Shown here piece by piece: positions 1 to 64,000 of a stretch of DNA of 64,000 bases (positions are counted from its first letter, which is position 1; each line of letters starts with the position of its first letter). Under the pieces are notes generated by a model. That model saw nothing but the letters and a program-made list of their open reading frames with translations. It did not search any database and was not told where the DNA came from. A program made the translations under genes and the position numbers. The stretch covers positions 1,184,001-1,248,000 of the forward strand of contig CAWIKF010000002.1 in NCBI GenBank assembly GCA_963836755.1, given 5' to 3'. The DNA is from an uncultured Verrucomicrobiae bacterium. Lineage in GTDB: Bacteria; Verrucomicrobiota; Verrucomicrobiia; Chthoniobacterales; Chthoniobacteraceae.

Positions 1-474
1 AGATTCATCGAGCATTTTGATGCGCATCCCGAGCACGATTTGGTGGTCGGGAATCGCCAGCATGCATTGAGTCGGATCGAGAGACGGCAAACGCCTTTGC
101 GCGAGAAAATGGGGCAAATTTTCAATCGCGTCTTGCGCGCGGTTCTGCGGATCGAATGGCGGGACACGCAATGCGGTTTCAAAGCTTTTCGCGCAGAGGC
201 TTCGCGTGAAATTTTCGCGCGGCAAACTCTCGACGGTTTCGCTTTTGACGTCGAGGTGCTGCTGCTCGCGCAGGCGCTCGGCTACGGCATCGCAGATCTG
301 CCGGTGCGCTGGATCAATTCACCGGAAAGCCGCGTCAATATTTTCCGCGACAGCGCGCAGATGCTGTGGGATGTCGTGCACATCCGCTCGCGCGTGCGCC
401 GAAGCCTGCGTGCGCTTCCGCCGCCGCGCGCGGCACGCGGGGAAATTGCTGGCGCGTCTCGCGATGCCTGCTAG
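1..474 (+). CDS. Glycosyltransferase family 2 (dolichol-phosphate glucosyltransferase-like), 5' truncated by window
   Basis: Frame open from base 1; motifs DTQCGFKAF and GFAFDVEVL typical of DPM/DPG-synthase-like GT2. Confidence 0.85.
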   Translation, partial: RFIEHFDAHPEHDLVVGNRQHALSRIERRQTPLREKMGQIFNRVLRAVLRIEWRDTQCGFKAFRAEASREIFARQTLDGFAFDVEVLLLAQALGYGIADLPVRWINSPESRVNIFRDSAQMLWDVVHIRSRVRRSLRALPPPRAARGEIAGASRDAC

Positions 475-484
475 AACGGCGCGC

Positions 485-1459
485 ATGCGATTGCTTGTTA
501 CAGGCGGCTGCGGCTTTATCGGCAGCAATTTTATCCGCTACATTTTGCAGCATTACGCTCCGGCGTTTGTCTCGAATGTGGATGCGCTGACGTATGCGGG
601 AAATATCTCCAACGTCGCGGGGCTGAACGAAACCTACGGCGAGCGCTACGAATTTTTCCAGGCCGACATCGCGAATGCCGATCAAATCGATGCGCTGATG
701 AGCAAGCATCAGTTTTTCGGAGTCGTAAATTTCGCCGCCGAATCGCATGTCGATCGCAGCATTAATTCCCCGCAAAATTTTGTGCACACGAATGTCGTCG
801 GCACCAGCGTGCTGCTCGATTGCGCGCGCCGCCACAAGGTCCGTCGCTTCATGCAAATTTCCACGGATGAAGTTTACGGCTCGCTCGGGCCTGAGGGAAA
901 ATTCACCGAGGAGTCGCCCATCGCACCGAGTTCGCCTTATTCCGCGAGCAAGGCTGGCGCGGATTTGCTGGCGCTGGCGCATCACAAAACCTACGGCCTC
1001 GAGGTTGTGATCACGCGCTGCTCGAATAATTACGGACCGTATCAATTTCCGGAAAAATTGATCCCGCTCATGATCACGAACGCGCTGCGCGACCGCCCGC
1101 TGCCGGTTTACGGCGACGGCCTCAACGTCCGCGATTGGATCCACGTTGACGACCATTGCGCGGCGATCGTCGCGGTGCTGCTCGATGGAAAACCGGGCGA
1201 GGTTTACAACGTCGGCGCTGAAGCCGAGATGCGAAACATCGATCTGGTGAACATGATCCTCGCGGATCTCGGCAAGCCAAAGGATTTGATCCGCTTCGTC
1301 GAGGATCGGCTCGGGCACGACCGGCGCTACGCGATCGACAATTCCAAAATCAACGCGGAGCTAGGCTGGAAGCCGCTTCGCAGGCCGGAGCAGGGAATCG
1401 CGGACACGATCCGCTGGTATCTCGACAATCGGGCGTGGTGGGAAAAATTGGTCAGTTGA
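485..1459 (+). CDS. rfbB: dTDP-glucose 4,6-dehydratase
   Basis: LLVTGGCGFIGSNF, NFAAESHVDRS, STDEVYG, YSASK, RLGHDRRYA; start taken at ATG 485. Confidence 0.95.
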   Translation: MRLLVTGGCGFIGSNFIRYILQHYAPAFVSNVDALTYAGNISNVAGLNETYGERYEFFQADIANADQIDALMSKHQFFGVVNFAAESHVDRSINSPQNFVHTNVVGTSVLLDCARRHKVRRFMQISTDEVYGSLGPEGKFTEESPIAPSSPYSASKAGADLLALAHHKTYGLEVVITRCSNNYGPYQFPEKLIPLMITNALRDRPLPVYGDGLNVRDWIHVDDHCAAIVAVLLDGKPGEVYNVGAEAEMRNIDLVNMILADLGKPKDLIRFVEDRLGHDRRYAIDNSKINAELGWKPLRRPEQGIADTIRWYLDNRAWWEKLVS

Positions 1460-2331
1460 AAATTGCCCTCATCGGCAGTCGCGGCCGGCTCGGATCGGCG
1501 CTCGCGAAAGCTTATGGCGAGGAGCACACGATCGTCGGTTTCAGCCACGCGGAACTCGATCTCGGCGCGCCCGATTTTGCCGCGAAACTCGAGCCGCTTT
1601 CATTCGATGTGCTCATCAACTGCGCGGCGCTCACGAACGTTGACCATTGTGAAAGACATCGCGAAGAGGCGCTGCGCATCAATGCCAGCGCGGTGGGCGA
1701 GCTGGCGGAAATTTGCGCGCGGAAAAAAGTTCGCTGCATTCACATCAGCACCGACTACGTGTTCGATGGCGAAAAGTCCGCGCCGTATCGCGAGGAGGAT
1801 GAGGCGCGGCCGATCAGCGTTTACGGCGAATCGAAGCGGCGGGGCGAGATCGAGCTGCTGCGCGTTTCGCCTGAAAATCTCGCGGTGCGCGTCGCATGGG
1901 TTTTCGGTCCGGATCGGCCGAGTTTTATCGACGGCGTCTTGAAACGGGCGCTCGAATCGGAAAAAGTTGACGCGATCGCCGACAAGATTTCCGCACCGAC
2001 TTTCACGCACGATTTTGCAAAATGGCTGCGACCTTTTTTGCGCGAAAATCCTTTTGCCGGTTTGCTGCACGCGTGCAACGCGGGCGAATGTTCCTGGCAG
2101 CAATACGGTCAACATGCAATTGACTGCGCCGTCGCAGCGGGCCTGCCGGTGCGCGGTCGGACCGTTGGCGCTCTCAAAATGGCGGACATGGAAAACTTTG
2201 TCGCCAAACGACCTGTTTACACGGTGCTGGACACTGGAAAACTGGCCGAGCTCGGCGGGGTCGCACCGCGGAGCTGGCGCGATGCGGTTGAAGATTACGT
2301 CGCGAATTATTTCGCGCCGTCGCAGCGCTAA
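1456..2331 (+). CDS. rfbD: dTDP-4-dehydrorhamnose reductase
   Basis: GSRGRLG, HISTDYVFDG, YGESK motifs; TTG start overlaps rfbB stop. Confidence 0.92.
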   Translation: MKIALIGSRGRLGSALAKAYGEEHTIVGFSHAELDLGAPDFAAKLEPLSFDVLINCAALTNVDHCERHREEALRINASAVGELAEICARKKVRCIHISTDYVFDGEKSAPYREEDEARPISVYGESKRRGEIELLRVSPENLAVRVAWVFGPDRPSFIDGVLKRALESEKVDAIADKISAPTFTHDFAKWLRPFLRENPFAGLLHACNAGECSWQQYGQHAIDCAVAAGLPVRGRTVGALKMADMENFVAKRPVYTVLDTGKLAELGGVAPRSWRDAVEDYVANYFAPSQR

Positions 2332-2375
2332 AGCGGATTGGCAAGCGGGCGCGAGTTGTTCAAATTGCTCTGCTG

Positions 2376-3545
2376 ATGCCGATCGTCGCAAGCTATTGCA
2401 CGACTTTTCTCAAGCCGGAAATGCTGCACATTTACCGGCAGGTCACCGGCTTGCAGCGCTACGAAACTTTCATCGTGGCGAAGGAGCGGACCGAGCTGGA
2501 GCGCTTTCCTTTCGACGACGTCGAGATGATGCCGCGCAAGCCGCGCAAGAATTTCATCCGCCGTTTTTGGCTGAAGCATGTGCGCAAAAAACCGGCGCTT
2601 TATTACCGCGGCGAATTCCAGGGAATGATGAAAATTTTCCGGCGGCGGCATGCGGACTTGATGCACATTTATTTCGGCCACACCGGCGTGCATTTGCTCC
2701 CATTTATCAAAGGCTGGGAAATGCCGTGCGTGGTTTCGTTTCATGGGATGGACGTGCAGACGCGCGCGGAAATTCCTGAGTATGAAGGGCAATTGCGCGA
2801 GCTGCTGCGCGTGACGCCGCTGGTGCTCGCGCGCTCATTTTCGCTGCGCGACCGGCTGCTCGCACTCGGCTGTCCGCCGGAAAAAATCCGTATCAACCGC
2901 ACTGGCATTCCGCTCGAGCAATTCCCCCCGAATGCCCGTGCGATGCCGGCTGACGGCGCATGGCATTTCGTGCAGGCGTGTCGTTTGATTCCGAAAAAAG
3001 GTTTGCGCACCGCGCTGGCGGCGTTCGCAAAATTTCGCGAAAAATATCCGCACGCGCGTTTCACGGTTGCCGGCGAAGGGCCGATGCGGCGCGAGATCGA
3101 ACAGCTCGCGGCGGAGCTCGGCGTGCGCGAAGCGGTGACGCTGCGCGGATTTTTGGCGCAGGAGGAATTGCGCGAACTTTACGCACAGTCGCACTTTTTC
3201 CTGCATCCGAGCGAGCTGACCGCCGATCAAAATCAAGAGGGAATTCCGAACTCGATGCTCGAGGCGATGTCGACGGGATTGCCGGTGCTCGCGACTTTGC
3301 ACGGAGGAATTCCGGAGGCTGTGGAAAATGGAAAAACGGGAATTCTCGTGCCGGAGCGCGACGCGGCGGGGCTGCTGCATGCGATGCTGGAGCTCGCGGA
3401 AAATCCCGTGCGCGCGCTGGCGATGGGTGCGGCTGCGAGCGCGTCCGTCGCCGCAGAATTCGCGCATCGGCGTCAGGTGGAGAAGCTGGAAAATTATTAC
3501 GACGAAGCGCGGCAAATCGGAAAACTTCCGGACGACGAAGTCTGA
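2376..3545 (+). CDS. Glycosyltransferase family 4 (GT-B)
   Basis: RLIPKKG and EGIPNSMLEAMSTGLPV (EX7E) motifs. Confidence 0.9.
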   Translation: MPIVASYCTTFLKPEMLHIYRQVTGLQRYETFIVAKERTELERFPFDDVEMMPRKPRKNFIRRFWLKHVRKKPALYYRGEFQGMMKIFRRRHADLMHIYFGHTGVHLLPFIKGWEMPCVVSFHGMDVQTRAEIPEYEGQLRELLRVTPLVLARSFSLRDRLLALGCPPEKIRINRTGIPLEQFPPNARAMPADGAWHFVQACRLIPKKGLRTALAAFAKFREKYPHARFTVAGEGPMRREIEQLAAELGVREAVTLRGFLAQEELRELYAQSHFFLHPSELTADQNQEGIPNSMLEAMSTGLPVLATLHGGIPEAVENGKTGILVPERDAAGLLHAMLELAENPVRALAMGAAASASVAAEFAHRRQVEKLENYYDEARQIGKLPDDEV

Positions 3546-3567
3546 TATTTTCAGGCGACGGAAAAGT

Positions 3568-3585
3568 TTGTGAAAAATTTCACAA
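3568..3585. promoter_or_regulatory. Rex operator-like palindrome upstream of atp operon
   Basis: TTGTGAA-AAAT-TTCACAA matches the Rex consensus TTGTGAA-N4-TTCACAA; TTGTCA (-35-like) follows at 3592. Confidence 0.75.
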
Positions 3586-3700
3586 AAGGACTTGTCAAAC
3601 TTTTCCTTGTGCTGTTTCATTCCGCCGCTCAGCATTTTTCGGTTCGCGCCAACCTCGGGGTTGGAGCAGATGGAAAAGCTTAGAACCCCAAACTTCGGTG

Positions 3701-4636
3701 ATGATTACTTTTACCCGATTCCGCTCTCTCGCGATGCCGCTCTTGGTCGGGGCCGCATTGCTTGCGGTGCCTGCGCTCGCTTCCGCTGCCGAGCAAGCCG
3801 CCGAAGCGGAGCATGCCATGCCGCTGAACGCCGTGCGGCTGGTGAGCTTCGGTCGTTTTGCGATCACCAATTCCATGGTCGTGACTTGGATCGTGGCGCT
3901 CGGCATCATCATTTTCGCACAGATCGCGACGCGGAATATCAAAGACGTTCCGGAAGGGATGCAAAACTTTTGGGAGTGGCTCGTGGAGAGTCTTTATAAA
4001 TTTCTCGAGGGCGTCATCGGACATCATCTGGTGCGCAAAACGTTTTGGTTTTTCGCGACGATTTTTATTTTCATCCTGTTTTCAAATTGGGTCGGCCTCA
4101 TCCCGGGTGTCGGCACAGTCGGATGGGGTGACGGTGAAGGTTTCCTCACCGTTTCGCACATCACCGAACCGCTGTTTCGCGGCGTGAATGCCGACCTGAA
4201 CATGACGTTCGCGATGTCGACCATCTTCTTCGCGTGTTGGATTGTCTGGGCGATTCAGGAAAATGGCCCCGGCGGATTCATCATGCATATTTTCGGGCCC
4301 AAAGGCGAGACTACTGGCTTGCTAAAGGTGCTCATGGTGATCGTCTTCCTGGTCGTCGGCTTGCTGGAAGTCGTCTCGATTTTATTCCGCCCCGTCTCGC
4401 TGAGTTTCCGACTTTTCGGCAACATTTACGCCGGCGAAAACATGCTCGAGGCGATGTCGACGCTGATCAAACATCCCGCGTGGCTGCGCGCGGTTGCTTC
4501 GTCGCTGATTCCGGTGCCGTTCTATTTCATGGAGCTGCTGGTCGGCATCGTGCAGGCGCTGGTTTTCATGCTTTTAACGGCGGTGTTCACGCTCCTGATT
4601 TGTCAGCACGAAGAAAAAGGACACGGACATCACTGA
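3701..4636 (+). CDS. atpB: F0 ATP synthase subunit a
   Basis: RPVSLSFRLFGNIYAGE and QALVFMLL motifs; start at ATG 3701 or 3734. Confidence 0.95.
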   Translation: MITFTRFRSLAMPLLVGAALLAVPALASAAEQAAEAEHAMPLNAVRLVSFGRFAITNSMVVTWIVALGIIIFAQIATRNIKDVPEGMQNFWEWLVESLYKFLEGVIGHHLVRKTFWFFATIFIFILFSNWVGLIPGVGTVGWGDGEGFLTVSHITEPLFRGVNADLNMTFAMSTIFFACWIVWAIQENGPGGFIMHIFGPKGETTGLLKVLMVIVFLVVGLLEVVSILFRPVSLSFRLFGNIYAGENMLEAMSTLIKHPAWLRAVASSLIPVPFYFMELLVGIVQALVFMLLTAVFTLLICQHEEKGHGHH

Positions 4637-4716
4637 GAAAAAAATTTCGTCGGCTGGATCGTGCGAAGTCAGCGACAGCCGGCGGATCAACAACAATAAC
4701 AAAACAAATATAAATT

Positions 4717-4926
4717 ATGGCACCACTACTCGCAGAAATGGGCGGTAACATTCACATCGGTCTCGCGGCGCTCGGCGCAGCACTCGGCGTGGGTCTTATC
4801 GGCATGAAGGCGTCCGAAGCGGTGGGTCGCAACCCGGGAGCGGCCACGCCGATTCTCGTGCAAGCGATTCTCTCGACGGCGTTCGCGGAAGGCATTGTCT
4901 TCTTCGCGATTTACCTCGCGAAATAA
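4717..4926 (+). CDS. atpE: F0 ATP synthase subunit c
   Basis: Two hydrophobic helices, RNP loop, conserved Glu (FAEG). Confidence 0.95.
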   Translation: MAPLLAEMGGNIHIGLAALGAALGVGLIGMKASEAVGRNPGAATPILVQAILSTAFAEGIVFFAIYLAK

Positions 4927-4931
4927 ATTGC

Positions 4932-4968
4932 AAGCGCGGGGCTGTTTCTAAAAAGCGGCTCCGCGCTT
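4932..4968 (+). other. Intergenic stem-loop after atpE
   Basis: AAGCGCGGGGCTGTTT pairs with AAAGCGGCTCCGCGCTT; only a short U tail. Confidence 0.6.
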
Positions 4969-4985
4969 TCCTGCCAAACTTTGAT

Positions 4986-5537
4986 ATGAATTCGATTCTC
5001 TTTTTCGCCCAGGCCGGCGGCGGCATGCTCGATTCCGCCAAGGAAACCATGCACACGTTCGGCGTCGAATGGCCGCTGTTTCTCTCGCAGTGCATCAGCT
5101 TTGCGATCGTCGCGTTTTTGCTCCAAAAATTTGCCTACAAACCGATCGTCGACATCCTGGAGGAACGGCGCCGGCGCATAGAGGAAGGACTTGCGAATGC
5201 GGAAAAAATCAAGCGTCAGCTCGCGGAGTCCGAACAGCGCTATCGTGAAATTTTAGACAAAGCGAATGCCGATGCGCAGCGGATGATCGACGAAGCGCGT
5301 CAAAGTGCCGGCGCGGTCGCCGAGCGGCGCACGCAGCAGGCGATCGCCGAAGCGGAAGGAATCATCGCGAAGGCGCGTGAGGCGACATCGCTCGAGCACG
5401 ATCGGATGCTGGCGGAGTTGCGCCGCGAAGTCGGCAGGCTCGTGCTCGACACGACCTCAAAAGTCACCGGGAAAGTTTTAAACGAAGACGATCAGCGTCG
5501 CATTTCCGAGGAAACCGCGCGCCAGGTCGGCGCTTAA
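4986..5537 (+). CDS. atpF: F0 ATP synthase subunit b
   Basis: N-terminal TM helix, KPI..ILEERR, long charged coiled coil; operon position. Confidence 0.93.
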   Translation: MNSILFFAQAGGGMLDSAKETMHTFGVEWPLFLSQCISFAIVAFLLQKFAYKPIVDILEERRRRIEEGLANAEKIKRQLAESEQRYREILDKANADAQRMIDEARQSAGAVAERRTQQAIAEAEGIIAKAREATSLEHDRMLAELRREVGRLVLDTTSKVTGKVLNEDDQRRISEETARQVGA

Positions 5538-5546
5538 AAAATCGCG

Positions 5547-5948
5547 ATGAAGCTGTCCAAAGAAGTTCGCAGGATGACGAAGGAGTTGCTCCAGGCGAGC
5601 TTCACGGATGGACGTCTCGATGACAACAAAGTGCGCGGCATCGCGCAACAAATCATCGCTGCAAAGCCCCGGCATTACGTCGACCTTCTTAAAAATTACC
5701 AGCGCCTCATCCGGCTCGAGACTGAGAAGCATCACGCGATCATCGAAAGCGCGACCGAGCTGAATCCGGAGACGAGCGGCCGCGTGGTCGAGGACTTGAA
5801 AGCCAAATATGGCGGCGATTTGACGACCGATTTCAAAATCAATCCAGCTTTGATCGGCGGCCTGCGTATCCGCATCGGCAGCGACGTCTGGGACGGCAGC
5901 GTCCAAGGACGTCTGCAGCGCCTCGAACAGGAATTTACCGCCGTTTAA
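5547..5948 (+). CDS. atpH: F1 ATP synthase subunit delta (short form)
   Basis: INPALIGGLRIRIGSDVWDGSV C-terminal delta motif. Confidence 0.9.
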   Translation: MKLSKEVRRMTKELLQASFTDGRLDDNKVRGIAQQIIAAKPRHYVDLLKNYQRLIRLETEKHHAIIESATELNPETSGRVVEDLKAKYGGDLTTDFKINPALIGGLRIRIGSDVWDGSVQGRLQRLEQEFTAV

Positions 5949-5975
5949 TTTTTCCAAAACTTACCACCCACTGCC

Positions 5976-7502
<1,527 letters not shown>

Positions 7503-7532
7503 AGCAGCGTCGCTTTTTTAAAAGAAATTTAA

Positions 7533-9835
<2,303 letters not shown>

Positions 9836-9837
9836 CG

Positions 9838-10245
9838 ATGGCCACGCTGCGACTCGAGATTACTACGCCTGAGGCGAAAACGTTTTCGGACGATGTCGAC
9901 ATGGTCACCGTGCCGGGCGTCGAGGGCGAGCTCGGCATCTTGCCCAACCACATTCCGCTCCTCACGGCGATCAAGCCGGGCGAGTTGAAAGTGACGAAGA
10001 ACGGCCAAGACACTTATCTCGCGGTCGGCGAAGGCTTCGTTGAGGTCACGCAGGCAACGGTTTCTGTTCTGACTGACATGGCACTGGAGGAAGCGGCGAT
10101 CGATGAATCGTCCGCCCAGGAAGCTGTTCGTCGTGCCGAGGAAGCGATGAAGCATCCGAACATCGGACATGAGGAAGTCGCGGCCGTGCAGGCAACGATG
10201 CAAAAATCTTTGGCGCAGTTGCAGGTAAAGCGCCGCCGTCGTTAA
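9838..10245 (+). CDS. atpC: F1 ATP synthase subunit epsilon
   Basis: LEITTPE, GELGILPNHIP. Confidence 0.95.
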   Translation: MATLRLEITTPEAKTFSDDVDMVTVPGVEGELGILPNHIPLLTAIKPGELKVTKNGQDTYLAVGEGFVEVTQATVSVLTDMALEEAAIDESSAQEAVRRAEEAMKHPNIGHEEVAAVQATMQKSLAQLQVKRRRR

Positions 10246-10329
10246 CAAAAGTCAATTTCGTTGCCGCGAAATTCCGCTTGTTAAAGTTGCAGAGCAGTGG
10301 CAGTTTAGTCGGCTCTTTTCGAGAAAATT

Positions 10330-10629
10330 ATGGCTTACGCAATTATCAAAACCGGCGGAAAACAATATCGCGTCAGCGAAGGAGACGTGATCGAAGTTGA
10401 AAAACTCGACCTTGAAGCAGGCAGCGAGACCAAGCTGTCCGATGTCCTCTTTTTCTCGAAAGATGGCCAGAGCAAAGACGTTGCCGGTCTGGCCGTGACG
10501 GCCGAGGTCGTCGCGCAAAAGAAGGCGCCGAAAGTCATCGCTTACAAATATCGCCGCCGCAAAGGCTATCACAGGACGGTCGGCCATCGCCGGAAACTCA
10601 CGCAACTCAAAATCAAGAGCATCGCCTAG
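10330..10629 (+). CDS. rplU: 50S ribosomal protein L21
   Basis: YAIIKTGGKQYRV, GHRRKLT. Confidence 0.97.
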   Translation: MAYAIIKTGGKQYRVSEGDVIEVEKLDLEAGSETKLSDVLFFSKDGQSKDVAGLAVTAEVVAQKKAPKVIAYKYRRRKGYHRTVGHRRKLTQLKIKSIA

Positions 10630-10651
10630 CTCATCAAACTTCTAATTCTTT

Positions 10652-10912
10652 ATGGCTCATAAAAAAGGTCAGGGCAGCGTCAAAAACGGCCGCGACAGCG
10701 TCAGCAAACGCCTCGGCGTAAAAAAATTCGGCAGCCAATCGGTCGTCGCCGGAAACATCATCATCCGTCAGCGCGGCACGAAATTTTTGCCTGGTAAAAA
10801 CGTAGGTCTCGGTCGCGATTACACGATTTTCGCATTGGTGGACGGCCATGTTCGCTTTGATCGCGAAGGACGCCGGGTCAACGTTGATCCCGTTCTCGCT
10901 GCCGCGAGTTAG
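10652..10912 (+). CDS. rpmA: 50S ribosomal protein L27
   Basis: [16 protein letters not shown]. Confidence 0.98.
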
Positions 10913-10931
10913 CGTAAAATTCTTTTCAAAT

Positions 10932-10970
10932 ATGCGCTTCGATTCGGATGAATTGAAGCGCATTTTTTTT
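10932..10970 (+). terminator. Intrinsic terminator after rplU-rpmA
   Basis: ATGCGCTTCGATTC-GGAT-GAATTGAAGCGCAT hairpin followed by a T run. Confidence 0.75.
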
Positions 10971-11012
10971 GGTGCGATGCGCAAAAAATGATCCGCCGCA
11001 CTCCCGCGACGA

Positions 11013-11474
11013 ATGTTTAATATTGTTCTCATCGAGCCCGAAATTCCCGCGAACACCGGCAACATCGGCCGCTCATGCCTTGCAACCGGCGCCCATCTGC
11101 ATCTCGTGAAGCCGCTCGGCTTTGTGATCGATGACCGGCAGCTCAAGCGCGCGGGGCTCGACTATTGGCAGGAAGTGCAAGTTTCCGTTTGGGAATCGAC
11201 CGATCTTTTTTTTGCGAATCCCAATTTGAAAAGGGAACGATGCTTTTTTCTCACGACCAAAAGCGATCGTCCTTATTTTGAAGCGCGCTTTGAGCGCGGC
11301 GATTGGCTGATTTTTGGGCGCGAGACCAAAGGACTGCCGGAGCCGCTGCTTGCGCGGCATCGCGAGCAAACTTTGACAATTCCGATGACGCAAAAAACCC
11401 GCAGCCTCAACCTCGCAGTCTCAGTCGGCGTGGTGCTTTTCGAGGCGATGCGTCAGGTGCGCGTCGGCGTTTAA
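11013..11474 (+). CDS. trmL: tRNA (cytidine/uridine-34 2'-O)-methyltransferase, SPOUT family
   Basis: EPEIPANTGNIGR, RAGLDYW, FGRETKGL, RSLNLA. Confidence 0.93.
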   Translation: MFNIVLIEPEIPANTGNIGRSCLATGAHLHLVKPLGFVIDDRQLKRAGLDYWQEVQVSVWESTDLFFANPNLKRERCFFLTTKSDRPYFEARFERGDWLIFGRETKGLPEPLLARHREQTLTIPMTQKTRSLNLAVSVGVVLFEAMRQVRVGV

Positions 11475-12811
11475 AACTGCGAAAGTGCGCGATTGATTCG
11501 CGCGAGGACCCGTGCGCGGCCGAGGATTTCGAGCAGGTGATAAAGGCTCGGCCCGGCGTTGCTGCCCGTGACCGCGAGCCGCGTCGGATGAACGAGCGCG
11601 CCAACTTTGACGCCGAGCGATGCGGCAGTTTGTTTCAAAGTTGATTCCAACGAAATGGCGTCAAAGTTTTCCAAAGCCGCAAACGCATCGCGGACGGCGA
11701 CGAGCCGCGGTTTGTTTTCCGCGATGAAATGTTTCGCGATGCCTTCGGGATTAAATTCAACTTCGTCGGTGAAGTAGAATCTGCAGTAAGCGGGAAGCTC
11801 GCTGAAGATTTTGAACTTTCCTTCGCATGTTTCGAGCGCGGCACGGACGTAATCATCAGGAAAATTTGCGACGTCGATGCCGGCGCGTTCCAACGCTTCG
11901 CGCGCGAGCTTTTGAAAACGGTCGCCGTGAATTTCGCGGACATATTCGCCGTTGAGCCAGGTGCATTTATCGAGATCGAACGAAGCGTTTTTGCGATGAA
12001 TTTTCTCCAGTTCAAAAAGCCGGATCACTTCCTCGATGTCGATTTTTTCGCGATTATCCTTCGGTGACCAGCCGAGGAGACAAAGATAATTTCGCACCGC
12101 TTCCGGGAGATAGCCGCCGTCGATGTAAGTGGCGATGCTCGCGCCGCGGTCGCGCTTGCTCATTTTCGAGCCGTCGGGATTCAGGATCAGCGGGATGTGC
12201 GCGAAGTTTGGCGGCTGTTCGCCCAGCGCGCGATAAAGTTCGATGTGTCGTGCCGTATTTGAGAGGTGATCCTCGCCGCGGATGACGTGGCTGATGCGCA
12301 TCTCGATGTCATCGACGACGTTGACGAAATGGAAAATCCAGCCGCCGTCGGCTCGACGAATGGTCGGATCGGCCTCGAGATCGCCTCCGCGGTTTTGCGA
12401 TTTGCTGCGATCGACCGCGATGCGGCCGCAAACGAGATCGTCGAACTCGAGCGGCTGGCGCGGCAAACGAAAACGGAGCGAGCCGGTTTCATCCGCGTAG
12501 GCGTGATCGGCGCCGAGCAACTTTTCGGCGTAGCGTTGATAGATGGCTTCGCGCTCGCTCTGAAAATAGGGGCCGTGCTCGCCACCGAGCTGCGGACCTT
12601 CATCCCAATCGAGGCCGAGCCATTGCAGACCGTCATAAATGGCCTGTGTCGCCCCGGCGGTGTTTCGCGCGCGATCGGTATCCTCGATGCGGAGGATAAA
12701 TTTTCCGCCGGTGTGCCGCGCGTAAAGCCAGTTGAAAAGTGCGGTGCGCGCGCCGCCGATGTGAAGATAACCGGTGGGCGAGGGGGCAAAACGGACGCGG
12801 ACGCTTGGCAT
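11471..12811 (-). CDS. gltX: Glutamate--tRNA ligase
   Basis: RFAPSPTGYLHIGG (HIGH) and KMSKR motifs, anticodon-binding C-terminus. Confidence 0.95.
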   Translation of the reverse strand: MPSVRVRFAPSPTGYLHIGGARTALFNWLYARHTGGKFILRIEDTDRARNTAGATQAIYDGLQWLGLDWDEGPQLGGEHGPYFQSEREAIYQRYAEKLLGADHAYADETGSLRFRLPRQPLEFDDLVCGRIAVDRSKSQNRGGDLEADPTIRRADGGWIFHFVNVVDDIEMRISHVIRGEDHLSNTARHIELYRALGEQPPNFAHIPLILNPDGSKMSKRDRGASIATYIDGGYLPEAVRNYLCLLGWSPKDNREKIDIEEVIRLFELEKIHRKNASFDLDKCTWLNGEYVREIHGDRFQKLAREALERAGIDVANFPDDYVRAALETCEGKFKIFSELPAYCRFYFTDEVEFNPEGIAKHFIAENKPRLVAVRDAFAALENFDAISLESTLKQTAASLGVKVGALVHPTRLAVTGSNAGPSLYHLLEILGRARVLARINRALSQF

Positions 12812-12884
12812 GGGAGGCAAATGGATTCGCGAACGCGCAGCGCGTCAATGACGGAAACGCGGACGGAGCGCTCGTTTGGTGGCG

Positions 12885-13547
12885 TCAAAATTTTTGCAGC
12901 CAGCCGGCGCTGGCATATTTCGATTTGGCGAGAAGCTGTGCGGCGTTTTCGGTTCTAAAATTTCGGTGCGAAACTTTCGCGCCAAGAGAATCTGCGAGCT
13001 GCGCGGCAAAGTTTTTCGGGCGCTCGACGTTTTGCACGCTTCCCTGATGCAGCAAGCCGTGGCGAGTCCGGCGCTGGGCCGCACCTGCGACTTTGCGATT
13101 GTTCAACAAGATGTCGTAACAGACGGAATTTTCGAAACATGCCGACGATTTTTTTTCGTCGGCGGCGGAGGCGAGCGTTGCGGGCTGGCCGCTGTCGCGG
13201 AGCAGTTTGGCGATTTGCTGATGAATGGCGCGGTAGGTTGCGTTTGCATCGGACTTTGTGAATGCGCAGCGTGCGGGAACGATGAGCGAATAGGTGAGAT
13301 CGCTGCCGTGCGGCACGATTCCGCCGCCGGTCCATCGGCGGACGAGATCGGTGCTCGGATGATTTTTGCGCACCAGTTCCCACTTTTCGAAGTAACCGAA
13401 CGAGACTGCTGCATTTTCCCAACGGTAAACACGCAGCAACGGTTGTGTGACGTCCGACAGCAGCACTTCGTCGATGGCCATGTTCAGCGCTGCGGCATGC
13501 GGCTGCGCGTCATCAAAAAAGTCAAGCTGTGCGAAAAGCGGCTGCAC
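12885..13547 (-). CDS. Lipoate-protein ligase / octanoyltransferase family protein
   Basis: NMAIDE, VRRWTGGGIVPH, KVAGAAQRR..GLLHQGS; GTG start inferred. Confidence 0.85.
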   Translation of the reverse strand: MQPLFAQLDFFDDAQPHAAALNMAIDEVLLSDVTQPLLRVYRWENAAVSFGYFEKWELVRKNHPSTDLVRRWTGGGIVPHGSDLTYSLIVPARCAFTKSDANATYRAIHQQIAKLLRDSGQPATLASAADEKKSSACFENSVCYDILLNNRKVAGAAQRRTRHGLLHQGSVQNVERPKNFAAQLADSLGAKVSHRNFRTENAAQLLAKSKYASAGWLQKF

Positions 13548-13614
13548 GCGCGGATGCTCGCGAAGAAAAACTAAATTGGCAATGGGGCCGCGCTGTTTTA
13601 ATCTCGCCAGTCGC

Positions 13615-14505
13615 ATGGCAAAAGTCGCTCTCGGAAAAGGCCTCAGCGCGCTGATCAACACGCGCGTCGTGTCGCCAACGCCGGCCGCTGAACTCGGCGA
13701 GCGTGTGCAGCTGGTGCCGCTCACGCAAATCATTCCCACGCCGTTGCAGCCGCGCACGGAATTTCGCGGCGAGCGGCTGCAGGAGCTGATCGACTCGATC
13801 CGCGAGCACGGGATCATCCAGCCTTTGATTGTTCGGCGGACTGGCGAAAAATATGAATTGATCGCGGGAGAACGCCGCTGGCGCGCGGCGCAGCAAGTCG
13901 GGCTGGCAGAGGCGCCGATCATCATTCGTTCCGCGACCGATCAGGAAGTGCTGGAGCTGGCGCTCATCGAAAATTTGCAGCGCGAGGATCTGAATCCGAT
14001 TGAGGAAGCGCTGGCCTTTTCGCGTTTAGCAAAAGAATTTCGACTGCGTCAGGAGGACATTGCACAAAAGGTCGGCAAAAGCCGCGCGGCCGTGGCGAAT
14101 AGCATGCGCCTGCTCGAGCTGCACCCGCACATTCAGAGCTGGCTGACGCAGGGCCGCGTCTCAGTGGGTCACGCGAAGGTGCTCCTTTCGCTGAAGTCGC
14201 AGGAGGAGCAACTGCTCATCGCGGAAAATGTGCTCCGCCATCAATACACCGTGCGCGCCACCGAAAAGATGGTGACGAATCATTTCACGAAACAAGGAGT
14301 CGCCCGGCCGACGCGCTCGTCGCCCGGCGCGCCCTCGCTGTCGCCGGCGATCCAGCATTTGCAAAACCGGCTGCAGCAACATCTCGCGACGCATGTGTCG
14401 CTTCACCACGGCGAGAAACGTGGGCGGTTGGAGATCGAGTATTACGGCACCGATGATCTGCAGCGGATCATCAGCGTTCTCGGGCTGCCGGCGGAAGAAG
14501 TTTGA
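13615..14505 (+). CDS. parB: ParB/Spo0J chromosome partitioning protein
   Basis: LGKGLSAL, IAGERRWRAA, ENLQREDLNPIEEA, HTH. Confidence 0.95.
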   Translation: MAKVALGKGLSALINTRVVSPTPAAELGERVQLVPLTQIIPTPLQPRTEFRGERLQELIDSIREHGIIQPLIVRRTGEKYELIAGERRWRAAQQVGLAEAPIIIRSATDQEVLELALIENLQREDLNPIEEALAFSRLAKEFRLRQEDIAQKVGKSRAAVANSMRLLELHPHIQSWLTQGRVSVGHAKVLLSLKSQEEQLLIAENVLRHQYTVRATEKMVTNHFTKQGVARPTRSSPGAPSLSPAIQHLQNRLQQHLATHVSLHHGEKRGRLEIEYYGTDDLQRIISVLGLPAEEV

Positions 14506-14531
14506 GAGTCCCGCGCGACGAATACGGAGTG

Positions 14532-15494
14532 ATGAAAGGCGGTTTGCGCCTTTTCCCGCTGCTGCTTTGTGCGTTGCTGGTCGGGTGCGGACGAAAAGCG
14601 GAAACCTCTGGCGTCAATGTTCCCGCCGAACCACCGGCATCTTCCTCGCGGGCAGACGCGACGCCGGTGCCAGAAATCTGGAACCAGTTTTCCGGCGACA
14701 AAGCGTTTACGCATGTCACATATCTGGTGAACATCGGTCCACGGCCATCCGGGTCGGCCGAGGATGGAAAAGCGCGTGCATATATCGTGGAAAATCTGCG
14801 GAAGTTTGGCTGGCAGGTGTCGGAACAAAAGTTCGACGACGCGACTCCGCGCGGGTCCGTGAGTTTCGTCAATGTGATCGCACGATACGGCGCGACTGCC
14901 ACCACGCAGCGCGCGATCGTTTGCTCGCATTTCGACACCAAAATTTTTGACACCATCCGCTTCGTCGGCGCGAGCGATGGCGGATCGAGCACTGGCGCGC
15001 TGTTAGAATTGGCCCGCGTGCTCGCGCTGGACCCGGCATTGGCGGAAAAAATCGAACTGGTTTTTTTTGACGGCGAAGAGGCCGTGTCGCAGTTCACGGA
15101 GACGGATGGGCTGTATGGCAGCCGATATTTTGCGCGACAACTTCGTGAAACAAAGCAGAACACACAGTTTCAATTTGGAATTCTCTGGGACATGATCGGC
15201 GACAAGAATCTGACGATCACGCTTTCACCGGACTCGCCGGCGAAGCTTGCGAGCGGCATCCTCGCAGCAGCCGATGCACTCCATTGCCGCGAAAATTTCT
15301 CGTATTACGATCGCGACATCTACGACGATCACGTGCCGCTGAATGTCGCGCATATCCCGTCGATCGATTTGATTGATTTCGATTATCCGCCCTGGCACAC
15401 GGCGGACGACACGCTCGATAAACTGAGCCCGGAAAGTGTGCGCAAAGTCGGCGCAGTCACCCTTTTTTACCTGCGCCAGGTTTTTCCGAAATAA
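14532..15494 (+). CDS. M28-family lipoprotein (glutaminyl cyclase / aminopeptidase-like)
   Basis: Lipobox LVGC; SHFDTK, GASDGGSS, FFDGEEA, DDH, WHT metal-binding motifs. Confidence 0.8.
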   Translation: MKGGLRLFPLLLCALLVGCGRKAETSGVNVPAEPPASSSRADATPVPEIWNQFSGDKAFTHVTYLVNIGPRPSGSAEDGKARAYIVENLRKFGWQVSEQKFDDATPRGSVSFVNVIARYGATATTQRAIVCSHFDTKIFDTIRFVGASDGGSSTGALLELARVLALDPALAEKIELVFFDGEEAVSQFTETDGLYGSRYFARQLRETKQNTQFQFGILWDMIGDKNLTITLSPDSPAKLASGILAAADALHCRENFSYYDRDIYDDHVPLNVAHIPSIDLIDFDYPPWHTADDTLDKLSPESVRKVGAVTLFYLRQVFPK

Positions 15495-15518
15495 CGCCGC
15501 GAACGGATGTCGAGCGGC

Positions 15519-15546
15519 TTGACACCCGGTTCGCACCCGCTAATTT
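15519..15546 (+). promoter_or_regulatory. Sigma70-type promoter of tRNA-Arg
   Basis: TTGACA-16 nt-TAATTT just upstream of the tRNA. Confidence 0.65.
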
Positions 15547-15560
15547 ACGCGTCTCGATTT

Positions 15561-15634
15561 GCACCCGTAGCTCAATTGGATAGAGCATCTGACTACGGAT
15601 CAGAAGGTTTGGGGTTCGAATCCCTACGGGTGCG
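15561..15634 (+). tRNA. tRNA-Arg(ACG)
   Basis: Acceptor GCACCCG/CGGGTGC, anticodon arm TCTGA-CTACGGA-TCAGA, T-loop TTCGAAT; no encoded CCA. Confidence 0.97.
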
Positions 15635-15643
15635 CTCCCTGCT

Positions 15644-16708
15644 TCACTGGAGATCGACAGGCGTCGTGAGCGGCACGGGCTGATTCCATGTCTGCTTGCC
15701 GTCGAACACCGCTGTGAAGAGATAGGTGATTCTTTGGTTTTCGATCAAAAACCACGGCCGTTCGCGGCGCACAGGCTTGAATTCAGTGCCGTCGGTCCAG
15801 CGAATCGTGTCGCTGTAGGCGATCGGTTGCGGAGCGCGATGCCAGTTTGAAACGCCGTCGTCGGAAGTCAAATGACCGCCCCAGCGCTTGTCATGGCCGG
15901 TCAGTTTGCCGCCGTTATCTTCGCAAATGAGGTGATAGGCATTGGCTTTTTTGAAAACGAAAAAGTCCTCGAGCTTTCCGTCAGGCCACAGGTTGTTGTT
16001 CGCTACGGTGTAAGGTCCTTCAAACGATTTTGCGATGGATTCACAGATGCGCAAATTCGCCGTGCGCCAGATCAACTTCACGCTGCCGTCCGGCTCGAAC
16101 CATGCCGCAGGGTTGTTCGCATCGCTGGCGAGACCGAGGTCCAGCGGCTTGTCGCGGCGCGTCCAAGGGCCGGCGACGGAAGGGGCGGTGGCAAATCCGA
16201 TCTGCCGGTAGTGAGAGCCGACATCGCTGCCGATATAGAATAAAACGAACGTGTCGCCGACTTTGTAGATGGCTGGATTGTGCGCCATGGCGCTATCCCA
16301 TTTGCCGGCGGCGCGCTTCGAGATGACCACTTCCTTGAAGGTGTATGGACCTTCGGGCGTGGATGCTTCGGCGCGCACTATCTCGGAGTTTTGCCGATAA
16401 CCTTCGGGAAACGTCGTCCTGGCAGGCCAGCGCGAAGCGAACATTTCGTAGGCGTCGCCGACTTTGATGACGGAGCCGCACCAAACGAAGTAGCCATCCA
16501 TCGAAAAACCAGTTCCTTTCGCGACCGGCGCGAACGCACCTGGCTCGATGCCTGCGGCTGAATCTTTCGCAGATTTCGGGTCGGCCGCCTTGCAATTCAC
16601 CAGCGACAGAAGTGCTGCCGCGCCGATCAGCAGCTGACGATTGATTTTGCGGAGGAAAAAACTCACGGCTGAGATTGTAGCCTCAGCCGCAATTTTCAAA
16701 TACATCAT
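15644..16708 (-). CDS. Secreted glycoside hydrolase, five-bladed beta-propeller (GH43-like clan)
   Basis: VWCGSV, AHNP, NNPA, LEDFF, RERP motifs; ATGA overlap with upstream gene. Confidence 0.75.
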   Translation of the reverse strand: MMYLKIAAEATISAVSFFLRKINRQLLIGAAALLSLVNCKAADPKSAKDSAAGIEPGAFAPVAKGTGFSMDGYFVWCGSVIKVGDAYEMFASRWPARTTFPEGYRQNSEIVRAEASTPEGPYTFKEVVISKRAAGKWDSAMAHNPAIYKVGDTFVLFYIGSDVGSHYRQIGFATAPSVAGPWTRRDKPLDLGLASDANNPAAWFEPDGSVKLIWRTANLRICESIAKSFEGPYTVANNNLWPDGKLEDFFVFKKANAYHLICEDNGGKLTGHDKRWGGHLTSDDGVSNWHRAPQPIAYSDTIRWTDGTEFKPVRRERPWFLIENQRITYLFTAVFDGKQTWNQPVPLTTPVDLQ

Positions 16709-18171
16709 TTTGCGCTGAGAAAGTGCACGATGATGGCGGCAGTTGGCGGCACTTCGACGCTCGCGCTCTGACCAGATCCGGTTTTCGCCGCTTCCCATTT
16801 GCCATGCCAAACGCCTTTCGCTTCGATCGGCGCGCCGCCGAGTGTGATATCGGTTTGGGCGGTGATGTCATTATTTTTTTGCGCCAAAACCATCTGCTTC
16901 GCTCCAGCGCGAGTGGTGCCGGACGGCAATTGCAGCGAAACCGTAATCGGCGCTGAATTCTCGCCAAAAGTTTTGTTGATCAGCGTCACGTAAACAGACT
17001 CATCATTGGCGCGATAGGCGTAAGCGGTGAAGTGGTCGGTCGCGGTTGTCGTCATCTGCACGGTGAGTGGCCGGCCCAACGCGCTCTGCGTGAAAGCTAG
17101 GTATCCATACGACGGCGGCCTGATCTCGAAACCGTTGCCACCGCGGAGATGCAAAAAAGCCGAGTAGTTTTGCGCGACGACGTCGCCATTCTCGAGCGTG
17201 CGTTCGCCGGTGTGGTAATTCAGCCCGAGCATATGGCGCGCCGCCCACCAATGGCTCGCATCGAGCGCCCATATCGAGGCGGCATAGGTGTCGCTGATGC
17301 CTTTTGCGCCGCCGTGGAAGCAGTTATTTAGCTCATCGATTCGATAGGGAATGCCCTTTGCCGTCAGCTTGCTCCCGACCGCGGCGAACTCCTTCGCGAA
17401 TTGTGAGTCTGCAGCATTGGAAAAAAAACGGGCACGGGTTTTATCCAAAGCATTCTCAGCGTCGCGACCGTTGCCCATTACATAATAGTGGTCGCTGATC
17501 ATCGCCATGTGGCCGCCCGGAAACATCGCGTCCGCCAGCTTCTCGGGAAAAAGGTTCTTGCTCCCGGCGTAAACGCTCGGTCCGTCGAACATCGCGTGCG
17601 GCACCCCTTTCAGAATCGCATCGTAATGCGGTTTCCAATCCGCGAAATAGGCGTCGAAGGTCTTGTCGTAAGCGTTGGGCTCGTTTCCAATCGAGTAGCA
17701 GTCGAGCGCGTCGGCGTCGTGCGCGGCGATATAGCTGGCCAGACGCGCGGACACAGCCGGATCACCATTCTTCAGGCGGAAAGAGTAGATCACCTTCACT
17801 CCGGCAGCGCGGGCAAAAGCGAAAAAAGCATCGATGTCCTTTTCCTGCGGCACGGGAATTTCAGGACTATCGACCGCGTTGGCCCCGACGCGCAGGCTCT
17901 TGATTCCCAAGGTTCGGAAGGTGTTGATTAGCGCCTGATCTTTGGCGTCAAAGTAGTATTTTCCGTTCCGCGGCAGGAGGGCTGACATTTCGTAGCTCAG
18001 TCCCATGAAAAGCGGAGAAATCTTCGTGCCCTTTCCGTCGTCATCGATGACTACTTTTGCGGTGGCAGGCGAAGGTTGAGACCAACCGGAAGTCGAGCTG
18101 ATGAAACTAAAAACTAGCGCAACGAAAAGCGCTCTGCTCCATGCGATGGCTGCGGGGGAAAATGCCTTCAT
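16705..18171 (-). CDS. Secreted glycoside hydrolase, GH79-like
   Basis: Signal peptide, GLSYE, IGNEP acid/base, RIDELNN.FHGG nucleophile region. Confidence 0.75.
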   Translation of the reverse strand: MKAFSPAAIAWSRALFVALVFSFISSTSGWSQPSPATAKVVIDDDGKGTKISPLFMGLSYEMSALLPRNGKYYFDAKDQALINTFRTLGIKSLRVGANAVDSPEIPVPQEKDIDAFFAFARAAGVKVIYSFRLKNGDPAVSARLASYIAAHDADALDCYSIGNEPNAYDKTFDAYFADWKPHYDAILKGVPHAMFDGPSVYAGSKNLFPEKLADAMFPGGHMAMISDHYYVMGNGRDAENALDKTRARFFSNAADSQFAKEFAAVGSKLTAKGIPYRIDELNNCFHGGAKGISDTYAASIWALDASHWWAARHMLGLNYHTGERTLENGDVVAQNYSAFLHLRGGNGFEIRPPSYGYLAFTQSALGRPLTVQMTTTATDHFTAYAYRANDESVYVTLINKTFGENSAPITVSLQLPSGTTRAGAKQMVLAQKNNDITAQTDITLGGAPIEAKGVWHGKWEAAKTGSGQSASVEVPPTAAIIVHFLSAK

Positions 18172-18260
18172 AGCTTAGAAATAAGAGGCTGTCGTGCGAA
18201 TCAACAGCGCAAACTTTGAACACATTCAAGCCACCTGCGACCCGCGCGCGCGAGCAAAAG

Positions 18261-20504
18261 TTACATCAACTTATCCAGCGTGATCGGCAGATCGCGGACG
18301 CGGCGGCCGGTCGCATGGAACACAGCGTTCGCGATCGCGGCGGGCGAGCCAGTGATCCCGATTTCGCCCATGCCGCGCGCGCCCATCGGATTGAATGCGT
18401 AGTCAGGCTCTCCGACGAAATGCACTTCGATGTCCGGCACGTCGGCATTCACCGGCACGTGATAATCGGCAAGGTTTCGCGTCGCCGGCAGGCCAGTCGC
18501 TGGATCCAAAACCGTCTCCTCTTCCAGCGCCATCCCGATTCCCATGACCACGCCGCCAAGGATTTGGCTGCGCGCCGTTTTGGCGTTGATGACGCGCCCG
18601 CAATCCATCACGGAGACGATGCGCGAGACCTGGACGCGCGGCAGCGCGGGATCAATTACTACTTCACAAAAATGGGCGCCGAACGATTGATGCGCCATCG
18701 ACTTGCTCGATTCCGACGCTTTGAAGCTTCCTTTGCCCTCGATCGAATCCATTCCGGCGCGTTTCAAAATATTCGCAAACGTGTCGCTCTTGTCCCTCTC
18801 TTTTTCGCCGGTGAGTTGGCCGGGAATGGCCATCACCAGATGCGCCGGGTCCATCCCATGCAAAGGCGACTGCGAATCCTTCGCGGCAACGGCGGCAAGG
18901 TTTTGATGCAAAGTTTTCGCCGCGTCGTGTATCGCCGATCCGACGGTCGCGGTCGTGTTTGATCCACCGGCGACGGGGCCGAACGGCAGATCGGAATTGC
19001 CGAGTTCAAACTTCACTTTTTCCACAGGCAGCCCAATCGCTTCCGCGCTGATTTGCGTCAGCACGGTGTATGCGCCGGTGCCGAGATCTTGCGCGGCGCA
19101 TTTTACCTCGGCCGTGCCGTCGGCGCGGAGATTGATGCTCACATCGGCGGCCATCGTGTGTGCCGGATAGGTTGCGGTCGCCATTCCCCAGCCGACCAGC
19201 AATCCATTTCGCTGCATCGAGCGAGGCTCGGGCGTGCGCCTCGACCAGCCGAACTTTTCCGCGCCGACCTGATACGCCTCCTTGAGATGTTTCGTGCTCC
19301 ACGGCTTGCCGTTCGTCGGATGGACATCGGAGTGATTCACGAGCCGCAACTGCACCGGATCCATCTTCAATGCGACGGCCAATTCATCCATCGCGCTCTC
19401 GAGACCGAAAGTGCCGGGACACTCGCCGGGCGCGCGCATGAAAGTCGGCGTCGCCACATTCACCTTGAAAACTTTTTCCTCAATCCGGATCGACGGGCTC
19501 GCATAAATCACGCCCGTCGAGCGCGAGCCAACGCTTTCGACGTAGTCGCCCACGTGCGAGCTCAGCGTCTCGCTGCGATGCCGCATTCCCTGCAATTTTC
19601 CGTCATGCGTCGCCGCGAGCGCGATGTGCTGCGTGGTCGGTGTGCGATGGCCGGTGCAGGTGAACATGTCGCGCCGCGAGACCGCGAATTTTACTGGCGC
19701 GTTCGCGGACTTTGCCGCCATCGCCGCGAGGATCACATGCGGCCAGACCGCGCCTTTGCAGCCAAACGCGCCGCCGACGAATGGGCTGAGCACGCGCACA
19801 TTTTCGCGCGGCAAATCGAAAACTTTCGCGAGCACATCCTGCACGCCTTTCACATATTGCGTCGCGTCGTGCAGCGTGAGCCGATCGGCCGCAACCCACT
19901 GCGCGAGCGTCGCCGACGGCTCCATCGGATTGTGCGTCTCCTGCGGCGTCGTGTAGGTATTTTCGACGATGACAAAACTCCTGTCGGCCAGCGCTTTTTC
20001 CGCGTCGCCCTTGTCCGTTTGCACCGGCTCGCCTTTGTTCTTGTCCGGTTTTTTCTCGGGAATTCCCTCCGCGTGATGGTTCAAATCCGGCGGCGATTCT
20101 TCGTAGCGAACTTTGATGATCGAAGCCGCGAAATGCGCTTGTTCGAGCGTGTCAGCCGCGACGAATGCGATGTATTGGCCGCCGTAGTAAACCTTGTCGT
20201 CCGCGAGCGGCAGCCGCTCCTCGTTCCGAATCCCGCCGCCCTGTTGCTGGCGGTCTTTGTGTGCGCTCGGGTCATGGAGTTTTGGTGCGTTTAAATGCGT
20301 GAGCACCAGCCGCACACCGGGCGCGCCTTCCGCGGCGGAGGTATCGATGCTTGCGACGCGGCCGTTCGAAATGCTGCTCGTCAACGCGAACCCGTGCAGC
20401 ATTTTTGGCGCGTCAAATTCCGCCGCGTATTTCGCCATGCCCTCGACCTTCGGGCGGCCGTCCACGCGGTTGATCGGTTTGCCGAGAATGTTGGGATCGC
20501 TCAT
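18261..20504 (-). CDS. Xanthine dehydrogenase family molybdopterin-binding subunit (PaoC/YagR-like)
   Basis: HNPMEP, GGAFGCK, FMRAPGE, QDLGTG, GMGEIG. Confidence 0.93.
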   Translation of the reverse strand: MSDPNILGKPINRVDGRPKVEGMAKYAAEFDAPKMLHGFALTSSISNGRVASIDTSAAEGAPGVRLVLTHLNAPKLHDPSAHKDRQQQGGGIRNEERLPLADDKVYYGGQYIAFVAADTLEQAHFAASIIKVRYEESPPDLNHHAEGIPEKKPDKNKGEPVQTDKGDAEKALADRSFVIVENTYTTPQETHNPMEPSATLAQWVAADRLTLHDATQYVKGVQDVLAKVFDLPRENVRVLSPFVGGAFGCKGAVWPHVILAAMAAKSANAPVKFAVSRRDMFTCTGHRTPTTQHIALAATHDGKLQGMRHRSETLSSHVGDYVESVGSRSTGVIYASPSIRIEEKVFKVNVATPTFMRAPGECPGTFGLESAMDELAVALKMDPVQLRLVNHSDVHPTNGKPWSTKHLKEAYQVGAEKFGWSRRTPEPRSMQRNGLLVGWGMATATYPAHTMAADVSINLRADGTAEVKCAAQDLGTGAYTVLTQISAEAIGLPVEKVKFELGNSDLPFGPVAGGSNTTATVGSAIHDAAKTLHQNLAAVAAKDSQSPLHGMDPAHLVMAIPGQLTGEKERDKSDTFANILKRAGMDSIEGKGSFKASESSKSMAHQSFGAHFCEVVIDPALPRVQVSRIVSVMDCGRVINAKTARSQILGGVVMGIGMALEEETVLDPATGLPATRNLADYHVPVNADVPDIEVHFVGEPDYAFNPMGARGMGEIGITGSPAAIANAVFHATGRRVRDLPITLDKLM

Positions 20505-21493
20505 GCCTTGGCCGCGACGGTCGTGAGCGCGCGGACGATGCTGCGCTTCGCGAGTTCGATTTTAAACGAGTTGTGTTGGTAACCTTTGGCATCCGCCAAT
20601 TCGGCCTCGGCTGCCGCGCGAAACGTCTGTTCATCAGGCTTCGCGCCGATCAGCTTCTGCTCCGCCTTGCTCGCGCGCCAAGGTTTCATTGCGACGCCGC
20701 CAAGCGCGACGCGCGCGGATTTGATCGAGCCGCCGTCCAGTTCGAGAGCCGCCGCGACGCTGACCAAAGCGAACGCGTAACTCGCGCGGTCGCGCATTTT
20801 CAAATAATGCGAATTCGCCGCAAATGGCAGCGCCGGCAGATCGACCGCGGTGATGATTTCATCCGGCGCGAGCGTCGTCTCGATCTGCGGCGTGTCGCCC
20901 GGCAGCCGATGAAAATCTTGCATCGCAATCTCGCGCTCACCACGCGGTCCGCTCACGCGCACGACCGCATCGAGCGCCATGAGCGCGACGCACATATCAC
21001 TCGGGTTCGTCGCGATGCACTGGTCGCTTTGGCCGAGAATTGCGTGGATTCGATTGTAGCCGTGGAGCGCTCCGCAGCCGCTGCCGGGCGCGCGTTTGTT
21101 GCACGATGGAAATGCCGGATCGTAAAAATAATAGCAGCGCGTGCGTTGCAAAAGATTGCCGCCGACCGTCGCCATGTTTCGCAACTGCGGACTCGCGCCG
21201 GACAAAAAAGCTTCGCTCAAAACGGGATAATTTCTCGTGATGAGCGGATGCTCCGCCACGTCGGAATTGCGAGCGAGCGCGCCGATGCGCACGCCTTTGC
21301 CGTCCGGCAGTTCCTCCACTTTTGTCAGCGGCAGCCGCGTGATATCGACGAGTTGATCTGGAGCCTCGACCCCCATTTTCATCAGGTCGATCAAGTTTGT
21401 CCCGCCGCCAAGCAGCTTCGCATGCGGCTTTGCGGAAAGCGTGCCAACAGCCTGCTGAACATCCGTGGCGCGGGCGTAAGTGAATGGGTTCAC
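20501..21493 (-). CDS. FAD-binding subunit (PaoB/YagS-like)
   Basis: GGGTNLIDL, SPQLRNMAT, Cys cluster RCYYF..CNKR..GC..QC; GTG start overlaps upstream stop. Confidence 0.92.
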   Translation of the reverse strand: MNPFTYARATDVQQAVGTLSAKPHAKLLGGGTNLIDLMKMGVEAPDQLVDITRLPLTKVEELPDGKGVRIGALARNSDVAEHPLITRNYPVLSEAFLSGASPQLRNMATVGGNLLQRTRCYYFYDPAFPSCNKRAPGSGCGALHGYNRIHAILGQSDQCIATNPSDMCVALMALDAVVRVSGPRGEREIAMQDFHRLPGDTPQIETTLAPDEIITAVDLPALPFAANSHYLKMRDRASYAFALVSVAAALELDGGSIKSARVALGGVAMKPWRASKAEQKLIGAKPDEQTFRAAAEAELADAKGYQHNSFKIELAKRSIVRALTTVAAKA

Positions 21494-22146
21494 GCGTTCG
21501 CTCCCATCTTCGTTTGCGCCTCTTTGATCGCCGCGACGATGTTCGTGTAAGCGCCGCAGCGGCAGATATTCCCGCTCATCCATTCGCGGATTTCCCCGTC
21601 GCTCCGCGCGTGCCCTTCTTTCAAAAGCGCGACGGCCGAGCAAATTTGCCCCGGGGTGCAATAGCCGCACTGGAAGCCGTCGTGCTCGATGAACGCCGCC
21701 TGCACGGGATGCAATTCGTCGCCGTGCGCGAGTCCCTCGATCGTCGTTATTTCATCGCCCTCGTGCGTCACGGCGAGGCTGAGACACGAGTTGATGCGCC
21801 GGCCGTTGACGAGCACCGTGCACGCGCCGCACTGGCCGTGGTCGCAACCTTTTTTGGTGCCGGTTAAATCGAGCCGCTCGCGCAGCGCATCGAGCAGACT
21901 CACTCGCGGATCAAGCTCCAGAGCGTGTTCCGAGCCATTGATTTTCAGTGTGAGCTTCACCGTCGCCGCGCCTTCGAGCGCGGGCGTTGGGGCGGCGGAC
22001 ATTTTAAAAAGTTGGCCGCCGAGCGAAATCGCCGCGCCCGCGACGCCGACTTTTTTGATGAAAGTGCGGCGCGATTCCGTGTGGCGGGGGAGGTCGGATT
22101 CGCGGCCGACGCGCGAGCCGGAAAATCTGAAACCGTCTTCAGTCAC
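21490..22146 (-). CDS. [2Fe-2S] subunit with Tat signal (PaoA/YagT-like)
   Basis: SRRTFIK twin-arginine motif; GCDHGQCGAC, QCGYC, ICRC. Confidence 0.93.
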   Translation of the reverse strand: MTEDGFRFSGSRVGRESDLPRHTESRRTFIKKVGVAGAAISLGGQLFKMSAAPTPALEGAATVKLTLKINGSEHALELDPRVSLLDALRERLDLTGTKKGCDHGQCGACTVLVNGRRINSCLSLAVTHEGDEITTIEGLAHGDELHPVQAAFIEHDGFQCGYCTPGQICSAVALLKEGHARSDGEIREWMSGNICRCGAYTNIVAAIKEAQTKMGANA

Positions 22147-22742
22147 CCCTGCATTTCGTGGCTCGCAGCGACGGTGGATTTACAAAATCTTTCGTAGTCG
22201 CGCACCTCATCGATATCGAATTCGCCGTCGGGAAAATCGAGCGCGGTCACTTCCGCCGCATGCTCCGCGAGAAGCGGCTTCGCGCCTTGATCGCCGTGCA
22301 GCTCGAGCAACTCATCAAAAAACTTCCGCTCGAAAAAAACCGGCGAGCCGATGCTGCCGCCATAAGCCGAAGCGGCAATCGGCGCGTGCGCCGTCATCAA
22401 TCGATCGAGGTGCGCGCGCGAAATCATCGGCTGGTCGCAAAGTAAGATCAGCACCGCGTCCGCCTCGTCGCGCACGCTCGCCACGCCCGCGCGAATCGAC
22501 GACGCGATTCCCTCGCTCCAATTTTTGTTTTCAATAATCCGCACCGGCGAGCCGACGACCGCCTCCGCGCATTTTTTCGAAAACGCTCCGAGCACCACGA
22601 CCACAAGATCGGCCTGCGACTCGAGCGCGATGTCAGTCACGTGCGCGAGCAGTGATTGCCCGGCGACCGGCAGTAATTGCTTGGGACTTCCGAGCCGCGA
22701 CGAGCTGCCGGCGGCTAGAATCAATGCAGCGCAACGGTGCAT
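22143..22742 (-). CDS. Molybdenum cofactor cytidylyltransferase (MocA-like)
   Basis: ILAAGSSSRLGSPKQLL, LCDQP, GDQGAK. Confidence 0.85.
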   Translation of the reverse strand: MHRCAALILAAGSSSRLGSPKQLLPVAGQSLLAHVTDIALESQADLVVVVLGAFSKKCAEAVVGSPVRIIENKNWSEGIASSIRAGVASVRDEADAVLILLCDQPMISRAHLDRLMTAHAPIAASAYGGSIGSPVFFERKFFDELLELHGDQGAKPLLAEHAAEVTALDFPDGEFDIDEVRDYERFCKSTVAASHEMQG

Positions 22743-23647
22743 GAATGCGCAACCTCGTGAATCGGTCGGCGGCAATCGCGCAAAAAACCGCCGCCATGAT
22801 TTGCCATCGCCGCTTGAATTTCCGCGACGATCGACAGCGCGATTTCGTCCGGTGATTCTGCGCCGACATCGAGTCCGGCTGGTCCGTAAAAATGATGCAG
22901 CGCCGAGTTCACCGGCAGCAATCCGGCCGTCATCAGCGCGTTGAGCAGCTCGCTTTTTCGCCGCCGCGAACCGAGCAGGCCGATGTATCCGAACGGCTTC
23001 GGAAGCGCGCATTGCAGCGCGGCAAAGTCGCGCCCGAAATGATGATTTTTCACGATGACGGCAGTGCGCGCATCGGGCTCAAGCGTCATCGCATCGGGGC
23101 GTTCGAGCAGCATCGCGTCCCAGCCGAGCAGTCGCGAAAAACAAAGCAGCTCGTCCGTCCCGGCGCTGTCACCGAAGATGACGAGCCGAACCGGCGGCGC
23201 GATGATTTCCTGGAATCCCTCCATTCCCGCGGGGCAAAGTTCCTGCGGATACGATGCGCGGAGCGGCGAGTTTTCAAAAACGACCGCTACTCGTGCCGGT
23301 TGTCGCTTCGCGAAACATTGTGCGACGTATTTTAAAAACGCGTTTCCCGGCTCGATGCGCTCGACGAACACCTCAATCGTCCCGTGGCAGCCGAAACGCT
23401 TCAACGTATCGATCGGAAATAACTCCGGCACGCCGGATGCGATCACGGGCAGCGCGCGTTGCGCAATTTCCTCCTCGATGCAGCCGCCGCTCAACGTGCC
23501 GACCGTTTGCCCGTCCGCAAATATCAGCATTCGCGCGCCGGGTTTGCGATAGCTCGAGCCGGTCGTCCGCACAATCGTCGCCAGCGCCATGTGCTCGCGC
23601 GCGCCGGCGAACGCTTCGAGGATTCTGCGCAGCTCTTTCATGGACAT
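22721..23647 (-). CDS. XdhC/CoxI family Moco chaperone
   Basis: GSSYRKPGARM, LSGGCIE, PAGLDVGAESPDEIALSI. Confidence 0.9.
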   Translation of the reverse strand: MSMKELRRILEAFAGAREHMALATIVRTTGSSYRKPGARMLIFADGQTVGTLSGGCIEEEIAQRALPVIASGVPELFPIDTLKRFGCHGTIEVFVERIEPGNAFLKYVAQCFAKRQPARVAVVFENSPLRASYPQELCPAGMEGFQEIIAPPVRLVIFGDSAGTDELLCFSRLLGWDAMLLERPDAMTLEPDARTAVIVKNHHFGRDFAALQCALPKPFGYIGLLGSRRRKSELLNALMTAGLLPVNSALHHFYGPAGLDVGAESPDEIALSIVAEIQAAMANHGGGFLRDCRRPIHEVAHSCTVALH

Positions 23648-23731
23648 TCACAAAAACGTGTCAGCGCGCGCAAAAGGCCGTCTGCACTCGCGCGGCAACG
23701 GATGGTGAAACTTTGATCGCAATTCAAACGC

Positions 23732-24502
23732 TCACGCAAAGCGCGCGCGAAACATCGCGCTGACCCAGACGGAAAAGAGCCGCGCATTTCCCAAAAGCTC
23801 ATGCGCGAATGCCCGCGCGGTGACGTGCGGCGAGGCGATGATGAGCAGCAGCGTCAGCACGAGCAGATTCATCAAGTAAATGATGACGAGCGAAAAAAAC
23901 GTCCCGTAATACGTGAGGTCGGTTTGCCCGCGCGGAATCATCCAGAGCGTGAAGGAAATGTGGAAGGCCCATGTCGCGCCGATCAAGGCGTAGAGCCAGC
24001 GGTGATACGGCTCGACGTGATAGAACAAGCCGATGCCGCCGTAAATCGCGATGACGAGGATCGAGTAAAGCGGGAAAAAGTAGGGCGCGAGCGCGATCCA
24101 GAAATTGTGTTTGTCGCTGATGATGTGGCCGCCGTCGCTGCTGACGTTAAACTCGGAAACGCGGCCGCCCATCATCCAGACCCAGAGCGCGTGCGTCGCT
24201 TCGTGGCCGAAAACGTAGATCCAAAGCGGTCGCGGCAGGCCGAAAAAAACAATCGTCCAAAGCAGTGCTCCCAGCGCGAAAAACCAAAATTCTTCCGACG
24301 CCCAAAAATGATGCTGCAGCGTGGCGCGTGAGAAGCAGGAGAAAAAAGTTTTCGTCCAGATGCCGGCGAGCGGCAGCAGAAAGACGCCGATGACGGTGTT
24401 GATCCACCAAAGCGGAATCATCAGCGGCTCACGCGCGGCGCGACCCCGCGGCGAACGCTGAGTCGCAGCGGCGGGGCGTGGCTTGCGTCGGACGTTTGGC
24501 AT
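23732..24502 (-). CDS. Membrane protein, M50-like metallopeptidase
   Basis: Multiple TM helices, HEATH (HExxH), LAPYFFP. Confidence 0.65.
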   Translation of the reverse strand: MPNVRRKPRPAAATQRSPRGRAAREPLMIPLWWINTVIGVFLLPLAGIWTKTFFSCFSRATLQHHFWASEEFWFFALGALLWTIVFFGLPRPLWIYVFGHEATHALWVWMMGGRVSEFNVSSDGGHIISDKHNFWIALAPYFFPLYSILVIAIYGGIGLFYHVEPYHRWLYALIGATWAFHISFTLWMIPRGQTDLTYYGTFFSLVIIYLMNLLVLTLLLIIASPHVTARAFAHELLGNARLFSVWVSAMFRARFA

Positions 24503-24605
24503 GCGATGCAGCCATTTTTTGGCAGTCCCTCCACGCGATGTCGAAGAATCTGTTTCCGAATTTTATCCGCCGGCAAACGGACGAGCGCCAGGCTCGCGGG
24601 CAGAG

Positions 24606-25163
24606 CTACGCGCGGCCCATGTAGGCGCCGGTGCGCGTGTCGACTTTGATCAGCTCGCCTTCCTTGATGAAGAGCGGGACGGTGATGCTCTTCCCGGTTT
24701 CGAGCACGGCCGGTTTTTGCACGTTGTTCGCGCTGTCGCCGCGGACGCCTTCGGCGGACTCGATGACTTTGATGTGCACCGATGCGGGCATTTCCAGCTG
24801 GGCCGGTTTTCCCTCGATGGAAAGCACCTGCACCTTGAGATTTTCCACGAGATAATCTTTCCCGTCGCCGAGCAGAGCCTCATCGAGCGTGATCGTCTCG
24901 TAGGTGCCGGGGTCCATGAAGTGATAGCCCTGGTGATCTTTGTAGGAAAATTCCAGCTCCTGCCGTTGCACGTCCACCGTTTCGATTTTGTCCGTCGAGC
25001 CGAAGCGGACATCGGCGCTTTTGCCGGTATTAATATAGCGGATGATCGCCTGCACGAACGCGCGGAGATTGCCCGGCGTGCGGTGCTGGACTTCGAGGAC
25101 GATGGCCGGGTTGCCGTTGTAACGGATGGCCATGCCTTTGCGGAGATCGTTTGCGAGTGCCAT
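24606..25163 (-). CDS. efp: Elongation factor P
   Basis: ANDLRKG, HRTPGNLRAFV, VPLFIKEGE, DTRTGAYMGRA; 185 aa from ATG 25163. Confidence 0.97.
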   Translation of the reverse strand: MALANDLRKGMAIRYNGNPAIVLEVQHRTPGNLRAFVQAIIRYINTGKSADVRFGSTDKIETVDVQRQELEFSYKDHQGYHFMDPGTYETITLDEALLGDGKDYLVENLKVQVLSIEGKPAQLEMPASVHIKVIESAEGVRGDSANNVQKPAVLETGKSITVPLFIKEGELIKVDTRTGAYMGRA

Positions 25164-25196
25164 GGAGAAAGTGCGGTGGTTTGGAGGTGGGCGCGT

Positions 25197-25225
25197 AGTA
25201 TTGCCGCGCCTCCGTGTCGAGTCAA
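25197..25225 (-). promoter_or_regulatory. Sigma70-type promoter of efp
   Basis: Minus strand TTGACT-17 nt-AATACT upstream of the efp ATG. Confidence 0.6.
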
Positions 25226-25280
25226 AGGGAAGATTCTCCGCTCGCGGTGAATGGCGCGTGCCGCTCCTGCGGAAAAAGTT

Positions 25281-25490
25281 TCCGTCGCGACGGGAGGGTG
25301 CGGCTTCGCGACGGGAAGCGCTGCCGTCGCGACGGGATTCATTTCCTTCGCGACGGTTTTGATTTCCTTCGCCACGGGAAAGGCTGCCGTCCGCGCGGCG
25401 GCGATTCCCTTCGCGCCGGGCGGCGCATCCGTCGGGCGGGGAATGTTTCCCGTCGCGAAGCCGGGGATTCCCCTCGGGACGGGAAAGGCG
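25281..25490. repeat. Array of ten 21-bp degenerate tandem repeats with palindromic core
   Basis: Units start every 21 bp without indels (25281, 25302, 25323 ... 25470); consensus nCC(G/T)TCGCGACGGGA plus 6 variable nt; CCGTCGCGACGG is a perfect palindrome. Confidence 0.9.
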
Positions 25491-25565
25491 GGCGCGGGGA
25501 CGAATTGGCTTGCCGCGGGTCGGGCGGGCGGTTTCGATGCGGAGGAAGCGGAATTTTTTTGACCC

Positions 25566-26267
25566 ATGTCCACACCTTATTACCCTGAAACCATCGAAGG
25601 CCGCGCGGATTGGTGGCAAAACAAGATCGACAAGATCGGCATCATCACCGCGCTCGATGCCGAGGCCGCGCCGGCCATCCTCGAGGATGCGAAGATGGCG
25701 GTTTACCTCTATCGGACGCTGCCGGGGCTCTACGATACGTTCGTCGTCCAGGTGCACGGCTACATCAACTCCTACCTCACCGGCGCCGTGGGAACGCCCG
25801 CGCCGAAAGTGATGCCGCTGCCTGCCTGGCCAGCGATGCCCGTGACGGGCGTGGTCTCGGGAATCGAGGGCCGACGCGTGAAATGGGTGCCCGTTTTAAA
25901 AAACAGCACCGGCTATGAGCCGACGAACCAAGGAGTCGCGTTGCTGCTCGAGTCCGTGGGCGGGGCCTTCCAGCCGGACAGTTACAAGGCGGAGATCGTC
26001 TCGGTGGAAAGCCTGGCGGTGGCGCAGGTGATGGTGAAATTCCGCAAGGCGCGCGGTGCGATCACCGGCATGGCTTTCAACGGGCGCAAGACCGGGACCG
26101 GAACTTTCCTCGACCTCGGGCGCTTCACGGTGACGCCGGCGAGCCTGCACATCCCGATCGGCACGCCGGGGCAGGCGGAGCTGTGGGAAATCCAGGGGCA
26201 GGCGTTTAAGGGCGACACACTCATCGGCACGCCAAGCAGTATCTCGGAAGTGCTGGTGCGCGGGTAG
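25566..26267 (+). CDS. Hypothetical protein (predicted helical N-half, Pro-rich linker, beta-rich C-half)
   Basis: 233-aa ATG ORF with GC3-rich coding pattern; no signal peptide or recognised catalytic motif. Confidence 0.75.
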   Translation: MSTPYYPETIEGRADWWQNKIDKIGIITALDAEAAPAILEDAKMAVYLYRTLPGLYDTFVVQVHGYINSYLTGAVGTPAPKVMPLPAWPAMPVTGVVSGIEGRRVKWVPVLKNSTGYEPTNQGVALLLESVGGAFQPDSYKAEIVSVESLAVAQVMVKFRKARGAITGMAFNGRKTGTGTFLDLGRFTVTPASLHIPIGTPGQAELWEIQGQAFKGDTLIGTPSSISEVLVRG

Positions 26268-26293
26268 GGCGTGGCGACGGCGGGAACGCGCGT

Positions 26294-27409
26294 CTAGCTG
26301 TCGGTGCCCGGCGCGGTGCGGGACTCCATCGGGATGGCGTTGCGGAAATGGACGTCGCGCTGCGGAAACGGAATCTCGACGCCGGCGGCGCGAAGTTTTT
26401 TCTCAATGGCGAAGTTCAGGTCGCTGCGAAAGCGGCGCGGGCGATCGCTCATCTCGTTACTCCAGACGACGAGTTGAAAGTTGAGCGAGCTGTCGCCAAA
26501 CGCGTCGAAGAAAACCGTCGGCGCTGGATTCGCGAGCGCGGCCGGATGCTCGCGCGCGACCTCGATGAGGCAGGCGCAAACTTTTTCCACATCGGACCCG
26601 TAGGCGACGCCGATGGGGATGCGGAAGCGGACTTTGGGATCGCCGACGCTCCAGTTCGTGACGGTTTCTTTCACGAAATAGGAGTTCGGGACGATGAGGG
26701 CGATGTTGTCGTTGGTGACAATCGTCGTGCTGCGCGCGCGGATTTGGCGCACCGCGCCGGCGGCACTGCCGACCTCGACGCGGTCGCCGATGGCGATCGG
26801 GCGCTCGGCGAGAATGATGAGACCGCTGAGAAAGTTGCTCGCGATTTCCTGCAAGCCGAGGCCGACGCCGACACCGACCGCGCCTGCAAAAACCGTGAGA
26901 GCCGAGAGATCGATGCCCGCATTTTGCGCGACGACGAAACAGCCCAGGACGAGGACGACGTAGCCGGTGATCTGGCTCACCGTGTATTGCATCGCGCGGT
27001 CCATTCCGCTGCGCGAAAGGAAGCGGTTTAAAAGAAAACGCTTCGCGAGCGACGACGCCCAGAACACGAGCACGACCATCACGACGAGGCGCAAGATGCC
27101 GGTGAGGCTGAGGCCGATGCCCGGCAGCGGCGCCGCCCAATTGATCGGCAGCCCGGCGATGTTCAGCCCGATCAAGACCGCGGTCACGAAAACCGCGAGG
27201 CTCATGCAGGCGGTGACGAAGGCGACGACTCCTTTTTCCAGGCCGAACCGGGTGAGCCATCTCCGCATCCGCTCGCTTTGCAGAAAGCCGGACCCCGCAA
27301 GCCCGATGAGGAACGCAAGCCCGAAGCCAGCCATCCCCGCGATGGAAAGATGATGCCCGAAGAGCGGGAAGCGGTTTTCAAAAAGCCACGCGGAGTTCAT
27401 CCCTCCCAT
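26294..27409 (-). CDS. MscS family mechanosensitive ion channel
   Basis: GVGVGLGLQ..SNFLSG, IGDRVEV, IVPNS, FGDSSLNF, IPFPQR. Confidence 0.92.
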   Translation of the reverse strand: MGGMNSAWLFENRFPLFGHHLSIAGMAGFGLAFLIGLAGSGFLQSERMRRWLTRFGLEKGVVAFVTACMSLAVFVTAVLIGLNIAGLPINWAAPLPGIGLSLTGILRLVVMVVLVFWASSLAKRFLLNRFLSRSGMDRAMQYTVSQITGYVVLVLGCFVVAQNAGIDLSALTVFAGAVGVGVGLGLQEIASNFLSGLIILAERPIAIGDRVEVGSAAGAVRQIRARSTTIVTNDNIALIVPNSYFVKETVTNWSVGDPKVRFRIPIGVAYGSDVEKVCACLIEVAREHPAALANPAPTVFFDAFGDSSLNFQLVVWSNEMSDRPRRFRSDLNFAIEKKLRAAGVEIPFPQRDVHFRNAIPMESRTAPGTDS

Positions 27410-27494
27410 TACGAAATGCGGAGAGGGATTGCTCGCATCGTGGACTTGTCGCGCGTCAGTTCGTGAAGCCCGGATCCTGGATTGAGAACGCCGA

Positions 27495-28886
27495 TCACTT
27501 TTTCTTTTCCAGCGTGCAGTTCACCAGCTTCACGTCGGCATCGCGCACAACGTCCGGTTTTTGCACGTCCTTGAAGGTGGAATTGTAAATGCGCACGCCG
27601 CTGATGGTCGCGCCGGGGAATCCTCGCACGTTGAGCACTCGCGGTGTGTGCGCGACGGTGATGTTTTGCATGACGATGTTTTTCGCGGCCGGCATGAAAT
27701 CGCCGTTCGCGCCTTCTTCGTAAAGGAAGTCGATTTGCAGCACGGAATCTTTCACGAGGCCGACGTTGATGTTGCGCATGAAGATGTTTTGCTGCACGCC
27801 GCCGCGCATGGCGTTGGATTTCAAACGGAGCACGCACACCAGGTTCGGGCTGCTCATTTCGCAGTTTTCCACGAAGACGTTGCTGCAACCGCCGGAGATT
27901 TCGCTGCCAATCGCGACGTCCGCGTGCCCGTCGCGCATGGTGCAATTGCGGACGATGATGTTTTGCGACGGCACGCCGATGCGTCGCCCGTCGTTGTTGC
28001 GCCCGGATTTGATGGCAATGCAATCGTCGCCGGTGTCGAAGGTGCAGTTGTCGATCAGCACATCGTTGCAACTTTCGGGGTCGCATCCGTCGTTGTTGGG
28101 ACCGTGCGAGAAAATATCGACGCCGGTCACGGTGAAGTTTGTGCAAAGGAGCGGATGCAGCTCCCACATCGGCGAACGGCGGATGCGGACGCCTTGAATC
28201 AAGACATTGCGGCATCGGTTGAACTCGACAAAGCTCGGGCGCAGAAAATCGCCCTGTCCGAAACGGCGCTGATCCACCGGCACGCTGTCGTTATTCATTT
28301 CCTCGAGCCGCCGGCGCGCAGCGAGCTGGTTGTTCGTGCCGCCCTTGAGCCCCTTCCACGCGAGCCAATTCGATTCGTCCGCTTGTCCATCGAGCGTGCC
28401 GTCACCGGTCACGGCGATATTTGACGCGTCAAAGGCGCGAATCAGCGGCGAGTAGTTGAAGCACTCCATGCTTTCGAAACGCGTGAGCACCACGGGCAAA
28501 TAAGCTTTTGGATCGGTGCTAAATTTTAAAACGGCCTTGGTGTCGAGGTGGAGATCGACGTTGTTTTTCAATTCGATGGCTCCGGTAAAAAATTCGCCGA
28601 CCGGAACCACGACATGACCGCCGCCCGCCTTTTCACATGTCTCGATCGCGCGGGCAATCGCGCGGGTGCAATCTGTTTTCCCATCCGCCACCGCGCCAAA
28701 GTCGGTGATGACAAAGTTACGTTTAGGAAACTGAGGGGCAACGATTCGCTCGAGGATTTCCGGCACTTGCGACCAATCCGCGCTGGTCTGCGGCGGCGCC
28801 GCTGCATCGGCTGCCGCTGGAATGAGGCAAAAAAGCACGGCGTTCAAACCGGCGAACGGCCAGAACGAAGATTTTTTTCGGTGCAT
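27495..28886 (-). CDS. Secreted GH28 polygalacturonase-like enzyme
   Basis: Signal peptide; NNDG, GDDC, DGH, GSE, RLKS catalytic motifs. Confidence 0.9.
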   Translation of the reverse strand: MHRKKSSFWPFAGLNAVLFCLIPAAADAAAPPQTSADWSQVPEILERIVAPQFPKRNFVITDFGAVADGKTDCTRAIARAIETCEKAGGGHVVVPVGEFFTGAIELKNNVDLHLDTKAVLKFSTDPKAYLPVVLTRFESMECFNYSPLIRAFDASNIAVTGDGTLDGQADESNWLAWKGLKGGTNNQLAARRRLEEMNNDSVPVDQRRFGQGDFLRPSFVEFNRCRNVLIQGVRIRRSPMWELHPLLCTNFTVTGVDIFSHGPNNDGCDPESCNDVLIDNCTFDTGDDCIAIKSGRNNDGRRIGVPSQNIIVRNCTMRDGHADVAIGSEISGGCSNVFVENCEMSSPNLVCVLRLKSNAMRGGVQQNIFMRNINVGLVKDSVLQIDFLYEEGANGDFMPAAKNIVMQNITVAHTPRVLNVRGFPGATISGVRIYNSTFKDVQKPDVVRDADVKLVNCTLEKKK

Positions 28887-28986
28887 GATCTAAATTAGCA
28901 CCGGGGAAGATCAATGTCGGCTCCGCCGCTTGACAGCGGCCGCGTTTCTCGCATAAGAGCGACGCCGGTTTGAAAACTTTTAGCAC

Positions 28987-30810
28987 GTGGAACTGAGTCT
29001 CGGCGAGCATCGGCCGCGCAATGTCGGCTGGACGCGGGCCGCGGCGCTGCTTTACGGCGACTGGGGCACGAGCAAGGCCTACGTGCTCGGGCTCGCATTC
29101 GCGGTCGCGGGATTTTCCTCGCTGCCGATCATCCTCGCAGTCTGCGGGCTCACCGGTCTCGTCGGCATCAACTACGCGGTGATCTGCCGCTATTTTCCCG
29201 ACGGCGGCGGCGTTTACTCCGCGGCGCGCTCGCAGGGCCGACTGCTCGCCGTGGTCGGCGCGCTGCTTTTGGTGGCGGATCTGACGGTGACGGCGGCGTT
29301 GAGCGGCTGGTCGGCGCTGAGTTATTTCAACATTCCGATTTTAAAGGAGCACATCGTTTTCTCCACGGTCGGCGTGCTGCTTTTCATGGGCTGGGTCAAT
29401 TGGTTCGGGCCAAAGCACAGCGGCAGTTTTGCCGTCGCGCTTTCGGTGCCGGTCGTGATCGTGGTGCTGGTGCTGATCGGGATCAGTATCCCGCATCTCA
29501 CGCTGCACAATATCGAACCGTTGCATGAAAATCTCGGCCACGTTTGGGTGCAATTTGTCGGCGTCATTCTCGCGCTCAGCGGCGTCGAGGCGATCGCGAA
29601 TTTGACCGGCGTGATGAAGCTCGATCCGGGCTCGACGAATGACGAGCCGAAGGTGGGACGCGAGGCTTCAAAGGCGATCTGGCCGGTCGCGGTGGAAGTC
29701 GTCTTCGGCACGGCGCTGCTCGGCTGGGCGATGCTTTCGATTCCAAAAAAGTTTGCGCCGGAGATGACGGGCCGCGCGGACGACATGCTCCGTTTCGTGG
29801 CGGAAAAGTTTGGCACGATGACGATTGCGCCGTGGTTTGGCCATGCGTTCGGCTGGGTCGTCGGCATCGTTTTTTTCCTGCTGCTGCTCAGTGCCGCGAA
29901 CACCGCGATCGTCGCGATGATCGGCCTGCTTTTCATGATGGCGCGCGATGGCGAAATGCCGCGGCAATTCAAAAAGCTCAACAGCCACGGCGTCCCGCTT
30001 GTGCCGCTTTGCATCGCCGTCGGGCTGCCGGTGATCGTGCTGCTCGCGTCCGCTGATTTTCAGGCGCTCGCCGGCCTTTACGCGATCGGCGTCGTCGGCG
30101 CGATCACGACCAATCTCGGCTCGTGCACTTTTAATCGCGGCATTCCATTCACGTGGCTCGACCGCGCGCTTTTTTGCGCGACGTTTGTGATTTTATTCTG
30201 CGTGGAAATCACGCTCGCGCGGACAAAACCGGATGCACTTTTCTTCGTCGTCTGCGTGCTGGGCCTCGGCCTCGCGTTGCGCGCCTGGTCGCAAAAGCGG
30301 GCGGGTTTGACAAGCGTCACCGTCACGCGCGAAGTGGCGCAGATAGTGAATCCGGAGACGATCGCGAAGCTGCAGCGCGAGCTGAAGGAAGGCGAAAAAA
30401 TCATGGTCGCCGTGCGCGGTATCACGCCGGTGCTGCGGTTCGCGCTCGAGGAGGCGCAGCTGCGCAAGGCGATGCTCTGCGTGCTCTACGTGAAGGAGGT
30501 CGCGGTTTATTTCCCGAGCGGTCCATCGGTCAGGGGCCGCGCGCGATGGCAGGACGATGATCACGCGTCCGCGATCATGAGTTTGGTGCTAAAAATCGGG
30601 CAGGAAAAAGGAGTCACGGTCGCGCCGATTTTCGCCGTGAGCGAGGATCCCGCGACTACGATCCTGGACCTCGCGGCGACGCTCGGCATCGATTACATGA
30701 TGCTCGGCGCGTCGCACCGCATCTCGATGACGAAGCTCCTGAAGGGCAACGTCGTCGAGCGCGTCGCCGCCGGTTTGCCGGAGGACATTCAGCTCATCAT
30801 TCACGGTTGA
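28987..30810 (+). CDS. APC-superfamily transporter with C-terminal USP-like domain
   Basis: About 12 TM helices, GGGVYS, SGVEAIAN; C-terminal MLGASHR..LLKGNVVERV USP motif. Confidence 0.82.
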   Translation: MELSLGEHRPRNVGWTRAAALLYGDWGTSKAYVLGLAFAVAGFSSLPIILAVCGLTGLVGINYAVICRYFPDGGGVYSAARSQGRLLAVVGALLLVADLTVTAALSGWSALSYFNIPILKEHIVFSTVGVLLFMGWVNWFGPKHSGSFAVALSVPVVIVVLVLIGISIPHLTLHNIEPLHENLGHVWVQFVGVILALSGVEAIANLTGVMKLDPGSTNDEPKVGREASKAIWPVAVEVVFGTALLGWAMLSIPKKFAPEMTGRADDMLRFVAEKFGTMTIAPWFGHAFGWVVGIVFFLLLLSAANTAIVAMIGLLFMMARDGEMPRQFKKLNSHGVPLVPLCIAVGLPVIVLLASADFQALAGLYAIGVVGAITTNLGSCTFNRGIPFTWLDRALFCATFVILFCVEITLARTKPDALFFVVCVLGLGLALRAWSQKRAGLTSVTVTREVAQIVNPETIAKLQRELKEGEKIMVAVRGITPVLRFALEEAQLRKAMLCVLYVKEVAVYFPSGPSVRGRARWQDDDHASAIMSLVLKIGQEKGVTVAPIFAVSEDPATTILDLAATLGIDYMMLGASHRISMTKLLKGNVVERVAAGLPEDIQLIIHG

Positions 30811-30814
30811 ATTT

Positions 30815-31513
30815 ATGAAACTGACTTATCTCAGCCATTCGTGCGTGTTTATCGAAACGGCGACACATCGTTTGATCATCGATCCGTTTCTCACCGGCAA
30901 CGGGAAGGCGCCGATCAAGGCGGACGAGGTGAAGTGCGACTTTGTTCTCGTTACGCACGGCCATTACGATCATCTCGGCGACGCGGTGGAAATCGCGAAG
31001 CGCAACGACGCGACGATTATCTCGACGTATGAAGTCGCCGATTATCTCGCGCAGGAAAAAGTGAAGACGCATGGGATGGGCGTCGGCGGCGCGCACGATT
31101 TTCCGTTTGGCCGCGTGAAGCTGACGATTGCGTTTCATTCCGCTGGCTACGCGCCCGGTGGCGAGCTCAGCCACGGGCAGTTTATTTACCTCGGCAATCC
31201 GGCGGGAATGCTGATCACAGCTGAGGGAAAGACGGTTTACCACGCGGGCGACACGGCGCTCACGCTGGAGATGAAACTGCTCGGCGAGCTGAATAAGATC
31301 GACGTCGCGCTGCTGCCGATTGGCGACAATTTCACGATGGGCGCGGACGATGCCGCGATCGCCGCCGAGTTTTTACGGTGCGGTCTGGCGATTCCGATTC
31401 ACTACAACACGTTCGATCTCATCAACGCCGACGCGCACGCCTTTGTCGAAAAAGTCGAGGCTCGCGGCCAGTGCGCACAAGCCGTCGCGATCGGCGCGAC
31501 GTTGGAAATTTGA
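30815..31513 (+). CDS. Metal-dependent hydrolase, metallo-beta-lactamase fold (UPF0173)
   Basis: THGHYDH, YHAGDT, PIHYNTF. Confidence 0.9.
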   Translation: MKLTYLSHSCVFIETATHRLIIDPFLTGNGKAPIKADEVKCDFVLVTHGHYDHLGDAVEIAKRNDATIISTYEVADYLAQEKVKTHGMGVGGAHDFPFGRVKLTIAFHSAGYAPGGELSHGQFIYLGNPAGMLITAEGKTVYHAGDTALTLEMKLLGELNKIDVALLPIGDNFTMGADDAAIAAEFLRCGLAIPIHYNTFDLINADAHAFVEKVEARGQCAQAVAIGATLEI

Positions 31514-31540
31514 CGGCGTAACTTTTTCCGAATCCGCCAC

Positions 31541-32026
31541 TCATTGGAACCAAAGCCGCCGCGCTTGGTTCGTGAGATGCTTGATGTCCGGCGAATAAGC
31601 CAGCGCGCAGACAATCGCGGCATGCCCGATCGCCGACATCGCCAGAATGAAGGCCGTGGTGTAATGCAGGTCGCCCTCCTGGATTTTCGCGGTCGCGGTG
31701 ATTGCCAAGCCGACCGAGCTCGCGCCGAGCGCGAGGATTAAAAAATAGCGCGCCCAGTTGCGCTGAAACCAAATACCGATGAGCAGCACGGTCGTCCAAA
31801 GAACCGACGCGAGCAGCAACGCCATCCATGCTGAGCGGCTCGCGGCAGTGGCGTAGTAAAGCCCGAACTCGATTGCGCGCAAAGCCACGAAAATTCCGAT
31901 CACCCAGATTCTTCCACGACGAATGCTTGCCTCCATTCGCTTGTAATAGTCAGCGCCACGTTTGCGCTGCGGGGAGAGTTTGCGTGAATTTGATTCCGCC
32001 GCGAGATCAGTATCTTTTCCGCTCAA
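31541..32026 (-). CDS. Hypothetical 4-TM membrane protein
   Basis: Four hydrophobic segments; start uncertain (TTG 32026 or ATG 31936). Confidence 0.6.
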   Translation of the reverse strand: MSGKDTDLAAESNSRKLSPQRKRGADYYKRMEASIRRGRIWVIGIFVALRAIEFGLYYATAASRSAWMALLLASVLWTTVLLIGIWFQRNWARYFLILALGASSVGLAITATAKIQEGDLHYTTAFILAMSAIGHAAIVCALAYSPDIKHLTNQARRLWFQ

Positions 32027-32135
32027 TTGAAGTCAAAGGCCACAGGCTCATATACGCAGCATTCGGGCCAGTCGTCCAAGGAAAAAGCTGGCGCTGAGGC
32101 TTTCAAACGAGCCGGGCGAGCGCCCACTGCTTTGG

Positions 32136-32175
32136 AAAAAAAAGGAGAGGCGCTCCCGTCGCCGGAAGCGCCTCC
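32136..32175 (-). terminator. Intrinsic terminator of rnpB
   Basis: Minus strand GGAGGCGCTTCC-loop-GGGAGCGCCTCT hairpin followed by T8. Confidence 0.75.
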
Positions 32176-32179
32176 TTTG

Positions 32180-32555
32180 TCGAATGACGATAAGCCGAAT
32201 TTTGTCGAGGATGATCATTTCTCTCGCGCGTCGCAGCTTGCGCCGGACGCGCGCCCGCGCGAGCGAGTGCGACTATTACCCGGGAGCGAAGGCCAGGCGG
32301 GCCGCTCCCTGTTTTGTCTTGCACCGCATGGGGTTTTTCGTGCCCCGGAGCTTGCGCGCCGGGCGGTGGGCTTTTACTCCGCCTTTTCACCCGTTCCGCA
32401 CCTGTTTGCACAAGCGCGATGGTTTGTTTTCTGTGACACTTTCCGTCGCACGCGATTTTCACCGCGCGCGCCCGCGTGTTCTCCGCGGCATGCTGCCTTT
32501 TGGTGTTCGGACTTTCCTCTGCCGCATTTCTGCCGCAGCGATCATCTGTCATCCA
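32180..32555 (-). ncRNA. rnpB: RNase P RNA
   Basis: Minus strand has GAGGAAAGTCCG near the 5' end and GACAAAATTCGGCTTA near the 3' end; P1 pairing GGATGAC/GTCATTC. Confidence 0.95.
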
Positions 32556-32630
32556 GTTTTGAAATTAGCCACATTCGCGCACGGGCGCACGAAACATTTT
32601 GCCGCTTGACCCCGCGGCGAGGCAGACGAA

Positions 32631-35135
32631 ATGGTGCCCCGCGTGAATGGAGCCGCCGCCAGCATTTCCCAGAAAGCCCGCCCCTCGTCCACGCGCTGGG
32701 ATGAAATTTATGAAGCCGACGGCGCGCCGCGGCCGAGCTACGCGCCACTGCTCGCGCATTTAAAAAATCTGCGATCGGCCGAGCTGCGCATGCTCGACGA
32801 GCGGATGGAGGCAACGTTGCGCGAGATGGGCGTGACCTTCGGGCACAACGCGCGGCAACCGTGGATTTGCGATTTGCTGCCGCACGTTTTTGACGCGCAG
32901 GAGTGGAAAAAAATCGATGAGGGCGTGCGTCAACGCACCCGTGCGTTCGAGCTTTTTTTGCAGGATGTGTATGGGCCGCGGCAGATTTTGCGCGACGGCG
33001 TGGTGCCGATTCATCCGGTGCTCGGCAGCCCGTATTATCAAAATGCCGTCGTCGGAGTGCCGCGGCCGCTCCGCGCTTTTTTGCATTTGAGCGGCACCTG
33101 CCTCGCGCGCGACGGCCGCGGCGCGATCATGGTGAAGCACCATTATTTCAGCCGCGCGCCCGGCACCGCTTACATGATGCAAAATCGCCGCGCACTCGCG
33201 CGCGTGATTCCGGAGATTTTTGAAAACACGCCAGTCCGTTCTTTCGCGGAAGCGCCGCTCGCGATCATTGAGGCGCTGCGAAACGCCGACGCCGCCCGCG
33301 TGGCTGAGCCGTCGGTCGTGCTTTTGTGCTCCGGCGTTTCCAGTCCGCTTTATTCCGCCGACAGCTTCCTCGCGCGACGCATGGGCATTCCGCTGGTGCA
33401 AGGCGGCGACCTGCTCGTGCTCGAGGATCACGTTTATCTCAAAACCATCGAGGGCCTAAAAAAAGTCGACGTCATTTACAATCGCATGCCCGACGCGTGG
33501 CTCGACCAGCTCGTGCTGCGTCGCGATTCCCGCCTCGGCGTGCCCGGCCTCATTCATTGTCTGCGCAAGCAAACCGTCGCGCTCCTCAACGGCATCGGCA
33601 GCGATCTCGCCGACGACCGGAGCCTGCTTTGCTTCGCCCCGCAAATCATCCGTTATTATTTAGCGGAGGATCCGATCCTGCCGACCGTGCCGACTTTTTG
33701 GCTCGGGGATCTCGACCAATGCGAAATGGTCCTCGACAACCCCGAGCGCTATTGCATCCGCCAGATTTTCGGCAGCGACCTTGCCGGCAGCGATGTCACC
33801 GACCTCGCGCTCATTCGCAAACACGCCAGCCTTTACGTCGCGCAACCAGTCGAGCACGGCGCGCTCAGCGTGCGCGCACAAAACCCGAAACGGCTCGACC
33901 TCGCGCAGGATCATATCGTCTTTGCACTCCGGCGCGGCGAGGAATGCGAAGTTTTTCCCGGCGCACTCACGCGAGTTTTTTCACCGCAAAAACCCAATGC
34001 CTGGATCAGCAAGGACACATGGGTCCTCGGCGAAAATCCCGAGCCGATCTCGCGCGCGCCGCGCCTTCACACCGAGCCGCACGTCGCTTCGCGCCAGGTC
34101 ACCAGCCGCGTCGCCGACGCATTTTACTGGCTCGGTCGATATCTCGAGCGCGCCTATCATCAGGCCTACCTCATCCAGGTCATCGAGACTCTTGAAACCG
34201 AAGAGCTGAATTCCGCTGAGCGCAAACTTTACCGCCCGATGTGGAACCGCCTCCTCCCGCCGCTCGAGAAAAGCGCGGGCGAAAGCCGCCGCAGCATTAC
34301 GAACCGGCTCGACCGCTACCGTCTCGTCCTTCTTCCCGAGCCCGGCACCGTCGTCTGCACTTTTGTCCGCGCCATGGCAAATGCCGAGTCGCTGCAGGAG
34401 TGCCTCAGCCCCGAAGCTTGGGCCACGCTTTCCAATCTCCACTCGCGTTTTCAGCGCACCCGCTACAAAGAAAAAATCGACGACGACGAATGCGCCCGCA
34501 CCGCGCGCCGCCTTAGCGATTTGGTCGCGCGCCTCATTCCTCAATTCTTCGCAGTCGCCGCCAACACCATGCTTGCCGACGACGGCTGGCGCTTCTGCGA
34601 AGTCGGCCAGCTGCTCGAGCGCGCCACCATCACCGCAAACTCCGTCGTCTCCATCAGCAAAAGTTTCGCGCACGCCAGCGAGATTGAGCTCTCAGCATTT
34701 CTGCGACTCCTCGGCACCCGCGACGCGTTCCGCCGCGTCTATCAAATGCGCGCCGAGCCGATCGCTGTCCTGGAATTTCTATGGCAAAATGCAAACGCCC
34801 CGCGATCCGTTCTCCGCTGCCTGCGCCGCTGCGCAGCACTGCTCGCCGAAAGTAGCTCCGACACGCCGGGCACCCGTCTCACGCTCGACGCCATCCGCGC
34901 GCTCACCGACAAAATTTCCCAAGTCGATTGGAGCAACTACCTCCGCGAGGGCAGCGAAAAAGCTCCCGAGCAATCCGCCGCCGCGCCCGTCGCCTCGGAC
35001 GCGGGCTCGCCAGCGACCGCGATTCTTCTCGAACTACTCAATGGCACTGGCGCCATCCACGCCGCCATTTCTGATGGCTTCCTCAGCCACCAGACATCGA
35101 TCGCGCGCACGCAGCTTCCAGCGCGCAGCGGATAA
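32631..35135 (+). CDS. Circularly permuted type-2 ATP-grasp protein fused to alpha-E domain (degenerate active site)
   Basis: WDE..PRP, PGALTR, SKDTWV, then alpha-E motifs YWLGRYLERA and GQLLERA. Confidence 0.85.
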   Translation: MVPRVNGAAASISQKARPSSTRWDEIYEADGAPRPSYAPLLAHLKNLRSAELRMLDERMEATLREMGVTFGHNARQPWICDLLPHVFDAQEWKKIDEGVRQRTRAFELFLQDVYGPRQILRDGVVPIHPVLGSPYYQNAVVGVPRPLRAFLHLSGTCLARDGRGAIMVKHHYFSRAPGTAYMMQNRRALARVIPEIFENTPVRSFAEAPLAIIEALRNADAARVAEPSVVLLCSGVSSPLYSADSFLARRMGIPLVQGGDLLVLEDHVYLKTIEGLKKVDVIYNRMPDAWLDQLVLRRDSRLGVPGLIHCLRKQTVALLNGIGSDLADDRSLLCFAPQIIRYYLAEDPILPTVPTFWLGDLDQCEMVLDNPERYCIRQIFGSDLAGSDVTDLALIRKHASLYVAQPVEHGALSVRAQNPKRLDLAQDHIVFALRRGEECEVFPGALTRVFSPQKPNAWISKDTWVLGENPEPISRAPRLHTEPHVASRQVTSRVADAFYWLGRYLERAYHQAYLIQVIETLETEELNSAERKLYRPMWNRLLPPLEKSAGESRRSITNRLDRYRLVLLPEPGTVVCTFVRAMANAESLQECLSPEAWATLSNLHSRFQRTRYKEKIDDDECARTARRLSDLVARLIPQFFAVAANTMLADDGWRFCEVGQLLERATITANSVVSISKSFAHASEIELSAFLRLLGTRDAFRRVYQMRAEPIAVLEFLWQNANAPRSVLRCLRRCAALLAESSSDTPGTRLTLDAIRALTDKISQVDWSNYLREGSEKAPEQSAAAPVASDAGSPATAILLELLNGTGAIHAAISDGFLSHQTSIARTQLPARSG

Positions 35136-35148
35136 AAGTCCGAAATCT

Positions 35149-35171
35149 TTATTTGGAATAATTCTTGATAA
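35149..35171. promoter_or_regulatory. AT-rich inverted repeat, probable Fur-family operator
   Basis: TTAT-TTG-GAAT-A-ATTC-TTG-ATAA overlapping a TTGATA -35-like hexamer. Confidence 0.6.
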
Positions 35172-35202
35172 GAAATCGGCAACCCCGGATATTCAGGAAC
35201 CG

Positions 35203-35655
35203 ATGCCGGCCAGAAGCGACAGCAAATATAATGAGACGATCTCGCAACGCGGGTTCCGTTTCACCATGCAGCGGCGCCACGTCTACGATGCGCTGATGGC
35301 AAAGCGCGATCACCCGACGGCCGTGGAGGTATTCATGCGCGCACAGAAGCGGATGCCATCAATCTCGCTCGCGACCGTCTATAATTGTCTCGAAACTTTG
35401 ACTCAATGCGGGCTGGTGCGCCACGTGAACCACGATCGCGCTCCGTCGCGCTACTGCCCGAACCTGGAGCCTCATGGACATTTTTTCTGCGAAGAGTGCA
35501 GCGCGGTTTTCGATGTGCCGCTGCAGCGCCCGGCGCGCCTCGCGCAGGCATGGGCACTGCCGGAGAACGCCGTCGTCTCGCATCACGAAGCGGGCTTCCG
35601 CGGCCTCTGCGCCGCGTGCGCGAAGAAAACCAAACGTAAAACGAAAGTAAAATGA
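35203..35655 (+). CDS. Fur/PerR family transcriptional regulator
   Basis: [28 protein letters not shown]. Confidence 0.9.
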
Positions 35656-36419
35656 ACGCATTAGTTATCAAAGACCTTCATGCGAGCGTCGCGGGCGAGG
35701 AGATCGTGCGCGGGCTCAGTCTCGAGGTGAAGCCGGGCCATGTTCACGCGATCATGGGGCCGAACGGCTCGGGCAAAAGCACGCTCGCGAAAGTGCTCGG
35801 CGGCCATCCCGATTACACGGTCGAGTCGGGAGAAGTCACGATGGATGGCGTCAATATTTTGGAATTGGAGCCCGATGAACGCGCGCGCGCGGGACTTTTT
35901 CTCGCGTTCCAATATCCGATGGAAATTCCCGGCGTGAGCAACGCGAATTTTTTGCGCGCGGCTGTGCAGGCGCGGCTTGGCGAGGGCCAGGATCTCGATG
36001 CGACGGAGTATTACGGGCAGCTTTATGCGAAGATGGATTTGCTCGAGATGGATCGAAAATTTACCGCGCGCTCGGTGAACGAAGGCTTCTCAGGCGGCGA
36101 GAAAAAGCGAAACGAAATTTTGCAAATGGCGATGCTCGCGCCGAAATATGCAGTGCTCGATGAGACCGACAGTGGCCTCGATATTGACGCGCTCAAAATC
36201 GTGTCGCGCGGCGTGAATACATTGCGCGGGCCGCACGTTGGTATCTTGATGATCACGCATTATCAGCGGCTGCTGAATTACATCGTGCCCGATTTTGTGC
36301 ATGTGATGATGAATGGCCGCATCGTCCGCAACGGCGGCCGCGAGCTCGCGCTGGAGCTCGAAGAACGCGGCTACGACTGGATCAAGGACGAATTACAGGA
36401 ACCGGCGAACGCCCAATAA
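35652..36419 (+). CDS. sufC: Fe-S cluster assembly ATPase
   Basis: [29 protein letters not shown]. Confidence 0.96.
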
Positions 36420-36433
36420 ACGAATCTCAAATT

Positions 36434-37843
36434 ATGCCCGCAGAAAACGCCACCATCGATATCGACCGCAGCATCGGCGATTTTTCTTATCCCGAGCGAC
36501 ACACTTTTGACGCCGGTTTCGGTCTCACGCGCGACACGGTCAACTACATCTCCGATGTAAAAAATGATCCGGATTGGGTGCGCGAATTTCGATTGAAGGC
36601 GCTCGAAGTTTTTGAAAGCAAGCCGCTGCCAACGCATTGGGCCAGCAAGGATCTGGAGGCGATTCATTTCGACAAAATCCGCTATTATTTGAGCTCCGGT
36701 CAAAAGGCGACGCGTTCGTGGGAGGACGTGCCGGAGGATATGAAGCGGACCTTCGAGCGACTGGGCATCCCCGAGCAGGAGCGGAAATTTCTGGCGGGCG
36801 TCGAGGCGCAATTCGACAGCGAAGCGGTTTATTCGAACATCAAAAAAGCCGTCGGCGAGCAGGGCGTGATTTTCGTCGGTTCGACCGAGGGTTTGAAGGA
36901 GCACCCGGAAATTTTTCGCAAATGGTTCGGCAAAGTCATTCCGACCGGCGACAACAAATTTAGCGCGCTGAACTCAGCGGTCTTCAGCGGCGGATCCTTT
37001 ATCTACGTGCCTCCGGGCGTCAAAGTGAAACATCCGTTGCAGGCGTATTTTCGCATCAACGCGGAGAATTTTGGACAGTTCGAGCGGACGCTCATCATCG
37101 CCGATGAAGGCAGCGAGGTGATGTATATGGAAGGTTGCACCGCGCCAAAATTCGAGACGGCGACGCTGCACTCCGCGGTGGTCGAACTGGTCGCGATGAA
37201 GGGTGCGAAAATCCAATACGTGACCGTGCAAAATTGGTCGGCAAACGTTTTCAACCTCGTCACCAAGCGCGGCCTCGCGCACGAGGAAGCCGAGGTGAAA
37301 TGGATCGATTGCAACATCGGCTCACGCCTCACGATGAAGTATCCGGGCGTGGTGATGAAGGGGCGCAAGGCGCGCGGCGAAGTGATCTCGATCGCGCTCG
37401 CGGGCGACGGCCAGCATCAGGACACCGGCGCGAAAATGATTCACGCGGCCGATGAAACAACGTCAAACATTATTTCAAAAAGTATCAGCGTCGGCAAAGG
37501 GCGCGCGACCTATCGCGGCCTCGTCCACGTGCCGAAGCATTTGAAAAATTGCAAGAACAACACCGAGTGCGATGCGCTGCTCATCAACTCGACGAGCCGC
37601 ACGGATACTTATCCCGCGATCACCGTGCGCGGCACCGGCAACGCAGTGCAGCATGAAGCGAGCGTGAGCCAGGTGAGCGCGGAGCAGATTTTTTACATGC
37701 AGCAGCGCGGGCTGACGAAAGGGCAGGCGATGTCGCTGAGCGTGAATGGTTTTGTCAACGATCTCGTGCGGCAGTTTCCGATGGAATATAGCGTCGAGCT
37801 GAAGCGGCTGATCGATCTCGAGATGGAAGGCTCGGTCGGCTAA
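36434..37843 (+). CDS. sufB: Fe-S cluster assembly protein SufB
   Basis: [32 protein letters not shown]. Confidence 0.96.
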
Positions 37844-37882
37844 ACCGCCGCGCCAGCTCGTTTTTTCACACATCGAAATTCG

Positions 37883-39250
37883 ATGAGCACCGGCATTGTC
37901 TCCATGGAAGAACGTGAACGCCTCAATCACGACGAGGCCGCTTTGATTTTGATGAGCGGGCCCGACGCGCTCGAAAATCACGCGTTCGCGGATTGGTTTC
38001 GTCAGCTGCATTTCGAGGGCTGGGAAAAGTTTCGGCAATTGCCGATGCCCGCGCGCGCGGACGAGGCGTGGCGCTTCGCGAGCATCAAATCGCTCGACAT
38101 TTCGCCTTTCACGAAACCGACGCCCGTCCCGGATGCGGTGCAGGCGGAATTGCTCGCGCGCTCAGTCGGCTTGCAGGAAAGCGCGGGGCGGATGGTTTTC
38201 GCGAACGATCAATTGCTCAAGCGCGAAGTTTTGTCCGAGGAGCTGCGGAGCAAAGGCGTGATCTTCGAGCCGATCGAGCGCGCTGTTTCGACGCACGCGG
38301 ATATTTTCCGCGAGCATTTCATGACGCAGGATGTCGTCCTCGGCTCGAAAAAGTTTGCCGCGCTGCACAAAGCTTGGGTCAAGTCCGGAACATTTCTTTA
38401 CGTGCCTCGCAATGTGGAAATCAATTTGCCGATCGAAGTTTTCCACTGGCAGCACGGCGAGGCCGGCTCGACTTTTCCGCACACGCTGCTCATCGCGGGT
38501 GAAAATAGCAGAGTCACGCTGATCGATTATTTCGAATCCGCGACGCCCGACACGACTGGGTTCGCGTGCGGCGTGAACGATTTGTTTCTCGAGTCCGGCG
38601 CGAAGCTTACTTACATCAACGCGCAAAACTGGAGCCGCAAAATGCTCGCGCTCCAGATCAATTCGACCGTGGTCGGGCGCGACGCGAGCGCGGTCAGCAT
38701 GAACCTCAACCTCGGCGCGAGCTACGCGCGAACCGAGTCGGTGAGCCGGCTCGCGGGCGCCGGCGGCCGCAGCGACATGCTCGCATTGTCCGTCGCGGAT
38801 GGCGGCCAGGAATTCGATCAGCGCACTTTGCAGGATCATCAGCAACCGAATACGGCAAGTGACCTGCTTTACAAAAATGCCCTCTTCGACAAGGCGCGGA
38901 CGATTTTTGCGGGACTCATTCGCGTGGAGCCGAACGCGCATAAAACCGATGCGTATCAAAAAGTGCGCAATCTTTTGCTGAGCGACGAGGCCGAAGCGAA
39001 CTCGATGCCGGGCCTGGAAATTCTCGCGGATGAAGTGCGCTGCTCGCACGGCGCGACGAGCGGGCAAATAGATTCCGAGGAACTTTTTTACATGCTTTCC
39101 CGCGGCCTGACGCGAGAGAAGGCGCAGCAACTGATTGTTGGCGGTTTTTTAAACGAAGTTGTGGAGCGGCTCGGTAACGACGCGATCAAGCAAAAGCTCG
39201 ATGAGATGATTCGCGCCAAATTTGCAAGCCGCGGTCAAGTCTCGGGCTGA
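37883..39250 (+). CDS. sufD: Fe-S cluster assembly protein SufD
   Basis: [30 protein letters not shown]. Confidence 0.93.
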
Positions 39251-39450
39251 TCGAGTTGCTCGCCTTCGATCTGCTCGTAATCCTCGAGATGATCGGGCGA
39301 GAGCGGCTCGGAAATCCGGTATTCCTCGCCGAGCCATTTGCCGAGATCGATCATCTGGCAGCGCCGTGAGCAGAACGGGCCGACCGGCTCGGAAAAAAAT
39401 TCCGTCTCGCCGCCGCACGTCGGACACTTCACTTTTGCTGACTCCGCCAT
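39235..39450 (-). CDS. yacG: DNA gyrase inhibitor YacG
   Basis: CPTC...[15 protein letters not shown] zinc finger. Confidence 0.9.
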
Positions 39451-39491
39451 CGGGTAAATTTGCTTCATTTCATGATCGAGAAAAATGAATT

Positions 39492-40547
39492 TTGCGCGCT
39501 GTGAATAATCTCACGGAACTGAGCGCTCACCTGCAAGATGGGCACGACCTTGACGCCATCGAAATCGAAACCGCGGTCAATGCGCTGACGGACGAAATGG
39601 TCGAGGATGAGTTGAAAGCCTCATTCCTGCAGGCTTTGCGGGCGAAGGGTGAAACCGCTGACGAGATCGCGGAGTTTGTAAATGCGCTTCTCAAGCGCGC
39701 AGTCGATCCGGAAATTCATGCGCTGAAACTCGACGGACCGTTGCTCGATGTGTGCGGCACGGGCGGCGATCGCATGGAATTATTCAACGTCTCGACCACC
39801 GCGATGTTCGTTCTTGCAGCGGGCGGAGCGATTGTCGTCAAACATGGAAACCGCGGCATCACGTCGAAATGCGGCGGTGCGGATGTGCTCGAAAATCTCG
39901 GGGTAAAAATTGATTTGCCGCCGGCCGATTGCCGGCGGTGTGTGGAAAAGAACGGCGTCGGATTTTTGTTCGCGCCGCAATATCATCCGGCGTTCAAGGC
40001 GATTGCGCCCGCGCGCAAAATGCTCGCGGCGCAAGGCGTGGCAACGATTTTCAACATGCTCGGGCCGCTGCTCAATCCGGCGCGGCCCAACTTTCAGCTC
40101 GTCGGAGTTTTTGCAAAATCGCTGCTGCAAAACTTCGCGGGAGCGTTTGCGCGGCTCCAGCGCTCGCACGCGTGGGCCGTGCACGGCGCGAGCGAAATCG
40201 GCGGCGGCGTCGATGAAATTTCGACGATGGGACCGACGGAAATTTGCAAAGTTTACGCGGGCGAACTCGAGACGGCGATCATCACGCCGGAGGAGTTTGG
40301 TTTTTCGCGCGCGAGCGCGGAGGAATTGCTTGGCGGAAATTGCGCGCAAAACGCGCGCGTTTTGCAGGGAATTTTGTCCGGGAAAATTCACGGCGCGAAA
40401 CGCGACGTTGTTTTATTGAATGCGGCGGCGGGCTTTGTGATCTGCCATCTCGCGCCGGACATGCACGTTGGCATTGAGCTCGCGCAGGCGCAGATCGACA
40501 CGGGTCGCGCACTAGCGAAACTGGAAGCGCTGCGAGATTTTCGCTAA
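39492..40547 (+). CDS. trpD: Anthranilate phosphoribosyltransferase
   Basis: [29 protein letters not shown]. Confidence 0.95.
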
Positions 40548-41332
40548 GCAGTGGCGCGCTTCGGCAGATGCTCCATGCAATAATCGCAGCCGTCTTTACC
40601 GACGCGAAAATCGAGCTGCGGATCGCTGATTTCTGTCCGATTGCAAACGACGCAGCGGTGCATCGGTTCCGTCTCCGGTTTTGCCGCGCGGTCGAATCTG
40701 CGGCGGCGCGTGGCGACAGTGCTCCGATGCCGCGCGGCGTTGTAAATATCCGCCCCGAAAAATAAAAAGTAGTTCGCGAGCGAAATGATAACGGCGGCGC
40801 GATAGCTATTGTCGAGAAACAGGAAACTGAAAACGATCTGCGCGGCGGAGATCCACGCGAGCCATTTTACTTTCACCGGCAGCACCCACAAAACGTAGAT
40901 GATCATGTCTGGAAAAAAGCGCGCGAACGCGAAAAACAGCGAGAGATTCACCATCGCTGCGGAATAGCCGCCGCCGAAAAAAAACGCGGCGATGGTCGTG
41001 CCGACCATGCCGACGAGATAAAAGACGTTGAGCTTGAAAGCGCCCATCGATTGCTCGAGCCCTTCGCCGATCATCCACAAAAAACCGAGGTAAAAAAAGA
41101 CGATGATCCAGTCGAGCATCGGCGAGCCGATCGACGGGATGAAAAGATAGGTCACGAGCCGCCAGACTTCGCCGGCCTTCACGCGCTCGGGGTCGAGATA
41201 AAGCGTGGTTAGAAACGACGGGTTGAGTTTGTAGAGGAGAAAAACGAGCGCATTGAATGCAACGATGATCCGGATCAATCCGGGAATCGCGAAGCGGCCC
41301 AGCTTGGTTTCGAGCTTGTAAAAAAAGCGCAT
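40544..41332 (-). CDS. Rhomboid/Derlin-like membrane protein with C-terminal Cys/His zinc motif
   Basis: GEVWRLVTYLF (WR motif), several TM helices, HRCVVC...DYCMEHL. Confidence 0.7.
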   Translation of the reverse strand: MRFFYKLETKLGRFAIPGLIRIIVAFNALVFLLYKLNPSFLTTLYLDPERVKAGEVWRLVTYLFIPSIGSPMLDWIIVFFYLGFLWMIGEGLEQSMGAFKLNVFYLVGMVGTTIAAFFFGGGYSAAMVNLSLFFAFARFFPDMIIYVLWVLPVKVKWLAWISAAQIVFSFLFLDNSYRAAVIISLANYFLFFGADIYNAARHRSTVATRRRRFDRAAKPETEPMHRCVVCNRTEISDPQLDFRVGKDGCDYCMEHLPKRATA

Positions 41333-41389
41333 GCGGCGGGAGAGCTTTCGCGCCCGCGCGCCAAAATGCAAATCCCGAAAGCTCGGCAA

Positions 41390-41418
41390 TTGCAAACGCG
41401 CGGAGCGTGCCGTAGCCT
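41390..41418 (+). promoter_or_regulatory. Promoter of gcvT (probably leaderless)
   Basis: TTGCAA-17 nt-TAGCCT, 6 nt before the GTG start. Confidence 0.55.
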
Positions 41419-41424
41419 GCGCGC

Positions 41425-42531
41425 GTGTCCACCGCACCTTCGGCAAAAACAACCCCGCTTTTTCCCGAGCATGTGCGGCTCGGTGGGAAAATCGTCGAGT
41501 TCGGCGGCTGGCAGATGCCGGTGCAATACTCGAGCATCATGGAGGAGCATCACACGGTGCGGAACGACGTGGGCGTATTCGATATTTCGCACATGGGGCA
41601 GCTTTTGGTGCACGGGCCGAAGGCCGCGCCGTGGCTGAATCGGCTGCTGACGAACAACGTGGACCGGCTCGCGACGGGTGAATCGCAATACACTTTTTTG
41701 CTGAACGAGCAGGGCGGGGTGATCGATGACTTGATTGTCTATCGTTACACAGACGACAAATACCTGTTGGTGGTGAATGCGGCGAAAACCAGCGAGGATT
41801 TTGCGTGGATGCAGGCTCATTTGGAGGACGGCGTCATCTTTGAAAATCAAAGTGCGGATTACGCCGGCCTCGCGGTGCAAGGTCCGAAATCGGTGCAGCT
41901 TTACGATGTTTTTTTTGACGGCCGCCACTCGCGCCCCGCACGCAACGAGATCAAAAAAATCGAATGCGATTCGACGATGCTTTTGATCTCAAGCACTGGC
42001 TACACGGGCGAGGACGGCTTCGAAATTTTTTTCCCAGCGCAGGATGCGAAGCGGATCTGGAACTTGATCTTGGAAAAGGGCGCGCCGTTCGGCATCAAGC
42101 CGTGCGGCCTCGGCGCGCGCGATACGCTCCGCCTGGAAATGTGCTATCCGCTCAACGGCTCGGACCTCTCCCCGCAGCACACACCGCTCGAAGCCGGACT
42201 TTCGATTTTCGTCGACCTGCAAAAGGACGAATTTATCGGCCGCGATGCACTGCTGAAGCAGCGCGCGGACGGCGTGCCGCGCCGGCTCGTGCCGTTCAAG
42301 ATGAAGGAAAAATCGCCGCCGCCGCGGCCGCATTACCCGCTTTTTAAAAATGGCCGGCAGATTTCTGAGATAGCGAGCGGCACGCTTTCGCCGACGCTCA
42401 ATGCCGGCATCGGCATGGCGTATGTGCCGACGGAATTTGCGCGAATCAACGAGGAGATCGAGGTGGATATCCGCGGCCGGCGCTTCGTCGCGACGATCGA
42501 GAAAAAACCGCTGCACCGGAAAATGAGTTGA
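41425..42531 (+). CDS. gcvT: Glycine cleavage system aminomethyltransferase T
   Basis: FGGWQMPVQY, FDISHMG, TGYTGEDGFE, GLGARDTLRLE. Confidence 0.96.
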   Translation: MSTAPSAKTTPLFPEHVRLGGKIVEFGGWQMPVQYSSIMEEHHTVRNDVGVFDISHMGQLLVHGPKAAPWLNRLLTNNVDRLATGESQYTFLLNEQGGVIDDLIVYRYTDDKYLLVVNAAKTSEDFAWMQAHLEDGVIFENQSADYAGLAVQGPKSVQLYDVFFDGRHSRPARNEIKKIECDSTMLLISSTGYTGEDGFEIFFPAQDAKRIWNLILEKGAPFGIKPCGLGARDTLRLEMCYPLNGSDLSPQHTPLEAGLSIFVDLQKDEFIGRDALLKQRADGVPRRLVPFKMKEKSPPPRPHYPLFKNGRQISEIASGTLSPTLNAGIGMAYVPTEFARINEEIEVDIRGRRFVATIEKKPLHRKMS

Positions 42532-42567
42532 TCGCGCGCGCGGTTCCGTTTTTTCTCACGCCCTGAC

Positions 42568-42966
42568 ATGAATGTTCCCGACGATCTGCAATACACCGAA
42601 TCGCACGAGTGGCTCCGCATGGAGGGCGAAACGGCCACGGTCGGCATCACCGATCACGCGCAGGCGGAGTTGACCGACATCGTTTATGTGGAGCTGCCGA
42701 AAATTGGCGCGCTCGTCACCGCGAGGGAAGCGGTCGCAGTCGTCGAATCGGTGAAAGCCGCAAGCGACATTTACGCGCCGATCGGCGGCACGATCGTTGA
42801 GGTCAACACCGCGCTCGAAGGAAATCCCGCGCTCGTGAATACCGATCCGTTCGGCGACGGCTGGCTCTTTCGGCTGCGCATCGAAGCCGGTGAGCAGATT
42901 GAACTGCTGAAGGAGCCGGCGCAGTATCGCGAGATGATTTCCGCGACGGGAAAATACGAAGTCTGA
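42568..42966 (+). CDS. gcvH: Glycine cleavage system H protein
   Basis: [13 protein letters not shown] lipoyl-lysine motif. Confidence 0.96.
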
Positions 42967-42989
42967 GCGCGCCTTCGCGCAACGAAAAC

Positions 42990-43017
42990 TTGCTTTGCGG
43001 CCGGTCGCCCGTAGCCT
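42990..43017 (+). promoter_or_regulatory. Internal promoter of gcvP (probably leaderless)
   Basis: TTGCTT-16 nt-TAGCCT, 7 nt before ATG. Confidence 0.5.
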
Positions 43018-43024
43018 GCCCGCC

Positions 43025-45940
43025 ATGTCCGACCATTCCAGTTGCCAGACATCCGCGCGCGATTTAGGAAGAACGCCGCGCCATCCGCTGCTCTCGCCGT
43101 CGGACACTTTCCTCCGCCGCCATCTCGGGCCGGGTGAGGAAGAGATCGCGCAAATGCTCGCGCAGCTTGGCTTCAAATCAATGGACGCGCTGATCGACAG
43201 TGCGCTGCCGGCGGACATCCGACTGCGTGAACCGCTCGCGCTGCCGGAGGCGAAAGGCGAGCACGAAACCCTCACGGAGCTCCGCGAAATGGTCGCCGCG
43301 AACGACGTTTTCAAAAACTACATCGGCCTCGGCTATCACGATTGCATCACACCGCCGGTCATCCAACGCAACATCCTCGAAAATCCCGGCTGGTATACCG
43401 CTTACACGCCATATCAGGCTGAGATCGCGCAGGGCCGGCTCGAGGCGCTGCTGAATTTTCAAACGATGGTCACCGATTTGACCGGGCTCGACATTGCCAA
43501 CGCGTCGATGCTCGATGAGGCGACTGCTGCGGCCGAAGCGATGTCGATGTGTCACGCGTTGCGGAAAAATTCCGCCGCAAACACGATCTTCGTTTCGGAA
43601 AATTGTTTCCCGCAAACCATCGCGCTCATCCGGACGCGCGCGCAACCGCTCGAGATCAAAGTCGTCATCGGCGATGAAAAAACGTTCGACTTTGACTCCA
43701 ATGTTTTTGCCGCACTTTTCCCATATCCGTGCGCCAATGGCGCGATTCGCGACTATCGCGCGGTCATTGAAAAAGTGCACGAGACGGGAGGATTTGCCAT
43801 TTTCGCAGCCGACATTCTCGCGCTGACTTTGCTCACGCCGCCCGGAGAATTTGGCGCCGACATCGCAGTCGGCAGCACGCAACGTTTCGGCGTTCCGCTC
43901 GGATTCGGCGGCCCGCACGCGGCATATCTTGCCACGCGCGACGCATTCAAACGCCACATGCCCGGCCGGCTCGTCGGCATCTCGCACGATGCGGAAGGCC
44001 GCCCGGCGTATCGCCTCGCGCTGCAGACGCGCGAGCAGCACATCCGTCGCGAAAAAGCGACGAGCAACATCTGCACGGCGCAGGTGCTTCTCGCAGTAAT
44101 GGCGTCAATGTTCGCGGTTTATCACGGGCCGGATGGCTTGCGCCGCATCGCGCGGCGCGTGTATTTTTTCACGAGGATTTTGTCGGTCGGATTGAAGCGA
44201 CTCGGATTTGAAATCAGTGCCGAGCCATTTTTTGACACGGTGGAGATCGGCCTAGGCAAAGGGCTCGCGAGCGATCTTGTGAAAAGGGCTGCGCAGCAGC
44301 ACATCAATTTCCGCGTTTGCGGCGAGCATTCCGTTTGCGTCACGCTCGATGAAACGGTGGATGACCTGGCGGAACTTTTTCGCGTATTCAACGGCGGGAA
44401 GGATCCGGAATTCACGACCGAGGAATTGGCTGCGGGAATCAATACGGAAGTCGATGCAAACTTTGCTCGCACGAGTTCCTTTTTGACGCATCAGGTGTTC
44501 AATAAACATCACACAGAGACGGAAATGTTGCGCTACATCCGCCGGCTCGAGGCGAAGGATTTGTCGCTCACGACCTCGATGATCCCGCTTGGATCGTGCA
44601 CGATGAAATTGAACGCGACATCGGAGATGATGCCGGTGACGTGGCGGCACATCGGCACGCTGCATCCGTTCGCACCGGCGGAGCAGACGCGTGGCTACCA
44701 GCAATTGTTTAACGAGCTGGAAAGCTGGCTCGCTGAGATCACAGGCTTCGCGGCTGTCTCGCTGCAGCCAAACGCCGGCTCTCAAGGCGAATACGCCGGT
44801 CTGCTCGCGATCCGCGGCTTTCACCAAAGTCGCGGCGAAACGCATCGCAATATTTGCCTCATCCCGCAATCCGCTCACGGCACAAATCCCGCGAGCGCTG
44901 TGATGGCGGGCTTTCGCGTCGTTCCCGTGCGTTGCGTGGACGAGGGCGATATCGATCTTGCGGATCTGCGCGCGAAGGCGGAGCAATATCACAATGAGCT
45001 CGCGTGCCTGATGGTGACGTATCCCAGCACGCACGGCGTTTTTGAGGAAACGATTCGCGAAGTCTGCGCGATCGTCCACGCGCACGGCGGCCAGGTTTAC
45101 ATGGATGGCGCAAATATGAATGCGCAGGTCGGCTTGTGCCGGCCGGGCGACATTGGCGCGGATGTCTGCCATTTAAATCTGCACAAAACTTTTTGCATTC
45201 CGCACGGCGGTGGCGGCCCGGGAATGGGACCGATCGGCGTCGCGCAACATCTCGCGCCTTTTCTGCCTGGCCATTTTGTCTTGAACGCCGATGACGAAGG
45301 CGCTGCCGGCGCGGTATCGGCGGCGCCGTGGGGAAGCGCGTCGATTCTCGTAATCCCATGGGTTTACATCCGCATGATGGGCGGCGACGGGCTGACGCAG
45401 GCGACGAAAGTCGCGATCCTCAATGCGAATTACATTGCGCGGCGGCTGGAGCCGTTTTTTCCAGTTTTATACAAAGGTAAAACGGAGCTCGTGGCGCACG
45501 AATGCATCCTCGATTTGCGTCGCTGGAAAACGGCGGGCATCGAAGTCGAGGATGTGGCGAAGCGGCTGATGGATTACGGTTTTCACGCGCCGACCATTTC
45601 GTGGCCGGTGCCGGGCACGATGATGATCGAGCCGACCGAGAGTGAATCGAAAGAAGAGCTGGACCGTTTTTGCGACGCGATGATTTCCATTTACGCCGAA
45701 ATGCGTGCAATCGAAAATGGCACGGCGGACCGAGAGGATAATCTCCTCAAAAACGCTCCGCACACCGTTCACACGCTCGTTGGCGAAAACTGGACGCATC
45801 CTTACAGCCGCGAGAGCGCCGCTTTTCCGGCGCCATGGGTGCGCGAGCATAAATTCTGGCCGGCGGTCGCGCGTATCGACAGCGTTTTTGGCGATCGCAA
45901 TCTCGTTTGCACCTGCCCGCCGGTGGAATCCTACGCGTAG
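43025..45940 (+). CDS. gcvP: Glycine dehydrogenase (decarboxylating) P protein
   Basis: [34 protein letters not shown] lysine. Confidence 0.97.
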
Positions 45941-46002
45941 GCGCAGGGGGCAGGCGCGAGATATTTCGAGGCAAGGTCTGCATCCTGCTTAAGGAGGGAC
46001 AA

Positions 46003-48159
46003 ATGTTTATGGATTGGCTAAGGAGCAACTTCGATTACGTCGTTTTTGCGGCGCTTTGGGTTGCGTTGTTTGCGCTGAATCAAAAGCAGGTGCCGCGCAT
46101 TGGGCGCAGCCGCCAGCTCGATCTCATGCAATGGATTGTCGCTGCCATCATCATCATTTTCGGCGGCCCGATGATTAATTTCAGCATGTTCACCGGCAAC
46201 CGAGTCGCGGCCATGGCGCTTGTCTCGGCTCTGCTGTTCAATCTCGCCACGATCCGCATGCTGCTCGCCTCCACGCGTGCCAAAACCATTGAGCGGCGGC
46301 AGTCAGAAATTGCGCTTGCCGAGTCGGAGCGCCGCTTGTCCGTGCACGTGCAACAAACGCCGCTCGCCGTGATCGAGTGCGACCTGGAGGCGCGGATCAC
46401 CGAATGGAATGCCGCTGCGGAAAAAATCTTCGGCTGGAGCAAATCCGAGGCGCTGGGACGCAAATCGGTGGAGCTTTTGCTTGCCGACAACGCACGGGCA
46501 GCGTTCATGTCGGAACTTGAAAAACTCCTCACCGGCACCGGCGGTTCGCGGCTGACCAACGAAAACATCACTAAAGATAGCCGCCGCATCATGTGCGATT
46601 GGTTCAACACGCCCATCGTCAACAATGACGGCAAAGTCATCGGCGTCTCGTCGCTTTGCGAAGACACGACGGAGCGGCAACTGGCAGCCGTGGAAATCGA
46701 AAATCTTGCCGCATTTCCGCGCTACAATCCGAATCCGGTGATGCAATTTTCCGCGCAGGGAGACTTGATTTATTTCAACGAATCGGCGCAGCAAATGGCG
46801 AAATCTCTCGGCAAGGAAACGATCGCGGAAATGCTGCCCGAGGATACTGCCACCATCGTCCGCGAGTGCATCGCTACGGGCGACGACAAGCTGAAGCGAG
46901 AAACAAAGATCGGCACGCGCACGATTTCGTGGTCGTTTTTCCCGATCGCCGCCCTTCGCTGCGTCCATTGTTACGCGTCGGATTTCACGGAGCGGCTAAA
47001 CCTCGAACAGCAGCTACGCCAATCGCAAAAAATGCAGTCGGTCGGGCAGCTCGCCGCCGGCGTTGCGCATGATTTCAACAACATCCTCACGATCATCCAG
47101 GGCCATTCGGAACTGATGACCGGCACTGAAAAGCTCACGCCGCCGGGAATCGAATCTCTCGACCAGATCCGGCTCGCAGCCGAGCGCGCGGCGAAGCTGA
47201 CTCAGCAATTGCTCACGTTTGGACGCAAGCAATTCATGCAGGTCGAACCGATTACGATTAACGACGTGATAAATCGCGTCACACAAATGTTGCGCCGCGT
47301 CCTCGGCGAAAATGTTTCGCTGCGATGCAATCTCGCTCCACGGCTGCCGGTCATCGAGGGCGACGTTACGATGATGGAACAAATCATCATGAACCTTTCC
47401 GTGAACGCCCGCGACGCGATGCCGAACGGTGGCTCGCTAATTATCGGCACGGTGCCTGTGATGGTCACGCGGGCTTATGTGACGCGGAATCCGGAGGCGC
47501 GCGAGGGCACGTTTGTTTGCCTAAGCGTCAGCGACAACGGCACGGGCATCGAGCACGACAAACTCACGAAACTTTTCGAGCCGTTTTTCACCACGAAAGA
47601 AGTGGGCAAGGGCACCGGCCTCGGACTTGCCACAGTGTATGGCATTGTAAAACAACACCACGGCTGGGTTGAGGTGGAAAGCGAAGTCGGCAAAGGCACT
47701 GTTTTCAAAGTTTTCCTGCCGAGCACCACGAAAACCGCCGCTGCGAAGGACGGGAAGGTCCCGCCGCAAAACATCCGGGGCGGCCGCGAAACGGTTCTTC
47801 TCGTTGAGGACGAAGCGGGCGTTCTCAGCCTCGCGCGCGGCGTGTTGCGCAGCTACGGCTACGATGTGCTCGAGGCGCGCTCCGGCGTGGAAGCGCTTCG
47901 CGTCTGGGCGCAGCACGACACGCGGATCGATCTGCTGTTAACCGATATCGTGATGCCAGAAGGCATGTCAGGCCTCGAGCTCGCGAAAAAGTTGCGGGTT
48001 GAAAAACACGACTTGAAGGTGCTTTACAGCTCCGGCTACTCGATCGAGGTCGCGGGCCATGATTTCGGGCTGCGCGAGGGGATGGCGTTTTTGAAAAAGC
48101 CGTATCAACCGCAAATGCTTGCGCAAAAAGTTCGCGAGTGTCTCGACCTGCGCGCCTAG
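46003..48159 (+). CDS. Membrane-anchored PAS-domain hybrid histidine kinase/response regulator
   Basis: TM N-terminus, PAS domains, AHDFNNIL H-box, GTGLGL, receiver LLTDIVMP; RBS AAGGAGG at 45991. Confidence 0.92.
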   Translation: MFMDWLRSNFDYVVFAALWVALFALNQKQVPRIGRSRQLDLMQWIVAAIIIIFGGPMINFSMFTGNRVAAMALVSALLFNLATIRMLLASTRAKTIERRQSEIALAESERRLSVHVQQTPLAVIECDLEARITEWNAAAEKIFGWSKSEALGRKSVELLLADNARAAFMSELEKLLTGTGGSRLTNENITKDSRRIMCDWFNTPIVNNDGKVIGVSSLCEDTTERQLAAVEIENLAAFPRYNPNPVMQFSAQGDLIYFNESAQQMAKSLGKETIAEMLPEDTATIVRECIATGDDKLKRETKIGTRTISWSFFPIAALRCVHCYASDFTERLNLEQQLRQSQKMQSVGQLAAGVAHDFNNILTIIQGHSELMTGTEKLTPPGIESLDQIRLAAERAAKLTQQLLTFGRKQFMQVEPITINDVINRVTQMLRRVLGENVSLRCNLAPRLPVIEGDVTMMEQIIMNLSVNARDAMPNGGSLIIGTVPVMVTRAYVTRNPEAREGTFVCLSVSDNGTGIEHDKLTKLFEPFFTTKEVGKGTGLGLATVYGIVKQHHGWVEVESEVGKGTVFKVFLPSTTKTAAAKDGKVPPQNIRGGRETVLLVEDEAGVLSLARGVLRSYGYDVLEARSGVEALRVWAQHDTRIDLLLTDIVMPEGMSGLELAKKLRVEKHDLKVLYSSGYSIEVAGHDFGLREGMAFLKKPYQPQMLAQKVRECLDLRA

Positions 48160-48276
48160 ACTTTTCTTTCGCCGCTCCGGCGTTAGTTTTCGCGCAGTGA
48201 ATTTAAAAACAGAACGAGGTTCCGGCGGTTTGGTCGCGAGCGCTCCACGCAAAATCTCTTCGCACTCGCCACTAAA

Positions 48277-49128
48277 ATGCGGCCAGCCGCTCTCGTCCTT
48301 TTCTTCATTTCGATTTGCGCGGCAAATGCGACTGATCCGGCAATAGCCGATCTCCTGCGGCAGGGCGACGCGGAAGTCAGTGCGGGTAATCTTCGCGGGG
48401 CGCTCACCTTTTTTAGCGAGGCGGAAAAAAAGGATCCGCAAGACGTCGACGTGCTCCTGCGCATTTCGCAGCAATACAGCGATCTTGTTCCCGCGGCGAA
48501 GACTCCAGCAGAGGCGCAATCTTTGGCAGAAACCTCTCTCGCTTATGCCAAACGTGCGCGCGCGCTCGCGCCGCAAAATGCGAAGGCGCACCTCGCACTC
48601 GCGATCGCATATGGGCGGCTGGCCGATTTTGAGGACAACAAAACGAAGCTCGTGTATTCGCGCAATGTCGAAGACGAGGCGAAAAAATCGATCGCGCTCG
48701 ATCCGCACGATGCGTATGCGTTCCATGTTCTCGGCGTTTGGAATTATCGCGTCGCAAATCTCAACACGCTGCTGAAGTTGATGGCGCGCTACATTTACGG
48801 CGGCATGCCACCGGCGTCGAATGAAGAGGCGGTGCGCGATTTTCAAAAAGCAATCGCGCTGGCGCCGCAGCGCATCCTGCATCACGAGGAGTTGGCGCGC
48901 GTTTACGTGGCGATGGGCAAACACGATCTCGCGCACAAGGAATGGAAAACCATCCTCGCGCTGCCGGCGGCGAATGCCGAAGACGAGAAGGTGCAAAGCG
49001 AGGCAAAAACTTTGCTCGGGACCGATCAGCCCTTGAGCACCAGCACGAGCCAGCCGGCCAGCAAGCTCAGTCCACCGAGCGGTGTGATCGCGCCGAGCCA
49101 GCGCACGCCGCTGAAAGCGAGCAAATAA
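48277..49128 (+). CDS. Secreted TPR-like protein
   Basis: Signal peptide, repeated A.ALAP/ALDP TPR-like helices. Confidence 0.75.
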   Translation: MRPAALVLFFISICAANATDPAIADLLRQGDAEVSAGNLRGALTFFSEAEKKDPQDVDVLLRISQQYSDLVPAAKTPAEAQSLAETSLAYAKRARALAPQNAKAHLALAIAYGRLADFEDNKTKLVYSRNVEDEAKKSIALDPHDAYAFHVLGVWNYRVANLNTLLKLMARYIYGGMPPASNEEAVRDFQKAIALAPQRILHHEELARVYVAMGKHDLAHKEWKTILALPAANAEDEKVQSEAKTLLGTDQPLSTSTSQPASKLSPPSGVIAPSQRTPLKASK

Positions 49129-49376
49129 AGACTGCCGCTAAAAACGATCACACCCGCGAGGATTAGGCAATAGGCCAGCAGCGGAAGTGGATCACGCGGT
49201 GCTAGCACTAGTAAAACAACTGCGTGCACGAGATGATACAGCACCGCCTTTTCCCAAACGTCCGCGAAGCCGTTTTGCGCCAGCGTTTGCTTGAGCGCAT
49301 GCGCGCCGAACGCGCCCAGCGCTACGGCTAAAAAACCAAGCGCAGCAGCGATCCGGAAAGCAGAGTGGTTTGTCAT
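49026..49376 (-). CDS. DUF423 / TMEM256 family membrane protein
   Basis: LGAFGAH, YHLVHA, FSGSLY, GAITPLGG. Confidence 0.9.
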   Translation of the reverse strand: MTNHSAFRIAAALGFLAVALGAFGAHALKQTLAQNGFADVWEKAVLYHLVHAVVLLVLAPRDPLPLLAYCLILAGVIVFSGSLYLLAFSGVRWLGAITPLGGLSLLAGWLVLVLKG

Positions 49377-49424
49377 GAAAATGAATTTCATGATTCTCCG
49401 GAAACCTGTTCATTCTGTCAAAAC

Positions 49425-49922
49425 ATGGACTGGAAAAACTGGCAGCCGCGCGACCGCGCGAACCTTTGCTTCATTTTAAAAGACGAACAACTTTTGCTTA
49501 TTCGCAAAAAGCGCGGGCTCGGCGCGGGAAAAATCAACGCGCCTGGCGGCAAGATTGAGTCGGGCGAAACCGCGGAAGAAGCTGCGGTGCGCGAAACGCG
49601 CGAAGAAGTAGGCTTGATGCCAATCGCGCCGGAACTTCGCGGGGAATTGTCGTTTCAATTTGCCGATGGCTACAGCTTGCACTGCGCAGTTTTTCTCGCG
49701 TTCGATTACACCGGCGAGCTCATCGAAACTGATGAAGCCGCGCCATTTTGGAGCCGGCTCGATTCTCTTCCCTACCATGAAATGTGGGAGGATGACCGGC
49801 ACTGGCTGCCGCTGCTGCTTGAGGGCAAATCTTTTTCCGGCTATTTCGTTTTTGACGGCGAGGAAATGAAATCGCACGAAATTCAGATCGTAACTGAGCT
49901 TCTGGACCAGCGGCTCGTGTGA
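49425..49922 (+). CDS. NUDIX hydrolase, MTH1-like 8-oxo-dGTP diphosphatase
   Basis: KKRGLGAGK, Nudix box GGKIESGETAEEAAVRETREEVG, MWEDDRHW. Confidence 0.88.
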   Translation: MDWKNWQPRDRANLCFILKDEQLLLIRKKRGLGAGKINAPGGKIESGETAEEAAVRETREEVGLMPIAPELRGELSFQFADGYSLHCAVFLAFDYTGELIETDEAAPFWSRLDSLPYHEMWEDDRHWLPLLLEGKSFSGYFVFDGEEMKSHEIQIVTELLDQRLV

Positions 49923-50758
49923 TGGGAAAAGTCGTCATCCTCGGCTGCGGTTTCGTCGGGGCAAGAGCAGCGCGATCGTTTGCTGAAGCGGGCTGGGAGG
50001 TGATTGGCGTCACGCACACTGAGGAATCAGCGCAAAAGTTGGCCGGGGAACCCTTCCGCGTTTTTGCATGCGATATCACTGTGCCGGAGGCTTTGCGTCG
50101 TCAGCCAGAATTGATGCGAGCCAACGTTTTGATCAGCGCCGTCAGCTCGGGTCGCGGCGATGCAGATGTTTATCGCAGCGTTTATTTGGAGGGATTACGG
50201 AACGCAACAAAGATTTTACAACCGCAAGCCATTCTTTTCGTCAGCAGCACGTCGGTTTACGCTCAATGTGATGGCGAATGGGTCAGTGAAGAAAATCCCG
50301 CGGATCCCCAGCGGGAGACAGGAAAAGTTTTGCGCGAGGCGGAGGAATTTGCGCTAAAGGAGAATGGCTCGGTGGCGCGGCTGGCAGGGATTTATGGGCC
50401 GGGGAGATGGATGCTGTTGCAAAAATTCTTGGAAGGCCGTGCGATGATCGAAGGCGATGGACAGCGGTTTTTGAATCAGATTCATGCCGACGATGCGGCA
50501 AGCGCATTGGTCCATCTCATTATGCGGAATGCGCCGCGCGGCATTTATAATGTGGCGGACGATGCTCCGATGACACAGCGGGATGTTTACACATTGCTGG
50601 CGGAGCATTTTCGAAAATCGCTTCCACCATCAGGTCCGATCGACCACAGCCGAAAACGCGGATGGACGAACAAGCGCGTCAGCAATCGCAAACTCCGCGC
50701 GACCGGCTGGGCGCCGCGGTTTCCATCGATCCGGGAAGCGTTGGAAGCGTTTCACTAG
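49919..50758 (+). CDS. NAD-dependent epimerase/dehydratase (SDR family)
   Basis: GCGFVG, SSTSVY, RLAGIYGPGR, IHADDAA. Confidence 0.85.
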   Translation: MMGKVVILGCGFVGARAARSFAEAGWEVIGVTHTEESAQKLAGEPFRVFACDITVPEALRRQPELMRANVLISAVSSGRGDADVYRSVYLEGLRNATKILQPQAILFVSSTSVYAQCDGEWVSEENPADPQRETGKVLREAEEFALKENGSVARLAGIYGPGRWMLLQKFLEGRAMIEGDGQRFLNQIHADDAASALVHLIMRNAPRGIYNVADDAPMTQRDVYTLLAEHFRKSLPPSGPIDHSRKRGWTNKRVSNRKLRATGWAPRFPSIREALEAFH

Positions 50759-50845
50759 AAAAAATTTGCGCCGGCTTCATGCGGCGGCGAAGCTGATCGC
50801 GCGTCGCGCGCATCCCCACCACCCGCGCCGGCGCGTTCATTCATC

Positions 50846-51805
50846 ATGCGCCCGATCCGTTTTTTCTTCGCCAGCATTGTCGCATTCGTCTGCTCCGTTG
50901 CTCCGGTCTTCGGCTACGGAACTGCCGGACACGAAGCGGTTGGAAACATTGCTGCGCATTATCTCGAGGGCAGCCGCACGGAAACCGAGGTTGCGAAGCT
51001 GCTGCGGCCGGGCGAGACGCTGGCAAAGGCCTGCACCTGGGCCGATCGCGCAAAGTTGCCGGATCAATATCTGACGCCCGAGATGAAGGAGTTCGTCGCG
51101 AACAATCCCGATCATCACAAATACCATTTTTGCGACGTTCCTTTTCAGGAGAAAATTTACCGCGACGGCGGGACCGGCACGAATAACGAAGACGTCGTGC
51201 ACATGATGAAGCTGTGCATCGAGGTCTTGAGCAATCCCGCAATCGCGGCGAACAACCCGCATCACCTGACTCCGCGCGTCGCGCTGCTCTTGCTCGCGCA
51301 TTACACCGGCGACGTCCATCAGCCGTTGCACGTCGGCTGCAGCTACGTGGACAGGGAGAATCATTTCGTCGATCCGGACAAAGGCGGGCAGGGACAGGAG
51401 GATGCGGGCGCGAACTTCTTCAAACTAAACAAGAGCATTTCGCTCCACGGTTACTGGGACACGACCGCGGTGAAACTGGCCAAAGACATGGCGCATGGAG
51501 AAAATTTCGCGCAGTTCCTGATCGAGAAAAATCCGCCGAAGCTTGAATGGAAAACGAAAGGGCTGATCGCATCATGGCCGGAAAAGTGGGTCAACGACAC
51601 CTTGCAGCTTTCGGAACAATGTTATGCAGGGATTAAACTGAGTGATCGCCATACTGTTCCCGGCGACGAGACGCATCCGGCGCATGATGAGTGGAAAGTC
51701 ACGCTTCCGCCCGGTTATGATCAGCGCGCGGCAAATATCGTGGAGCTGGAACTCGCGAAGGCTGGCTATCGGCTGGCTGAAGTGCTGAAAGCGATCTGGC
51801 CTTGA
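50846..51805 (+). CDS. Secreted S1/P1 nuclease
   Basis: Signal peptide, YGTAGH, WAD, HYTGDVHQPLH, LHGYWD, AGYRLA. Confidence 0.88.
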   Translation: MRPIRFFFASIVAFVCSVAPVFGYGTAGHEAVGNIAAHYLEGSRTETEVAKLLRPGETLAKACTWADRAKLPDQYLTPEMKEFVANNPDHHKYHFCDVPFQEKIYRDGGTGTNNEDVVHMMKLCIEVLSNPAIAANNPHHLTPRVALLLLAHYTGDVHQPLHVGCSYVDRENHFVDPDKGGQGQEDAGANFFKLNKSISLHGYWDTTAVKLAKDMAHGENFAQFLIEKNPPKLEWKTKGLIASWPEKWVNDTLQLSEQCYAGIKLSDRHTVPGDETHPAHDEWKVTLPPGYDQRAANIVELELAKAGYRLAEVLKAIWP

Positions 51806-51817
51806 TCCGACGGCGCG

Positions 51818-52369
51818 TCAAACGCTCTCTCGCTGCAATTTTTTCAAGCGCCCGCTGAGGGCAACTTTGGTCGCCGAGTTCATACGGTCGATGAAAAGAA
51901 TGCCATGCAGATGATCGTGCTCATGTTGCAGCGCGCGCGCGAGCAGACCGGTCGCCATGAACTCCATGTCGCTCCCGTCCAGCAGTTGCGCCCGCGCGGT
52001 GACGACAGCTGCGCGCGCGATGTCGCCATTGATGTCGGGAAAACTGAGGCAGCCCTCGGAGCTGACGACGCGCTCCTTGCCAAGCGTGAGCTGCGGATTC
52101 ACCAGCACGAGCGGCATCCATTTTTCGAGGTCGACGCTTTCGCCGCCAATGAACATTTCACTCGGCCGATCCTCGGACCCGGTCACGTCGATGACGGTGA
52201 GCTGAACCGCTTCGCCGACCTGCTGTGCGGCGAGTCCGACGCCATTCGCCGATCGCATCGTCTCGATCATGTCTTTGGCAAGCTCGCGGATTTCCTTCGT
52301 AATGTTTCCGATCGCCTTGCCCTTCGCGCGCAACACCGGCTCGCCGTATTTCACAATCTCGCGGATCAT
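51818..52369 (-). CDS. def: Peptide deformylase
   Basis: GVGLAAQQ, EGCLS, QHEHDHL. Confidence 0.96.
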   Translation of the reverse strand: MIREIVKYGEPVLRAKGKAIGNITKEIRELAKDMIETMRSANGVGLAAQQVGEAVQLTVIDVTGSEDRPSEMFIGGESVDLEKWMPLVLVNPQLTLGKERVVSSEGCLSFPDINGDIARAAVVTARAQLLDGSDMEFMATGLLARALQHEHDHLHGILFIDRMNSATKVALSGRLKKLQRESV

Positions 52370-52779
52370 TGTGCGGTCGTTTCGGTTAAAGCCGGCACGT
52401 TTTTGACGCCAGATTCTTTGAGCGCGTCGAGGACTTTGATGATGACGCCGAAGGGCGCGTTGGTGTCCGCGTTCAGCGCGACTGGCCGATCGGGCGAAGT
52501 GGCGAGCATTTGCTGCAACGCATCTTTCAGGTTTTCGAGCGCAACATTTTTTCCTTGGAGAAAAAGTTCACCGTCTTTCTTGATCGAGAGCAAAGCCGGA
52601 TCAGAAGAATTTGGCGCGGCGAGGGCTGTGGCGGATTTCGGAAGCTGAATGACAACAGCCGGTTGATCACGTTTAAACGTAGTCGTCACGATGACAAAGA
52701 TGAGCAGGATCGCAAGAATATCGATGAGCGATACGATGATGACCGCAGGCATGCGGCGCTTGCGCGCGTAAAACTTCAC
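52366..52779 (-). CDS. ExbD/TolR family biopolymer transport protein
   Basis: SLIDILAILLIF TM with Asp, LNAD; GTG start overlaps upstream stop. Confidence 0.9.
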   Translation of the reverse strand: MKFYARKRRMPAVIIVSLIDILAILLIFVIVTTTFKRDQPAVVIQLPKSATALAAPNSSDPALLSIKKDGELFLQGKNVALENLKDALQQMLATSPDRPVALNADTNAPFGVIIKVLDALKESGVKNVPALTETTAQ

Positions 52780-53480
52780 AGGATTTGATCGATTTCCGCC
52801 ACTGGCGCCGGACCTTTCACCGACTGACGCCGCTGCTTTTGGTAGTAGCATTTCGCGAGCAGCTCCGCGATGAGCGATTCCATTTCAGCCGCCATCGTCT
52901 CGATTTTTTTTGAGAAATAGGAATACGCGATCAGGCTCGGAATGGCGATCGCGAGGCCGACAATCGTTGTGCTGAGCGCCTCAGAAATTCCTTTCGCGAT
53001 TCCGCGCGGATCGCTCACTGTGGCGCTCGCGCCGAGATTCGCAAAGACGGAGACCAAGCCAGAGACGGCGCCGAGAAGGCCGAGCAGGGGAGCGATGCCG
53101 ACGACGACTTCGAGCACGACGAGCCCCGCCTCGAGCCGCACGATTTCGTGGCGTGCGCGTGTTTGGACCGCCTCGATGTTTTCCATTTTCGGCCACTGCA
53201 AATTGCGCAGCCCCGTTTTCACCACGCGTCCGAGCGGCGAATCATCGGCGCGCACGAGCCGCGCGAGTTTCACCACCGCTTCGGAGTCGTCGGCAGGCTC
53301 CAGTTCCTCCACGCCTTTCTCGATCTGGGGCGGCATCACAGTGTCTCGCCGCAGCGCAAAGCTGCGCCACAAGATCACCGCGAGCGACACGACCGAGCAG
53401 ATGACGAGCGTGCCCATGAAGAAGCCGCCCTGCAAAAAAAACTGGAGCGCGGAATTTACCGAGGCGAGGAGCGGGATCAT
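52776..53480 (-). CDS. MotA/TolQ/ExbB proton channel family protein
   Basis: APLLGLLGAV, GISEALSTTIVGLAIAIP. Confidence 0.92.
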   Translation of the reverse strand: MIPLLASVNSALQFFLQGGFFMGTLVICSVVSLAVILWRSFALRRDTVMPPQIEKGVEELEPADDSEAVVKLARLVRADDSPLGRVVKTGLRNLQWPKMENIEAVQTRARHEIVRLEAGLVVLEVVVGIAPLLGLLGAVSGLVSVFANLGASATVSDPRGIAKGISEALSTTIVGLAIAIPSLIAYSYFSKKIETMAAEMESLIAELLAKCYYQKQRRQSVKGPAPVAEIDQIL

Positions 53481-54619
53481 GGGTTTAAGTCGTAGCAGTT
53501 AAAACGCGCCGCCGGTATCTCCAACCGGCCATTTCGCAACATCGGAGTCAACTCCTCCGGCACGGGCGGCAGCTTTGACTCCAGAATTGCGCGGATGGTG
53601 ATGTTTGCAAGTTCATCGTTCGCGGTGTTCGAGAGCACCTTCACATTCGAGGTCACGCCTTCCTGGCTGATCACGAAACTCACCGTCACTTCGCCGGCCG
53701 TGATGAGCCCGCCTTTCTGCCGCACATAATGATTCCACCGCGAGCCGACCATGTTGTGCATCACGGCCTCGTAACGTCCCCGCGGCGTCCCGACCGCGTC
53801 CACGCCGGCCTTGCCGCGCTGCGTGATGCCGCTTTCGATTTGGCCTTTTTCTTTGAAAGCCTGCGTGCCCGGCTCGCTGGACGGCGTGCTCTCCTCGGGC
53901 CGCGCGCGCAATGCCGGAGGCGGAATCAGCTTCGCCACCTGCTCCGGAGTCGGCGTCGGAGTCGCGGGCGCCGGCGAGTTCAGCGGGAGCGGCGTTGGCT
54001 TCCCGAGCGCGAACGTATCCTTCGGCGGCGCGGTCGTCGCGGGCACTGGCGTGGGATTAAAAAAAGGCGTCGCGCGCGGCACACTCGCGTCCGTCAATTC
54101 CTTCGGGATCGGCAGCTTCGGTTTCGGCGTCGGCTGCGCTTTTTCCGCGGTCGATGGTCGAGGCTTTTCTGGCGCGGAGTTCGATTGCTTGGCAATCGCC
54201 ACCGCCGGCTGCTGGCCTTTTCCCATCGAATAATCCTGTGTTTTAAATTCCGTGAACGGCAGTTTTCGCCCGGTCTGCCCCGGCAACGGCGCAGAGCCGG
54301 TCGCCGGCGTTTCACTGCCCGCGTGCGAATTTCTATCCGACTCGAAAACCGCATTCGACGGTGCCTTTTCATCCGGCGTCAAACCATCCGTATCGAGCAG
54401 CGTCCGCGTGTGCGTCGCGCTCTGGTTCGCCGCAATCAATGGCGCTGGCGTTGGCGTCGCAGCAGCCACCAGCTTGACTTCCAGCGGTTCAAAGTTCGGC
54501 GCAGCCTTTGCAAAGTCCATCGGATGCAGGCGCGTCCAAATCATGAGAAATGCGCACCCAAGGACATGCAGAAACAGGGACGCAATGATCGCGATGGTGA
54601 TTTTCTGCCGATCCGACAT
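53477..54619 (-). CDS. TonB/TolA-like energy transducer
   Basis: N-terminal TM SLFLH motif, Pro/Thr-rich spacer, TonB-C-like domain; adjacent to exbBD. Confidence 0.75.
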   Translation of the reverse strand: MSDRQKITIAIIASLFLHVLGCAFLMIWTRLHPMDFAKAAPNFEPLEVKLVAAATPTPAPLIAANQSATHTRTLLDTDGLTPDEKAPSNAVFESDRNSHAGSETPATGSAPLPGQTGRKLPFTEFKTQDYSMGKGQQPAVAIAKQSNSAPEKPRPSTAEKAQPTPKPKLPIPKELTDASVPRATPFFNPTPVPATTAPPKDTFALGKPTPLPLNSPAPATPTPTPEQVAKLIPPPALRARPEESTPSSEPGTQAFKEKGQIESGITQRGKAGVDAVGTPRGRYEAVMHNMVGSRWNHYVRQKGGLITAGEVTVSFVISQEGVTSNVKVLSNTANDELANITIRAILESKLPPVPEELTPMLRNGRLEIPAARFNCYDLNP

Positions 54620-54667
54620 GGAAGGTGGAAAGTAAATTCCTGCATGCATGGACGCAAATCTTTCGGG

Positions 54668-55381
54668 TTACGTTTCGAGCGCGCGGATGACGCCGGACGC
54701 GAGCGCGCCGATCACGTCAAACTTTGAAATTTGCACGCACCATTCCACTTCCTCGCCGCGAGATTTTGCGACGAGCGCGCGGCCGTTTCGCGCGCCGCGC
54801 ACCGCTTCCAAAATGTTGCCTCGATGCTCGCGATAAACAGCGGCAGCGACTTGCGCGGAATCGGTCGGTTCGCTCGCGAAGCCGCATGAACAAAGCATTC
54901 CCGCCGCAAGCACATCCTCCATTGCAACTTCACGAAAAGTTCCTGCGCAAATCAGCAGCACTTCCGGCGGCGACGACTGTTGTAAAAAATCGACCAGCGC
55001 GTTCATGTTCAAAAGTGCTCCGACGAGCACGAGCCGCGCATGTTCGCAAGCGCGCAGCGCGATCGTCCCATTCGTCGTCGTGGTGATGATTTGCGCACCG
55101 GTGACGTTGCGATATTCCAGCGGTGAATTTCCAATGTCGAAGCCGTCGATTTTGTCGCCGTTCCTTTCGCCACCGAGCTTCGCGCGTGGCAACCGAGTCT
55201 TCATTTCCAGCGCTTCCTCGATCGTTCGCGCGGGAAAAATCTCCGCAACGCCGTGCGCAAGCCCTGTGATCATCGATGAAGTCGCGCGCAACACGTCGAA
55301 AACGATCACCGTCGTCTCCCGCAAATCGCGCTGTGGAAGCAAATCAATTTCTGCGGGATTGAGGACGACATCGATTTTCAT
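54668..55381 (-). CDS. comB: 2-phosphosulfolactate phosphatase family protein
   Basis: DVLRATS, GGER, GNSP, TTTNGT, ED..AAG. Confidence 0.88.
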   Translation of the reverse strand: MKIDVVLNPAEIDLLPQRDLRETTVIVFDVLRATSSMITGLAHGVAEIFPARTIEEALEMKTRLPRAKLGGERNGDKIDGFDIGNSPLEYRNVTGAQIITTTTNGTIALRACEHARLVLVGALLNMNALVDFLQQSSPPEVLLICAGTFREVAMEDVLAAGMLCSCGFASEPTDSAQVAAAVYREHRGNILEAVRGARNGRALVAKSRGEEVEWCVQISKFDVIGALASGVIRALET

Positions 55382-56220
55382 CGCGCGCTTTTTTTACGCG
55401 TCGAGCGTGCGTGATGAAACAAGTATTGCTGCGCGTAGCCGCCAAACTCCCCGAAGTATGTTTGCGAAAATTCGCGCAACCGCGCGGCGGTTACTTTTCG
55501 TTTTCGCGGGAAATAAATCTCGCGCAAAACGCGTTCGATCCAGACGTCGATCGGAAAGGCCCGCACGCGCTCGAACGCGAAAAGGAGCACGCAGTTTGCA
55601 ACTTTTTCGCCGACGCCCGGAAGGCGACAAAGTTCTGCTCGCGCGGCTTCATCACTGAGCACACCAATTTTTTCCAAGTCGATTTCGCCGCTCGCGATCA
55701 TGTGCGCAGTCGCAAGCAAATTTTTCGCGCGATAGCCCAGCGCGCAACTGCGCAGTTCCTCTTCATTGCTCTTCGCAAGCCGCTTCGCGGGCGGATAGCT
55801 GAACAATTCTGCCCCGCGAAAACTGAGCCGCTTCCCAAATCGCCGCCGCAGCGTTTGCGAGATTTGCGCGATGTGCGCGACCTGTTTCATCGACGATGTG
55901 ATGAAAGTCGCGAGGCATTCCCACGCCGGCTGGCGGATAATTCGCAGGCCGCGACAAAACGCGAGCGCATCGCTCATCGTGGGATCAGAAGGGAACGTTT
56001 GGTAAATTTTCGTTAACGGATGATCGAGCGCGAAATAATGCGCGACAAAGTTTGGGTCGGCGTCGGTGAAAAGTTCCGCGCCGCGCTGTTCAACATAAAC
56101 CGGCACGTCGCCAATCGCGCCGACGAAGCCCGGGCCGAGCGGGTGCCAATTAAAAACCTGACCGCATTGGAGCGTGACCGCGAGGTTGAAATCGGGCGCG
56201 GCGACGCGCGCGTAGGTCAT
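55378..56220 (-). CDS. 8-oxoguanine DNA glycosylase (OGG1-like, HhH-GPD)
   Basis: TLQCGQVF, LPGVGEKVANC, FPIDVW, GYAQQYLF. Confidence 0.88.
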   Translation of the reverse strand: MTYARVAAPDFNLAVTLQCGQVFNWHPLGPGFVGAIGDVPVYVEQRGAELFTDADPNFVAHYFALDHPLTKIYQTFPSDPTMSDALAFCRGLRIIRQPAWECLATFITSSMKQVAHIAQISQTLRRRFGKRLSFRGAELFSYPPAKRLAKSNEEELRSCALGYRAKNLLATAHMIASGEIDLEKIGVLSDEAARAELCRLPGVGEKVANCVLLFAFERVRAFPIDVWIERVLREIYFPRKRKVTAARLREFSQTYFGEFGGYAQQYLFHHARSTRKKSAR

Positions 56221-56837
56221 TGCACGAAGTAGCTCAAGTTTTCGAGCTCGAGAGCGAGATCCACGTTGTTCACGACGACACCGTCGGACACGTTTAGGAC
56301 CACTGGCGAAAAATTCAGGATGCCGGTAATGCCTGCGGCGATGAGTTCCTCGGCGACTTGTTGCGCGACCGGGCCGGGCACCGTGAGGATCGCGAGCTTG
56401 ACGCGCTTATCGCGCACGAAGCCGCGTAGTTTCGACATTGGCAGCAAACGCACCCGCATTTCACGCGCGCTTTTTTTCGGCGGCAAAATGTCGAACGCAG
56501 CGAGGATATCGAAGCCCTCTTTCGTGAAGCCGCCGTAGCGCAAAAGCGCCGCGCCGAGATTGCCCGCGCCGACGAGGATCACCGGTTGCAGCCGCGTGGC
56601 GCCGAGCGCTTCGTTGAGTTTTGCGCGGAGCGCGATGACGTTGTAGCCAAGTCCGCGCGTGCCGAATTGCCCGAAATGCGTGAGGTCTTTGCGCAGTTGC
56701 GTCGGCTTTACGCCGGCGGCTTTCGCGAGCGCGGCGGAGGAGACGGTGCGGATGTTCGCGGCGCTGAGCTGCTGGAGCGCGCGGTAGTAAAGCGATAGCC
56801 GGTAAACCGTTTTTCGGGGAATGAGCAGTCGCGACAC
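56217..56837 (-). CDS. rex: Redox-sensing transcriptional repressor Rex
   Basis: RLSLYYR, QLRKDL..FG.FGTRGLGY, GAGNLG, GILNFSP; GTG start inferred. Confidence 0.93.
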   Translation of the reverse strand: MSRLLIPRKTVYRLSLYYRALQQLSAANIRTVSSAALAKAAGVKPTQLRKDLTHFGQFGTRGLGYNVIALRAKLNEALGATRLQPVILVGAGNLGAALLRYGGFTKEGFDILAAFDILPPKKSAREMRVRLLPMSKLRGFVRDKRVKLAILTVPGPVAQQVAEELIAAGITGILNFSPVVLNVSDGVVVNNVDLALELENLSYFVQ

Positions 56838-56927
56838 GGCGAAAAAAAGCTCCGCGAAGGTGCGTGACTTTGCGTGCAAAGGCAAGTGCCGGTTGAATTA
56901 GCAGCACGAAACGGTCATCGTCGGCTC

Positions 56928-57683
56928 ATGCGACTCAATCGTTTTCTCGCCGCCGCTGGTTTCGGCTCGCGTCGCGGCTGCGAGGAATTGATCCGCGACG
57001 GGCGCGTCACCATCAATGGCCAGGTCTGCATAAAGATGGCAACGGAGGTCGCGGATGCCGATTTCGTCAAGGTCGATGGCAAACGCGCGGCTGGCGAGAA
57101 ACGGCTCCACGTCTTGCTTCACAAGCCACGCGGCTACATTTGCACCGCATCGGACGAGCACGACCGTCGCACGATTTTTGATCTGCTGCCGCGAAATTGG
57201 CCGCGCGTTTTTCATGTCGGCAGGCTCGACAAGGAAAGTTCCGGGCTGCTGATTTTGACGAACGACGGCGATCTTTCGCTGCGGCTCACGCATCCGCGTT
57301 TCAAAATCGAAAAGGAATACGCGGTGCTGCTCGATCGTGCGTTCGCGTCCGCAGACCGTGGCAAGTTGTTAAACGGTGTGCGGATCGAGGGCGGCCTCGC
57401 GCGCGCGGAGTCGGTGAGCTGGCTTTCGCCAAAGGCGCTGCGCGTGGTGCTGCGGCAGGGGCTGAAGCGGCAGATTCGCCTGATGTTTCGCGAGCTTGGC
57501 TATGAGGTCAAAGAATTGGTGCGCACCAGAATCGGTTTACTGCAGCTCGAGAATCTGCCCGCAGGAAAGTGGCGATTTTTGACGCCGGCCGAAGTGGCTG
57601 CGCTCACAGCGCAGGAGCCCGAAAAGCCAGTCCGTGCGCCGCGGCCACGGCGTGATTTGCCAGCACGCCATCCATCAAGTTGA
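56928..57683 (+). CDS. RsuA/RluB family pseudouridine synthase
   Basis: S4 domain MRLNRFLA..GSRR, VGRLDKES, KRQIR. Confidence 0.92.
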   Translation: MRLNRFLAAAGFGSRRGCEELIRDGRVTINGQVCIKMATEVADADFVKVDGKRAAGEKRLHVLLHKPRGYICTASDEHDRRTIFDLLPRNWPRVFHVGRLDKESSGLLILTNDGDLSLRLTHPRFKIEKEYAVLLDRAFASADRGKLLNGVRIEGGLARAESVSWLSPKALRVVLRQGLKRQIRLMFRELGYEVKELVRTRIGLLQLENLPAGKWRFLTPAEVAALTAQEPEKPVRAPRPRRDLPARHPSS

Positions 57684-58704
57684 TTCCGGAGATCAGCTCC
57701 GGATGCCGTTCACAAGCGGTTTTGAGGCCAAAGTTCGCAAGCGCCTCGAGATACGGGAATGTGACGTTCGTTAACGCTTGTGTCGCAGTGCGCGCATACG
57801 CGGCAGGCATGTTCGCGACGCAGTAGTGCGTGATTTGTTCTTCCACGAAAACGGGAGCGTCGTGCGTGGTGGGATGCGAAGTTTCCGCGCAACCGCCTTG
57901 GTCGATCGCGATGTCGACAAAGACGCTGCCGGGCTTCATCGCGCGGAGCATGTCGCGCTTGATCAACTTTGGCGCCTTCGCACCGGGCAGCAGCACTGCG
58001 CCGACGAGGAGATCGACGCGCGGTAGCAATTCGATGAGATGCGCTTCGCTCGAATAAAGCGTGTGCGCGGTCTGCATCGTGATGTCGAGAAAACGCATCC
58101 GCTCGACATCGACCTCGAGGATCGTCACATCAGCGCCGAGGCCAGTGGCCATGCGGGCTGCGTTCACGCCGGCTGATCCACCGCCTAGCACGACCACGCG
58201 GCCCGGCAGCACGCCGGGCACGCCGCCGAGCAGCACGCCCGTGCCGCCGCAATGCTTCGCGAGAAAATATCCGCCGACGATGATCGACATGCGCCCCGCG
58301 ATTTCGCTCATCGGCTCGAGCAGCGGCAGGCGATGTTTGACTTCGACGGTTTCGTAGGCCAGCGCGGTGACGCCGGATGCGAGCAGCGCGTCGGTAAGCG
58401 TGCGATTCGCGGCGAGATGGAGATAGGTGAAAAGAATTTGCCCGCGCCGGAACAGATCATATTCCTGCGGCAGCGGTTCCTTCACTTTCACAATCAAATC
58501 CGCGCGCGCGAAAATCTCCTCGTGCCCCGAGACAAGCTGCGCTCCGGCACTTTCGTAATCCGAATCGGCGAAGCCGGAGCCGATGCCGGCGGACTTTTCG
58601 ACGATGACTTCGTGTCCGTTTTTGATGAGCTGATAAGCGGCCGAGGGGAGCAGTGCGACGCGGCTCTCCTGCTCCTTGATTTCCCGCGGAACGCCGATGA
58701 CCAT
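57604..58704 (-). CDS. ald: Alanine dehydrogenase
   Basis: GVPREIK..ESRV, KVKEP, YLHLAA, PMSEIAG, AIDQGG, YCVANMP. Confidence 0.95.
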   Translation of the reverse strand: MVIGVPREIKEQESRVALLPSAAYQLIKNGHEVIVEKSAGIGSGFADSDYESAGAQLVSGHEEIFARADLIVKVKEPLPQEYDLFRRGQILFTYLHLAANRTLTDALLASGVTALAYETVEVKHRLPLLEPMSEIAGRMSIIVGGYFLAKHCGGTGVLLGGVPGVLPGRVVVLGGGSAGVNAARMATGLGADVTILEVDVERMRFLDITMQTAHTLYSSEAHLIELLPRVDLLVGAVLLPGAKAPKLIKRDMLRAMKPGSVFVDIAIDQGGCAETSHPTTHDAPVFVEEQITHYCVANMPAAYARTATQALTNVTFPYLEALANFGLKTACERHPELISGINLMDGVLANHAVAAAHGLAFRAPAL

Positions 58705-59255
58705 TAATTTCTCGACGGATCGTCGGGTGCGGCGGCGAGCAGCCGGAACCACGGCCCCTGCTCGCGCATGATGGTCGGCCAAAGTTCCTTGCACTTTTCC
58801 AAATCGAGCAAATCGCGGTCCGGCTTTTGCACGAGCCATGCCTTTTGAGCCAGCTCCGCTTCGAGCTGACCGCGGCTCCAGCCGGCGTAACCAATGAACG
58901 CACGCACCGCCTCGAAATGATTGGCGGCGAGCTCGCGTGCCTCGTCGATGAGCAAATGCGTGCGGCAGACAATGGCGTCGTCGCGCCACGTCAGCGAAGC
59001 GAACATGAGCTGATCGCCTGAAACTGGTCCGCCGAAAAAAACCGGCACGTCGCCCAGCATGTGCGTCTCCTGTTCCGGCAGAAAATCGCCGACACTCTTT
59101 TCCGTCGGGCGATTGAGAACAAAGCCGAACGAGCCTTCCTGAGTGTCATTCGCGGAAATGTAGAGCACCGTGCGGCGGAAATTCGGATCGAGCAAGTTCG
59201 GATGCGCGATCAGAAGCGAGTTCGCGAGGCCGAGCGATTTAGGAAATTCGCGCAC
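58704..59255 (-). CDS. YqgE/AlgH family protein
   Basis: DPNFRRTV, GFVLNRP, FGGPV, GYAGWSRGQLEAE, PSRN end. Confidence 0.9.
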   Translation of the reverse strand: MREFPKSLGLANSLLIAHPNLLDPNFRRTVLYISANDTQEGSFGFVLNRPTEKSVGDFLPEQETHMLGDVPVFFGGPVSGDQLMFASLTWRDDAIVCRTHLLIDEARELAANHFEAVRAFIGYAGWSRGQLEAELAQKAWLVQKPDRDLLDLEKCKELWPTIMREQGPWFRLLAAAPDDPSRN

Positions 59256-59373
59256 GGGAATAGGGTTTCATTGAGGCTGTATCTCGGCAAGCTTCCGCTC
59301 TGAAATAAACGCGCGCCATCGCGCAAACGCGCTTGCATGGCATGGCAAGCTTCGCCATGTTGTCGCGCTCTGC

Positions 59374-59445
59374 GGCGGGGTAGCCAAGTGGTAAGGCCGA
59401 GGTCTGCAAAACCTCTATTCGCGGGTTCGATTCCCGCCCCCGCCT
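59374..59445 (+). tRNA. tRNA-Cys(GCA)
   Basis: Acceptor GGCGGGG/CCCCGCC, anticodon arm GAGGT-CTGCAAA-ACCTC, discriminator U. Confidence 0.96.
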
Positions 59446-59536
59446 CTCTTTGAAATCTTTGTTCCGCGCGGAAAAAAAGGCTTTCACTTTTCCGATTGCG
59501 AGCGACCCGCCCGATGTTAAAAACGATCGGGCAAAA

Positions 59537-59621
59537 GCCGATGTGGCGGAATGGCAGACGCAACGGACTTAAAATCCGTTGACCTTAACGGGTCGTGCGG
59601 GTTCGAGTCCCGCCATCGGCA
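59537..59621 (+). tRNA. tRNA-Leu(TAA)
   Basis: Acceptor GCCGATG/CATCGGC, anticodon arm ACGGA-CTTAAAA-TCCGT, long variable arm. Confidence 0.96.
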
Positions 59622-59634
59622 GCTTGCGCGCCAG

Positions 59635-61098
59635 CTAAGGCTGCAGCAGTCGATTGAGCGTATACCAACCGGTCGAGTTCGTCAGTGATTCGCCGGTCTG
59701 ACTGCGCACTCCTTTGGCTGTGATTTGGTAAACCTCGCCTTTGATCAGTGGCATCTGGATGTCGACGGACTTTGCATCGGAGGAGACTGCCAGCTGCGTC
59801 GGAACTGTCGCAGCTTCTCCGAATTTATTCGAGCCATAAGCAGGATGGTAGTCGTAATGCCAGTGTTTGAGTTCATACGAAGCGGCGCTGGCGGCGGCTT
59901 CCGCATTGACCGGCTTTGTGAAGCTGACTTTGAAGCCAGTAGGTGTGAGATGGATGTTATCAATCTCAAAAGGGGTGGTATGTCCGTCCCACGATAGGCG
60001 TTCGAAGCCCCACGGTTTCCCGCTGGCGACGCCCCAGCCGTGATCGACCTCTCCCATCCAAAGGCTGCCGTCGGGGGCGAACGCGCCACGGATGTAACCG
60101 CTTTGCAATCCGTTGCCGAAGTTATACACAGTGCCTTGGTATTCTCCGCCGATCTTTTCAATGGTCGCGCGCATCATATTGCACTTCGTTTGATCGCCGA
60201 AGAAGATCTGGTTCTCGAAAGGACCAAACTTTCCATGGGTGTAGTCGAAAACCGGTTGCGCCGGACAATTCGCAAGCTCGCCATAAGGCACCCAAAGCAC
60301 AGGCGCCGTAGTCATCTTCTTGAAGTCGGCGATCGGCACTTTGTTGAGATCACGGCCGGCGAAATCTGCGCGATCGGCCAGCGATGATGGGTGCAGGTAA
60401 AAGCGGTCCTTTACCAGTTGGAAGAGAGGGGAAGTCGCAACCCAATCCCCTTGGCTATCCATGATGAAGATTTCGTTTTTGTCATTGACCGCAAGCCCGA
60501 CCGGCGACCGGAAACCCGAAGCATAGGGGACAAACTTTCCGTCGGGAGTGATCTGCACCACCCAGCCGCGCCATGGCGAGGGATGAGTCATCGTGCTGCC
60601 GCGCACTCCGCCGGGGCCGCCATGGCCGAGGTTAAGCGCGACGTATAAATTTCCTTCCGCATCTCGCACGGGCCCATGCGCAAACTCATGGTAGTTGCCG
60701 TCAAAGCCCCAGTCGCCATTGATGCGGCGGTAAAGGTCTGCCGTCCCGTCGCCGTCCTCATCGACGAGCTCGGTCAACTCGGGACGCTGGGAGACAAAGA
60801 TGTGGCCTGGCTTCTTATCGACAAGCACGCCAAGCGGCTCTTGTAGTCCGCGCGCGAAGATGTGCCATTCGGGCTTTGAGTTCTCGACCTTCCTGGTCCA
60901 TACATCGCCATCTCGTGTGCAAAGATAGAGTGTGCCGTTGGCGGCAAAGTCGAGACCGGTGACCTCGAATGGGATACCTTCCGGCACTGGAATGCTTTCG
61001 ATATGATAGCCGGGCGGAAACACAGCCGGCGGCATCGGCGCCGCTTGCAAGAGCGAAGTGCCACTTAGCAAGAGGAATAGAGTAAGTAGTTTCTTCAC
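59635..61098 (-). CDS. Secreted beta-propeller protein (PVC-type glucose/sorbosone dehydrogenase-like)
   Basis: Signal peptide; FARGLQEPLG, DEDGDGTAD, NYHEFAHG, SGFRSPVG, DSQGDW. Confidence 0.72.
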   Translation of the reverse strand: MKKLLTLFLLLSGTSLLQAAPMPPAVFPPGYHIESIPVPEGIPFEVTGLDFAANGTLYLCTRDGDVWTRKVENSKPEWHIFARGLQEPLGVLVDKKPGHIFVSQRPELTELVDEDGDGTADLYRRINGDWGFDGNYHEFAHGPVRDAEGNLYVALNLGHGGPGGVRGSTMTHPSPWRGWVVQITPDGKFVPYASGFRSPVGLAVNDKNEIFIMDSQGDWVATSPLFQLVKDRFYLHPSSLADRADFAGRDLNKVPIADFKKMTTAPVLWVPYGELANCPAQPVFDYTHGKFGPFENQIFFGDQTKCNMMRATIEKIGGEYQGTVYNFGNGLQSGYIRGAFAPDGSLWMGEVDHGWGVASGKPWGFERLSWDGHTTPFEIDNIHLTPTGFKVSFTKPVNAEAAASAASYELKHWHYDYHPAYGSNKFGEAATVPTQLAVSSDAKSVDIQMPLIKGEVYQITAKGVRSQTGESLTNSTGWYTLNRLLQP

Positions 61099-62615
61099 GG
61101 CTTTTCAGTAGGGTGGGTTGTAGCGGCGAGAGTTACCGAGAACTTTGACGCCTTGTCCGCAGGAACGGTTAATACGTTTCCGTCGAAGGAACCGGCACTC
61201 GATACAGCCTTGTTGGCACCGCTGGTGGTTACGAAGCGAACAGGTCCCGGCGGGTTATCCATCTGGAAGCTCAACGTCACGCGATGAGCCTCGAGAGGAG
61301 TTCCTGGAGCTGCAGCTACTGTCTCGGTAACTTTGGTTCCATCCACCGTGAACATGATTTGCGGCGAGGCTTGCATCCGATAGCCGAGGAACTTCACGAC
61401 CGGCTTGTCATTCGTCCCGATTCGCAACGGAAACCCGTCATAGCCCAAAGTAAAGGTCTCGCCAAGCGGGTTACAAGTCTTGCCGCCGCGCGCATCGCGA
61501 TTCGGGCCTACATCGAGAAACGAGCCAGTCCAAACATAGCGCACGGCGCACTGCCTGAGATCAAAGCAGTAGTTAAGACCTCCCACCAAACCTACTGCCA
61601 TCGAGACGGGCGAGGTATTAGGCAGCAGCACGCGCACGATCCTCGGTGCATCGGTTACCTCCACCACATCGGGCCTTGCAAGCCGCTCCGTGAGAACCTT
61701 GCGCCTGACGTCCGGCGCCGATACATATAAGGCGAGGTCGGGCTCGGAACTGGTTGAGTAAAAGCGAAGCCTCATCGCATGATCGCCCTTATTGAGTTTG
61801 ATCTTGCCGGTTTTCTCCGCGAGTGAGCTTGTGACGACAAGGTTGCCATCCATGGTCAGGTCGCCTTTTTGCACAGCCGTCAGGCCGAAAGTATATTCGG
61901 CTGTGACAGGCGCGACGAAAGTAGCGTCGAAGACGTAGTCAAAGATCCCGCGCGGATTGGCGACACCGATGCTGAAAAGGTTGTTCTTGATCGCACCTTC
62001 CTTGGTTGGCTTGATGGCGTCGGGATTAGGCAGGTCATCGAGCTTGGTATCATAGTAGCGAAACTTTACATCCTTGAGAGATGCAGTCTGCTGCGCGTCT
62101 CTGTGAGCTGTCACTTTCATGAAGCCCTTCATCGTCATCGCATGGCCGGGAACAGTGCAGACGAAAGGATACTCGCCCTCCGCTGCGGGAGCCTTGAAGT
62201 AGATCGTGTTGCTTTTGCCGGGATCGACCAGGTTTACATGGTCCAGCACATCGGGACTGTCCGGGATGAATTGCTTCTTGAGCGCGTCATCACCCATCGC
62301 CCAAGCCTTTTGCGCCACGCTAAGGCCAGCGTCATTCGATGGCTTACAGATGACGAGATTGTGCTGCATGATGTCAGGGTTCTTCAACGTCAGCTTCACG
62401 TTGCTATTAGGCTTCACGGAAAAAGACGGAGTATCGTAAGCCATCTTTCCGGGGACAACACCGACCGTCACCGATTCATCGATCTTGCCGAACCCCGCGG
62501 GCGCGTCTTGGGCGAAAGTTGGATAGCCAATAGCGAAAGCCATCAGCACGAACAGCCCGCGCGTCACGCGAAGAAGGAATGGGGAGTTAGCTTGTCGAGG
62601 ACTGATATGATCCAT
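61095..62615 (-). CDS. Secreted azurin/auracyanin-like blue-copper protein with PA14-like and further beta domains
   Basis: MQHNLV and CTVPGHAMTM give a full His-Cys-His-Met type-1 Cu site; F.AP....YTF.L PA14-like segment. Confidence 0.78.
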   Translation of the reverse strand: MDHISPRQANSPFLLRVTRGLFVLMAFAIGYPTFAQDAPAGFGKIDESVTVGVVPGKMAYDTPSFSVKPNSNVKLTLKNPDIMQHNLVICKPSNDAGLSVAQKAWAMGDDALKKQFIPDSPDVLDHVNLVDPGKSNTIYFKAPAAEGEYPFVCTVPGHAMTMKGFMKVTAHRDAQQTASLKDVKFRYYDTKLDDLPNPDAIKPTKEGAIKNNLFSIGVANPRGIFDYVFDATFVAPVTAEYTFGLTAVQKGDLTMDGNLVVTSSLAEKTGKIKLNKGDHAMRLRFYSTSSEPDLALYVSAPDVRRKVLTERLARPDVVEVTDAPRIVRVLLPNTSPVSMAVGLVGGLNYCFDLRQCAVRYVWTGSFLDVGPNRDARGGKTCNPLGETFTLGYDGFPLRIGTNDKPVVKFLGYRMQASPQIMFTVDGTKVTETVAAAPGTPLEAHRVTLSFQMDNPPGPVRFVTTSGANKAVSSAGSFDGNVLTVPADKASKFSVTLAATTHPTEKP

Positions 62616-62623
62616 GAGAAGCC

Positions 62624-63583
62624 CTAGCTCTTCTTTTCCACGATCCAGATATTCCGATAGACCACTGGATTGTTGTGAAGTTGCAGGTAGAGCGGTGCCG
62701 GTTCCGGTCCTTCTTTGTGACCGGCACTGCGCGTGGCGCGTGGAATCTCCGTGTGATCCTGCACCAGCACGCCGTTCTGCCGGACAGTCGCGAAAGCATT
62801 CGCAGTTTTCTTCCCAGCCGCATCATACTTTGCCGCAGTGAAATCGATGTCGTAGGTCTGCCATTGCAGCGCCGGGAGGCACATGTTCACCAGCGGCTTT
62901 GCGATTTCATAGATCGCGCCGCACTCATTCTCGGCGCCGCTCAGGCCAAAGGAATCGAGCACCTGCACTTCATAGCGATCCTGCAGATAGACGCCGCTGT
63001 TCCCGCGCTCCTGGCCTCGCGCGAATGGCTTGAAAGGAAGCAGGAATTCGACATGGAGCGTGAAGTCCTTGAAAGCTTTCTTCGTCTTCACCCCGCACTG
63101 GAGAACGTCGCCCGGCAGGATCTTGCCATTCTCCCACTCATCCACATTTTTGCCGTCGAAAAGCACCAGCGCCCCCGCGGGCGGCGGCGCCATCTCGGTC
63201 GGCGACTTCCGCATCGTATGCTTCGCCGTCACGGTCTTCCCGTCTTTATTGGTAGCTGTGATTTTGTCGCCGACGATCTCGCCCTTCCAATCGTCGTTTT
63301 TAAAAACAACCTTGTCGCCCTCACGCGCCGCATCCATTTCCGTCTTCCTTTCCGCCTGCGGAGAAGCGCCCGGCAAACCCGGCGCCCAGCCGACGATGTG
63401 GAATTTCCCATCGCCCAGAGCGATGACTTGAGCCCCGCCGTCATCGCCGACGTATTCGCCCTGCACGGAGTAATCGGGCCCCGCTTTTGCAGGATCGGTG
63501 TAGACAGGATGCTTATCCTCCGCGCGGAGAGACGAAGCGAGGGAAAGCGACAATAGTGACAGGATGACGAGGGGAGCACGCAT
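62624..63583 (-). CDS. Secreted DUF1080 (3-keto-disaccharide hydrolase family) protein
   Basis: LFDG, FKDFTLHVEF, GNSGVY, YEVQVLD, WQTYDI, LQLH, YRNIWI. Confidence 0.88.
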   Translation of the reverse strand: MRAPLVILSLLSLSLASSLRAEDKHPVYTDPAKAGPDYSVQGEYVGDDGGAQVIALGDGKFHIVGWAPGLPGASPQAERKTEMDAAREGDKVVFKNDDWKGEIVGDKITATNKDGKTVTAKHTMRKSPTEMAPPPAGALVLFDGKNVDEWENGKILPGDVLQCGVKTKKAFKDFTLHVEFLLPFKPFARGQERGNSGVYLQDRYEVQVLDSFGLSGAENECGAIYEIAKPLVNMCLPALQWQTYDIDFTAAKYDAAGKKTANAFATVRQNGVLVQDHTEIPRATRSAGHKEGPEPAPLYLQLHNNPVVYRNIWIVEKKS

Positions 63584-63617
63584 GAGGCAGAGACTTAAAT
63601 GCGTGCGGAGGGAATCG

Positions 63618-64000
63618 TCAAGCAGTCCTCTCTTGGGACGGCATCTCGAAAACCCGCTGATCCCCGCTTGGCTCAGCCTTCGCCTTTTTATAGCCGGTGT
63701 CCGGCTGGTAATCGGGATGCTCCGCCCGTTGCGTCTTATTTAGCAGCCCTTCGATGGTCAGCAGTTGCAACCGCGGAACCTTCTTCCCTGTCTCGCTTTC
63801 GTAAAAACCAGCCGCCGCCGCTTCCGTCTGCATCGCTTTCGTCGGCGCGGCGAGCGTGATGAAAAGACCGATGTCCGCCTTGTCGCGGGCCAGCGTCGCG
63901 ATCAAATCCTTCACCATCGCCGGGCCGACATTCTCGCCGCCCTTCACGCTGATGAGGATGGTGTGGACTTCCTTCCGGTCCCAATCGCGGAAATACCGGA
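63618..64000 (-). CDS. C-terminal restriction-endonuclease-like (Mrr-type) domain, probably of a DNA methyltransferase fusion; truncated by window
   Basis: Frame open to window edge; ILISVKGG...VKDL...IGLFITL..PT..M..EA...GFY...PRLQLLTIEGLL pattern. Confidence 0.65.
   Translation of the reverse strand, partial: RYFRDWDRKEVHTILISVKGGENVGPAMVKDLIATLARDKADIGLFITLAAPTKAMQTEAAAAGFYESETGKKVPRLQLLTIEGLLNKTQRAEHPDYQPDTGYKKAKAEPSGDQRVFEMPSQERTA

Follow-up and report, generated by a model that had tools for sequence, protein, structure and literature searches.

A tandem array of 21-bp units and the gene that it faces, which encodes a 233-residue protein, together form an accessory cassette in an uncultured Verrucomicrobiae bacterium: an indel of about 1.1 kb between members of the same genus. 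The array is non-coding, and it belongs with the 233-residue gene rather than with efp, its neighbour on the other side. Our tentative reading, to which we give slightly less than an even chance, is that the array is a platform of helically phased dyad sites that resembles an operator and is predicted to control the gene. A phased binding platform that acts at the level of DNA fits best with the combined features: the period of two helical turns; the dyad core; the half-sites; a position that reaches the promoter; and the linkage to one gene family.

An array within a present-or-absent segment

The window (the whole stretch of DNA analysed, 64,000 nucleotides) has the array between the efp promoter and the 233-residue gene, as an earlier note on this sequence had described, and the flanks agree with Pfam, a promoter scan, and the open reading frames. 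The genome G002, used here for comparison, is from the same genus.

24606-25163, minus strand: efp, assigned by Pfam.
25225-25197, minus strand: efp promoter, TTGACT-17-AATACT, a neighbour and boundary marker outside the module, placed by promoter scan and conserved in G002.
25235..26340, no strand: the present/absent segment of about 1.1 kb, made up of distal flank, array, leader, gene, and 3' flank, delimited by DNA homology to G002.
25235..25280, plus strand: distal flank of the array, with the degenerate motif CTCGCGGTGAATGG at about 25241-25254, which by eye resembles ACAGAGTAAA.
25281..25511, plus strand: the tandem array, ten 21-bp units and a decayed eleventh, from repeat finding, lag identity, and column conservation.
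25512..25565, plus strand: short leader from the last recognisable unit to the ATG, from promoter scan and spacing.
25566..26267, plus strand: the 233-residue gene, from the ORF call and an AF2 model.
26268..26340, plus strand: 3' flank of the present/absent segment, holding the last 17 or so codons and the stop of MscS, from ORFs and the G002 comparison.
26294-26296, minus strand: stop codon of MscS, which is convergent with the 233-residue gene.

The array (25281-25511) spans 231 bp and keeps a strict 21-bp period, with no indel between units. Re-reading the units bears out the earlier description of ten units at an exact period without indels plus a decayed eleventh. TRF assigns period 21 to 25282-25337 (score 68) and to 25304-25379 (score 82, 0% indels), and a repeat search finds 86-nt copies spaced 21, 21, 21, 21, and 42 bp apart. 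Across the array, identity rises from 0.548 at lag 21 to 0.571 at lag 42 and 0.595 at lag 63. The lag-21 value is reached by none of 2000 dinucleotide-preserving shuffles, each represented by its best value over lags 8-39 (best-lag mean 0.358, maximum 0.422).

Conserved columns of the unit form one contiguous block (12 conserved versus 9 variable columns; permutation p = 0.003). The core reads (C/T)C(G/T)TCGCGACGG, about nine bases are variable, and the self-complementarity of the whole unit is 16/21. The earlier note placed a palindrome in every unit. In its exact form, the 12-mer palindrome CCGTCGCGACGG is confined to units 1 and 3; one more unit carries it with one mismatch and five with two, all in register, so the statement holds for six further units as in-register variants only. 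Matches to CCGTCGCGACGG with up to two mismatches number 16 across the window against 12.45 expected, which is not above chance; what distinguishes the array is the register, shared by 8 of the 16. The 15-mer of unit 1 occurs once in the 3.18-Mb genome.

Identity to the consensus is 71, 95, 67, 67, and 90% for units 1-5 and 43, 71, 62, 56, 76, and 52% for units 6-11. These values agree with the earlier remark that the first five units lie nearer the consensus, although the trend along the array is non-significant (rho -0.44, p 0.17). Decay toward the gene is not a feature of the family: it is seen in only 9 of 17 arrays, that is, without polarity.

The array ends 52-57 bp before the ATG of the 233-residue gene. 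A promoter scan of 25100-26450 returned the efp promoter only, and no sigma-70-like promoter for the 233-residue gene. With none in the leader, the promoter of the gene presumably overlaps or precedes the proximal units of the array.

Comparison with G002 defines the segment. There, a gap of about 41 bp, with neither array nor gene in it, separates the 3' end of MscS from the efp promoter region, which is conserved. DNA homology between the two genomes ends at about 25234 and restarts at about 26340, and the focal locus has 1,106 bp between two points that are adjacent in G002. The segment also gives MscS a new C-terminal tail, unlike that in G002. Family genes with arrays are present in G002 at other loci. 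The indel is unpolarised, because the neighbour differs in genome G001 and no other searched genome keeps MscS and efp adjacent. A unit copy after the stop codon was considered as a cassette end and rejected: the focal locus alone gives a signal (p 0.035), and 1 of 18 loci is the chance level.

The arrangement of reading frames might suggest that the array is translated. An ORF at 25251-25562 lies in frame with the 233-residue gene, separated from it by a single TGA (25560-25562); 21 bp equal seven codons; and database gene calls run through the arrays of 5 of 14 homologues, extending the proteins at the N-terminus. The array could then encode an N-terminal seven-residue repeat, joined to the protein by TGA read-through. 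This reading is scarcely credible. Because the unit has no stop codon, none of the six frames is closed within the array. The extensions are heptad N-termini that differ wholly from one another in sequence, whereas the alignment of homologues begins sharply at a conserved Met-x3-YYP. Moreover, the upstream frames of most relatives shut within 1-47 codons, and the arrays of paralogues are entirely different.

Linkage to a gene family and possible constraint on the units

Upstream regions of family members were scored by the highest identity over lags 8-39 in any 147-bp stretch of the 500 bp before the gene; locus L029, at a contig end, was omitted from the count. Lag 21 is best upstream of 21 of 24 family loci, which are related and so are not independent samples, and lag 20 is best at one more. 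The first set contributes 18 of 21 upstream regions and none of 22 downstream controls; at three further loci in G002, lag 21 is best upstream in every case and downstream in none, which makes 0 of 25 downstream controls in both sets together. The locus with lag 20 is L010, where that lag scores 0.52 and lag 21 scores 0.51. No array precedes two of the family loci: L025 (genome G049), and the partial locus L023, in which only the C-terminal half of the gene was matched. Loci with the 21-bp period span six genomes, including one from another family of the phylum, plus one metagenome contig.

The arrays upstream of relatives keep the 21-bp period though their unit sequences are unrelated. This is the outcome that the earlier note had named as support for its proposal, and its central proposal, that array and gene form one module, is upheld by the linkage (21 of 24 versus 0 of 25) and by the absence of the whole block from the congener G002. 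Control of efp by the array was rejected: lag 21 is best in none of the 600-bp regions upstream of efp in 22 other genomes, and the efp promoter in G002 is intact without an array.

A family HMM run against 2,628 ORFs of the focal genome, called with a rough codon-usage gene caller, finds seven members; all seven face an array, each with a different unit. The family is patchy in its distribution: at E up to 0.001 it has members in 9 of 61 relatives, and a search of 401 genomes of the phylum at E up to 1e-8 finds it in 4. In metagenomes, it amounts to 1455 clusters at 50% identity for E up to 0.001, or 587 for E up to 1e-10. No relatives were found in 72,556 plasmid and 50,697 phage records. 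A narrower alignment search for related loci gave only the metagenomic locus L022, the partial L023, and a dubious L024.

How strongly are the unit sequences held? L022 (identical to P0006) is the closest orthologue for which DNA was compared; it is 62% identical to the focal locus, L001, in amino acids and 71.5% identical in coding DNA. Its array has 13-14 units, ends about 13-35 bp from the ATG, carries the same half-sites as the focal array, CCGTC-N2-GACGG, and includes one nearly identical 21-mer. The similarity of the two array profiles, 0.74, stands at the 98.8th percentile of 2016 array pairs, and the pairs above it are mostly duplicates within the focal genome. The paralogues L010 and L014 have proteins that are 74% identical (175/235) and DNA that, between -112 and the stop codon, is 79% identical, with arrays that are unrelated (similarity 0.15, 0.2th percentile). 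In the protein tree, L001 and L022 form one supported clade (97/94), and L010 and L014 another.

To judge from these two pairs, units can be kept for long or replaced outright. Half-sites that are kept while centre and spacer drift have the look of an operator for a symmetric dimer, and their retention between L001 and L022 argues for sequence-specific reading. Inspection of the core palindrome by eye finds two-sided compensatory change in none of five pairs, and pair 3 (G3-C10) is broken in 7 of 11 units, which speaks against selection for a hairpin. Co-variation of half-site with protein clade was also considered and rejected. The half-site pattern matched in 24 of 301 genomes versus 1 for the reversed control, and clear arrays were present at 4 of 19 pattern-search loci in other genomes; a family gene is present at one of these (L067), from a distant subfamily, and so gives no support.

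The protein and the arrays elsewhere in the genome

The 233-residue protein has no match in Pfam, NCBIfam, PHROGs, or PADLOC, and its relatives in a protein atlas are unnamed Verrucomicrobiota clusters only. The AF2 model (pLDDT 89) contains helices at residues 10-72 and 100-125, connected by a Pro-rich linker (73-99), and then a beta sandwich. It suggests two domains: an N-terminal helical bundle (about 10-125), and a C-terminal Fn3-like sandwich (about 135-233).

The C-terminal domain, as modelled, is a seven-strand beta sandwich that superposes on solved domains, as expected of Fn3. VIA-align with the Fn3 structure 2ibg_A gives Z 11.0 and rmsd 2.4 Å over 91 residues, and Foldseek returns 100 matches at E up to 0.001, of which the 40 or so listed are nearly all Fn3. 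The Pfam fn3 profile gives no score on the protein. The N-terminal domain folds well alone (pLDDT 90.5, pTM 0.79), and fold searches with it gave no informative match (Foldseek E no lower than 4.6, Z no higher than 5.4). The N-terminal half is acidic (pI about 5); the C-terminal half is basic (pI about 9 in most members) and carries the conserved motifs RR.KW, FRKA.G, and GRK. No signal peptide is obvious by eye. No known DNA-binding fold was recognised in the protein, its C-terminal domain being a generic Fn3. The cassette protein is the only thing that was seen to co-occur with the array.

The cassette is not an isolated module. Whole-genome TRF output has period 21 in 111 of 308 rows, with a further 39 rows at 42, 18 at 63, and 8 at 84. 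These rows combine into 63 arrays of 90 bp or more in the focal genome, against 7-8 family genes, and many arrays are without such a gene. Other small helical-protein families too face arrays. Fifty-three arrays are at least 150 bp long; by the rough gene calls, 38 of these are intergenic, in tandem, divergent, and convergent gaps in the numbers 25/9/4, much as for all gaps from the same caller (372/163/81). A preference for promoter-bearing gaps was discarded, since this split is the same as background.

Unit families span 2-6 loci in the focal genome. For example, the unit GGTGGCCACC recurs at four loci and CCTAGGATTTT at three, including loci beside unrelated genes or without a facing gene. 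A unit dyad score of at least 15/21 is found in 5 of 40 arrays versus 69 of 4000 random intergenic 21-mers; dyads are enriched, not general. AT-rich blocks in units are not enriched (4.20 versus 4.25 and 4.47 in shuffles), and a common AT-rich bend block was rejected for that reason. Arrays have 5-22 units, clustering at about 10-14. A test for a contiguous conserved block, which ignores 1-bp slips, is passed by 3 of 16 arrays, and within the array of L003 the units switch orientation.

Some arrays have a flanking motif. ACAGAGTAAA occurs 11 times in the focal genome, and eight copies are no more than 120 bp from an array, a zone that makes up 0.9% of the genome. Seven of these eight point into the array, and two more copies adjoin short arrays; as a flanking motif, ACAGAGTAAA thus accompanies only about ten arrays. 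At the focal locus, this "head" motif is present by eye in a degenerate version only.

Known systems and competing explanations

Non-coding tandem repeats with a constant length of 20-21 nt have been catalogued in bacteria, mainly Bacillus, by Subirana and Messeguer (PMC8161180). In that account, length is fixed at two helical turns, sequence is specific to each array, and several families are present per genome; the repeats are called "enigmatic", with no known function, and a polymerising protein or transcription is proposed. By what that text sets out, the focal array belongs to the same class: its units are 20-21 nt in length and in at least four copies (10-11 units of 21 bp); it is non-coding, given the unrelated extensions, the conserved Met, and the TGA before the gene; and it is one of many arrays of the same length and different sequence, some in families (111 of 308 rows, 63 arrays). 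Regarding the species-wide short sequence described in PMC8161180, no AT block, the only feature for which the units were searched, is common to them, and ACAGAGTAAA flanks about ten arrays. The difference is that the arrays studied here go with one particular gene family, so far uncharacterised, and are cassette-like.

In the main text of PMC8161180, a term search finds none of the words upstream, promoter, adjacent, intergenic, or Verrucomicrobia, and no literature that links 20-21-nt arrays to a gene family was found, including by term search of PMC6749651, the scope being main texts. The earlier note had called the module apparently undescribed. The repeats themselves are in print (PMC8161180), whereas a link to a gene did not turn up in the search of that main text.

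The same note had set the array apart from CRISPR and from parS, and its anatomy agrees: a 21-bp unit, no polarity, the core CCGTCGCGACGG, and no ParB match. The unit has 21 bp in total with about 6-9 variable bases, as against CRISPR repeats of about 23-50 nt plus unique spacers of similar length, and decay toward the gene in 9 of 17 arrays does not indicate CRISPR-like polar growth. Pfam identifies no cas gene among the four nearest genes (the 233-residue gene and a 256-residue one, both without match; efp; and MscS), and PADLOC gives no match for the 233-residue protein. parS is a 16-bp palindrome, which the core is not, and no ParB family is found in the four nearest genes.

The layout does recall other systems. 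ParR binds parC, tandem 10-20-bp repeats that lie directly upstream of the binder's own operon and overlap its promoter, and binding is cooperative and helically phased. Iterons are 17-22-bp direct repeats, in phase, that adjoin the gene for a specific Rep protein, and the repeat sequence varies between related replicons. In unit length, tandem phasing, and position directly upstream of a gene, the focal array resembles both, which would suit the iteron or centromere of an integrated replicon or partition system. This origin is very improbable. The gene shows no Rep, winged-helix, RHH, ParA, or ParM family signal, and its product has an Fn3 fold; the neighbours are efp and MscS; no origin features were found; the chromosome has about 63 arrays, many more than such an origin would explain; and the plasmid and phage records hold no relative. 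The 21-bp spacing is likewise shared with the sites of LytTR regulators, two 9-bp repeats with a 12-bp spacer (21 bp centre to centre) upstream of the regulated gene. Here, however, there are 5-22 units and no LytTR signal.

If the array is a phased binding platform, the bound protein would be a symmetric dimer, one per unit, with all dimers on the same face of the helix. Neighbouring bound dimers would touch every two turns, and, as only about 55 bp separate the array from the ATG, occupancy would extend to the promoter. The binder may be a host factor or the product of the cassette itself, the candidate part of which is its basic Fn3 half. We lean slightly toward the cassette product, since with dozens of different units one would expect as many readers; this is the weakest step of the proposal. 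Several observations stand against the proposal, the first three of them against a cassette reader in particular. The protein, with its acidic N-terminal domain and generic Fn3, has no known DNA-binding fold; the exchange of arrays between the 74%-identical L010 and L014 would require a cognate reader to switch specificity fast; arrays with the same unit (GGTGGCCACC at four loci, CCTAGGATTTT at three) lie beside unrelated genes or none; about 63 arrays share the genome with 7-8 family genes; and arrays of the same kind are reported (PMC8161180) from phyla in which the family was not found. Also against the platform stand the contiguous block in only 3 of 16 arrays, the lack of an array at L025 and the partial L023, orientation classes like those of any gap, and a scan that placed no promoter for the gene. 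A bolder version, possible though unlikely, would accommodate the same-unit arrays as targets in trans: cassettes of address plus reader, in which the protein polymerises on its own array as a filament, so that a private DNA-addressing system spreads horizontally. If true, the system would serve silencing, insulation, or chromosome organisation, and the 20-21-nt repeats of bacteria would be explained.

Three other explanations compete with the platform. A nucleoid-associated host protein might need only the two-turn spacing, in which case the array is a satellite read by its geometry and the gene family is a client. Such a satellite would account for a single period among dozens of unrelated units, for arrays without a gene and same-unit arrays beside unrelated ones, for near-identical paralogues with unrelated arrays, and for a cassette protein without a DNA-binding fold; the class also extends to other phyla, with a polymerising protein and a nucleoid role suggested (PMC8161180). 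Nevertheless, we consider it unlikely: no feature common to all units was found (AT blocks 4.20 versus 4.25/4.47, strong dyads in 5 of 40), half-sites are retained across species in L001 and L022, and the linkage of 21 of 24 loci to one gene family needs an added explanation. Doubtful, too, is a near-neutral or selfish minisatellite, spawned by replication or repair that prefers 21 bp in the heads of horizontally moving cassettes, with little effect on the gene. Complete array turnover between 74%-identical paralogues favours it, as do higher-order periods of 42, 63, and 84 bp that point to block duplications, decay without polarity (9 of 17), the contiguous block in only 3 of 16 arrays, and orientation classes that equal background. 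Yet we know of no mutational process with a 21-bp ruler; the period is kept in 21 of 24 loci from six genomes, one of another family, and one metagenome contig; array lengths cluster at about 10-14 units; and L001 and L022 keep their half-sites while their coding DNA is only 71.5% identical. Finally, the array might act as RNA, transcribed as a 5' leader or a separate molecule whose tandem hairpins bind protein or tune translation or stability. The predicted fold is better than that of shuffles (-164.1 versus -143.2 +/- 4.4 kcal/mol, z -4.7), a trivial result of the array's self-complementarity. In addition, the proximal units are probably transcribed, given the distance to the ATG here and in L022; ACAGAGTAAA, oriented into the array in 7 of 8 nearby cases, might belong to a promoter; and transcription has been raised for such repeats (PMC8161180). 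An RNA role is quite improbable all the same. Compensatory changes are lacking by eye (0 of 5 core pairs, pair 3 broken in 7 of 11 units), the perfect 12-nt palindrome can form a stem of no more than 4 bp around a 4-nt loop, non-palindromic units are found in many arrays of the family and genome, the units of L003 switch orientation, and Rfam, searched over 24000-27000, returns nothing at E up to 1.

The locus gives the puzzle of the function-less 20-21-nt repeats a testable handle: a tie to a gene family; joint presence and absence of array and gene; and half-sites that are kept. If the gene product does not read its own array, the arrays would mark a geometry-based element that stands before horizontally acquired genes. 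If it does, the helical bundle and Fn3 domain would represent a new class of DNA-binding protein, and array and gene a new portable pair of cis and trans elements.

Boundaries and reading frames of the focal cassette

The cassette, an array-plus-gene segment of about 1.1 kb (window 25235-26340), contains or adjoins the following features.

Features in and beside the cassette
25251-25562, + strand: 103-codon open reading frame spanning the array
26269-26289: unit-like sequence CGTGGCGACGGCGGGAACGCG
26294-26345, - strand: final ~17 codons of the gene for the MscS-type channel

At the 3' side, the end of the MscS-type channel gene differs from its orthologue in G002, a congeneric genome without the cassette at the matching site, from the cassette boundary onward; therefore, the inserted or deleted segment provides the current carboxyl-terminal tail together with its stop codon. 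The unit-like sequence CGTGGCGACGGCGGGAACGCG lies 2 nt past the stop codon of the 233-aa gene (p 0.035 versus random windows); nothing similar was seen at any of 17 further family loci. The array-spanning frame is in phase with the 233-aa gene, from which a single TGA parts it; this frame was judged an accident of the stop-free 21-bp unit.

Unusual family loci in other genomes

Three loci carrying relatives of the 233-aa gene have distinctive arrangements. At L011 (G054:C7), direct repeats of about 140 bp stand on both sides of the array-plus-gene unit, one occupying the stretch ~330-470 bp ahead of the gene's start, the other the first ~140 bp past the stop codon. Each holds a long inverted repeat, GTTGTAGCGTCGAGCC...GGCTCGACGCTACAAC, and these bracketing repeats resemble a MITE or a recombination site.

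The L003 array (G018:C33), located 150-420 bp before the gene, consists of non-palindromic units (TGAGGTG...) whose orientation flips inside the array, the last three copies being on the opposite strand; it is followed, ahead of the real start, by a copied fragment made up of part of the leader and the gene's opening codons. The family gene at L004/L013 (G040:C9:149921-150524) is broken, with a two-piece match and an internal TGA. Nevertheless, a long array of about 22 units, similar to the focal unit (TTCGC...CATTCC), persists upstream.

Arrays and their flanking motif across the source genome

Tandem Repeats Finder, run on the whole source genome (G000), identified some 63 arrays that are 90 bp or longer and repeat every 21 bp (or 42, 63, or 84); 111 of 308 rows have period 21. 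Units are highly varied between arrays, and homogeneity exceeds 85% in some. The units of the arrays at L010 (GGTGGCCACC) and L014 (CCTAGGATTTT), whose proteins are 74% identical paralogues, recur at places in the genome that lack a family gene. Arrays with the GGTGGCCACC unit additionally share a flank, ~45 bp long, that is conserved among them.

Arrays in the source genome, by contig
C1:29628-29972: GGTGGCCACC unit, no family gene; also an example of the genome-wide set
C1:630193-630427: GGTGGCCACC unit, no family gene
C2:713515-713736: GGTGGCCACC unit, no family gene
C2:350694-350902: CCTAGGATTTT unit, no family gene
C2:1587420-1587620: CCTAGGATTTT unit, no family gene
C1:645609-645936: genome-wide example
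C2:1021285-1021511: genome-wide example
C4:55943-56229: genome-wide example

Eight of the 11 copies of the motif ACAGAGTAAA in the whole genome are no more than 120 bp from an array; most of these are 15-45 bp beyond its edge and directed into it. Often, AACCTCCT is found about 16 nt upstream of ACAGAGTAAA.

Positions of ACAGAGTAAA in the source genome
C1:29994
C1:228983
C1:630455
C1:703285
C2:713758
C2:729129
C2:751974
C2:133600

This motif may serve as a promoter element, mark one end of a cassette, or act as a binding site.
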